This document shows, one piece after another, positions 1 through 64,000 of a stretch of 64,000 nt of DNA. Position 1 is the stretch's first letter; every line of letters begins with the position of its first letter. A program made the translations under genes and the position numbers. The notes beneath the pieces are model-generated. The model saw only the letters and a program-made list of their open reading frames with translations. It did no database searches and had not been told where the DNA came from. Origin of the DNA: Octopus sinensis (lineage: Eukaryota); the NCBI RefSeq assembly GCF_006345805.1, contig NC_042999.1, positions 33,356,001 to 33,420,000 on the forward strand. The letters are read 5' to 3'.

Positions 1-140
1 GTAGTTGGTGTATAAATACTGACAACGGTAAGAAACCTACCTTATGTTAGTTTAATACAGCATGACATGATCCGCTCAGATATACAACTTGGAAGCTCTG
101 CAATGGAGGATACTAATGTATTCTTGAGAGCAAACCCAAG

Positions 141-219
141 ACCAGAGAATGTGAACTCACAACATACGGACGGAGAAAATACTTAATGTCACTAAATAAT
201 TTTTCTGGCATACTAAGAT

Positions 220-264
<45 letters not shown>

Positions 265-420
265 GTGAAACTTTAGTGAGTGTTATTAATAAGTTACTGA
301 TTTTAACGATCATCAAAAATGAAGGCTAAAGTCTATCTCAGAGAAATGTGAACTCACAACATACGGACGGACAAAATACTTAGTGTCACTAAATAATTTT
401 TCTGGCATACTGAGACATAT
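141..420. repeat. Local direct duplication of about 80 bp
   Basis: agagaatgtgaactcacaacatacggacgg...aataatttttctggcatact occurs at about 141-215 and about 338-412, each followed by (AT)n. Segment 455-545 also recurs, diverged, at about 1545-1635. Confidence 0.8.
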
Positions 421-771
421 ATATATATATCTGTGTGTGTGTGTGTGCGTGTGTGTGTGTATATGTGAGTGTGCCTGTGTATGTATGCATATGAATGTTT
501 GTGTCTTTATGCGTATAAAACAGAAGAAAATGTTATGTGTCAAAAACACACACAAAAATGCACATAGGCACACAAAGACACACGCACACGTACACGCATA
601 AGAAATTACATACATATATATATATATATACATATATATATTATATATACATATAAATACATACATACATATTTATACATATATATATATATACTTTGAT
701 ACTTTGATACTTTGATATATATACAATGTATATATATATATATATACATATAAATACATACCTATATATTT

Positions 772-867
<96 letters not shown>

Positions 868-1016
868 CAGTAATTGTTTATGTACATTTGCTTGGAAATT
901 TTGATTTTGAAAGCTTGTGGCATTATCTGGGAGTTTTGTATTCTTTTTTTCTTTGTGTGTGTAATTCTTCTCCTTTGTTTGTTCATCACTTTGATATACA
1001 TGAATATATGTATATA

Positions 1017-1088
<72 letters not shown>

Positions 1089-1117
1089 TTCTGTGTGTGT
1101 TTGTGTGTATGTATGTG

Positions 1118-1228
1118 TCAAGGTCATTATAAAAGTAAAAGAAAACATTATATGTCTATATATATATGTGTATATATACAAATATATGTATAGATATGTA
1201 TATACGCACTTGCATACATACATATATA

Positions 1229-1263
<35 letters not shown>

Positions 1264-1328
1264 CTTAGACACACACAAACATATATATACACATATAATG
1301 CTTTTTTCAACTTTTATAATGACCTTGA
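1118..1328. repeat. Imperfect inverted repeat (about 38 bp arms) around a microsatellite spacer
   Basis: tcaaggtcattataaaagtaaaagaaaacattatatgt versus acatataatgcttttttcaacttttataatgaccttga. Confidence 0.75.
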
Positions 1329-1993
1329 TAATAGATTTCATCACGGTATATCGTAATTCGTTATTTTAACTTTGTTGTCATTCATCCTACTTACTTTTGT
1401 TTATAGATGTGTTATTGCAGCCATCATAGTTTCTTCCATTAGAAATCAGGTCTGTCTTGCAATGCTGTCTTTTTTCTAATTTCCATTCTTTAGTATTATA
1501 TCCTGTTTATGTATGTGTATATGCATGTATAACTATATCCCTGTGTGTGTGTATGTGAGTGTGCGTGTCTATGTATGCATATGAATGGTTGTATATCTGT
1601 GGGTATAACAGAGACGAAAATGTTATATGTCAACTGAAACGACATGAGATGTACATTATATGGGAAATAGAACACGCGCTCTACCAAATCTAATTTGAAA
1701 CACTAGAACGTCGTATCAATCAGCAAAATCAAAACTGACCTTTACAAACAAACTACGTACATGAAATAGACAAATGGTAAAAAGGAATCCTTTGTCAACT
1801 ATCTCAAGTACAAACTAGCTAATAAATATCGGAATGCAAAAAATGTTTGTCAGTCACAAAGAATACGAAGACAGAACTTAAAAAAAAAAACATAACGAAA
1901 TGGCATTACACAGCAAACCATGGAGAACAATAACCACACACACTACTCGAAAATGGTCAGAAGAGAACAGCTGAACGCAATCCCGTCTATACT

Positions 1994-2032
<39 letters not shown>

Positions 2033-2522
2033 TTCAACAATTGAGGGTAAAATTAATTAATTAATCAATTTCACCAAGTATTCAGTATGCAAAGGGACCA
2101 ATTAAGGCGAATTCAAATTATTACATTATATAAAAGGGGTTAGTAAAATAAATTACTTTGCCGCATACTGAACTCATTAGAAATAGCAGCTAAAAAAACT
2201 TTTTTAAAACTATTTCTAATACTTAAAGAAAACCTCTCTCATATAGTGTTTGCTCAATTCAACTCATATATATATATATATGTATATATATGGTACAAAG
2301 TGAGATAGGGGTTATGAGTGTAACCCACTATGGGATATCATTTATCCAATATACTGCCAGTAAAGTACCCAGAATGCTAATACATAAATGCTAAGAATTG
2401 CAATGCAATTAATTCATTTACTAATTATTTAGATTAAAATCTAAATCCAACAGAATAATACAGAATAAAACAATATACATCAATAAGTAAGATAATACCA
2501 TAAGAATAATACATATAAAATG

Positions 2523-2619
2523 GATCTTACAGCTGTTTCAGCCTGTAGAAACGAGTATCTCATTATGCCCATATTAGTCAGATGTATTGAGATAATATGC
2601 AGTTAAAAATGAGTTACTC

Positions 2620-2656
<37 letters not shown>

Positions 2657-2688
2657 ATATATATATATCCCAAGGCTTCGTCAGTGAT
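2523..2688 (-). ncRNA. Type-I hammerhead ribozyme motif with an (AT)n expansion inside stem-loop II
   Basis: Minus strand: atca-CTGACGA-agcct...aggct-GAAA-cagctg-TA-agat. Stem II agcct/aggct is perfect, stem III is palindromic, the site is GUA, and stem I is 3 bp plus a core-proximal A.A mismatch. Confidence 0.7.
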
Positions 2689-2949
2689 TATAAAGTATAA
2701 TTATAAAGATATAAAATGAAGATATAAAATGCAAATATGAATATTAAAGAAGGTACACATATACAAGAATATGCATATATACATATACATATAAGTGTAT
2801 ATACATATATATAAGTATGTACATAATAATATACATACACATAGGTTACTGTTAATCAGATCTATATACTGGAATATACATATATATATATCCACTTCAA
2901 AGTGTGCATATACAAAGTCCAAAGTTCATTATATTACATTATTAAAAAC

Positions 2950-3010
<61 letters not shown>

Positions 3011-3744
3011 GTTGTTGTTGTTGTTGTTATTATTATTATTATTATTATTAATACCAATAAAGGAATATGTGCATTCTGCTATTCACAATACATAGTAGAT
3101 GGAAAATACCACATAAAATATAGTATAATATAATACAGTGTAACACAACATAATAAAATATAATATATTATATTACATATTAAATATACAATATATAATA
3201 TAGTATAACCTAATATATAGACAGATGCATATGGGGGATGCCAGTAAATTAATTAATTCAATATAATAAAATAATGCAAAACAATATACAACGTTACAAT
3301 ATACAATGTCATTATATTTATATATCATACAGCGAAAATCGAAACTTTAGTCAAAATCTACATACATATATATATACACACATGTACCAAATACATGCAC
3401 ATGCATATACATACATGCTCAAAAGCACCTTCACTATTCATAAAAATACTTGACTACTATGAAGAATATTTCATCTAATTATTCTACATTTGTTTAGATC
3501 TGGAAAGTTTTTCTGAAAGCAACGATTAATATTTTGCTCTGAGTGTTTATTATTTGCTTGATTTCAACATATCGTTATATAGTATACACTTATTCAGAAT
3601 TGTTAGAAAGGTTTCTTATACATTAGTTAGGCTTTTCGTTCAGAACATGACATTGAAAAATTATTCTTTTTTCTGTTAAAATGGGTTTGTAGTTAGAAGT
3701 TTATTTCCCAACTACGTGATTGTTCAGTCTCATTGCGTGGCATC

Positions 3745-4110
3745 TTGGACTAAAGGCTTCTGGTATAGCCACGGGCCGGCAGCAGCTTTTTGTTTTCGTA
3801 AACAGAAACTGAAAGAAGCTTGTCGAATATATGTGTGTGACTGTGTGTTCACGTGATTATGTGTGTGTGTGTGTGTGTATGTGTGTGTGTGTGTGGTGTG
3901 TGTGTGTGTGTGTGTGTGTGTGTCTAGCGCTTGTAAAACTGTGTCAGTGTATTTGTTCCCGCGACATAGTGGCTCGATAAAACAGCCTGATGGCATAAGT
4001 ACACGGCTTAAAGAAATAATAAGCGTTGCGGTCGATTTTTTCAACTAAAGTCCTTCAAGGTGGTGCCGCACAAGGCCTCAGTCTAATGCCAGACACAAGC
4101 AAAAGATAAA
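3745..4110 (+). mobile_element. Degenerate tRNA-derived SINE, family B (internal AT/GT tract)
   Basis: Shares gaaactgaaagaagc, the GT tract and the 3' part with the copies at 7255 and 39003. Confidence 0.6.
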
Positions 4111-4674
4111 ACATGAATGTGTGCATGTGAGTATGTGTTTGTGTGTGTGTGTGTGAGAGAGAGAAAGAGAGAGAGTCAGTGTATGTATGAGCGTGTGTGT
4201 GAGAGTGAGAGTGATTTTTTTATGCACAAGTTGTTTATAAAGTAAGATTAGTATAATTGAATTTTGTGAATATCATAGTATCTGTGGTGTCTTTATTATA
4301 ATCGTTCCAGTTGTTCTTTCTTTGAAATTTTCACAGTAGGATATTTCGCTCTATTGTGAATTTCTTTGTGTAAAGTGAATAGAAATTTATTCAGGCAGTG
4401 GATGAATCGGTTTGGCAGATTAACAACCGCCGTAAAGTGGCTGGATTAATGTCAGCAAGGTCACCTACCATTTCTTTTGAATGAAGAGAGATGTAGAAGA
4501 ATTAGCTGAGCATTTCCTCAATGTGTGCCGACAAAGATATCTCGTGTTGCTTTGTATAGATTTCATCGAATAATAAACTCTTGTTTTCTTTCTAATTCTT
4601 TTTGGTGATTTCCAGTGCATTTTAAGCGTAATATCCACCTTAAACCTAGGTCTACCAGAGAAAATATATGTCAC

Positions 4675-6156
4675 TAAGTACCAAATCGATCCAATGGACC
4701 CAATATTTTCCTTTTAATTAAATTTTATTCAAACTACCCCTATTTCTTAGCTACATTATATGTGCTATCAGGTGAATCATGAATTACTGTTTCTCACAAA
4801 TCAAATAAAAAAAATATACAGCTCACAAAATATATTATGAATTTTCAAAATTTCCAAAATACAGAATTACAGCTCTGTATGGCAGTGAACGCAAGCATGT
4901 AGATTTGCATTTTCGAGGCATAATAAGATTCACAGTCGCATATTTAATTTCATATTTCCCTGGTTTCGAAGGAATCTTTACCCGAAATGGCAGCGCCCTC
5001 TGAATGAAACTAACTTTTCATTAACTGTCATGCATGAACTTGGAACATATCCATCATGCAAACACTGATTTCACATTTCAAATACTTCTCGTATGGGCTC
5101 CAATTTATCATCACTTCACTTTTGTTCTTCTTGCACTAGCATCATCAAAACGCAATACTTGTAAAATCTATAAATACTTGCAAATCTTCCCCGGCTCATA
5201 ATTTTGTTGAATATCGGGCGGCCATCTTCTTGACTCCATAACTGTGTAACATTTTCCTGTTTAGATTTATAAACACCTATAAAAATAATCAATCACATAA
5301 ATTTCGTTACTTCAGAGTGATCAGTTTCCTTCCATTAATCTTTCTAAGCAACCTGACCTTCAATATTTGTCCATTTACAGATTACTACAAGAAGATTCCG
5401 GCGCATAAAGATAGCAAAACATGTTTCAGTTCTATCGCGAGATCTTTTTGCAAAACGGGAAGGTCTATAGTATTGGCTCACAATATTGCAAGATGAATTC
5501 TGACTGCCGATTAAGTAAAAGAATAACAATGCGCAACATCTTGTCTGTCTCTAGAAACATATTGCTCAGTCATAGCTGGGAGACTTGTCGAAACTTGTTT
5601 TTAAGAATTACCATCATCTGACAACACAGAACCTAAACTGCCCAGCACACAATCACTTTGAATATCCTCTTCAGAGCAATAGCAGGAATGATTACTATCT
5701 TCGTCCCATTCTTCATCTAAATCCAATAACCTTTTCGATATTTGGTCTTCACTCAAGTTTTCACGTCTAGACATATTGGAAAGCACACTTGAACTATATG
5801 AAGCATGATAGCAGAGTAAAGGCAGATATTGCTTTCCCAAATATTTATACTTTCCTGAAAGATGATGCAATATATTGTAAGAACTGCGTCATCACATAGA
5901 AATATTGCATCACCTTATAAACTAGCAGAATGAAGATGATGCAAGACCACACAAATTTACACTAATATTTTCATAATTTTTCCAATTTTATCTAACATTC
6001 AGCACATAAGTTGAATGCAATTTTATCTATTTTATATCTGATAAATATCTAGGAAAATAATATTTGATACTGCTTTTATTCTGTTTAGAATTACAAGAGT
6101 ATTGTCTGAATTCAATTGGAGGGTCCAATTGACCAATACGGTAATTAACGTATTAA
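4675..6156 (-). mobile_element. Decayed piggyBac DNA transposon
   Basis: Minus-strand pieces read GRPIFNKIMSRGRF..LRFDD..DKLEPIREVFE..MTVNEKLVSFRGRC..IPSKPGKYEIK (piggyBac transposase motifs, about 4940-5230). Acidic N-terminus MSRRENLSEDQISKRLLD at about 5770. TTAA at 6153-6156. Many stops and frameshifts. Confidence 0.85.
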
Positions 6157-7254
6157 GTAAAATTTTCTAACGTATATAAACGCACGAAAATTTCCCATTT
6201 AACAAATAAAGGAGAGTCAAGAAAAAATAAGAGTCATGAGAAATCAGTAGAATCAAATAATATAAACAGTAGGAAAAAGCAACTGAAAAGACTGAAATGG
6301 ACACATTGGTAGACAAGATGAATAATATTGACTCATTGGTAGACATAAGATGAATAATATTGAAAAATTAGCCTTTGAATTTTACAAGATGCAACTCACC
6401 CTTGATCAAAAAAACCAATGGCTATAAACGCGACAACATTTTTTTATATTTAAGAAGCAGCCTATTTGACTACTGCTACCGCTGCTGTTGCCACTTCTGT
6501 CGCTACTGGTGCAGTGGTGGCTGCTGTTTTTGTCGCTGTGGTGTTATAATTACCCTGGCACATAATCATTATTTCAGGAAAAATAGTCATTATGTTCTGA
6601 GATATTTAGATTGAAAATAGAAATTAATGAATAAGAAAGAACATTTGGTATCACGCATCTCTCTGCTAAATATTCCTCGTAAATAAAACTGGTCCAATGA
6701 GCTGCACTAGAAATTATATGTAATTATGAACAACTACTATGGAAGATAAATATATAATATACTGGAGTTTTGGTTACACGTATTTATGACAATTAATTTA
6801 ATTTTAAACCGGTATCCGTGAATATATGCACACCGTAGACGAACTTGTGATCACTCCAAGAATGATAAATTAAATTTGGCTTGTAATACTGAATCATCGA
6901 TAGGAGAAAACAGATAGTTTAGTAGTTCTATCGACTAAATAATAAATAAATGAGGAAAAGAAACCGAAAATGTAGTAAAGACATAGCGAGGGATTGGATG
7001 TCAGAAGCTCTAATTATCGCAGGTATATTACACACGCACAGGTAATTAGGAATCCCAATAAGCAAGGATGTGTTATCAATTTGAAGTGTAAAAGCAACAT
7101 ATGAGATAAGCTTATAGATTGCTGATATTTTAAGGTAGTCCACTCAAAAATTCTCTGTCATTTACTTTCGATACTGTTGTTGAGAGCGACCTGTCACTCT
7201 GCAACAGCATCGTTTTAGATACAAGAGAAGCACAAGTAAACCGTGTATAGTTCA

Positions 7255-7890
7255 TAGGCGTAGGAGTGGCTGTGTGGTTAGTAGATTGCTTACGAACCAC
7301 ATGGTTCCAGGTTCAGTGCCACTGAATGGACCCTTGGGCAAGTGTCTTCTATTATAGCCTCGCGCCAATGGATTTGGTAGACGGAAACTGAAAGACGCCC
7401 CTGTATATATATGTATATATATATATATATATATAATATATATATAGTTAATCCAAACAAGAAAGCACAAAAAAACACAACAACGCGAAGACGTGGGACA
7501 AATATAGTATTATTGGACGCTCAGGAAAGAAGTAAAGCAGGAGGTTTAACGTTTCGAGCGGAGCTCTTCGTCGGAAACATAGGAGAAGGAAAGATCCGGA
7601 GAAGGGAATACAGAGGGAAAAAATCACCAACGGTACACTCGCGGTCACATTTATATATATATATATATATATGTATGCGTGTGTATATGTTTGTGTGTCT
7701 ATGTTTGGCTCCCCAATATCGCTTGGCAACCGATGGGGGTGGGTTTACGTCCCTGTAACTTACCGGTTCGGCAAAGGAGGCTGATAGGATAAATACTAGG
7801 CTTTCAAAGAATAAGTCCTGGCGTCGATTTTCTCGACTGAAGGCGATGCTCCGGCATGAACACAGTCAATTGACCGAAACAAATAAAAGA
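7255..7890 (+). mobile_element. tRNA-derived SINE family B with a nested insert in its AT tract
   Basis: Head with A/B-box-like motifs (tggctgtgtggt...ggttcagtgcc). Body is colinear with 39003-39420 except for an extra 7447-7650. Confidence 0.85.
7544..7578 (-). ncRNA. Minimal type-I hammerhead motif (CCGACGA core)
   Basis: gttt-CCGACGA-a-gagc-tcc-gctc-GAAA-cg-TT-aaac: stem I gttt/aaac, stem II gagc/gctc, palindromic ACGU stem III. Confidence 0.65.
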
Positions 7891-8132
7891 GTAAAAAAGT
7901 AAAAAAAGTAAGTCTCGTAACATTCGTCATTGTAGTGGTTGCTGTTACGATCTTTATCTTTTCCGCCGTAAATTTTTCTTTCCCTTCTCTTCTTTTTTGG
8001 TTTTGCTTTAGCAACATATTGATCTCTTTCAATTAACCGATAATGGAAATAATTCTAATCAGTGCTGGCCAGTTTCCTTCATTTAACGCGTAGAGATATA
8101 TGTACTTCAATTATATGTAATAGAACTGTATG

Positions 8133-8204
<72 letters not shown>

Positions 8205-8728
8205 ATATATGCATATATGTGTGTGTTTGTAAGGTTCGTGTAATGTTCTGTGTAAGACTAGTATATTATTTGTCAGTCCCTCTTGTCAAACTGCTGAGTT
8301 ACGTGTAAACACACCAATATCAGTGTGACACGCTCACGCAAATACATATTTATAAATACATATATATATAATATATATATATATATATAGTATATATATT
8401 ATATATATAATATATATATATTATATATTATATATATATATATATATATAATTATAATATATATATAGATATATATTAAACAATTAGGATAATCTCTTAA
8501 TAAAGGGATCTTAACAAGAATTATCGGGTAGCTAGCGTGAAAACCTCATAAAAGAAAAGAATTCGAAAAATTTTTTCTTTGAACAAATTAATATATCTAT
8601 ATTGTATAGAGGGCATTATTACACAATAAAGCCTCACACTAGGAGGGACAAAGTCATTACTACCAAAATTATACTAAATCAACCCAAATGAAGTTTTTCA
8701 AAGCAAGACATTTTAAAAAAATGAATTT

Positions 8729-8786
8729 AGTTCTGTACACCGTGATTTCACATTCAACTTTACGTATAATGATCGTCAGCAGAAAT
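8729..8786 (-). ncRNA. Type-I hammerhead motif (copy of 9526-9584)
   Basis: ttctg-CTGACGA-tcatt..aatgt-GAAA-tcacggtg-TA-cagaa. Confidence 0.7.
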
Positions 8787-9525
8787 GATTCTGAACACAT
8801 CATAAATAAACTACAAAACCTTACGTAGCCGAAGACAAACGACAAACTGCTACAATCCGGCCAAGCACATGGAATGTTTATAAATCATATATCCGGTAAA
8901 TGGCGGGCTTTTTTACGAACTGCATGTCGGGTAATGAAAAGTATTTCGGAATAAGTTTAACAATAAGGATAATCTCTTATAAGGGATCTTACAAGAAATT
9001 ATCGGGTTATGCTAGCGTGGGAACGTGAAAACCTCATAAAAGAAAAGAATTCGAAAAATTAATTTTTTCTTTTGAACCAATTAATTATATCTATATTGTT
9101 ATAGAGGGATTATTACACATAAATGCCTCACACTAGGAGGGACAAAGTCATTACTACCAAAATTATACTAATTCATACCCAAATGCAGTTTTCAAAGCAA
9201 GACATTTAAAAAAATGAATTAGTTCTGTATCAATATAGATATAATTATTTGTTCAAAAAAAAAAAGTATTTTCGAATTCTTTTCTTTTATGAGGTTTTCA
9301 CGCTAGCTACCCGATAATTTCTTGTTAAGATCCCTTATTAAGAATTATCCTTAATTGTTAACTTATTCCGAATACTTTTCATTACCCGACTGCAGTTCGT
9401 AAAAAAGCCCGCCATTTACCGGATATATGATTTATAAACATTCCATGTGCTTGGCCGGAGTGAGCAGTTGTCTGTTTGTCTTCGCTACGTAAGGTTGGTA
9501 GTTTATTTATGATGTGTTCAGAATC

Positions 9526-9584
9526 AGTTCTGCTGACGATCATTAGACGTAAAGTTGAATGTGAAATCACGGTGATACAGAACT
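9526..9584 (+). ncRNA. Type-I hammerhead ribozyme motif
   Basis: agttctg-CTGACGA-tcatt..aatgt-GAAA-tcac-g-gtga-TA-cagaact: 7-bp stem I, catt/aatg stem II, near-palindromic stem III, AUA site. Confidence 0.8.
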
Positions 9585-9706
9585 AAATTCATTTTTTTAA
9601 ATGTCTTGCTTTGAAAAACTGCATTTGGGTATGATTAGTATAATTTTGGTAGTAATGACTTTGTCCCTCCTAGTGTGAGGCATTTATGTGTAATAATGCC
9701 CTCTAT

Positions 9707-9756
<50 letters not shown>

Positions 9757-10919
9757 ACATAATATATATATATATATATATGTATGCATGTATATACACA
9801 TATATATATTTATATACATATATATTCGTATATATATATAATATATATGTGTGTGTGTGTGTGTGTGTGTTGTGTGTGTATGTATGTATGTGTGTGTATA
9901 TCCTTCTGCATTTGAATGGCAGTATATCGTGAGTACTAGTTGAAAGAACTGCTTAAATGCTCTGTATGTTATGTATATAAATTCAACATATTTCCTAACT
10001 CACTATTGCATTATCAGGTTATGTTTTTTTAAACCTTGTAAGATAAGTAGTCTGCGCAACCGAATTGTGCTGCGTAATCTATGATGTCAGAAACATGAGA
10101 AGGAGAAAGAGAAAGAATGATCTTTGGAATAATTCACTGTTCTGAGAAACAAATAGTAATCAAAAAAATATAATTACATTTCAGTGTTGAATGAACAATG
10201 CAAATTTAAGTAATTCGTTTTGACCTTCTATTGATTCCGTTTACTTTATACATATAGCCTTATATTAACAAAGACATTCAACGCTTACAGAAGATGCAAT
10301 TCATTTCCGCCTAATCCATGTTTGGTCGTGTACCACGGTACTTTAACTTTTTGCCACTTTAACTGTTGTTCTTTAAATATCGAACTGAGTATTTATGGAA
10401 ATGAAACTCAATGGTTGGGTGAAGTAGAATAATATTTAGCATTAATACAATTTATAATCTACCCTACCACAAACTTTAATATAGTCACACTATTGGCGAC
10501 GCTGTTTTTAGAGCAATGATTGTCAGCCGGTGTCCATATGAATCATGGAGAGCCATAAAAGATTTTGTTGTTCAAATCTATGTGCAATGAACTGCCTGTA
10601 ATTCTACAATACAAGATATATTTAAATATTTTTTGTACAACTAAAATATTTAATCGTGAAAATATGATATAGTTTAGACTTCCAATGGCCATAAGGACCC
10701 ATTCATGAGTGAAATAGGAGTGAAGGGGACCATAAGCAAAAAATGTTTGAGAACCACTGCTTTAGAAAATTGTTTTTTTTTTACTGTTCAATTTAACAGA
10801 GTGTTGATGTGTCAGATTTTACCTACAAAATACCATTATGTCAGGTTACTTGTGCGGTAACATGGAAACCAGTACAATTCAATATAACGTGTGCATGGTC
10901 GGGTAATCGGTAACTAAAT

Positions 10920-10962
10920 CATCATCATTATCATCATCATCATTATTATCATTATCATTATA

Positions 10963-11034
<72 letters not shown>

Positions 11035-11035
11035 G

Positions 11036-11100
<65 letters not shown>
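10920..11100. repeat. (CAT)/(TAT)n microsatellite
   Basis: Direct reading. Confidence 0.95.
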
Positions 11101-11101
<1 letters not shown>

Positions 11102-11144
11102 CTTTGTAGCACAGTATAGGTAAAATTGCACCGGAGTAATTAGT

Positions 11145-12290
11145 GATCTGTCAAGTCACAACAAAGACATCAAATAGATAATACATTCCTTAAGATGTGC
11201 CCTGAGCCCAATAAGGCTGCTTTTTACGAGACATCAATCTTACATGGAATTTCCAGTTGCCATAAGAAGTCTTGAAGTTTCAATGGGGTTGATCCCAACG
11301 CTCTGATCACCACTGCTATCACGTTTACAATACCTCACCGCATCATATAGTCTTACCATTTCCACTATCAATTCGGAGTACTTAGAGATATTTTCACCCT
11401 CTTTACTCACAACATTTATATCATTTGGTATTGCTACTTCAATGATCTGACAGTATTTGTCACTCTTATTCAATATGACAATATCCAGCCGACGCTGTTC
11501 GATTACACGATCCGTCTGAAAATCATAGTCCCAGAGTATCGTTACTTTTCCATCGTCCTGCATGACATTACTTGGTACATTCCCATACCACTTCCCTGTT
11601 ACTTTATATTGATATTTACGGCATAAGATCCAATGAAGATACACACACATTTTATTGTGGCGGCGCTTGTATTCTTTTTGTGCAAGGCTGTCAAATCCAC
11701 TTACCGCGTGGGTCACATTTTCCACACTCTTTCCATTCCACAGAGTCTGCATGCCTGGGTGTCAAAAGTTTTATAGATGTTGTACTTCACTGAATTGGTG
11801 CCGAGAGCTTGGTCTTGTGCAGCAATCATCAGACTTTCCGTGGTACGCTTCAAATCACCTCACTCAAGCCATGCTCACGATGTTGTATTATCCTGAATGC
11901 TCTGAGTATTCCTTTCAAACTATCCATGCATTCTCATTTCAAGTTCTTTCTTTCTCTTCTGAGGTCTTTGGTTAAAATCTTTCTTGCTCATCATTTCATC
12001 CGCGTTTATACCCATAACCTTCGTGGCAAATTGCAGGATGTCTAATTGGTTTCATGCCACCATTATTTTCATATACAGTCTGTTCACGTTTGCTTTAGGG
12101 TATAGCATCCCATGCAATGTCATCAACTTGCTCGCCCTTCTATCCAGTGTTGATATTTCCTCCTTAGTCCATTTGATGCGGTAATCAAATTTTTGATATT
12201 CAGGTTGGATTTCAACACCATCATCACCCTTTTTGATATACTTCGCTGACCTTGACTTTCATTTCTCTGTGTAGAATGTCATCCATTCTA
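11145..12290 (-). mobile_element. R4/Dong-type non-LTR retrotransposon 3' fragment (RLE endonuclease)
   Basis: ORF 11240-11752 reads LAQKEYKRRHNK..ILWDYDFQTDRVIEQRRLDIVIL..IIEVAIPND..KY, i.e. the RH and PD-D/E-K motifs of a restriction-like endonuclease. The 3' end lies next to (TAA)n. Confidence 0.85.
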
Positions 12291-14857
12291 AAATCCCTAA
12301 ATATCTATACTCCGTCGATGGTTGAATTTATCTTGTTTTCTTTTGCCTTCCTTCTTGACTATTAGTGTGTCAAAGAGGTACGCAACATCAAATGTATAGC
12401 ACATGTGGTGAATCTTATCGACCTTCTCTATAACCGATCTATTATTATTACTGCTATTATTATTGAAGTCGATTTTGCCTTTCATTTTTTAGGGGTGTAT
12501 AAATTAAGTACCAGTCAAGTATTGGATCGATGAAATCGACTAATTGCCTCCCCACAAAGTTTAGTGCCTTGTGCCTTTAGTAGAAATGATTAGCATTATT
12601 ATTAATATTGTTGTTGTAGTTGGTGTTATCGCTGCTACTAATACTACAAATGCTGCAGCTATTACTACTACTACCACCCCCACCATCAATTACTTTACAT
12701 GCATATTAGAATAAATGCATTTTAAAATTCAAATAGAGAACTGTTACGTAGCCTTGTGGCGAGAATTCAGAAGAAAACTTCTTTCTGTATTGAAACGTGT
12801 ATAAAACTTCTGCGATATAAAGTATTACTTAATCTCCATTAAGCTATGATTAAGTCATAAATTATTTAGATAGACGCAGATCGGGGCAAAATGGCAAAAG
12901 TTTCTTTTTATTTCATGATGTAGTAAGGAGATAAATGCTTCTTCATTGCCCTTTATCAGCACCACCAAGATTAAGGGAATGGAAGACGTTATTCGCAGAG
13001 CGTAAACATATCTATATTGCTTGCAAGCATATGGAATATATATATATACCGACCACTACACGAAATATAACCCCAAGGAACAATAAGGCTCCCTCTGACG
13101 TGCTTCCATACAGCTTTCTGTGACCGAAACTGGCTAACAAGGCTTTAGTCGAAACGAGGCAATGTGGAAAAAGATACTTGCGCAAAGTACTGGGCATTTA
13201 ATTATCTTGCTACGAAGTAGATATATGAATCTTTCAATAATACATCTATAAAATGAGTTAAGATAAAATTATACCAGTGATTTCAAATCTCATTGTCGTT
13301 CCAAGAATTCTATTCATGAGATGTGTCCCAAATTTATACTAAGTTTTACTGAAATTTATTCAAACACGTTTTTGGTTCACAATAACAGTAAACGTGTTTC
13401 AATAAAATATATATTTCCCTTCATTTGAGTGTACTTTAGGATTACTGACTTTATTTTATTGTTTTAATTATTGATTATGTCTTAATCGTATATGTCACAC
13501 CTCCTCAGTGTAACGTAGCAATAAGTGTCATGATTTAATATTATCAAAATATATATTTGATTTCATTAGTGGTTTATAAATACATTGGAGGCGTAACACA
13601 ACTAAATATTCTCTAATTAGGTAAGGTCACAGGATAGCAAACTAGATGCTGATTAATAACTTGGGTCTTAATTTAAAAGTATGGAGAAGATTAAATTCAG
13701 GGTATTGGCTTTTATACTTGTTCAAAGAACACCATATTCCTAACATGGTAAAAGGTAGCTATTATTGTCTTTTGATGTAAATTTACAATGGCTGTTCCAA
13801 TTAAAAAGAAAAAAAGGAAGAAATAAAAAGACATACACAGAAAATGCATAGCCATTATTTACAGTTACGCATACATTAATGTACATGAGAAAGTGACGCA
13901 TACATAAAGAAATACGTTATGTATTATTTTCCTCTAGCTCTATGTGTGTGTGTGTGTGCGTGTATCTGTACGTATGTGTGTGCGTGTGTATCCCTAAGGT
14001 ATATACATGCAGATATACGCGCATTCATTCCTACACGCACGCATATACACATATTAAAGTGTTTATCTTTTCCATTCGTGTGTAGAACTAAATCTACAAT
14101 TCTGAAAAGCTTCTGTTTTATTTTCATTCCTCTTTTCTTAATTTATTTCTTCCTTCCTCGTTCAATTGATATAACCATTATAAATATACACCGAGAAAAA
14201 ATAGCTAGGCTTTAGGAATTCCTATTTTCATCCAGAACAATAGCCAAACACTAAAGTCTTCTAGTCTATTAAAAGCAAGGAAGAATAGATTTCTATTAAG
14301 TCCTCGAAACATACAGATGCAGGAAATGCCGCTAAGCATTTTACCCGGCGTTCTAAAGGTTCTGCCAGCTTGCCGCCTTATAAATTATACATATTAACAT
14401 CAATTTTCTTTTACAATTCCTACATCTCTAACGTAGTGTTCAAATAAAGTATTAAGTGTTTTCTTGCTTCTATCATGAAAAGTAACCTAGCCTAGGTAAA
14501 AATCAGTGTATACGCATGAAGATTTGATCTAGTAATCATATCTATCTACTCGGTCTGACATTTTAGATTTCAACGTGAATTAATGTTAAGCTCTTATCAA
14601 TGTTTGCCATGTAAATACAAATATACTCTCAATCACCAAAACTAAAAAATTTAAACGGTGATATGTCTATATATTAACATTTATTTACCATGTGTCGATC
14701 GCGTGTAAAACAAGAAAGTAAACACACGGCATATAGAAACCTTATTTACAAAAACCAAACACGCATATATATGTGTATGTTTTCTTTATATCATCTGTCT
14801 GGATGTTTTGTGTTCTTGTCCCATTTTTTGCATTTTTTATATAAAAATATACATATA

Positions 14858-14930
<73 letters not shown>

Positions 14931-14962
14931 TTTATTTAAAGCAGCAGAAAATTCAACAAAAC

Positions 14963-15000
14963 CTGTTACTCTGAGTTTCCCGTTGCCGTTCATCGGACAG
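14963..15000 (-). ncRNA. Minimal type-I hammerhead motif (CCGATGA core) in a 125-bp insert between (AT)n tracts
   Basis: ctgt-CCGATGA-acg-gcaa-cgg-GAAA-ctc-a-gag-TA-acag: stem I ctgt/acag, short GNRA-capped stem II, near-palindromic stem III, GUA site. Confidence 0.65.
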
Positions 15001-15051
15001 TTTTTGCTAGAAACCTTTTTCCACCTTGTTTCACATTTATGTGTTTACTCC

Positions 15052-15140
<89 letters not shown>

Positions 15141-15200
15141 ATATATATATGTATACACATGCATATATATATATACACACATACATATATATATATATTT

Positions 15201-16061
15201 TATCCTTTTTATTATATTCTACACATACACACACACACATATATATATATATATGTGTGTGTGTGTAGAATATAATAAAAAGGATAGAATTGCGTTAATG
15301 GCGTTTATCAGGTAGTAAGCATGGTATAAAAATTTATAGGTAATTTATACTTTAAATGAATTATTATATACATAGTATATAATTATATTAAGGGAGCAGG
15401 AGCGAAATCAGGTTCAAAGTGCTGAGGCACTGAAAAACTACCGAAAACACATGACTGGAATCGGGCTAGTGAAAACGTATTAAATAGACTTCACGTTAAT
15501 TGTGAATTGGGTCTAATTTCTGAATTAAAACCATAAAAAGAAGCTTTCTTCCTTCGTGAACAAAATGCACGGGAAATGCATACCGTACACAGCAGATTCG
15601 CACGTTTACATATATCTACACGTATAAATCCAAGATAAGTCAAATTTAAATCCTTTCCCCACAGCCACGTGTATATTATCAGAATAGCCCCGAGGGAAAT
15701 GCTATTCCGATCAAGAGTAAAAAGAATTAAATTATTTTATTTCACTTACAAATTCGTAACGGAAAATAAGGATAAAATCACCTTAATAATGTTTATCAGG
15801 TAGTCAGCATGCTATGAAAATTTACAGGTAATTTATATATTAAATTAATATTTGTATACATAAGCATATGCAATCTGGAGATTTTTGTACTTTTTGAGTA
15901 ACACAGCACTTGAAGCATGTTCGTGATTTATCGTTTTCCCCTTGGTCCCTCAATATAGTTATATACATATGTATATAATTATTAATTTAAAGTATAAATT
16001 ACCTATAAATTTTTATAGCATGCTGACTACCTGATAAAAATCATTAACATGATTTTATCCC
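15201..16061. mobile_element. About 488-bp Penelope-like non-coding unit with partial tandem and inverted copies
   Basis: aggata..gtttatcaggtag..agcatg occurs at 15281 and 15769 (direct) and is reverse-complemented at about 15880-16061. Palindrome at 15201-15284. Confidence 0.7.
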
Positions 16062-16084
16062 TAAATATATATAATTATATAATT

Positions 16085-16382
16085 ATTGAAGGCCCACAGC
16101 TCTTCAATATCCTCCCGAAGAACCTGAGAGACCTGCATGGGGTGGATACAGATGTCTTTAAAATGAAGCTGGATCTCTTCCTGTCAGGTGTCCCAGATGA
16201 ACCAACTTCACGGCAGGAGGGGCAGATGAGGGCAGCTGCATCGAACTCTCTCATGCACCAAATAGCAGTTGCTAGAAAGCCTCCATGAAGTGAAACCAAG
16301 TAGCAACACCAAATGGCGGTGCCCCAGCATGGCCACAGCTCATAAGCTGAAACTAGAATCAATCAATCAATCAATCAATCAA
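16085..16382 (+). mobile_element. CR1-like LINE 3' end with (ATCA)n tail
   Basis: GPQLFNILPKNLRDL..FKMKLDLFLSGVPDEP resembles the CR1-group RT C-terminus. Short 3'UTR and tetranucleotide tail. Confidence 0.75.
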
Positions 16383-16403
16383 TATATATATATAATATAT
16401 ATA

Positions 16404-16458
<55 letters not shown>

Positions 16459-16487
16459 TAGATAGATAGATAGATAGATATATATAT

Positions 16488-16523
<36 letters not shown>

Positions 16524-16592
16524 ATAGATAAATAGATACATACATACATACATACATACGCAGACAGACAGACAGATAGATAGAAAGATAGC

Positions 16593-16659
<67 letters not shown>

Positions 16660-16660
16660 A
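16383..16660. repeat. (AT)n/(TAGA)n compound microsatellite
   Basis: Direct reading. Confidence 0.95.
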
Positions 16661-17092
16661 GAGACAAAAATTACTTGGAAACGGATGCGTGGCGTTCGAT
16701 CATATATTAATATAAATACTATATAAATATGTTGTGTCGACGCCCCCCAGACGATGAAGTAGGCTAGCCCAATAGATAGATATAGAGGAGGAAGTCTAGA
16801 CGTCATCAGAATAGAGCAGAGCTGAATAGAGGTCATCCGAACGTGCAACATAACAGTGGCGACGAGGATAAGATGCTCACCACTGTGTAGTATTGAGATA
16901 TAACATTGGCGACGAGGTTTCGAATAGTAACGAAATGGAAGAGTTACTGAAAGCAGTTTTAAAACAACAAGAGTGACGGTGAGAGTGAAGTAGAATTGAG
17001 ACAGGCATCTGAACGTGCGACATAACAAAATATATTCATATATACATGCATATACGTGCATACCTACATATATAAGTATATATACATGCATA

Positions 17093-17872
17093 ATGGGTAC
17101 ACGACATAAAAAAAAAACGTTGAACCTAATGAGAAACGTAAATATAAATACAAAAACATAGAAAACGAACTTTTTTCGAACAACGAAAAAATAAGAAAAA
17201 CAGAGAAACGAGACGATCAACATAAAGAACATTCCCCTTCATCAGTTGTCCCTGTTTCAACTACTCCGCGTTTTCGAAGGCAAGGAAAATACGCGCCTTT
17301 GTTGAAACAGTCCTTCCCGCAAAGCAAATTAAATAAAATTGGTGATTTTTTGCTGAGGGTGAAAGTGGTAACAAGAACAGGACAGTGAGGACAAGACAGT
17401 AGAAACAAACGGAGTGGGCTGTTAAGCCAAGACGATAGAAAAGTATTATGAACGCTAGGAATAAGAGCTTATGAAAAGAGACAGGTAAAAGCTGTCTTTA
17501 TGAAGGATACGGGCAGAAAGCTAGATTTCCTTTCGTCACATGTCAGTGACGAGAGAGTCAAGGAGGAAGAGTGAGAGAGAGGTAACGGTGAAGAGGAGAG
17601 GAGAAGAATAGGGAAGGGTGGCAGAGAAAACCACAAATGAAGAAGAACAAGAGAGGGAGAGGGATAGACAGAGAAAAGATAGTAGAGATAGTTGAAGAAC
17701 AAGAGAAGGAGAGAGATAGACAGAGAAGCGATAGTAGAGATAGAAGAGTGCGCATCGTAATTATTAAGATAAAACTTACTTGGAAAAGGAGGCGTGACGT
17801 TGGTCATATAATAATATATATAATATATAAAAATATGCATATATACTTACATATATGTACATAACTACATAT

Positions 17873-17928
<56 letters not shown>

Positions 17929-18052
17929 ATGCTTATATGGGTACAGGACATCAAAATATCGTTGAAGACAATGAAAAGCGAAAACATATAAACAATAACA
18001 GGAAACGAGCTCTTTTCGAACGACGAAAAAAACAGAGAAACGGGAAATCAAC
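17093..18052 (-). mobile_element. About 844-bp non-coding Penelope-like unit with partial tandem repeat
   Basis: atgggtaca-gacat...tttcgaac-acgaaaaaa..acagagaaacg at 17093 and 17937. Purine-rich body, microsatellite flanks, carries a permuted hammerhead-like motif. Confidence 0.65.
17234..17310 (-). ncRNA. Candidate non-circularly permuted hammerhead ribozyme
   Basis: CUGUUUCAAC AAAGG CGC GUA UUUUCC UUG CCUUC GAAA ACGCG GAGUA GUUGAAACAG GGACAA CUGAUGA AGGGG; see findings. Confidence 0.55.
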
Positions 18053-18079
18053 CCCCCTCCATATATATATATGTATGTA

Positions 18080-18136
<57 letters not shown>

Positions 18137-18839
18137 GTTATCGTCACTGTCTACAATTTTGTCCCAATTGATTTCAAATTTGATATATCGATTAAGTTTT
18201 GTAAACTAATTATGAATTTATTTTTCCTATAAATTCATAATTAAAAAGTTATTACCCTTTAAAATTTGCTAAATTTGAGTATTTTACCCAATCAGAAGCG
18301 AACATTTTACACATCACCGTCGAGTTTCGTTTGCATATTTAAATAAAGCACCATGAGTTCCATAGCTGATTCCGAATGTTTCTATTTCCATAGTAACCGA
18401 AAATGCTGCACATACGCACATGGAGTGTAACAACTAAATTGAGTGTAATCAACAAATTGAGATACCTGAGGATTTTAAAAGCGCCAGTGTGAGGCACACC
18501 GTTCCATGGTTGACCCTTGTCTTTCTGAATTTATGTGGAGGAGGAGATACGAGAAAGATAATTTATTTTACAGAATCCTAGAGTGAACTTCACATTTTTG
18601 TTCTTGTATATTTTAAGTATATTTTAAGTAATATTTTAACTGTTTATTCGAGCAACACCTGCTGGTTTACTCGTAGCTTTTAAATATTTAATTTGCTCAC
18701 GAATCTTTTATTGTTTTCGCTGTTTTACTTTGCTCATGTATATTTTAATATTTTGACTATTATTTCTAGCAACTCCTGCAGGTTTCATCGTAGCTTTTAA
18801 ATTAATTATTATATACATATTCATCGTAGCTTTTAAATT

Positions 18840-20000
<1,161 letters not shown>

Positions 20001-20089
20001 TGGCACCTCCGACGGGACCCGAACCCGCAATTCCCAGCTTACTTCTACCACCATGAGGGCATATTAGGAGGCCGGTGCCTTATCCATTA
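20001..20089 (-). pseudogene. 5'-truncated tRNA-Arg(CCT) retrocopy with 25-nt intron and encoded CCA
   Basis: taatggataaggca-ccggc-ctCCTa-[25 nt, 20040-20064]-a-gctgg-gaatt-gcggg-ttcgggt-cccgt-cggaggt-g-CCA. The acceptor 5' strand is missing. Confidence 0.8.
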
Positions 20090-20784
20090 ATTTGTTCTAG
20101 AATCTGTTAATGTTTTCACGGTTTACTTTAATGTTTTGACTTTCTGTTTCCCCACACGCGCACACACACGCTTCTCGCTACTGTGACAGATGTTGGTAGA
20201 AGCAGTGAACGCGTTGTTTTCTGATTGGTTGAAAATCCTGAAAATTATCTCATTTTGAACATCTGTAGCATTTTTGCAAAAATTTTTTCTGGAATTCATG
20301 AAAAACAAATTCCGATTCGGCGTCAAAGATTACATCTATATGATGTATTAACATCTAATTTTTTTTAAGATTTTGACATGCAGTTACGATAACCACAAAG
20401 ATCCAAAGAAAATACTCTCTCACTCCTTCCATGTATATACATGTATGTGTGCATGTGTATGCATGTGTGTGCGTCTGTGTGTGTCTGTGTATCAGTGATT
20501 GTATCTGTGTGGTTATGTGCGTGTGTGTATGTATGTGTTGGTGTACTTGCGCGTCTCTCGTCTTTTTATGCTCATAAAAAGGAGAGTAACATAGTGCGTT
20601 CGTGAATGTGCGCATTTCTCTGCGTGCATTTATTTAACTATGCATATATTGTGCGAAACAGAGCAGAAAGCTGAACAGCTGAAATACGGTTTAATATTTC
20701 AAAGTATCACTGACGCTGAACTTTGAAATATCATATAATCTTATAATAATGATAATAATAATAATAATAATGAAATTATTGTAT

Positions 20785-21190
20785 ACAGTGCCCAACTTGT
20801 CAGAAAGTGCATATAAAGTACATGCAGTAATGTAGAAATGTCTGGAAAGCGAACAATGTATGAGTCGGATACATGCTTGTGTGTGTATGGAGGGGAGAAA
20901 ATCAAGTGTAGTGTTGGCGAATCTCAGGAAGCATGGAAGTTTTGAAGGATGCAGTGCTCCGACAACTAACAACTGACGCCGGCAGTTTGTTCCATGCTTC
21001 AGCAACTCTCAGCGTGAAAAAATGTTTCCTGAAGTCATGGGAGCTGTGCTGTTTTCTTACTTTGTAAATATGTCCACGGGTGTTAGACGGGTGGAGTTGA
21101 AAAGGTGCTCAGAGTTATTGTTGATAATTTTATGGGTGTCTGCCAAGTCAGCTGCCAAACGTCGGAGTTTCAATCTTAAGCTACTCATGC
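20785..21190 (-). mobile_element. CR1-like LINE 3' fragment
   Basis: Minus strand reads SLKLRRLAADLADTHKII, then after a frameshift HFFTLRVAEAWNKLPASVV..FK, typical of the CR1 RT tail. Confidence 0.75.
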
Positions 21191-21834
21191 ATGGAAAAAT
21201 TAAAAGGATGACTTCTGGTGGATACGTTTACGTTTTGTTGACAACTTATCAAAATAACACAAAGATGGTTGTCCCCTCCAATCAGTAGCAAAGATCTACT
21301 GTGTGTAGAACACTCATGAATTAGGCAAGTAATATATACATATATGTGCATGTATGTATGTATACGTCATTAAATTCGCATTTAATACAATAATAAATTG
21401 GGTGGTTTTGGGGTGTTAGGTGATGCCCGTGATGGTGCTTCGCTTTTCCAACCCCTTATCCTCGCCATCACCCGTGGCAATACTGCGGGTGTGCTGGTTT
21501 GCTTCAATAGGTTCAGTTGAACCTTGTAGTGTGCGATCAATCGAAACATTTGGTGCTGTTGATGCATTTTTCTTTCTTTTCTTTCTCCTTTTTCCTTGCT
21601 ATTTTACATTTCTTTGTCTCTCTTTTGTAAAATATATTCCTCTTCATACTTTGAATAGAAATCTGCAACTTAGCTGATAAATGTATACCTTTTTATTCAG
21701 TCACAAAGAGATTATGTATGTGTGCGTGTGTGTTTGTGTGTAATGAATATTTATATCAATGTATGAGTGGATGCTTGTGCTTATATTTTAGATGTCATTG
21801 TATGGCATACTGAGCAATATTCCGCTTGGTACAA

Positions 21835-22302
21835 AGCGGCGACCTGGCAGAAACGTTAGCACGCCGGGCGAAATGCTTAGCGGTATTTCGTCTGCCGTTA
21901 CGTTCTCAGTTCAAATTCCGCCGAGGTCGACTTTACCTTTCAACCATTCGGGGTCGATAAATTAAGTACCAGTTACGCAATGGGGTCGATCTAATCGCCT
22001 TAATGCCTTTGTCTGTCCTTGTTTGTTCCATCTATGTTTAGTCCCTTGCGGGCAATAAAGAAATAAGAAACATTAGCATGCCGGACGAAATGCTTAACGA
22101 TATTTCGTATATCTTTAGGTTCTAAGTTCCCCCGAGGTCGACTTTGCCTTTCATCCTTTCGGGATTGATAAATTAAGTACCAGTTGCGTACTGGGGTCTA
22201 CCTAATCAGCTGGTCCCCTCCCCCAAAATTTCGGGCCTTGTGCCTAGCGTAGAAAATAAATGTTAGCACGCCGGGCGAAATGCTTGACGGTATTTTGCCT
22301 GT
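21835..22302 (+). mobile_element. Tandem tRNA-derived SINE family A units
   Basis: Three starts of ttagca-gccgg-cgaaatgctt; B-box-like gttcaaattcc; two different 3' tails. Confidence 0.85.
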
Positions 22303-25300
22303 TTGTTATTGAAAATTTATTGTCGGAGTGTGTTCGTAAAGTAGATTTCTGTTAATTGTTATATTGTTATATTTCTTGTTGTGCCTAATGCTGGACTTAT
22401 TGTTTAAAAAATGTATTATAGTTTTCTTTCGAAAGCCATCTGTGGTTTTCCCCCGTGGGGGAAAACATTAATTGCCGGCAAGATGTCGAAAAGTGTCTTC
22501 GCCGGGTGAAGATTCATCGACCCAGCGGGAAGCGAGGAAAATAGAAAGTTTAATTTTTGATAACATTTCTGATGTTTCGGAAACTGAATTCCCCGCATTA
22601 CCAAAAGTTACGGGTACCAAAAGAAATATAGAAGCGAAGGACATTCAAAATGAAGAACGAAATAGTTTTGCGTTAGCAGCTGGTAGTGAAATGCGACAGC
22701 TGTCAACTGACAAAAAGACAATTATTAAAATACAATGAAATAATAACGGCACGAGATGGAGTGGTAAAAGTAGAAATACCAAAAGAACAATTAACGGAAG
22801 AAAAAAAGAAAATTATTATTTTTAAGACATTCTACTTAAAAGCTCGAAAAATTGACAAGATATGTGAGCGAAAAAAGTTTAAAACACATCTGGCAGGACA
22901 TTATATACCTAGCCAGAGGGAAGAAGTTTGGAACCATCGAGTTGAGGTTCAAGAACGCAGAAACGGCACAACAACACTCTGTAAAATCATTAGAGTTGGA
23001 AGTCACATTATTTATCCCAATTTACATGGAAATGAGAACATCGAAGTTTAGAATACCAAACGTTCCACCCGGAGTAAACCCTATGTGCATGATGGCGGCA
23101 GTCCTGTCAAACAGGGAGGATAACATAAACCTCCTGCAGGTTACGTCACAGAGAATACATATTGCTCTGGACAAACTCCCAATCTGTTACTGCAAGCAGA
23201 GCAGAACTTTTAGAACAGCTCGCAGAAATAGTAGAAGTAAGGGAGGAAGTTCTGAATAGTTTTGTTTAGGGGCGTAAGTCCCGCTGTTTCCAGTGTGGCC
23301 CTGTGGGTCACATTAAAAAATATTGTAAAGAAGGTGAAGAAGAATCGGACGTTGAAGAGGAAGAAAGAGAGAGAGGGTAACTGAAGGAAAAATGAACAAA
23401 AAAAGAAAAATGGAAGGCTCGAACCAGCAAAAGCAGAACGAGCCGAGACAATAAAAGACAGCCCAGAGAGACAGACCGAGGATGGCGGAAGAAGAGACGA
23501 ACAGGGGAATAGTTGCACTACACAGCGAAAATGAGGACTTAATGCGTGATATAAAAACGAAAAAATCAGCCACTAGGCTTATTGAACTATCAGACAAATA
23601 TAAACTTTATGAATTTTACGAAGTGGACAAAAAACATATAATATCTTGTGTAACACGTATAGAAAATCGGTCTCATCATTGGGATTTAATTTTGCTCAAT
23701 CTATATATGAAGGCTTGCCACCTCCGACCCTAAGTCAAGAAAAAGTGGAGAGTACCTTCCACAGGACGCCCCGATCTAAAAGTGACGTTGTCTATTCACA
23801 TTGGTTGTATAAATGTCAGTGGCCTGATGTCGAGTTGGAAGCAAGAGCTCTTCCTAAATGACATCATGTCAAGAAATTTGGATGTAATTGTTGCAACGGA
23901 AACCCGGGTGCAGGAGACAAGATATATTCCCCCTCCTGAACGGCTACGAGAAATACGTTTCTACAAGTCGGGCGGGTGGCGGGGCGGTGTGTTGATCCTA
24001 CTAAAAAGAAAGCGGGTAACCGAGAAAAGGTTGTTTTTTCTGATCTAGAAAACAGGCTTGTCGTTCTCTGCCTGACGTTCAGATATGGCAAGACAATCAG
24101 GCTGGTTGCAATTTATGCACCCAAAGTTATGGGTCCGCAAAGTGAGGGCAAGTTCATGCCCACGTTGCATTCGCTAGTAGCATTCGCTAGTATTGATGGG
24201 AGACTTTAACACAATTTATGACGCACACACAGAATGTGTTGGCTCGAACATGAATAGAAAATGTAACCCTGGCTTTCGGGATCTGCTGAGTTACATTCAA
24301 CTGCCAGATCCATATAGGTTAGAACATCCAAACACTCCTCAGTGGACGTGATCAAATAGTGATGTGTCTTCCAGAACATATATAGATAGGGTGTTAATTA
24401 GAAAAACAGATAATTGCACAGCTAAGTGTCAATAGTTTCATCTAGTTAGCTACAGTGATCACAAGATGGTTACCTGTAAACTGACAGCAGATAAGTTACA
24501 TAGACAGGGATCTCGCTATTGGAAACTCAATACGTCCATTTTGGTGATTGATGAGTACAGAAAGCAGATCATGAATTTAATTCAGAGGGCATTGACAGAT
24601 ACAGATACCATTATAAATAATAAATGGTGGTACACCCTTAAAGGAGCCATGAAATATGAGTCTATTAGGTTTAGCATAAGTTTAGCTAAGAAGAGACGTA
24701 GAATAAGAGATGGTATAGTTAAGGAAGTAGAAGAAGCTTTGGGGTATGGTAATGCGGACCAAGTGAAAGTGAAGAGACTGGAGTTGAATCAGTATCTTGA
24801 AACCCAACACATGGGAATAATTACTAGAGCTAAGTTACCTGCGATGGGAAGTGAAGGAATCAATGTCGCTGGATGAGCCCGAGTGGTGGAAGCTCGACAA
24901 GGAAATAGTTCCACTATTCGGTCTATGACGAACTGAAATGGTGTCTTGGTTAATGAACCGGAGGAAATTTGTGAGGCATTTCGGGAGTACTTCGTCCAGC
25001 TGTTGGGGGAAGAGTGATGGCGGGTCTGATGGTAGGGACGTCCTCGAGGACTTTCTTGCCGGGCTACCATGCATCTCGGTGTCGGATGCAGAGGCTTGCG
25101 AGGGGCCGATCACGCCTGGGGAGGTGACGGAGGTTATAGCTGACTGTATAGCGGGTAAGTCGCCGGGATTTGATGGTTTTCTTTACGAGCTATATAAATG
25201 TATGCCAGAATTATTCGGGCACCTACTGGCTAGCGTGTACGCGAACAGGCAATAGAAAGGGTTTATCCCCAGATCTGTGCGCCGAGGAGTGAGGCCGTTG

Positions 25301-26717
25301 ATCAGAAAGGGCCCGGACTGCCATCAGACAGTGTTGTTGTGCGCTGAACAGAGGGACCGGTTAAATAACTGTGATTCTGGTTTGGACCAGGCCTCCAGAT
25401 AGAGAAGAACTGGACGGAGGTTTCGAGCAAGGTGGCTGCAATAGTCAATACCTGGTCTTGGCGGTGGCTATCCCTGAAAGGAAGGGCGGAGGTGGCCAAT
25501 GTGTTTATCGCATCGGTCATTACCTACCCCATGACCGTCGTGCCCTATCCGGATTCGAGGGTGATCAGGTTGGAGAAAGTGCTCTTTCGCTTTTTGTGGA
25601 AGTGCAAGTCGCCACTTGTGAAACGTTCTATCTGTTGCCAGAAGCCGTTAAAGGGAGGTTTAGGCATGGTTAATGATGCGCAGGCATGCGCTGAAGTTGA
25701 GGCATCTCTGGATTCTCCTGGATAGTGAACTGGTGTGGTTTTTTGCGAACATGAAGCCTGGTGTTCCCCGTACAGCGATGTCGAGTAAGTGTTATATGGT
25801 GTGTTGTAAAGCCCTCCTGCTATTTCGGCGCTCGGGCAACGCCAACGGTAGGGTTCTACGCGTCCTTTAAATAGTGGGTTGGTAGAGTCTGAATGTGACG
25901 ATGGCTTAGGAGCGACCCTATGTTTCGTCTCGGGTATATTCAACTTGACAACATCGTACATTCGGGTTGAGAACGTTGGACAATTTCCGAAAGTCCTTGA
26001 CCTGGTTATGTTACAGGGACGCCTTGATCGATTGGGATAAACACGCAAGACATGGAATGTTTCACTTTCCGACATGTCCAAGATTCTGGGTGGGTAGGGA
26101 ATCCGTCCCCACGCTATTGTCTGTGCCCAGAGATATTTGAAATGTGGGTTTATGATGAAAACCTGTTGTCCGGCGAAGGAAGAATACAGCTGTCGACTGG
26201 GTCAATTATGAAAATTGACCCACTGGAAATTTTAACAAATGAAAGTAAGAATTGTTTTCTCACTGTTGTTGCAATAGCTAAAGAGGCAGTATGGAAGACT
26301 AGGATAAAAGGGATTAAGACGGGTAACTTTATCTCCGGGCACGAGTTAAAATCGTTTTCCACTTTTCACTTGAAAAGGTAAGTGTGGCTGGAGAAGAGAT
26401 GCCTATCGGAGAGAGTGTTCAAAAAAAGATGGAGGCATGTTGTACGAGTGCTGTGCGTGCAAGGAACCATTTGAATAGGCTATAGAAGAAAAACAAGAGA
26501 TGAAAGAAGTACCAGCGATAGATCGGGGCTGATGGGGTCGGAGCGTGGCCTCATCATCGTTACATTTGTGACTTATTTGTATTGTGTATTTCATTCGATT
26601 CTTATATATTTTATATAATTTTTATATTCATATTTATGTAATATAACGTGTTACTGATCCAAATCATTTGTTTTTTCCCCATTCTTTGCGTAGCCCTCTG
26701 TGGGTAATAAAGAAAGT
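22303..26717 (+). mobile_element. Decayed L1/Tx1-clade LINE (ORF1 zinc knuckle, APE, RT with internal deletion)
   Basis: CFQCGPVGHIKKYC knuckle (about 23285). APE motifs INVSGL, ATETR, IYAP, MGDFN, IDRVLI, SDHK, YWKLN. RT start KSPGFDG..YELYK and later LSLKGRAEVAN and GGLG, with the RT core missing near 25310. TSD-like 13/14 match at 22289-22302 and 26718-26731. Confidence 0.9.
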
Positions 26718-26886
26718 GGTATTTCGCCTGTCTTTACGTTCTGAGTTCAAATTCCGCTGTGGCTGACTGTTTCTTTCATCATTTCGGAGTCGATAAATTA
26801 AGTACCAGTTGCGTACTGGAGTCGATCTTATTGACTGACACCCTCCGTCCAAATTTAGAGCCTTCTGCTTAGAGTAGAAAAGAATA
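26718..26886 (+). mobile_element. SINE family A, resumed 3' part after the LINE insertion
   Basis: ggtatttcgcctgtctttacgttctgagttcaaattcc...aattaagtaccagttgcgtactgg. Confidence 0.85.
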
Positions 26887-27513
26887 TTGCGCTTGATAGG
26901 TTTGCTTGTACATAAATATCAAATATATATATTATCTTCGTTACCGACTGACATAATTAGCATATCTTTCGTATTATAGAAGCTAGATCTACACTTAGTA
27001 TTTCTCCAACAAAGTGTATTCATTAAAATCAGAACAAAAGAAAATAGTTGTAGACCAAGTAAAGAGAGCGAGCTATAAATCGAAATCAGTACGACCACTA
27101 AAACGTATTAAATTATGCCAGTTTAAAGTGTAATTATTTTTCTGTTTTCTAATAGCAAAGATCAAGTTACCTAGCTCATGAAATTTAAAACATAAAACCG
27201 ACTATATTCCACGAATAAAGATGATTGTTTTTTAGAGATTTTTTTGTTAAGTCGTGACTTTATGGTTTATTGTACCAGCCGTTACAATTTTCCTCATATT
27301 TTATATTGTTTATCACGTCTACAGATAAAAACAATAACGCAATAAAAGCAATTCCTACTTATAAAGTACGAAAGAACTTCATTTCTTTAATTAATTAGTA
27401 CGATGGTGCCGTGTTATTAATAATCAAGAACACACTATTATTGATTCAAGTTCATACAGAGGATATGAATATATTATATATATATATTATGCGTGTAAGT
27501 GTGTGTGTGTATA

Positions 27514-27625
<112 letters not shown>

Positions 27626-27899
27626 GTGTGTGTGTGTGTATGTACATGTATATGTATATGTATGTATATGTATATAAACCTATCGACGTTCATATTCTGA
27701 GTGCTGTCACGTAATCATATTATACACTTCTGTCTGAAAGTATAAATCTCTTGTGAAAACAATATTTATACCTATAATAATTTCGTAGAAGTAATTGACT
27801 GGAGAACAATATATGCAGTGATCAGTAAGCGACAGAATAACACTGTATACAGTGATCAGTAACACCTCTTTATATCCATCTACTTTTGATATTCATACT

Positions 27900-28500
27900 T
27901 ACAATTTTACTGGTAAACATACTAGCGGACCGTATCGGCAGAAGAACGGGAAGAGTTGATATTGCCCTGCACGATTCATTTACAGCAGATACGAGTATCT
28001 CCTTCTCCAATGGTTAAAGTGAATTAGTATCCGCACATAAAAAGACAAACGACTTAGTTGGGCTCCACAGGTCAGCCGAAGTGCAACAACTGTGCTTCGA
28101 CGAATGCCTCAAGAAAGCCAAGTTTTTCAAGGACCAGAGAAAAACTGGTAACATTTTATTGATGGGTGATTTCAATCTCCCTTTTATTGACTGGACTACA
28201 CATACGCTGAAAACATGTGTGTGCATTTCAACCCCAGAGAAAACAGCAATGGAATCATTGTTCATATTCATGGACGAATTCTCCCTGTCTCAATTCGTGC
28301 TCGTGCCAATGAATTTCAACAAAAGACCCTGCACTTAGTATTAGGTAACCATACAAACACTATCCTTGATATTGCAGTTGAGAAAATTCGTTTCTCAGAC
28401 CACGATATTGTTTTTGTAGCGTCAGGTTTCGGTAGCCTAGAGAAAAACCAGAATTTCACACAGCAGCGCACCGTTTTGATCCCTTGCATGTCCATAAGAC
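27900..28500 (+). mobile_element. LINE (CR1-like) APE endonuclease fragment
   Basis: ILLMGDFNLPFIDW and FSDHDIV motifs in broken frames. Confidence 0.7.
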
Positions 28501-28666
28501 TAACTGGAAGGAATTCACCTTCATCACCTACATCCTTTACAAACACACACACACAGACACACACAGACACATACAGACACACGTGCGCGTTTATACATAT
28601 ATGTCAGTGTGAGTGTGTGTATCTATATACATATACAGATAGATAGATGGATAGAAAGATAGATGC

Positions 28667-28785
<119 letters not shown>

Positions 28786-28865
28786 TTATATAAAATAAAT
28801 AAATATTACGGTGATGTACTTGCATAGCACGTGACCTGATCTGAGATTGTGTGCTCAAACAAAAC

Positions 28866-29074
28866 CAATTGCAGCGTGGAAGGTGTTTATAAACCATTTA
28901 GAATACACAAAAATCTTTAGATTCATTTCCTCATTTAAATTTAATTTGTCAGTGAACAGGTAGCGGTTTCAAAGCGACGAAAATATTTTGAAAAATTAAA
29001 TTTAGATGTTGCAGTAAATCTAACGTTTTTTGTGTTTTAAAAATGGCTTATAAACATCTTCCACGCTGCAATTG
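28866..29074. repeat. Fold-back with imperfect arms of about 85 bp
   Basis: caattgcagcgtggaaggtgtttataa... versus ...ttataaacatcttccacgctgcaattg. Confidence 0.85.
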
Positions 29075-29191
29075 ATTATAAATAAATATGTGTATGTGTA
29101 TGTTTGTGTGTTATGTTGTGTTCGGTCGCGCATGTGTGAGTATGATATTCTATTGAAGATGCTTACGTGCACACATTCATACTTATGGTGT

Positions 29192-29548
29192 AAGCACTCC
29201 GTCTGTTACGACGACGAGGGTTCCGGTTGATCCGAATCAACGGAACAGCCTGCTCGTGAAATTAACGTGTAAGTGGCTGAGCACTCCACAGACACGTGTA
29301 CCCTTAACGTAGGTCTCGGGGATATTCAGCGTGACACAGAGAGTGACAAGGCCGGCCCTTTGAAATACAGGTACAACAGAAACAGGAGGGATAGTTGTGG
29401 TTAAAGAGTACAGCAGGGATCACCACGATCCCCTGCCGGAGCCTTATTGTTTTCGATCAATAAACATTCACAACGCCCGGTCTGGGAATCGAAACAGCGA
29501 TCCTATGACCGCGAGTCTGCTGCCTTAACCACTGGGCCATTGCGCCTC
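29192..29548 (-). mobile_element. tRNA-derived SINE family C
   Basis: Minus-strand head gcgcaatggcccagtggttaagg..tttcgattccc; highly similar to 54613-54991. Confidence 0.9.
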
Positions 29549-31816
29549 ACTTATGAATATACACACAATATAAATAAAAAATGTTAGACGCATTGAAATT
29601 ATCTTCCTCTTGTGAGAAGATAAACATACATTTAACGGCAACTTCTACCAACTCCGAATGAGAAAGTTCTTCAAATAACTATCTGCATTAACTTATCTTC
29701 AAGTGAAAACCGTTATTTATTTTCTGTTTCAATATCTAAGGAGGCTGTGATTGACAACACCATCCCCAACGAGAGCCGTATGTCAGCCAAGCTACGTCTT
29801 CGGCAGTTATTACTCATAGTTTCAACATTCGCAAAACTAGTAGAGAACATACCTGTGGGTGGCAAAATTGAATAACAAATGAGGTAAAGAAAACAATTTA
29901 AAATATGCAGCAGCAGCAGCAGCATCAAAGACGAAAACAGTAATATTATATGCATGTAAGCGTGTGTATGTATGTATTTATGCGTGTGGGTGTTTGGTTT
30001 TGAAATTGTAGAATTTGAAGCAATTTACGTATCGGTATAGAAGTGGAATTGTTGCAAGTTAGATCAGTTTTATCTCTATGTTTCTGAAGCGATTCCCTAG
30101 AGCTTCTCAAACTTCCTTTAAAAAAAAAATAATGAATAATCCGAATTGGAAATCGATATACTTAAACAGTGGAAGCATCTAGACGATTAAATCAGTCTGA
30201 TAGCAAAACCATAGCCTCTCAAACAACATTTACCCCTTCCTATATCATCGATTCTCAAATGAAAGCAATAGATTTTAAAATGAAATCATAAAATGTGAGC
30301 TATCTCTGAGGATTATATATAATTCTTTTTCCAATGATCTGCACTTACGGAATGAAAAACAAATGATTATTTAAGCTGTAGAAATTTGTAAGAACTGTTT
30401 ATCCGTAACATTCAAAATATGTTTTTAATGTAAACAGTTTGGCGTATGTCATTCACACCTTTTTTGTTGATGACTTTCAGAAGAAAATAATATAGCTGAA
30501 ACCTACATCTGTCACTAGAGTTTGCGATTTGTATATTTTGAAAGGAAAACAATATATAAAAGAAATAGTGTACGTTAAAATACAATTTAGTAAACGCGGC
30601 CGCATATCATAGTAGATAAATATAAAGACAATATATTAGAGATTTTAAATATGATGTCTATAGATTAATAATATACGGCCATTACGAATAACAAGCTATA
30701 TAGCTTTTGGCCTGTATGCATATGTGTTTACGTCTATTTTATTCTGACAACGCCCACCGCCGCACCTACAAAAGTACTCAAACGTTAACCTGGATAGATG
30801 GGAACTATTCAAGAAACTAATTAGCAGAGAATATGGTAGCTTTTTTCTCTGGTTTGCATTCCTGAAGATCGGCTCTATTTAATAGTGTGAAGACCTTTTA
30901 TGAATTCCATCGCAATCACCTGCTAATTGAACGAAATGCATCTGCTGATTGACACATCATCTAAACACCTTTATGTCCATGCTGCGGCATAAAGTTTAAA
31001 TTTGTCTGACATTTTCTCTTCAGACTCAGAGCAATACAATGAAGTATAGGACATCAGAATGAAGATACAATACATGGTACAGTGTGGTGATGTGTGCCAG
31101 TTCACCGCCTTAATTTGTATTAATCTGTAACAACAATATAAATTTATGTTAGATCAAATTTCTAACATCAGAAAAGTAATCTTATGGCAGAAACCGCAAG
31201 ACTCTGATTTAAACGGTTGCAAAATTGTATGCTTATGTTGCTAATACAGGTTCTCATTTCAAATTCCAATTTAGAAAGTACAACAAATAACAATTGTATG
31301 TAGACGTATATTGAATCAAATTACCAACTGTTGGATTCTGAACAATAATTATTACATATGGATAATTAAATCCGGGATATAATTTACTGCTTTCAAGAAA
31401 TTAGTCAACCGAATTAGAAGATAAATATCTCAGCAATAATTTGCGAGGATACTTATTCATGTACGTTTTTGCTTTCATTAATTACCACGTAAAGCAATTA
31501 TTTGGGCAAGTAATAATTAGATTAGATGCCATTCAGTTACATTATATCTAAATTAAGCACAGAACTGCAAAAAGATGCATGGATTATTAATGAAGATTGC
31601 ATTAGTTCATGAATAACTTTATGAAACTGGCCCCGAAAGTATGACACAAAATGCTTTCCTCCTGCTCATTTGAACTCAAGACCCAAATGAGCACAAATAA
31701 ACACCAGAATACATATAAAATAACGGATATTATATGAATGTTTGACACACCAGCTTTAGTAACTTTTCAATGTTGTTCACATTAGTGCCATTGTAAATAT
31801 ACGTGTGTGAGTGCTA

Positions 31817-31855
<39 letters not shown>

Positions 31856-32002
31856 AAATAGAAAGATGAGTAATCTTGTTGCAGATTAATCAAAAGTTTA
31901 ACCGATACCTTGGTAGCAAAAATCACAGCAGAAGACAGCACGGTTGGAGGTACAACCATATGGTGTTGCAACCATGCGTTGGTGCGGATAATTGAATTTT
32001 AA

Positions 32003-32139
32003 TATTATTAGTGAATTGAAGAAATGGAGTTGAACAAAGATTGAACAGAAAACATTGTGGCTTTCGAAACACGTGTAGAATGCAATAAAACGATTTCTGT
32101 TCAATCTTCGTTCAACTCCATTTCTTCAATTCACTAATA

Positions 32140-32142
<3 letters not shown>
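32003..32142. repeat. Near-perfect 49-bp inverted repeat enclosing a hammerhead 3' half
   Basis: Arms differ by about 1 nt. The loop contains GAAAC-ACGT-GTA and aataaa. Ends in (AT)n. Confidence 0.85.
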
Positions 32143-32223
<81 letters not shown>

Positions 32224-32585
32224 TGTGTGTTATTTATATATGAATAGAGAAACAGACAGACAAACAGATAGATAGATCATCCGCCCACATACTCAATTTA
32301 TGCATGTTGGTCGTTCGTCTAAATCGAACGATTAAGCATCGTAAAGTAGTTGTTTCATTCCGTTACGAGGGTTTTCCGATTCTAATCCATTTCTGAACAT
32401 TGCAGCAACCACTATGTGCGTGGATATTACTGGACGGAGAAAGTGAAAACTTATCATACATTTGTGTCACACTTGCTGAGACTTAGATGAAAGGTATATA
32501 GATCTGAGGTGGGAGATACTCGTCCAAGGTTGTGCTAATTGAATTCGCAAGTAACTTATTTCAACGAAATAGAGAACCCATACAT

Positions 32586-32715
32586 ATAGGCAGACGTGTG
32601 ACTATGTGAGACAAAGCTCGCCTTCCAGCCTAATGGTTCGGGGTTCAGTGCCACTACATGGTACCTTGGGAAAGTGTCACCCACTATAGCCTCCGGCCGA
32701 TCAAAACTTTGTGGC
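32586..32715 (+). mobile_element. SINE family B 5' half
   Basis: ataggcagacgtgtgactatgtg..ggttcagtgccact..ccttgggaaagtgtc. Confidence 0.7.
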
Positions 32716-34045
32716 TACTAAATTGGATCTTCCACAATTTGAAACGAAGATATTATGCACATTTAAACTCGTTTAAATATAAAGAGAATAGCAATTCCTA
32801 ACCACTAGCCATCCATGTACACCATCTAATTTATAGAAAAATATAATATAGATATCCCTGGGCTATAATAGCCTCTGGTATCTCGTATCAGGGCTAACAC
32901 TTTATTTGTGGCTTCTGCTTAAAAGAAGACCTCAAAATTTTATCCAATAATTCACCACAATTACACAATAAAGACAACGAAGCCCTCACTTCTTCCGCAC
33001 TTTTAAATTATTTCATAAATGTAAATGTAAGTCCCTCCTGAATAATATCCTCATACAAACCTCCGTAACCATTAACACATAAGCCCTCCATTTCTCTTCT
33101 ATCTACCTTAACTCATCACTTAAAGATAAATATTAATTCTTTAAATTATTTTAAAACTTTAACATAATAAGTCCTCTAGTATTTAATACTAATTCCTTCT
33201 AGATAAATTAACATTCAACTAGATTCTCCATTCTCGACTACCTACACACCCATAACTCTATTGCTACAAATAGCTCTACAACCACTGACTTTAGCCAGAA
33301 CATACACAAGCGTTTACTACCAGATTTTCTCCCCAACCCCTATAGAGTAGAAGAATACCAGTGGCACCTACTACTCTCTTTAAATTCTTTTCATTTTGTT
33401 CTATTTTGTTTATTTTCTTATATTATCTTCCTCTACCTCTTCTTTGTCTCTCTTACCTTCTCGGTTATCTTTGTACACTATATTTTTAACACTATATGTT
33501 TATATAGTGAGAATTTACAAAAAAACACACAAAAGACGAAGACGGGTATAGGTGTGAGAGGAAGAAAGCAGAGAGGAGGAGGCTTACTTTATCCTAAAAC
33601 CTGTCCTTTATTCCCCCACCGCTCTTTCTACCTCACTTTCAATTTATTTACCTTTCTTCCTTTTTACAACTTTATTGCAAACTCAGCTACTATTCTGTTA
33701 TTGAACGTCATGTTCACGTCGTTTTTATGGATGTTTCCTGGACTTTAACCCACATTGATTTATGCAGCATTTCTCATATATATCTACAACATCGGAAAGT
33801 TGAACTATGCACTTTTATGATTCTATTCTCTCTTCATCCCCTTATTCCTTTACTCCTGTCCTCTATGTGGTCTTTTCATTAAATCTATACCCTTCTCATT
33901 TTCCCCATTTGTCTCCGATGACGGAATATGCCATACACTGGGATATCCCAGAAACAGCTGTTAGACTTTGAATTTTTCCAACAATAATAATGTATATAAC
34001 TTGAGATGTTTGCCTTGCGTTAGTCTGTTGTACTCTTTAGCAATT
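32716..34045 (+). mobile_element. 5'-truncated Penelope-like element: GIY-YIG remnant, long 3' region, hammerhead, (AT)n
   Basis: IGSS / LKRRYYAHLNSFKY..W..I..Y..CGFCLKE..IL (about 32722-32945, with stops) has the same pattern as the 36784-37060 ORF. Confidence 0.7.
33911..33966 (+). ncRNA. Minimal type-I hammerhead motif (CCGATGA core), degenerate
   Basis: gtct-CCGATGA-cggaatat..atatccca-GAAA-cagctg-TT-agac: stem I gtct/agac, palindromic stem III, imperfect stem II. Confidence 0.6.
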
Positions 34046-34050
34046 ATATA

Positions 34051-34119
<69 letters not shown>

Positions 34120-36082
34120 CTGTCTGTTCTTATAATGTTGTTTTTTTTCTGGCTGGAGACATCCGGTCAATGTGTCTGACGACTTACGTATACATCGAAG
34201 TGCTTTATAGGTGCAAATCCAATGAGCGCACTGAGTGGTCATAACAAGCAAACTCCTACATATTAGAGGCCTAATATTTGAAAGTATTCTTCTTCTCTGG
34301 TATTTGAACTACTGTCCGACATATATCTATATCCATATCTATATCTATTAATCACTTATCTCGCTAACAAGCTAAATATCTCTCATTCTATCTATCTATG
34401 TATTTATCTCTCCCACTCTTTCTGTATATATATATATGATTAAATTTAAATATAATTAAATTATTTTATATTTACGGCACACTTCACGACATATTTGAAG
34501 TGAGTGAAACATATTTTTATCGTTTTGTATATTTATTTTTAATTATTTTTATGTCTGTAATCATGTTGCTTTAGATATAGCAGAAATTATTTAGTTTGGA
34601 CTTGAAAAAAGAAGAATATTGTATTTTATCGACTAACTGAATGTATTTGTTTGTACCAGACATTTCAACCACTTCTGCAAGTATCTTATTGTTATATTTA
34701 GGGAATCATTACTGATTGTTTCAGATTTTATCTATTCGGCAGTAAACAATTATAAATTATTTTTTTTATATATTTTTCTCTTAATAGGTTCTCAGAAGCA
34801 TATTTCTGAGTGGATAACAAACAAATTTTATTAATGACTGTTATCTATACGAATGGATAAGAAATGCATATCAATAAGTGGCTTTTATCAATAGAACATA
34901 AATCTGGACAAATTATGTTTATTAATGGCTAATGGTTATTGGAGTGAGTTTCAGTTGCAATAAATTTCCAATTTAAATATCTGAATATATGTGCATAAAC
35001 ATTTAATTTAACATCGGTTATCAGTAATGAATTATCCATCTTGTTCACCACATCACGGGAATATAAAGAGCTAATAAGCTACTTGACAAAGCACAACGCT
35101 TATATCTTAGGTAATTACGATCAATTTGTAACATTTTATTCTAATCACATTAAATTTCCGTTGTCAAGTATGGAATTAATCGATAAATTCATTACGGTTT
35201 GACTTAAAAAATCATGTACGGAAATGTAGTTTCTTTTCTATTTATGTATGTCACGATAAATATGCAAATACAAATATCAAACATATGATTGAATTAATTG
35301 ATCATACAGATTTAATATCAAGAAAAGTTATGCAGATGAAGTAACATAAAACAGACATTTTACTCCAATTTCATAAACTTTAAAAACACTTGCTATGCCC
35401 GGCCAACATACATACACTGGTTTTGTTATATATTATTTCATGTAACTATTTTCGGCTATTGTGTAACATCCATACTGAGAGATTGACTCTAGGGGTTTAC
35501 ACGATCAAATCAACGCAGTTACTAATTTTAGCATTTTATTTATTATGTTGATATGAATATATTCCGTCTCACTAGCTTACTCCTTTTAATAGACAGTCAG
35601 CTATGATGTAGAAATAACCACGGTGAATGGCAAGCACTATAAATAATGAAACAAATTCAGATAGAAGGATAAAAATATCATAATACATTTGGAGTTTATA
35701 CAATAACCCACAGAACCAGAGGATTGATTATAGAGGCTATGATCATAACACAACGCAAATTTACAATTTACATACACACGTTTTGGATAGGAATACAAGA
35801 ACAAAGGAATGTAACGCTTCAATGGTAAATTTCTGGCACGAATATCCGTATTAATACAAGCCGCTCACTATGCAAGTGTTAGTATAGAGGTCAACAACAC
35901 ACATCCTACCACTAAGGCTGCGACAGCCAGGAGAAATTCAAGGGTCTCTTACGAGGATTTAAAAAGATGTTTTTAATGAGAAAATATACTAGTTGTCAGC
36001 CATTTGGAATTTGAATGACAGAAGTTGATACTGTAAGGTGAGCTACGAGGTAGATGACGTGATGTCGTAGCATGGTGTTGGC

Positions 36083-37357
36083 ATATGGGTAACAGTTAGT
36101 TGGAAAATACCGCATAGCGAACAGGAAATTAACAACGTGGAGGACAGGAAATAGAGCACATGTCGATTAAAAATAAATCAGGTTGCTCGGGGAGGGGTTA
36201 TTGGAGAAAGTAGGAGGGGTGGAATTTGCAAGTATATAGTTCTATATGTGTTTGTGTGAACACGTTCATATAGATTAGCGTGCATGTGGATATTGATGCG
36301 AGTGTGGACATATGTACATGGACGCGCACATACACACGTCTGCACACGCACACACAAGCACAAATTTGAACGAACATACATGAACGCACAGGCACACACA
36401 TACACGTGCATACGCACGCATACACACACATTCACGCATACAGAGACGTGCGTATTCTTCATTCATATGCACATATGTACATTCACATGCATGTAAGCAT
36501 GCATATCAGTGTACGTTTACACACGCATGAGAGTGCTCTTGTGCATTCTCACCAGCGCGTAGTGGGGTATACACGCGCTAAACAAGCGTTGGGGATTGGT
36601 ATGCGCTGGGGATTCATAAAAGTTGGGAACTGGTAAATGGCGGTCCTTCTCATGGGGTTGTTTGGCAGCGGTCACCTTCGTGCAGGCGGTGTAGTGTAGC
36701 AGCTTGTGCTAAGGTGATATAGGCGGGTTGTCGGCAGTCCGATGCCTGAAATTTGCGAGAAGCGCGCATCTCTGGTGAGGGCATTACGATAAATCATTTT
36801 TCTTGTTAATGGATTCTGCAGGCTGTTGGAGGATATACAGTTTTTTTCGGAGGCAGAGCTGGCAGTTGGAGGCGCCTGGTGAATACGGTGGCGCTCTATC
36901 GACAATAGTCCATTTGATGCTGGGTATTTCGTCTCGGAGATCACGGAGTCTCCAGATGAAACGAAACAGGGAAGTAAAGTTCCTTTTGTCCCTGGATCTG
37001 AACGACTGCATACGCTGGGAGTATCTTCCCTTGAAGTCATTAGCTGCCATACCCACATAAGTGCCAAGTAATGCCATCGGATGGTGTATGGGTGGAAATT
37101 CACGTATGTGTATGTGTGTGTGCAGACGGGCGCACCAATGTACAGATGAGCACGCTCGCATTAATATACACAAGCAGGCAAAACTATATGAACGCGTCTA
37201 CACACCCACATATAGAGCTATATACTTGCACATGCCACCCTTTCCAACTTTCCCCCCAAAAAACCTGACCAATTTCTAATCGCCGTGAGCTCCTGTCTTC
37301 CACGAGGTCAATTTCCTGTTAGCTATGCAGAATTTTGCAACTAACTGTTACCCATAT
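36083..37357 (-). mobile_element. Penelope-like GIY-YIG endonuclease fragment between diverged inverted repeats of about 260 bp
   Basis: TYVGMAANDFKGRYSQRMQSF..TSLFRFIWRL..IKWTIV..Y..CQLCLRKKLYIL..INKKNDL. Segment 36083-36355 is an inverted, diverged copy of 37110-37357. Confidence 0.8.
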
Positions 37358-37589
37358 GTTTCTTTATTACCCACAAGGGGCTAAACATAGAGGGTACAAA
37401 CAAGGACAGACAAACGGATTAAGTCGCTTACATCGACCCCAGTGCGTAACTGGTACTTAATTTATCGACCCCGAAAGGATGAAAGGTAAAGTCGACCTCG
37501 GCGGAATTTGAACTCAGAACGTAACGGCAGACGAATTACAGCTACGCATTTCGTCCGGCGTGCTAACGGTTCTGCCAGCTCGCCGCCTT
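37358..37589 (-). mobile_element. SINE family A, single unit with 16-bp TSD
   Basis: taactgttacccatat at 37342-37357 and 37590-37605. Confidence 0.95.
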
Positions 37590-39002
37590 TAACTGTTACC
37601 CATATACAAACATCAAACTTCTACACCGCGTGACCCTCTCCTTCTTGAATATTTCGTTTGTTACTCAGTTATTTCCTATATCCCACAACAAGTGTCCCCA
37701 CAGTTTGTTACTTATGTTATTTCTTTCTCCGATATGAATCTCATCTTTGTTAAAAATACTTGAGACTTGATGGCTGTTCTCGGCGGTTAACGATTTGTCA
37801 TTTCTTAATTGCTTGTCAGAAAATTTATTGTAGAATTGGAAATTGTATGTGCTTATACATAACACATATATTTATATGTGTGCGCGCGTGAGTGTTTGTG
37901 TGTGTGTTGATGTGTGTATGGGTAGAAGCACAAATACATAAATATATGAATATAAACATATCTATATATTAAAGTATTTCATTTAAAATTTAAATTACAT
38001 AGCTAATTAGTGTCGAGCAATGTGTATTATTAATTAGTATCGAAAAATGTGTATTATTCTTCATATTATTGACCTCATACGAGGTGAAATTGCTTGTAGA
38101 ATATCTTGCTACATCATTTTACGTACATTTCCTCAACAACGAATTAAAATTACGTACATAATATAAATCATATAATCACCTATTATTGTCAAGTCTTCTG
38201 TGTTTTATAAATTCTTATGAAGTATTACCAGAATAGTAGCATTACTTCGTTTATGAAAATAACAACCAGCATTGATTTGCATGAGAAGGTAGATTATAAT
38301 TGAGATTGAGTGATATACGCGAGGTAAGAAAGAGATTGGGTTTTGCCACAGACTCGTTGATAATGAGGACCTATTCAACCTAATTCACCAGGTTAATCTC
38401 ATTAGAGATCGTTATCAATGGCGTATATTTGTATTGGGTGCACTGCCACTCCCAGTGCCACTAAATGTCAAGTAGGAGTATAACAAAACATTTGTGATTA
38501 AATTTATGAATACGATTAATATTTATAATGAAATTGTCATTTTCGACAGGTGTGCAGCTCACGCCTAGCACACCCGAAATAAACTTCACTGAATGTTATC
38601 TTTCCTATAAATGTTTCTACTCAATATTATATATTCACTGACAATGCCATTGAATGCACCTGTACACATACATGGTGGAAACAAAGTTTATATCTAGTCA
38701 TTCTGTAACTTTATATCATCTCACTCAGCTATCTTCAATAGTGTGTCTATATTTTGCATGCACGCGTGAATCTGTCTATACTTATGTGTGCAGTGTGTCC
38801 TGTATGGTATTTAGTTTATGTGTGATACTCTGCGTATGCGTATGTGTCTATATTCTTTATCGAGTTCGGATTTGTTTCCCCATATATCAAGTCACGAACT
38901 ATGTTTCATATTGTAATACATGAGTCAGATAATTTCGAACAATCAAGTCAGTGTGTGCACTAGCAAGATCGTTACTTAGTAACATAAGCTGTTCAAACAT
39001 TG

Positions 39003-39152
39003 GTTGTGTGGTAAGCAGCTTGTTTACGAACCACATGGTTCCGGGTTCAGTCCTATTGCGTGGAACCTTGGGCAAGTGTCTTCTACAATAGCCTCGGGCC
39101 GAACAAGCCTTGTGAGTGGATTTCGTCGACGGAAACTGAAAGAAGCCCGTCG

Positions 39153-39224
<72 letters not shown>

Positions 39225-39420
39225 TTGTGTGTCTATGTTTGTCCCCTCAACATCGCTTGACAACAGATGCTGGTGTGTTTATGTCCCCGTAACTTATCGT
39301 TCGGCAAAAGGGCCCGATGGAATAAATACTAAGCTTACAAAGCATAAGTCCTGGGAGCGATTTGCTCGACTAAAGGCAGTGCCCCAGCATGGCCACAGTC
39401 AAATGACTGAAACAAGTAAA
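39003..39420 (+). mobile_element. SINE family B without nested insert
   Basis: tRNA-like head, AT/GT tract, tail ggcagtgccccagcatggccacag. Confidence 0.9.
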
Positions 39421-39693
39421 CAGTGAGGGTATGCATTTATATATGTGCGTCTCTCTACTTGCGGCCAAAGCATCTCGCAAGGTGTCACTTTTTAACGAGT
39501 TCATAGAAACCAGAGTTTGAATTATAAATTAAAGACGTATACTTGGGAAATATCTCCATAGTAGATGATGTGTATGGAACAGGCAGATAAGTTACAGTCC
39601 CTGGGCACTAATAAAAATATATTAGAATATGAAATGATTTATATATTGTTCAGCAACAATTTAGATTCAAATGAATATGGTACTTAATTTAGA

Positions 39694-40886
39694 CTAGCAG
39701 TATCGCCCGGCGTTGCTCGGGTTTGTAAGGGAAATAACTCTATAAGCACTTTTAGAGAGTTATAGCCAAAGAAATAGGAAAAAAATGCATTAAAAATGGA
39801 AAAAAAATTAAGGTAAATTTCTTTTTAAATCGTTGACACATCGTAGATATTTTTAGAGAGTTACTTCCCTTATATAATAGCGAAAAAAATGCATTAAAAT
39901 GAAAAAATAAAATATTTTTTGGTTTTTCTTAACCCTTTCGTTACTATATTTCTGACCAAAATACACCCCTTATGTGTTTCAATTAATTTCTAACGTAATC
40001 ATAAATTTAGTCTGGTTTCATTAAACAACTATAACTTTTTTATTTATGAATATATTAATCTGATTTTTGGAAGATAATTTAGTGAAATGTTCTCAACCAA
40101 TTCTATACTATAATTTTTGTCACAAAGTGACTCTAATTGCAGGTAGATACAGGTAAATTCAACAATATATAAAATTATTAAAATTTTGTTCAAACATCGC
40201 TATAGAAAATGGGTTATTAGCTAATATTCAATTGGGTATACAACAAAATTTTACGATAGAATTTGTTATTCTGGGTAACTTTCTGATACCCATAATAATA
40301 TTTATGGCAAAATAGGCCTTAATTTAATTTAAGGTTGTGGGAAATAACAAACTATCCTTTCTTTCGCTTTGTTTACGTTTAGCGTAATAATTTCAAATAG
40401 GCTCATTCGAAAAAGTAAAAAGAAATAGTTTAAGGCTTTATACTCTTCTGGGAAAGTCTGTGGCTTGGTGCAGTTTCTTCAGAAAAATCACCGAAAGAAA
40501 CAGTTTTTAAATTTTCACTCCATTCAGGTACCAATTCGTTTTCTTAATCGCTGTCGGATTCACTGTTTTCACTTTAATAGCTGCAAACTTGCAAAGACAA
40601 AGGAGGAGAAGGGTGATAGCGTCAGTGAAACAGTCGCTCCCTTTGTGTGTGCGTTTGCGTGTGGTGTATCCCACATTAAGAAAAACATTTGACATATACA
40701 CCAGAATGTGAGTTTTCTCTAAATTTTGCTTAATTGGGGTTGAAATTTTAAACACCGGACCTGGCATGACCCGATGCATTCTACTCTTAAAAATCCTAGG
40801 TAAATTGTAATTGAAGAAATCCTATATTGTAGATTTCTATAAATTACAAAGGGAGGCAGATAAAATCTGCCTTTTATAATAAGAGA
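39694..40886 (-). mobile_element. Non-autonomous Helitron with internal insert
   Basis: Minus strand starts A|TC and ends with hairpin cccgagcaacgccggg plus CTAG|T. The terminal part is shared with 61167-61563. Confidence 0.7.
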
Positions 40887-43800
40887 TGCACCAGAATTTT
40901 GTATGGTGTTATCCATAAAAAATTTGCGTGGTGATTATAATCAAAAATAAGCAACAAGAATGACTCCGGTAAATTGGTACAATTGTTTCGCACTACAACA
41001 TTTTATTAAAAGTTGTAATTATTACAGCAGATTTAAAATGTTGAGTGCTCTTCAGCCAAAAATATAGGTTTTCCAATAATACAGAAGCTTTTAAATCAAG
41101 TAGTAACATTTTAGAGAAGGTAGATATACAGATAAAGATGTAGAATTAAATATTAAGAATATTAGGTTGTGAAGTCCAGCCACTAACTGACCAAAACTAT
41201 GGATGTGTTAAACTAGTTGTAGGAATGAGGGGAAGGAAGGTTTCAGAATACCATAAAAGGAATTCAAGTTGTCACTAACAAAATGCCAATTACTGCTATA
41301 CGGTGAGAAGAAACTAAGTCAGTGTCAAAAGGTCATTTATCTCCTTTACAAAGAGTAGGAAAAAAAAACAAAACAAAAAACTATCAATTATTATTATGAG
41401 AAGACATAGAATTTTATAATTGGGGGTATAGCTTTATTAATTTTAAAACCAGATTAGATTTGGAAAAAATTCAATTTCAAGATTACAGTGTAGTTTATTT
41501 AGTCTTCTGTATAGATATATATATATATATATAACCGCATACATACATACGTTCGTATATACATATATAAATATATATGTGTATATGTATATACATAATG
41601 CTTTAAAGGCAATAACTTTAAAATAGGGTGCAGATGTTTCGCATAAAAGTGATTTACCGTGTGAGACTACTCACATATATATATATATATAATATTAGAG
41701 GGACTGGACAAATGGAAGTGATTTTCAACACATTTGGAGTGTGTGTGTATGTGTGTGTGTGCGTGTATATATGCACAGACACTGGTGTTTAAAAAGTAAC
41801 TACATACTTCATGCAGTTTGAATTCAGTTTAATCATATTGGGGTGATTGCAGAATCATAAGTATACAGAAAAGTATTAAAGAAATAAACATCCCGACATC
41901 ATGTAAAAACAAATACTCGGGAACGTATTGCGACATGATGAACGCATCTATACACAAGCAAATACCCGTAACATTTTTATACAAGCAGTATGAAATTAAA
42001 GAAAGTCTAAGGAGATATTTATTGAGGATGTATTTTTACTTTTGATTAATAAGTGTACTTCCCACTTCTATATATGTGATATTCAGTGAGAAATATATGG
42101 ACGATACATTGGTAAATAATGTTTCCACGAGATGGATTTTGATATATTTAATTTATAGTACCCGAAATATGTGCTTGAATTCAGGTATATCGATTTTATA
42201 TACATACGTTCAAATGTCTGCGAAACGACCTTCTATTTCTCCAAGTGAAATATATCACAACTCCTTGGTCCATTTGAGTAGAAACACCTGTGTTCTATGA
42301 GAGACTTATGACTTTATCATTGTTAATATTACTGTCCGTTCACTCCTAGTCAAATTGGGATATTGAGATGCTGCGGCGATATTCACAATATTTGAATATA
42401 TAAATGTGTGTTCGAGCGTGCTTGTGTGCCTTGTGTGCGTAAGTGTATACTTGGTTATATGCTGTGAGAGTCATATTATAAAATGTTATTCAATACACTA
42501 TCTATATCTATATGTTCAGCTAAATTCAACAAAATTGAGAAAGGTACATTGTGATCATAGCCCAGACACCAGACATTTGAAATTACTAATAGTAGAAATG
42601 ATACGTGTTTGTGTGCTGTGAATTATATTTTTTGCTTTCTGTTTCTACTGGCTATATAATCATAAGTCTGCAGCCGAATGTGTTTGAATGCGTGTCCCTA
42701 AAGTAGTATATAAAAGCATAAAAGTTAAGTGCCTGTTCTTTGACTGCAATGTGTCAATCAGTAATGTTCAGGACATAAATGGACATGATTGTTTTTTTTT
42801 TCTTCAAAACGAAAATAAGAATGCGATAAACTATGAAGCAATTGATATAAACCAGGCATTTCGACCTTTTGAGAAAATGAAAAAGCGAAATATCACACGT
42901 ACAACAGACTCATTAAATTATGAAAAGTGACAAGATGACGGGAACTTTATTATACATTTTGTAAAACACGCAAACAACATATGTAAACCACCACGATATA
43001 TCTCATTTTACATTGAATATTTAATCACTATAATTAAGTGTAATGTCAAGCTTAATATGCCCCCGAAAATGGTAATCATGATTGTTTTATGATTTAGATT
43101 GTATGTGATATTTATTATGTGATTAGTAGAGTGCAGTCACATATTTTCTTTCAGGAAATACAACTTGTATAACATTTCTTAAATTTTTTTCCCAATTCAT
43201 ATATTGGCAGTCCTCGTTTAATTTTATTCGTTCATTCCTGTTCGTATCCTAGGTAAAAATCTCAAATAGTTTTTAGAAATATTACTTCATACTTTCGTAT
43301 CAGATTTAATATTTTTGGAATCATTCCACCAATTTATACATGAATATATTATTGATTAATAGACGATAGCAATTATTCAAAATATGAGTGGATTTGCATA
43401 GTGAAAAAGTTATGCATATAAAAAAAAAACTTGTTTACTACAAAGATTTTGATCAGTTATTAAAACTGGCCCTGACTGGAGACGAATATATTTTTCTTGA
43501 TAGTCACTACGTCAATGTCAATTCAGCGCGTCGAAAATATGCACCACATTTCTATCGAATACATAAATCTTCATATGTTGATAAATATGCATTTATCAAC
43601 ACACACACACGCTCGCGCACACACACATATACACACACGCACACACACGCATACACACGCATACACACGTATATACATACATGTGTGTTTTGCGTATTTA
43701 TATAGATACTCTCAATTTAAAATCTACTATTTACATTGCTCAAGAAGACATGTTTTCATCAAAGAAAAGCCAGAAAAAACACCAATACTTTAAATTAGAG

Positions 43801-44242
43801 ATTCAGGAAATATTTGTTCGAAATTGTTACCTACAAAAGATTTTGTTCTTTTTGCAAAAAGGATTGTAAAACTTTTAAAAATATACTCGAATGAACTAGT
43901 ATGTACATGACTATAATAACAAAAACAAACAATTGTTTTTGTGATATGAAAGATTGTTTTATTTTCATTTCCTTTAATTTCAAATATTCAATGAATATTT
44001 TCAACAATTTCATTAAGAAAATATGATCCGCTCGAGAATCTATAATTAACCAGCAGACATCGTGTTTTCATACAAATCACAAGAAACACACATGAAGCAA
44101 AATATTCACAGAGGCACACAAGTTGTTACAGTTCACACACAAGCAACAAATAACGATACAAACGCATACTCTAATTCCACAAGCTGAAATATACGTTTGT
44201 GTTTGCGCGTGTGTGCGTGTGTTTGTGTGTGCGCGTGTATTC

Positions 44243-45264
44243 TGCAGAGACCTGAATAGGGGGAAATCCGAAGGAGCAATATCTGGTGCCTATGGAGGGT
44301 GGGATAACACATCCCAGCCGAGCTGCAGCAATTTTTGTCTGGTTCCCAATCAAACGTCCGGTGTTGCATTATCCTGTTGAAAAACAACACCCTACCTGTT
44401 GGCAAATTCTGGACATTTCTCTTGAATTACTGCTTTTAACTCGTCCAGTTGTGTGCAAATTTCTCAGAAATGCTGGTTACTTGGAGAAGCTCATAGTACG
44501 GAATTCCTTTCCAGTCCCACCAGACAGAAAGCAAGACATTTTTAGGGTGAAGACCCGCTTTTGGGGTGACTAAGGGTGGCTCATATCGCTTAATCCGGGA
44601 TCGTTTTCTCTGAACATTTCGGTAGATAATCCATTTCACATAAAAAAGGCGCGCTTTCATTCCGTTTATTAAGCGAATTGCAGATGGAAATACGATCCAA
44701 AAGGTCCTTTTCACTCGACTCATGTGGTACCCAAACATCGTAGCGATTTGTGTACCCAAGCTTTACCACGTGCTCATGAACGACGGATTTTTGATAGGGT
44801 GAGGCTTTCTGCCAATTTACGGGTTGTGCAATGTGGGTTATTCTCCTTTAATGAATGGATTTGGTCATCATCTGTAGTGGATGGTCTTCCTGATCGCTCT
44901 TTATCAATACGGCTACAATCTCCAGCTCGGAACCTTGTGAACCACTTCCGTACAGTTCTTTCGGATAGAGAAACATCACCGTAAACTGCGCATATTTCTT
45001 TGGTTGCTTGTGAGGCATTTTTCCCTTTTCGGAAAAGGAAAAGCATCAAGTGCCGAAAATAAACTTTCTTATCTTTCATTTTAAAAGGTTACAGAATTAA
45101 CACAGGTTATAAGAACATAAGCCTTCTTCCATGAAAAAATACCTTAAACTGTGCGCTAAATGGAGGTGTAGTCAAATCCTATTTTATGGACTCAACCATT
45201 TTCTAAAATAAGTCGAAATGTAAACTACTATAAATCGGCACGAACTTTCCGGACAAACCCAATA
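44243..45264 (-). mobile_element. Mariner transposon, frameshifted and 3'-truncated
   Basis: MKDKKVYFRHLMLFLFRKGKNASQA..VYG..RKWF.RF..RSGRP; PKAGLHPKNVLLSVWWD; GWDVLSHPP*APDIAPSDF. One TIR plus TA at about 45232-45264. Confidence 0.92.
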
Positions 45265-46200
45265 CTTACTGTGTCTACCAGTGTGCCAAGTTGAGCTTCG
45301 TTTTCTTTCCATAAAACTTTGAGTCGTCCATGTCTAGCGAACGGTTAAACCATGCCATTCAATTTCCCAAATAATATCCTGCTTTAGCAATTCCCATACT
45401 CCAGACAGGGGTATTATTATCAGCACAAGCAGGAGTGGTGAGATGCTATCGATTTACACAATGACATTCCTGCAGGTGCAGATTCTGTCTTACAGGTTGC
45501 CATACTTATTTTTAACATCTTTTCTACATTCTTTACCACACCAAATTTGTCCCCTCATTTCTCTACCCAGCTGTGAGTTGTAAAAACACATCTTTTTGTA
45601 ATCTATCCACGCAACACCTAGACCTGTTCCTAGTCTTCTTTTGCAGTTCCTCAGTAATATCTTGTCTATAAACACTTGATTATTTTGTCCCCCGCGGCCT
45701 GCGTTTCCAACCCTTCTACTCATATGGTAATAACCTTTCATTATCCACAAATTTTTACAGTTGGTTAGCAGTTTCAACATGACCCGTAATTGGTTAGCAT
45801 GCCACTGGTCGATAGTTTGACACTTCATTACGCTTTTGCACGTGGTTCAAGAATAACGTTGTTCTTCCATAAAGAGTTGAAAATCACTCCAATTCAGAAT
45901 TCTTTGGAATTAGCATGTAAAACTCAAGTGGCATGAAGTAAATACTTTAATCTAATATCCCGGCAATGCACGGGGCCTGGTGTCTCCCGATTTCTCATTT
46001 GTCTTATTTGTTTCTTTATGTTATTGCACTGTTTTCTTGCCTGATTTTTATCTTGTCTTCCATTCTTCCCATCCAATTAGTTTCATTATTATGCACAGCA
46101 CTGGTCAATATCAGATCTCACTCAAAAACCGTACACACTTTTTCGTATTCGGTATGATAACGTTGTCTTGAATCTCTTTCTTTAAACTTGTCAATTATCA
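45265..46200 (-). mobile_element. R4/Dong-type LINE RT fragment
   Basis: LGVAWIDYKK and MDDSKFY (a YMDD-type motif). Confidence 0.7.
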
Positions 46201-46207
46201 TCAACTT

Positions 46208-46302
46208 CATCATCATCATCATCATCATCATCACCCCCACCCCCCAACCCCACCACCACCACCACCACCTCCACCACCACCATCATCATCATCATCATCA
46301 TC

Positions 46303-46340
<38 letters not shown>

Positions 46341-46399
46341 ACACCATTGTAATCATCACCATCATCATCATCATCATCATTTTCATCATTGTTATCGTC

Positions 46400-46440
<41 letters not shown>
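46208..46440. repeat. (CAT)/(CAC)/(TAT)n compound microsatellite
   Basis: Direct reading. Confidence 0.95.
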
Positions 46441-46654
46441 ACTTCGTTTTTTTATCTGGTGTATATTAATTAGTAGGAAATTTAGCCAATTGAGTAATAA
46501 TAAAAAGAAGTAGAACTGAACAAGCATGTGTGTTAATAGTATTGTCATGTCCCTAGGCATAACAACATTATTATTATTATTTTAATTAGTATTATTGTTA
46601 TTCCTTCGTAAAACAGTGAAGGTAAAAATGCACCGGTGTCGTTAGTCATTTGTG

Positions 46655-47643
46655 AAGTCACAACAATGATCTCAGACAGATAATACTTTCTTAAGATGTG
46701 CGCTGTGCCAAATAAGGCTGTTTTTTGCAGGACATTAATCTTGCATGGGATTTCCAGTTGTCTTAAGAAGTTTTGAAGTTTCAATGGGATTCATCCCAAC
46801 GCTCCGATCACCACTGGTATCACTTTTACAATACCCTCTCGCATTCCATACAGTATTGCCATTTCCACTTTCAATTCGGAATAATTGGGGATTTTTTTTC
46901 AACGTCTTTACTCACAACATTTATGTCATTTGGTATCGTTGCATCAATGATCTGACAGCATTTATCTCTCTTATTCAATATAACAATATCCGGCCGACGC
47001 TGATCGATTTACGATCCGTCTAAAAATCATAGTCCCAGAGTATCGTTACTTTTCCATCCTCCTGCATAACTTTACTTGGTACATGTTCATATCAGTTTTC
47101 AAATACTTCATATAGGTATTTAAAGCATAGAACCAATGGATATACACACACATTTATCCGGGCGGTGTTTGTATTCTTTTTGTGCAAGTCTCTCAAATCC
47201 ACTTTACCAAATGAGTCACATTTTCCACACTCTTTCCATTATACAGTGTCTCCATGTCTGAGTGTCAAAAGTTTCATAGATGTTGTACTTCACTGAATTG
47301 GTGACGAGATCCTGGTCTTGTGCAGCAATGATCAAGCTTTCGGTGGTACGCTTCAAATCATCTCGCTTAAACCATGCTCACTATGCTGTATTATCCTTAA
47401 ATTTCTGTGTATTTCTTTCAAACTCTCCATGCATTCTCATTTCAAGGTTTTCCTTTCTCTTCTCCTCAGGTCTTGGGATAAACTCTTCCTTGCTCATCAT
47501 TTCATCCGCATTTACACCCATATCTTTCGCGGTATATTGCAGATGTCTTCATCAAATACTCGGCAGGCGTTCTCCTTTCACTACTTATGCAATGGTCTAT
47601 ACTAATTAGTCCGATGCCACCAATCCTTTTCATATACAGTCTC

Positions 47644-47645
<2 letters not shown>
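46655..47645 (-). mobile_element. R4/Dong-type LINE 3' fragment, same family as 11145-12290
   Basis: Colinear DNA similarity (atagtcccagagtatcgttacttttccatc). LQKTALFGTAHILRK terminus and RLYMKRIGGIGLI. (TAA)n at the 5' junction. Confidence 0.85.
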
Positions 47646-47721
<76 letters not shown>

Positions 47722-47734
47722 ATTATTATTATTA

Positions 47735-48505
47735 TATGAGAACTCACAGCTTATTTTGCTGGGTATGATGGAAAGTGCCCACAGCCAGCAGGCTAATATG
47801 ACACATATTGACTGGTCATGCTTCAGGAACCCGGCGAAGAATTCTTGTGGTTCTAAGCAATGCTGATTTTTGTAGGAGTTCTACCTTCACACTTGAACCG
47901 ATCTTTTTCAGCCATGTTGGTAGCCGATACTTCCAAGTGAATCATTTATTATTAGCATGACGTCTACTCCCTTCATTGACCACAACCTTCGTATTTTCCA
48001 CTTTAAAACTTCGAAGCTGCTTAATTTTCCTTCTTCTTTCACAGTCATTCTGTTGTCACCGGGGCACCCTATGTCAATAACCATATATGTTCTTTCTTTT
48101 TTATTCAGAACAACAATATCCAGTTTCCTAAGTCTGGTTAAGTGATCGCACTAGATCATTACAAAACACAGGATTTTGTAGTTCTCATTTTCGGTGACTC
48201 CTTGTTTTGATTTTTTCCATACAACATCTTTCTTTTTGTAGATCGTTATTTCCACAGAGCTCCTAATGATCATTCTTGCCACATTGCCATGGAGTCTTTT
48301 GTATTCGCGTTGTGCTAATTTCGGGCATTCGCTAACGATGTGCTGTACCGTTTAACCCCTCTCAGTTCACATTCTGCATTTGTCACTATCGGTAGTGTTG
48401 TCAATTCTGCACTTCATATAATGGTCCTTAACGCCTGTTCTTGAGCTGCGCATATGAATGCTACTGTCACTTCTATTCCATAGCCAACGGACCACTGTAT
48501 CTGCC
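47735..48505 (-). mobile_element. Second R4/Dong-type LINE 3' fragment
   Basis: KCRM..TVQHIVSECPKLAQREYKRLH..ELLQKSALLRTTRILRRV; bounded by (TAA)n-type tracts. Confidence 0.8.
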
Positions 48506-48525
48506 ATTATTATTGTTATTGTTAT

Positions 48526-48588
<63 letters not shown>

Positions 48589-48719
48589 ACTACTACTACT
48601 ACTACTCTACTATCATTATTATTATAAAAGATGTATAGCGTTCAGTGTTGAGATGTAGATTGAAGATATGTGTACCGGTTATTTGTGTTGACTCTGTAGT
48701 CACAGCAAAGAACTCAAAC

Positions 48720-50360
48720 AGACGGTAATTCACGCACTAAGCGTGGAGTTACAAGTAATGCCAATTTCTGCAAGACACCAAGATTGTAGTTTAATTGTGA
48801 ATTAACCAAGTCTTTCTTCAGTTTGGCTGGTATTGAAGCCAAATGTTCCGACGACAACAAGAACAAACGTTATATTCGTCTCTCGCCGTTGCCACTTCTT
48901 AGCGATCTCAAATTTCATGTCTCCATATTTGTGGACCTTCATTGTTTTTGGCGTCACAATATGTTGAACGTCTGGCTCTGTCACGTCGATTATTAGGCGC
49001 TCTTGATTGTTCCACCTAAAGGTCGCTATATCCGACCTTCGGTGGTCGAACATATTGCATATCTGGAAATCGAGGAGCCAGAGGATTTTGTCTTCTCGTT
49101 CTTGTCGATTGCTTTTTTAATTGTATATTAAAGAAAACACCCGTTCCCTCGTATCCACACTTCGGGCACAATAGCCAGCAAAGCTTTTGAACTACATGTT
49201 GTGTCTGCGCTTATAGTATTTCTGTGCAAGGCTTTCAAACGTGTTAACAATGCAAGTCACGCTTTCGACCTTCTTCCCACACATTCTGGAAAAGTAGGTT
49301 GCCCCTCTGGGTTATATATCCCTTTTCCCAGAGTTGATATTCCATGCATTGTCCTATGCAGCGATGACTAAACTTTCAGTCTTCATTTTTTTCCTTCCTG
49401 GTCTTTTAAATAGTTTGTTTTCGCAATGGAAAATACGGTGTAATTCTTGCAGATTCTCGTTGGCTCTTCCTGATAGGAATTTGTTTGCACTATCAACTCC
49501 ATTGTTGGCAAATCTTACTGCATTAGAATCATACGCTAGTAGTTATTGTTTGCAGTTTACCAAATACTTAGTCAATTTTCTTCTTATACTTTCGATGCAC
49601 TCCCGTGCGCTAATCAGACCACGTCTTCATGTAAAACCTGCCTACGTTCGCATTAGCCTGGAGGGTAACACGCATTTTCATCGTCTCTCGGGTAATGCCC
49701 TCGAGCTGGTCAATCTCTACTCGTGTCTATTTCAGAATGGGTGCACTATAGCGGACTGCCGCAATAGTTCATATATTGGCAGTCACAATGTTCCTTGACT
49801 TGAGTTTTGACTTCAAGAGAAGTTCGAGTCGCTCCAAATATACAGCGGTAAACTTGTATTTCATTTCCCAGTAAAAGTTATCGTCCCGCACCGGGATTCC
49901 AAGGTTCCACTATCATTCGGGTCTCCCATTCGCTCTTCGCTTGGCAATTCTCTGCCCCGGCAATCTACTCTTTTCGCCGTTTAGAAGTGAACACCAAAGA
50001 CTTTGAGGTTTCGAATTTCATTCTTTTATCCTTGCTGCACACCTGTACAGTTTGAACCAGCCTCTCCATTTCAGGCTCTGTTTTTGCAGACAGTTTTAAA
50101 TCATCCATCAAGGGAAGGTGGTTGAGAAAAGTTTCATTCTTCCTCAGGTCATTATACGAGTTGAATTAGTGTAAAACTACAGAAGGTGGGATCACAGCTA
50201 TAACAAATAACAAATGTGAACAATAATATTTCTGGAAGATTTCTCTTTCGATTGTTATCATGGTTAAGTGCTTGTTCTTACAGAAAAAATGCGTTTTCTA
50301 GGTATCATGCTGTTCTTGATTAGTGTACGCATATTCTCAGCTATTCCAAACATGTTGAAG
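48720..50360 (-). mobile_element. Third R4/Dong-type LINE fragment (RT to RLE)
   Basis: LNHLPLMDDLKL; LAQKYYKRRHN; HRRSDI..IIDVTEPD..KVHKYGDM..VVVGTFG. Confidence 0.8.
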
Positions 50361-50500
50361 CAGTGTAAAAATAATGTTTTAATGGTTTTAATGGAACACT
50401 GGTAGCATTATTAAGATTCTTTGTTTACTCCTTCTTCTTCCTCTTCTTCATCCTACTCTCCTTCTTCTTACTATTATCATCATCATCATCATCATCATCA

Positions 50501-50552
<52 letters not shown>

Positions 50553-50562
50553 CATTCTTATT

Positions 50563-50890
50563 ATTACTGCCTCCGAAGGCCGATGTATTGATTTCGTTTT
50601 TGTTTGTCCGTGGACAAGATATTTCAAGAACCACTGGAAGAAACTTCCAGGGACGCTTGGCCTTGTGGCTGGCACGAACTTATTAGATTTTGGGATCGAT
50701 CTAGTTCCGGACAATTATTCTGGATTATCTTCCCTGTTTCTTTTTTTTTACTCCATTTTTGAGAGCGGTAGGGTTCATTTTTTTAGTATTCTCGTTTGTG
50801 AGATCAGTCGAGTTTATTTCAGATATCCTCATTTTAAAAATCATTTCCGTCGAATCGTTGAGAGGACATTGGCGTTGCCTTGGCAGAGCT
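50563..50890 (+). mobile_element. Possible Helentron/DINE-1-like non-autonomous element
   Basis: Starts with tactgcctccgaaggc, has a short gtttgtccgt tract and ends ccttggcagag. Resemblance only. Confidence 0.4.
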
Positions 50891-50930
50891 CTTCTTTATC
50901 ATTATTATTATTATTATGCTTATTATCATT

Positions 50931-51256
50931 AAGGCAGTAAGCTGGCATAATCGTTAGCACGCTGAGCGAAATGCTTTGCGGTATTTCGTCTGCCGTTACG
51001 TTCTGAGTTCAAATTCCGCAGAGGTCGACTTTGCCTTTCATCCATTTGGGGTCGATTAAGTAAGTACCAGTTACGCACTGGGGTCGATGTAATCGACCTC
51101 ATCTGTTTGTCTGTCCTTGTTTGTCCTCTCTGTGTTTAGCCCCTTGTGGGTATTAAAGAAATAGGTATTTCATTTGTCTTCTCAATTTGAGTTCAAATTC
51201 CGTCGAGGTCAGCTTTGTTTGTTATCCTTTCGTGGTCGATAAATTAAGTACCAGTA
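50931..51256 (+). mobile_element. SINE family A, unit plus resumed partial unit
   Basis: Matches 21835-22064, then restarts at ggtatttc. Confidence 0.85.
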
Positions 51257-51412
51257 AAACCCTCGGTGAATTTATGTAAAGAACTTCGGTCTCTCCTCTC
51301 TTTCGCTCTCGCACTCTCTCTCTCTTCCCCTTCTTCCAATAGGTTCTCAGTGCTGCTAAAACATGGTCACTTAAAAGCTCCACCAAAAAATAAGTAAACT
51401 TTATCTAGTACA

Positions 51413-51475
<63 letters not shown>

Positions 51476-51477
51476 CA

Positions 51478-52018
51478 TTGAGTGAGAGAGCAGTTCATGC
51501 CATCAAAGTGACACTGGGGTAAAATATACGAAGCCCGATATACCCATCATAACTACCCGTCTGATAAGGGTACACCAGGCACATGCATTACAACCATATG
51601 TGCGTGACATGGTGATCTCATATCAAGATAAACAGCGCATGACCTTGCAGGTGGGGCCCAGTTAGAATTTTCTTCAGGTTGAGTAGCCCATCCCGCTCAA
51701 AAGGTCCCTGAAAAAGGGTTGTTTAAGGATGTTGAAAGAACCACCCATGTTTCCAGAGGTGAATTATTCAAACCCCAAAGAATCCCTCTCAACACATGGC
51801 TATGATGCTCCCCCACTACTTCTGCTCATGATCAGAGATGCACATATCGTCAGCCACTAAGGGACATGCTCAACTGGTTAAGGTCAAACAACTGACAAGC
51901 AAATCTGTGGTATTGAGCAGAATATTTGCTGTAGCCCATCTTTTATACCAAGACAAAACAATGTACATGATAACACTTCCAATCAGTTAAGATGAGAAGC
52001 CATGATAGCAACTGCCTG

Positions 52019-52020
<2 letters not shown>
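51478..52020. repeat. Unclassified insert of about 540 bp in a (TTA)n tract
   Basis: Higher-GC block with sharp (TTA)n borders on both sides and no ORF. Confidence 0.55.
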
Positions 52021-52108
<88 letters not shown>

Positions 52109-52863
52109 TATGTTTGACTTTTGCCTTACATTTGTACATGCCGGCTCCAAGTCTCACCCAGAGACCTCAAGAGACAACAGGTTGCAACCACTTGACATTG
52201 CATCCATTATTTGTTGGAATACAGCCGGTGACACTTTTACTCCAAATGGCAGTCGTTTCAAGTTGTACAATCCACGGTGCGTGTCGATTTTTAGGAGAGG
52301 TTTGCAATCTTCTGCGTGAATTCGAAGGTCCGCCTCTCAGAGGTCTAACTTCGAGAAAATTTTCCCTCCATTGCTTATTCTAGACTTGGTAGTGGGTAAT
52401 TGTGTCTGATCAAACAGTCGTTTAATCCGGTTGAGATGTTTGCGCATTCTTTTACCTTTTTTTTTTACGTAGACCGCCGCTGCTGGCCAGTCTGCATGGA
52501 CTTTTTTCAACACATAAACATTATCTTTATTGATTCGACCTTTGCACTTTGTATTACAGACACGCTTACTCGTGAAACACAATATATTTCCCGTAACACC
52601 ATATGCTATTTTGTTTAGACTACATATAATGATGTGTAAATTTTATATCTTATTAAAGGCCGAAACTTCGGTTGCCTTAATTTCGGGACACTATATATAT
52701 ATATATATATATATATAGTTACGCTTAGGGATGGTCATGTTTTGCGTTTTGCCATTTCAACACATGCGCAATACTATTTCTTTTACTTCAGCTTTAATAT
52801 TCTTTTCGTTTCTTTGTCAATACTCGTTTCTTTATCCTACGTTTTCCTCTTGTTTTGCGTAGT

Positions 52864-52925
<62 letters not shown>

Positions 52926-54612
52926 TATATATAAAGATATATATATATGTATATATATATATAAGTACATACATATATGTATAATGTTTGTGCATACATA
53001 TATACATACGTACATACATACATACATACATACATACATACATACATACATACACACAATAAATATGTTGCAGTATAGAAAGAATTTAATTGAACTTCTC
53101 AATAGATACGTATTGAAAGTAATTATATATCATCGTAGGTCATCCAGTGAATGCTTGTATTTATTTTTTTCATATTCTTCGAGATATTGCTGTTGTATTT
53201 TTGTACATTTACGTTTGTAAACGTTTTAATTTCAAGTTCGTGCTGTACAACAAATCGGATTGTTTTTTCCACAATTTCTGTAGACATTTAGTTGATTGGT
53301 AAAGTGTTAGAAAGTTGAACTGAAGAATGCTTCGTACATTCTCTATATGTTCGACGTTAAAACCTGCTCTTGTCAACATTACCTTCCGCCATTTTGTTTT
53401 CAAAGAAATGTGCTATTCTATAGCATTTGGTTATTTAAACTGTCAGAACATCCAGCTGCAATCCTAATCCTGAGTTCTTAGGTGATAGATATATTCTGAC
53501 ATCCGCGTTACCAACACCCACTGCAATAGCAGAGTGGATTGGAGGAAGTATTGTTGCAAATCTTAGAGCCATACATACCGTCTATATATATATATTCTAC
53601 CTTCTCCCATCAATTCTCAAAGGTATTATAAAGGGGCGTGACTACTAACATACATCATGAGAGGAAAAAGCACAAAAAACACCAATTATTCTATGAGAAA
53701 TCTATGCTAAAGTTTTGCTTAACTATCATCTATTTCTAAGTCAATGAAGTTGATGACCTAACAAGCGCTCAGTCAGTATCTGGATTTAGTAATATAATTG
53801 CTATTTAAAAAAATTATTGCGCTGATTTTGCCGATGATGATAGTGTCGTTATAGTTTGAATTATCAACACAAGCAAAATATACCTATATATCTAAAGCTG
53901 AGATATTTAGATCATTCATTTTTCTGCCATTATCACATATTAAACATCATATAAAACTTGAGATATTGTGTTGGTTGAATATGCTAATGAAAATCTCTCG
54001 AATATTATGCTACTAACTTAAATATACTGTGGTACTTGATATCGATCTAACTATGAAAAAATACACGATAGTGAGGTATCTGAAACTAAATCTACTGTAC
54101 AACGGCTGGTTTGGCGTAAGCAACATGAACAGCGAAATCTGTTTTTTTTTTTTTGTAATTTATGTTATAATATGTAATTATCCTGCGTGCATTATAAAAC
54201 AATTACTTTGTTGCGGTGGTGAGAATATCAAAATTATATAAAAAACAATGCTTGAGAAAGAATTGAAAGTAAAAAATAAGAGTGAAATTTGTAGAAAACT
54301 ATTAGAACATGTGAACGATTCGGTGTAATGTGAAATAATAATTTTACAGTAATATTTCCAATGATATATATTACTGTGGCAGAGCAAAGAGTAAACTGTT
54401 TATCTCAATACTAGTATACATATTTTCGTCATCGTGCATCTTACAATCGCTATCTTCAAAATTAAAGTGAGCGGATTTTTGATCAAACTGATCTCTTGTG
54501 TTAACAATCTGTCTAATTTGTTCCTTGGCACACTCTATACTGCGCTGTGCTATCCTACACAAGCCTATTTTTATAATTCGCTACAGTTTTAAAAGATCGT
54601 CTTTAATATTGG

Positions 54613-54991
54613 AAGCACTCCGTCGGTTACGACGACGAGGGTTCCGGTTGATCCGAATCAACGGAACAGCCTGCTCGTGAAATTAACGTGTAAGTGGCTG
54701 AGCACTCCACAGACACGTGTACCCTTAACGTAGTTCTCGGGGGACATTCAGCGTGGCACAGAGTGTGACAAGGCCGGCCCTTTGAAATACAGATACAACA
54801 GAAACAGGAAGTAAGAGTGAGAGAAAGTTGTGGTGAAAGAATGCAGCAGGGTTCACCACCATCTCCTGCCGGAGCCTCGTGGAGCTTTTAGGTGTTTTCG
54901 CTCAATAAACACTCACAACGCCCGGTCTGGGAATTGAAACCGCGATCCTATGACCGCGAGTCCGCTGCCCGAACCACTGGGCCATTGCGTC
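54613..54991 (-). mobile_element. SINE family C with 10-bp TSD
   Basis: ctttaatatt at 54601-54610 and 54993-55002; matches 29192-29548. Confidence 0.9.
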
Positions 54992-56020
54992 ACTTTAATA
55001 TTATCTTTAGTATCTAATAACCTAAGTTGTCGGCTTCAAATTTGAATTTTATATTCTACTGGTATTTCTCTCAGGCGAATGTTTAATATACAGCAACCCC
55101 TATTATCGCTATTATCTCAGCAAGAATTTATTAATGCCTTCATATTCAAAATAAAGCATAACAATTACAGTAATGCATTCAGGAAATAATAATCTGCTAT
55201 TGAATAACAAAATTGTGTACTCCGTGTACATGTAACTTCTGTTAATAAACACAAAAAATTCTAACAAAATATTAAATACGCTCTTACAAAATCATCGCAG
55301 ATAGTTCTTTTTTTTTTAGCTTATTCAAGATTACTGCCTTACATGTTTAATTATTAAAGTGATATCTTTTGCAATTACCTCTTAGATTATGTTCTTTGTT
55401 AGTATTTGCCAAATTATCAGTTTCAAGGAAAAGTGAACGTGGCACTCATGCTCTTTCTTGAGACGAATGCCTTAATGACAAAAACATTAGCGTCGACTAC
55501 AGAATATTATTACCTTAGGTTCTAGGCAGAAATTGTAGCTCAGTGTAACTCTAACGACCAGAATGCTGCTTCAAATTGATCACATGGTCATCATTTATAA
55601 AAAATATGAATAATGCACAAATCAAATAATTACAGTAAATTATGACATTAATTATGCATCCAACTCAGCTTTCGATTTCTCAAGAAATATTACTTTACCT
55701 TGCATTTATAATATTTCTAATGTAATAATTAATAAACTTACGCAAACATTAATGTTTTGCATTTGATTGATGTTTGCCAAATTTAGCTATTGTGATGAAA
55801 AATAGTAAAACAGGTTTTATGTTTCGTGTTAATCTGCTTTCCTGTAATATGATGACGTGTATTGTAATGCTTCAGACAAATATGGATAGGAAACAAATCT
55901 ATCACAAATGAAATGGTGAAAATTTGATCTAGAGAAATATTGAGAAAATGACATGGACTTCCACAAACGCACACAGACACACGCACATACATACATTAAT
56001 GCATACACGCACAAATATAT

Positions 56021-56114
<94 letters not shown>

Positions 56115-58742
56115 ACATTGAGGGATGGAGAGAGAGAATCCACGCACATACACACTCAGAGTATGCCAAGCTTTATATAGAAGCCTCTATTGAATCATCG
56201 CATAAAATTATACAAGAACTAATTCATTCGCCTACACGTTGATCCATTCGATGAGAATTACATTTTCCTCTGCTATTACTCATATATCTTCGAAGAGACA
56301 GATCCGTCATTCATAAGTTTTCATTTTAAGAACTTTGTTGAGTTTGACAACTTTGGAAGTGGTATCTCTCAAGCAACTCTAGATGAAATTTCCAAAACAT
56401 TTTAAAGTTTCCGTCGATTTTGTGAAACCAGTAAAATGCAGTGTGAATATTAATATCTATATGAGAAATGTACAATTATTTCTTTCTTAGGCAGTATCAT
56501 AGTATGTATATGTATGGAATGTAATTTAATTATCATACCTAGTAAATATCCGATGCTTATTATATTAAACCATGGAAACTACAAGGAAATGCCAAACATA
56601 ACTGGACAACCATTTGAAATTTTAATTCTGTATAAGTTTGGGCTGAGCCTTGCAGTTTAAAGAAATAAATGTTTCTATCCTTAGCAAAAGGACTTCAAGT
56701 ATATTGCAATAATATATCTTGTTCGCGGCCCGGTGTAAGTATCCAAAATTATTTATTATGATACGAAATACGAATTTAAATGGGTAAAGCTTAGTAGTAC
56801 GTAACATTCACTCGATAGGTTTACTATTTGTAACACCCACTGTCATCAAATAGTGATCTTGCTAATTTCTCATTCTTTTCTTATTATCTCAAGCCTTTTA
56901 ATTTGTGCTTATACTGCTGAGTCTATGCGTGACTTATCGTTGTCCCAGGACAACTGGAATGGGCTCATATTTTGCAGGTTTCAGTGAGTGAAAGAAGAGA
57001 GGAGGAACCCCAAAGAAAAACCTATAACAAATGTTCTTGATATGGAGGAATGCACAAAAGCCACCCTATGTTTAGAAAGTGAAAAAACGAAGCAAAATTT
57101 TCTGTTCACTCTCCTCAATAACAGCATGGATTCCATGAAAGGCATCCGGGATGTGGGAACTGTGAAAGACGCATTAAATGTAATAATAAAATGAAAGAGC
57201 GTAAGCTCTAACAAATCACACCCAGATTCAAGACGTCGTGTTAAAATAGACGACCGTCCAAGCCTAGGAGAGTGTGTTGCCTGTACATTGGATTTATATT
57301 CTCAATTATTTATTTACACATCTGCATCATTTGCAATGCATGATCATTGCTACGCAGTCAAAATACTTTAAATTTTAATCCAGGTTGATTCATTTACCAA
57401 CCTATGATAAGGCAGTATTCGTCTCTCGCTGTTACAATTTCGTTCATGTTAGAATAGAAGTTTGTTATACATCTATGTAATTTCTTTATGGGTATTGCAT
57501 TTAATGTTCCGATATAGTTTACTGTAGTAATTTTTCAATACTTTACTGCTATATTTGATGGAACATATATTCATTTTCAATGCAATTCCTAAAAGTGATG
57601 TAAACATTCAGGTCTCACGCGTAGAATTTTAAACTAGTACTCTCAAATATACAGCATACCATCAATCCAATAAAGAATTTTTTATAACTGTCTTATAACA
57701 AGTAAACTATACAACCCCTGTAAAAGATTAACGCCTTGTGTACGAAGTATTTGTTTAATACAATCTAAATCTGCATTCTTTTGCTTTGACGTTAACTCCC
57801 TTTTACTGAAATAGCATACTATTAAGTTATTATCTGGTAAATTCGGATATGCATTTATGCCTAGAGCTACAAAACTGTAATCAATATGTCTATTGAACTT
57901 AGAAAAAATTCATCTCGAGACAAAGTATTCTGTTTTCTTACATTTCCTACAGTTATGTTACTTCCACTGAATATCACATTCATTGGAATCAAGTAATAAA
58001 ATTACAATAAGGTTTTTTTTTCTTAAAGTCAGCAGTATTCGCCAGGTTTCTTAAACTAAAGAAAAATAGCAGAGAGTCGTCATTTAGACTAACAAAGCAT
58101 TAACAAAGATCAAACGTATATAGGTTAGCGATATATAATTATATAAAAAGAGTACACATAACTCGTTCCGGCGTTCAGAACAATTACTCCACAGAAGTAA
58201 TTTTAGTGTCTACTTATGAAGGAATATTCACAGACTCATGCATATACGTTATGCTCGTTAATTTTTTTGTAGTCGTCTTATTGAAATTGTTGAATCACTG
58301 GGAGTAAATATGTAAAGAGAGCGCAATATTTGGCTATATTTTTGTTTTCACTCATGAAAATCTCCTACATAGCTGCGGGTGCACTAGGAAATTTCCAGAA
58401 AAAAACAACAAAAGGGGAGATAAACGAAAAATCTAAAACAAAGCAATGCACGACGGATGAACACAAGAGCCTATTTAAAAGCACTTGTATAAATATTTGT
58501 TTTATTGTCATGGCAAATATAGTGAACAGACACTATAATATTATGTTTATATTGATAATACAAATAGCAAATTGGCATAAGCTTTTGTAAATAGATTTAC
58601 ATATACACAAAAAGATACAGACACATATGCACAAACATCAATCAATCTATCCATCAAACAATATCTCATTTCCCATTACACATACAAAGGCAGCTTTGTA
58701 GATGTGCACGCATGATTGTATGTATGAATGTATGCGTATATA

Positions 58743-58783
<41 letters not shown>

Positions 58784-58838
58784 AACACAAATATGTACAT
58801 ACATGTACGCACGTACATATACAAGCATATATATATAT

Positions 58839-58884
<46 letters not shown>

Positions 58885-58959
58885 CATATATATATATGTA
58901 CGGCGGTTGTCTTCACTATATGCACAGTCTGAATACCTCTTGTACCTACACATTTGATA

Positions 58960-59770
58960 CATCATGGCATCTGATGTGCTGTCTTTTTAAACCAGACAAT
59001 GTATTGCAAAGTCACCAACATAGACCGCATATCCAATTTAGACTATCAAGAGTTGCAGCTAAGATCTGATCTGTGTACATCTTAAAATGTATTTTGAGGC
59101 CTCCGTTACAATTGCAGACCTTATGGTATACGCGGCGTTGAAATGTGTGCACAGATATATAGGTAGAGTATTTGAAGGAGTTTTGTTTTTCATGTTTTCT
59201 GAAATGGGATTTGACTCTATGGAAAGAAAGACACGATCTGTAACAAACTGTGCACACAAAAGCATCACTGAGATTCAACTTTTCGATCGCAACATTCTTG
59301 TATAAATCTCTCTTGAGACTTGAATATGTTAATCTAGCCTCCTCACATGCTTTCACTCCACACCATACGATCGTTCGACTTCCAGCTCGATCCAAAGTAA
59401 GGGATTCTATGGCCTTTCGATTTATTCCAAGTGACATTAAAATTTCGTTTTAGTTTTACACCGGCCGCGTCTCCTGTCTGCAAGCTCACCGTAAAACAGC
59501 TGTTTGGGTGTGCATTCATCCACCATTCGAACAATATGGTCAGACTATCTCATTTGATTTTTCAGAATCACTGATTTAATTGAAGTGATGCTTGCAGAGG
59601 CAAAGATACCAGATTCTGGAGTAAAAAAGCCCCATTTGATGTTTAAAATGAGGCAAGGGCATTTTTGGTGGAATCGTTCTAACAATTTAAAATATCTTTC
59701 ACAACACCTCCATGTTTCAGAAGAATAAAGCAGGGATAGTAAGACAAATGATTTGTAAAGGGCCAATTTT
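58960..59770 (-). mobile_element. RTE-clade LINE 3' fragment with C2H2 finger
   Basis: LYKSFVLLSLLYSSETW..LERFHQKC..ILNIKW and CTVCYRSC..KSHFRKH. Confidence 0.8.
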
Positions 59771-60544
59771 TGTAGTTATTTGTATATATAACACTGCATG
59801 TGTAAGGCATGTGTAAAATTTGAATGAAATCTGTTGTGTAGTTTTCGAGTTTTAGTGGTGCATACATAGAGACACACAGACAAACACACACACGCACATT
59901 CTCAATTTTATATAGATAGACGTAGTCTTAGTTTTATTTATCTTGAAAAGGAAAAATGGAAAAATATTTTTTCCTGCCGTTAAAACATAAAACTTCCTGT
60001 GTATGAAAATATATCCCACACACCGAATTTGCATCCGCTGGACTTCTAGAAAGATTGAATTTTCCCCATATACGCTCCGCTCCACATAAGTGTACAATCC
60101 GAGTACATCGGTATTTGTGGTGAGAATCTTCAAAGAATTCACATATTTCAGATAATTCACTCGAATCGTTTTTAATTCGTCATACTTTTCGTAAAATACG
60201 TACTTTTAAATGAAATTTTCAAGAAATATCTTTCAGGCTGTGTAAGCTGCTATTATATGGGAATTTGATAAGAAAAGAAAAAAAGGTTGAGCAGGCTCAC
60301 ATACGTACTGCAACGCAATCACATTCTTTTCCACAATTTAAATTTTCATTTTGGAGATATCATTTTGTGTTTGTGACTATTTACGTGTGCGAGTTTACGA
60401 ATTTATTTTTTTTCATATAAAACCATTATAATCGTAATGTACTCTAACTGAAATTTTCGTTCAAAAATTAAACAACTTTCTTGAAATCACGAGGAAGCGA
60501 AGCCAACTGGGGTACGCATGTATAGGTTTGCAATCTATGAAAAA

Positions 60545-60755
60545 TTGATTTCAAATTTTGGCACGAGGCTACGAATTTTGAAGGAAGGTGTAATTCGTTT
60601 ACATTGACTCCCAGTGTACATCTGATACTTATTTTATAGAGCGTGAAAGATTGATAGGCAAAGTCGACCTCGATGGTATTTGAACTCAGAACGTATAGAT
60701 AGACGAAATTCGCTAACCATATGCCCGCAGTTCTAATGTTTCAACGAGCACGTTG
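60545..60755 (-). mobile_element. Degenerate SINE family A
   Basis: ggcaaagtcgacctcga..tttgaactcagaacgta. Confidence 0.7.
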
Positions 60756-61166
60756 CGTTCAGTCAATGGAATGTTAATTACTCGTAGAACTCCTGCAAAA
60801 CATGCAGCGGTTGAAAATGTAAAATTTAAAGCAGACACATATAAGAGAAAATAATGCAAGCAGTTGTTAATATAACGCGCACTTAATGCTAAAAAAAAAA
60901 CAGTGAAGAAAAAAAATGAAGAATATTAACTGTTACACGAAGAAAATAATGGAACATAAGCTTTGATAGAAGTTATAGCGACATTCGAACATAGAATGTT
61001 TGCCAAGTAGAAATTCAAATTGACAGATTACTTATACTCGTGCATGCGCGTGAACTATAGTCGATCACGAAAACTGCATTTAAGTAATTGCCAATATAAA
61101 ACGGGTTGCTGAATCATTCGTTACTTCAAGTCAATTTTAAGAATTACATCGAAGATACATAAATAA

Positions 61167-61563
61167 CTAGCAGTATCGCCCGGCGTTGCTCGGATTTGTA
61201 AGGGAAATAACTATATAAGCATTTTTAGAGATGTAAAGTATAATAGCCATCTCAAAATGGCTAACCACAAAGGGGGCGCGGTGTTACTGTAGCTTTTTAC
61301 GTTCTGAGATTTAATAATAAATTTTTAGAGAGTTACTTCCCTTATATATGCCGAAATGCATTAAAAATGGGAAAAATTGATGGTAATTTTTTTTAAATGG
61401 TAGACTCATCGTAGACGCACGCTAATACCCAGAAGGGCTCGATATGAATCACGACTATAAGATACCCGGTTTTTGGTTAAACAGCACCGCAAAATGTGGG
61501 AGTAGTTAGGAATCTAAATCGTAGGAGACAGACAGCACACCACCTCAATATTATATATAAAGA
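61167..61563 (-). mobile_element. Non-autonomous Helitron
   Basis: A|TC start, 3' hairpin plus CTAG|T end, no TSD. Confidence 0.8.
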
Positions 61564-61650
61564 TTATGAATTTATATATCGAAACATGTTATATGTGCAT
61601 GCATATCTATATTTGTATCTATATCTATCTATCTATTCATCTATATATAT

Positions 61651-61744
<94 letters not shown>

Positions 61745-61759
61745 ATATATATATTATAT

Positions 61760-62603
61760 GTAGAAAAATACAAACTGGGACAAGAACGTAAAACATTTAG
61801 AAGACGATACAAAATACATGTTCGAAGCCTTCAATCTTCAGTCAAGAACCGGATCATCCTAGCAATTTCGGCTGATTAATCTTGAGATCGCTCCGATCCG
61901 GCCAGCCCTAAGGAAAAACTAAGCTATGATTATTAGATTTCTTGGAAGTAGATCGAATGTATACGAAACAGGGACAGAAAAACGGACGATGCCACACGAA
62001 TATAAAATGCAAAAAACAATAATGGTAAAAACAGGACAAAAACAGCGGGTGTCTTACGACTAATAAACAGTACAATAAGTTTAGCTGACGTATTTTGAAA
62101 AAATGCCTTTATCGGCAGACGAAGACAACAGATGTTCTCACGGCAGTGGTCGTATGCCAAAAAGCTGATTATGACCAGCGGCCACGTGACAGAAGAGAGA
62201 GAAAAGAAAGGGGGCAAAGGAAACAAAGAGAGAGAAAAAGAGGGACGAAGGCAACAAGGGGGAGAAGAGAGAGAAAGAAGGAATTAAAGAGGGGAGAAGA
62301 AAGAGTGCGTGCGAAGGAGGGCTAGTGTGTGCTAGGTGAGAAAGACAGAGAATTGTGAGAGAGTGGGGGGAAGAGGAGACCAAAGAATCGGAGGCAAGAA
62401 AAGTGAAAAGGGGGAGAAGTAGAGAGAGAGAGAAGGGGACAGATAAAAGTAGAGTGCAAAGTGTGAAAGGCAGAGAAATGTAGGAGAGAGAGACAGTGTG
62501 TAGAGTCGTACCAAATTTACAGGAATATGTACATACGTAAGTGCCAACGAGGGTACGGACGCCGCTATATATATTATATGTAGAAAAATACAAACTGGGA
62601 CAA
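61760..62603 (-). mobile_element. 820-bp non-coding Penelope-like unit in (AT)n with terminal direct repeat
   Basis: gtagaaaaatacaaactgggacaa at 61760-61783 and 62580-62603; purine-rich body. Confidence 0.75.
61826..61901 (-). ncRNA. Candidate non-circularly permuted hammerhead ribozyme
   Basis: CCGGAUC GG AGCG AUC UCAAGA UUAA UCAGCC GAAA UUGCU AGGAU GAUCCGG U UCUUGA CUGAAGA UUGA AGGCU; see findings. Confidence 0.65.
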
Positions 62604-62811
62604 TATATATATATATATATTTATTGTATTGCAAGATTTTTTATGTGAAATCGTGTGTTGAAACAGATATTGTTGTATTTAGGAATGGTTGTATTTATTG
62701 GCTAAACGGGCAAAATCACCATTCTTACATACAACAATACAGACACACACACATATATATATGAATACACATATAAATATACTAGCACATACAGTCACAC
62801 ACGCACCCCTC

Positions 62812-62871
<60 letters not shown>

Positions 62872-64000
62872 GGTGGTTGAACATAGCTGTCTTATCTATT
62901 CTTTATATCCATCAATGTAATGTTTCATCAAATTTCGAAACAAAATTTTGATCTTACGGTTTTTTTCCTGTCTGGAATCAGATAAATCGGATGTGACTTA
63001 TCATTTGTGTAAGAAAAACACTTTGAAGCGAATACAATTAAGTTTAAAGAACATATTGTTGTATATGTGTGTGAATAATTTGTACTGCGAAAGTAAAATT
63101 TAAAAAAAATTATAGTATGCTATCTGAAATCAAATTATATAGTTTTCCCGATGGATTACTCTCACATTTTTGTAACAGCCGATCACGTATATACTCCGTT
63201 TTAGAATCTATAAAATAGTTCGCTGAGGTTAGAGCGCATTATTTTCGAACTGGCATTACTGTTTTGTCAGCGTTTCAAAGATAAACAGTCCCACAGTGAG
63301 ATTTCCGGATATTTATTATTGAGTAAATGAAATACTTACTTGAATATTTATCGTGCAGCATTAAGTCTGAAGCACAGCATGGTTTATAGACACAAACGGA
63401 AACTATAATATCTTACAGATTCTATGTTGTTCATTGTTTAAAAGACATATGGCTATAACTTGGCTGAACTAGTACGAAAGCCAATGATTTATAATTTCAC
63501 TTCTTACTAAACTATGAGAATTTCATAACAATCTCACCTCTACTCGTAAGTTTCGGAGTCTTTGATTAAATTTATTTCAGTAGTTACATTGCGAAGTCTC
63601 TAAATAAAATTTGATATCTACATCAACTACAGTTGTTTCAAACTTATCTATGATTGGAATTAGAACGTTAATATCGATGAGACATTTTACCATATTTTGC
63701 GACCAATGTGTAAATTCTTCAAGTGCTCAAACTACAAGAAAATAACACCCTCTTACAGTTCCTACACAATGGTGACGAGGTTTGGAAAATATATCAGTTC
63801 CTTACACACAATATCTATCTTGAATAGATTAAGTTTTCCTAAGAGTGCAATAATAGCATCGTTGTAAAGTAAAATAATTTTAGTTTTAACTTGTAGCCCT
63901 TTGTTCAGAAAATTTAACTTTTTAAATATATCTAAATGTTAGAATACAAAACACGTGGTACCTAAGATTACATCTGGAAGATGGTTACTATTCAGAAGAT

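What the first reader, a model, noticed from the sequence alone, without database searches (positions are those of the whole stretch)
17234..17310. Second, sequence-divergent motif with the same permuted hammerhead architecture
Seen: outer helix CUGUUUCAAC/GUUGAAACAG (10 bp), purine-rich internal loop, stem III CGCGU/ACGCG, triplet GUA, stem I UUUUCC/GGACAA (5 of 6) directly before CUGAUGA, and stem II AGGGG against CCUUC before GAAA. Every helix differs in sequence from the 61.9-kb motif, yet order and spacing are the same. Both motifs lie in 820-844-bp partially tandem, purine-skewed units in microsatellites. This covariation between two families is the main argument against chance. This copy has one extra A after GAAA and one stem I mismatch, so it may be decayed.
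Basis: partly seen in the sequence, partly recalled or inferred. Interest (0 to 1): 0.75.

Follow-up and report, generated by a model that had tools for sequence, protein, structure and literature searches.

The report
Split-core scrambled hammerhead in mobile repeat
This is a worn copy of a motif carried by thousands of jumping repeats in this animal genome: it holds all the parts of a hammerhead ribozyme in a scrambled order, with one core helix completed by a separate upstream strand, and its intact relatives likely cut their own RNA, which would supply the ribozyme that Naiad retrotransposons were reported to lack.

Summary
The motif lies in a non-coding, (TA)n-inserted, partly tandem repeat with thousands of copies. 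Its block order (cleavage site, GAAA, CUGANGA) is that of the published type-SGC hammerhead (PMC10085705), so the scrambled order itself is known. In six repeat families the strand before GAAA pairs with a strand upstream of the outer helix (30 of 30 Watson-Crick pairs, always G10.1-C11.1). The strand after CUGANGA pairs further upstream, with a hairpin between. The backbone is thus broken between A9 and 10.1 and closed by a predicted four-way junction, which I found in no paper. One family is the 3' end of published octopus Naiad elements. By eye, coral Naiads share the form and nematode Naiads carry type CSG. Insertion 5' ends pile up just 3' of the predicted cut (37 versus 6 upstream), an indirect sign of cleavage. 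Cleavage is untested; this copy is probably dead. The scan reported the same motif earlier in this and other genomes.

The parts
17028..18052 (-). Family A repeat insertion: a unit of about 844 bases plus a short 5' repeat of its own 3' end (about 17918-18052), with microsatellite at the joint; non-coding
   Evidence: BLAST extents of 29 other copies, family alignment with sharp 3' end and fading 5' end, 3,686 first-look candidates, only low-complexity reading frames, no tRNA
17356..17360 (-). Clamp strand IIa' (ACCCU), pairs with the bases after CUGAUGA
   Evidence: same helix with other letters in five more families
17317..17355 (-). Hairpin H (7-bp stem in the family majority; one mismatch at 17354 in this copy), sits between IIa' and IIb with no spare base
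   Evidence: 202 of 208 cells paired in 30 copies
17312..17316 (-). Upstream stem II strand IIb (GAAGG); G at 17316 is position 10.1
   Evidence: 141 of 150 cells paired with 17276-17280
17301..17310 (-). Outer helix, 5' strand; equivalent to the stem I/II interaction helix of type SGC
   Evidence: equivalence inferred from PMC10085705 text
17296..17300 (-). Joint loop, 5' side (two changes from the family majority)
17290..17295 (-). Stem III 5' strand and GUA triplet; predicted cut between 17290 and 17289
   Evidence: site by analogy with hammerheads; 5' ends of insertions pile up from here
17284..17289 (-). Stem I strand after the cut (G>U lesion at 17287 in this copy)
17281..17283 (-). Three-base linker joining stem I to stem II
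   Evidence: sequence; type SGC has a linker of typically three bases
17276..17280 (-). Stem II strand IIb' (CCUUC); C at 17276 is position 11.1
17267..17275 (-). GAAA core (one extra A in this copy) and stem III 3' strand
17252..17266 (-). Joint loop 3' side and outer helix 3' strand
17246..17251 (-). Stem I partner strand (GGACAA)
17239..17245 (-). CUGAUGA core
   Evidence: position 7 varies U/A/C among 30 copies (20/9/1)
17235..17238 (-). Clamp strand IIa (AGGG), directly after A9
61746..62622 (-). Family B repeat with the second motif of the same design (core at about 61835-61890)

Best explanation
The stretch is a decayed copy of a hammerhead-ribozyme motif whose parts lie in a scrambled order and whose stem II is completed by a separate upstream strand; intact family members likely fold on themselves and cut their own RNA after the GUA, which likely sets the 5' end of the RNA that a Naiad-type reverse transcriptase copies into TA microsatellites. 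Order, 5' to 3': clamp strand IIa', hairpin H, stem II strand IIb, outer helix, joint, stem III, UH, stem I, short linker, IIb', GAAA, stem III, joint, outer helix, stem I', CUGANGA, clamp strand IIa. Shown: the letters, the pairings in six family majorities, the repeat anatomy, the same motif at the 3' end of published octopus Naiads, and the pile-up of insertion 5' ends. Inferred: that stems I and IIb form as two pseudoknot helices between the apical loop and the basal loop; that A9 and G10.1, no longer neighbours in the chain, are held together by a four-way junction (core, IIb, H, IIa); that the joint bends the rod back; that cleavage occurs; that a Naiad protein moves family A. The design is a circular permutation of type SGC or CSG opened between A9 and 10.1. 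This copy has lesions in stem I, the GAAA run and hairpin H and is probably inactive.
For: Core bases are the majority in all six families, with variation at the permissive positions N7 (U/A/C) and H17 (A/C). Family-majority pairs: stem I 36 of 36, stem III 30 of 30, IIb 30 of 30 Watson-Crick (one bulged base assumed in family G; start set by hand in G and N), IIa 26 of 30; every IIb column but the first shows 3-4 pair types, the first is G-C six times, as expected for 10.1-11.1 (that consensus is recalled). Relatives of family B replace its two U.U mismatches in IIa with standard pairs (L141, L157, by eye). Families B, G, H and N have tandem GA pairs and a three-base bulge at the joint, the kink-turn pattern (consensus recalled). 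Family N (424 pattern hits, 4 in control) is the 3' end of Naiad_Obim and Naiad_Ovul, and two loci carry the end of that reading frame upstream (matched by eye). Three coral Naiads and one further cnidarian entry fit the whole design with other letters (by eye). 5' ends: family A 20 in 0..+25 from the cut against 1 in -26..-1 (47 kept of 71 anchors); family B 17 against 5 (49 kept of 77); pooled, a freely fitted enriched block starts at -1. Type-SGC RNAs with the same ring-to-ring pairing cleave in vitro.
Against: No cleavage data. No hammerhead that I found in print has block C interrupted, and Eckert et al. assume it cannot be. Nested folding predicts the rod in B, G and H but other folds for majorities A, C and N; pseudoknots were not modelled. 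Families A and C have a symmetric 5x5 joint loop without the kink-turn pattern, so the fold-back is not explained there. In family A a second GAAGG overlaps G8-A9 and could trap IIb' in an inactive register. 20 of 100 family-A-type sites have a wrong number of As in GAAA; a tree of 30 copies does not resolve whether these spread from broken masters. The pile-up is broad (about 30 bases); the 0..+25 window was chosen, and the +/-3 window alone gives 3 of 61 (p 0.22) in A and 5 of 66 (p 0.024) in B. The six families are not independent (A with C, B with H are relatives). No sequence link between family A and an autonomous Naiad was found, and Pfam did not recognise the two short frame remnants.
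Confidence: 0.7

Rival explanations
1. Same parts and same cut, but in a dimer: the rod from outer helix to stem III stays straight, and the apical loop of one copy pairs with the basal loop of another (tandem unit or second RNA).
For: Families A and C have a symmetric joint loop that need not bend; stem I' follows the outer helix with 0-2 spare bases; units occur in tandem; small Penelope hammerheads cleave as dimers (title of Lunse et al. 2017 seen).
Against: Four of six families have a kink-turn pattern and coral Naiads a one-sided bulge at the joint, which only a fold-back needs; monomeric type-SGC constructs cleave.
Confidence: 0.13
2. The structure is real but no longer or never catalytic: it is a binding site for the retroelement protein or a roadblock at which reverse transcription stalls.
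For: The 5' end pile-up lies within the rod and is broad; many copies with a damaged GAAA run exist; only 5 of 71 unselected family A anchors pass a strict test for core and stem I (many are 5'-truncated).
Against: All catalytic positions and G10.1-C11.1 are kept while helices change letters across families and phyla; the left edge of the pile-up falls on the predicted cut, not on the 3' foot of the rod.
Confidence: 0.12
3. A plain type-SGC hammerhead, with stem II made by the bases right after CUGAUGA.
For: In family A a one-base insertion after A9 allows G-C, G.U, G.U, G-C.
Against: Fails in the other families (0-2 of 5 pairs with no insertion) and is weaker than the upstream partner in all six; the bases after CUGANGA have their own covarying partner.
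Confidence: 0.04
4. Chance arrangement in a repeat.
For: A strict descriptor on 664 kb was hardly above shuffles.
Against: Six families and published Naiads keep the design with different letters.
Confidence: 0.01

Closest known systems
Type-SGC hammerhead ribozymes (HRIMA-1 and variants), Eckert et al. 2023, PMC10085705 (seen: main text parts 1-6 of 8 with figure legends; supplement searched for five words; figures not seen)
   Same: Block order S, G, C; short linker from stem I to stem II; a helix that ties the other strands of stems I and II; pseudoknotted core; all conserved core bases.
   Different: [quoted passage not shown]
Type-CSG hammerheads (same paper; two metagenomic sequences)
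   Same: Same cyclic order of blocks; moving the segment 'interaction strand, I', CUGANGA' from the 5' to the 3' end converts CSG into the form here.
   Different: Block C is continuous. By eye, eight nematode Naiad 3' ends in the Craig et al. supplement read as CSG.
Naiad Penelope-like elements, Craig et al. 2021, PMC8557442 (seen: passages of the main text; supplement parts 1 and 24 of 59 and search passages)
   Same: (TA)n targets, partial tandem and inverted 5' ends, 5' truncation; family N is the 3' end of Naiad_Obim/Ovul; the paper marks some Naiads 'HHR_core' or 'HHR_half_core'.
   Different: The paper reports no canonical hammerhead in Naiads; family A is short, non-coding and not shown to be homologous to a Naiad.
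Type I hammerheads of Penelope elements and animal non-LTR retrozymes (preprint 10.64898/2026.07.22.740005, passages seen; PMC4209133, listing only)
   Same: Hammerhead near the 3' end of a Penelope-type or non-autonomous tandem unit.
   Different: Those are circular permutations with a three-way junction; units here are about 830 bases and mostly partial tandems.

Membership tests
Hammerhead ribozyme | CUGANGA core directly after stem I | tested here: met
   Majority in six families; intact in this copy
Hammerhead ribozyme | GAAA core with A15.1-U16.1 opening stem III, then H17 | tested here: met
   Family majorities, stem III 30 of 30 pairs; this copy has an extra A
Hammerhead ribozyme | Stem II closing on G12 with a purine-pyrimidine pair 10.1-11.1 | tested here: met
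   G-C in six of six families, but through the upstream strand
Hammerhead ribozyme | Self-cleavage 3' of H17 | not testable with these tools
   Indirect only: insertion 5' ends; the RNA runs were contigs and show no ends
Hammerhead types I, II, III | Blocks in a circular permutation of C, G, S; three-way junction | tested here: not met
   Order is S, G, C; no Rfam family at gathering score in seven loci from six families, no hammerhead among the 150 listed of 189 window matches
Type-SGC hammerhead | Block order S, G, C | tested here: met
Type-SGC hammerhead | Short linker between stem I and stem II strands | tested here: met
   3 bases in family A, about 1-6 in the others
Type-SGC hammerhead | Helix binding the other sides of stems I and II | tested here: met
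   Outer helix, 5-9 bp, 0-2 bases from stem I' and just after IIb
Type-SGC hammerhead | Block C uninterrupted (stem II strand directly after A9, at most 1-2 inserted bases) | tested here: not met
   12, 19 and fewer or equal of 30 pairs in registers 0, 1, 2 against 30 of 30 for the upstream strand
Naiad Penelope-like element (non-autonomous) | Microsatellite target, 5' truncation, partial tandem or inverted 5' end | tested here: met
Naiad Penelope-like element (non-autonomous) | Sequence relation to an element with N-terminal GIY-YIG and RT | tested here: inconclusive
   Shown by eye for family N; no match of family A to a family N locus among hits of 150 bases or more; family A has no coding frame
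Non-LTR retrozyme | Type I hammerhead in every tandem unit | tested here: not met
   Not type I; the window copy has one motif and a partial repeat that lacks it
Non-LTR retrozyme | Circular RNA intermediate | not testable with these tools
   Only contigs of runs guessed to be RNA were available

The most novel reading that the evidence does not exclude
Naiad retrotransposons and their short non-coding parasites across animal phyla use non-circularly permuted hammerheads: plain type CSG in nematodes, and in cnidarians and cephalopods a fourth opening of the same ring, cut inside the catalytic block and closed by a four-way junction. The ribozyme is active in cells and sets the 5' end of the transposition template, and the forms arose from one another by the tandem duplication that these elements undergo.
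Probability: 0.6. Interest if true: 0.85.

Novelty: new variant of a known kind. Interest (0 to 1): 0.72.

Why it matters
It breaks the stated assumption that a hammerhead's CUGANGA block cannot be interrupted, gives non-circular hammerheads their first home in animal genomes that I could find (on the order of ten thousand copies here, extrapolated from 33 sites in 5.1 Mb), and explains why descriptor searches found only 'half cores' in Naiads. It makes two open questions testable with one in-vitro assay and a genome count: what hammerheads do for Penelope-like elements (the 5' end pile-up suggests template trimming), and how permuted RNAs arise (CSG and split forms in one retroelement clade).

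Tried and rejected
Rfam scans: only microsatellite-driven microRNA noise in the window, nothing at gathering score in seven family loci. Strict six-order descriptor on 664 kb: too few intact copies to tell. Sequencing runs: no RNA holder listed; four runs guessed to be RNA were contigs only, so they show no starts, ends or strand. A tree of 30 family A copies was star-like and could not say whether extra-A or missing-A copies form lineages. Pfam on two short frame remnants upstream of family N: no family. Five pattern hits fetched as possible new families (L151, L153, L166, L167, L169) did not fit by eye. The 'inverted flank' label also fires on TA repeats and was not used as a count. Nested folding cannot test the pseudoknot helices. 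No 3D modelling of RNA was possible. The published Naiad sequences were read by eye in passages only; bivalve, arthropod, hemichordate and fish Naiads remain unexamined.

Full report
Observation. The stretch is one copy of a high-copy repeat in a 2.7-Gb animal genome (family A, 3,686 first-look candidates); the 61.9-kb motif belongs to another (family B, 1,986). The majority of the 30 best family A matches restores UUGUCC and GAAAC. These 30 were chosen by likeness to this copy; in genome order 79 of the first 100 pattern hits have GAAAC, 15 lack one A, 5 have an extra A and 1 reads GAAGC. Rfam does not see the motif.

The repeat. In ribozyme sense family A has a sharp 3' end running into (TA)n, a 5' end that fades, and a short repeat of its own 3' end in front. 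The window copy spans about 18052-17028 with an offset of 844 bases. It has no coding frame beyond low-complexity ones and no tRNA. Several copies have an inverted piece at the 5' end (for example L284, L285, L290, by eye). This is the anatomy that Craig et al. describe for Penelope-like elements, with (TA)n as the usual Naiad target.

Block order. Eckert et al. 2023 divide the hammerhead into blocks S (cleavage site), G (GAAA) and C (CUGANGA), and show that type SGC and CSG RNAs from environmental sequence cleave. The order here is S, G, C, with their short linker between stems I and II. So the scrambled order is known.

Stem II. A genome-wide pattern without pairing rules gave 51,473 matches against 7,751 for the reversed pattern and showed further families; I collected 20 copies each of four more. 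In all six majorities the five bases before GAAA pair with a strand just 5' of the outer helix: 30 of 30 Watson-Crick pairs, G10.1-C11.1 each time, three or four pair types in each other column. One bulged base is assumed in family G, and the start was set by hand in G and N; in the others it was the best of 20 positions. The bases after CUGANGA pair instead with a strand further upstream (26 of 30), and a hairpin of 4-7 bp lies between that strand and the stem II strand with no spare base. Stem I has 36 of 36 and stem III 30 of 30 pairs. The outer helix (5-9 bp) joins the far ends of stems I and II and so plays the part of the interaction helix of type SGC. The families are not independent: A and C are relatives, as are B and H.

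Model. The chain is opened between A9 and 10.1 and the ends are clamped by two extra helices, which with stem II and the core would make a four-way junction (inferred). The nested part is a dumbbell; stems I and II form between its two loops, the same ring-to-ring pairing as in type SGC. The rod must bend back. Families B, G, H and N have the kink-turn pattern at the joint (consensus recalled); A and C have a conserved 5x5 loop that matches the bulged-G pattern (recalled) and does not explain a bend, which leaves room for a dimer. Nested folding finds the rod in B, G, H and in this copy but other folds for majorities A, C and N.

Link to Naiads. The published Naiad_Obim and Naiad_Ovul sequences end in this motif about 80 bases before their 3' end. 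A pattern for it has 424 hits here against 4 in the control; these are family N, and two of 12 longer loci carry the end of the Naiad frame upstream (matched by eye; Pfam silent). In search passages of the same supplement, three Acropora Naiads and one more cnidarian entry fit the entire split design with other letters, and eight nematode passages read as uninterrupted type CSG. I saw passages only, out of 54 listed Naiads; the end of Naiad_Omin, seen whole, lacks the motif, and passages for other phyla gave nothing that I could read. SGC, CSG, GCS and the split form are openings of one ring, so tandem duplication could convert one into another (inference). Family A itself is not shown to descend from a Naiad, and earlier scan notes place a like motif in HERO LINEs (not tested).

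Sign of cleavage. Family A: 71 anchors, 10 running beyond -200, 14 dropped because the flank continues the element, 47 kept; 20 start in 0..+25, 1 in -26..-1, 4 in +26..+51. Family B: 77 anchors, 11 beyond, 17 dropped, 49 kept; 17, 5 and 7. For the 89 pooled ends up to +55 the best freely fitted block is -1..+31, with the left edge between -3 and 0 in the eight best fits. This fits reverse transcriptase running off a template cut at that site, with a few bases lost. The window width was chosen, the peak is broad, and stalling in the structure is a rival. RNA data could not help: no holder is on record as RNA, and the runs laid were contigs.

This copy. Eight substitutions and one insertion separate it from the majority over the motif and its immediate flanks, three of them in stem I, the GAAA run and hairpin H. 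It is probably inactive.

Print. Six searches listed no paper on a split-core hammerhead or on non-circular hammerheads in animals; the library lacks most subscription journals, and I did not see the figures of Eckert et al., whose supplement has no 'four-way' or 'kink'. The 2026 retrozyme preprint uses type I models only (passages). The scan itself has reported this motif before, in this genome and others; those are AI notes and not support.

Verdict. A real feature; it works like a hammerhead but fails membership of types I-III and, on the uninterrupted block C, of type SGC. New variant of a known kind; interest 0.72.

Noticed in passing
Supplement of PMC8557442, Naiad consensus file: Eight nematode Naiad 3' ends read by eye as uninterrupted type-CSG hammerheads with a long interaction helix; the type is published from two metagenomic sequences only.
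   Followed up: partly
window 9525-9585 (+): Type I hammerhead-like motif with an 8-bp stem I, short stem III and a weak stem II; probably decayed.
   Followed up: no
window 19405-19500 (-): Type I hammerhead-like motif with a minimal stem III, palindromic loop and long stem II insert. Type I order had 8 hits in 664 kb against 0-1 in shuffles.
   Followed up: no
window 16735-17020: A different repeat (1,333 first-look candidates) next to the 3' end of the family A copy; on the plus strand it looks like the end of an LTR with a duplicated primer-binding-site-like motif. One locus on C3 near 81.04 Mb holds a 56-base piece of it as a long tandem array.
   Followed up: no
window 16662-16730: Short piece resembling the 5' part of the family A unit (17767-17834), beside a TAGA microsatellite.
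   Followed up: no
L251:2430-2600 and L252: A seventh family with an 8-bp stem I and kink-turn pattern seems to fit the design; only two decayed copies seen.
   Followed up: partly
genome: 15 of 100 family-A-type sites lack one A of GAAA, more than a three-base run would be expected to lose; a broken master may have kept moving.
   Followed up: partly
window about 40480-40560 (-) and L084: Another repeat gives an SGC-order hit in the strict descriptor but does not resemble the motif; probably chance.
   Followed up: no
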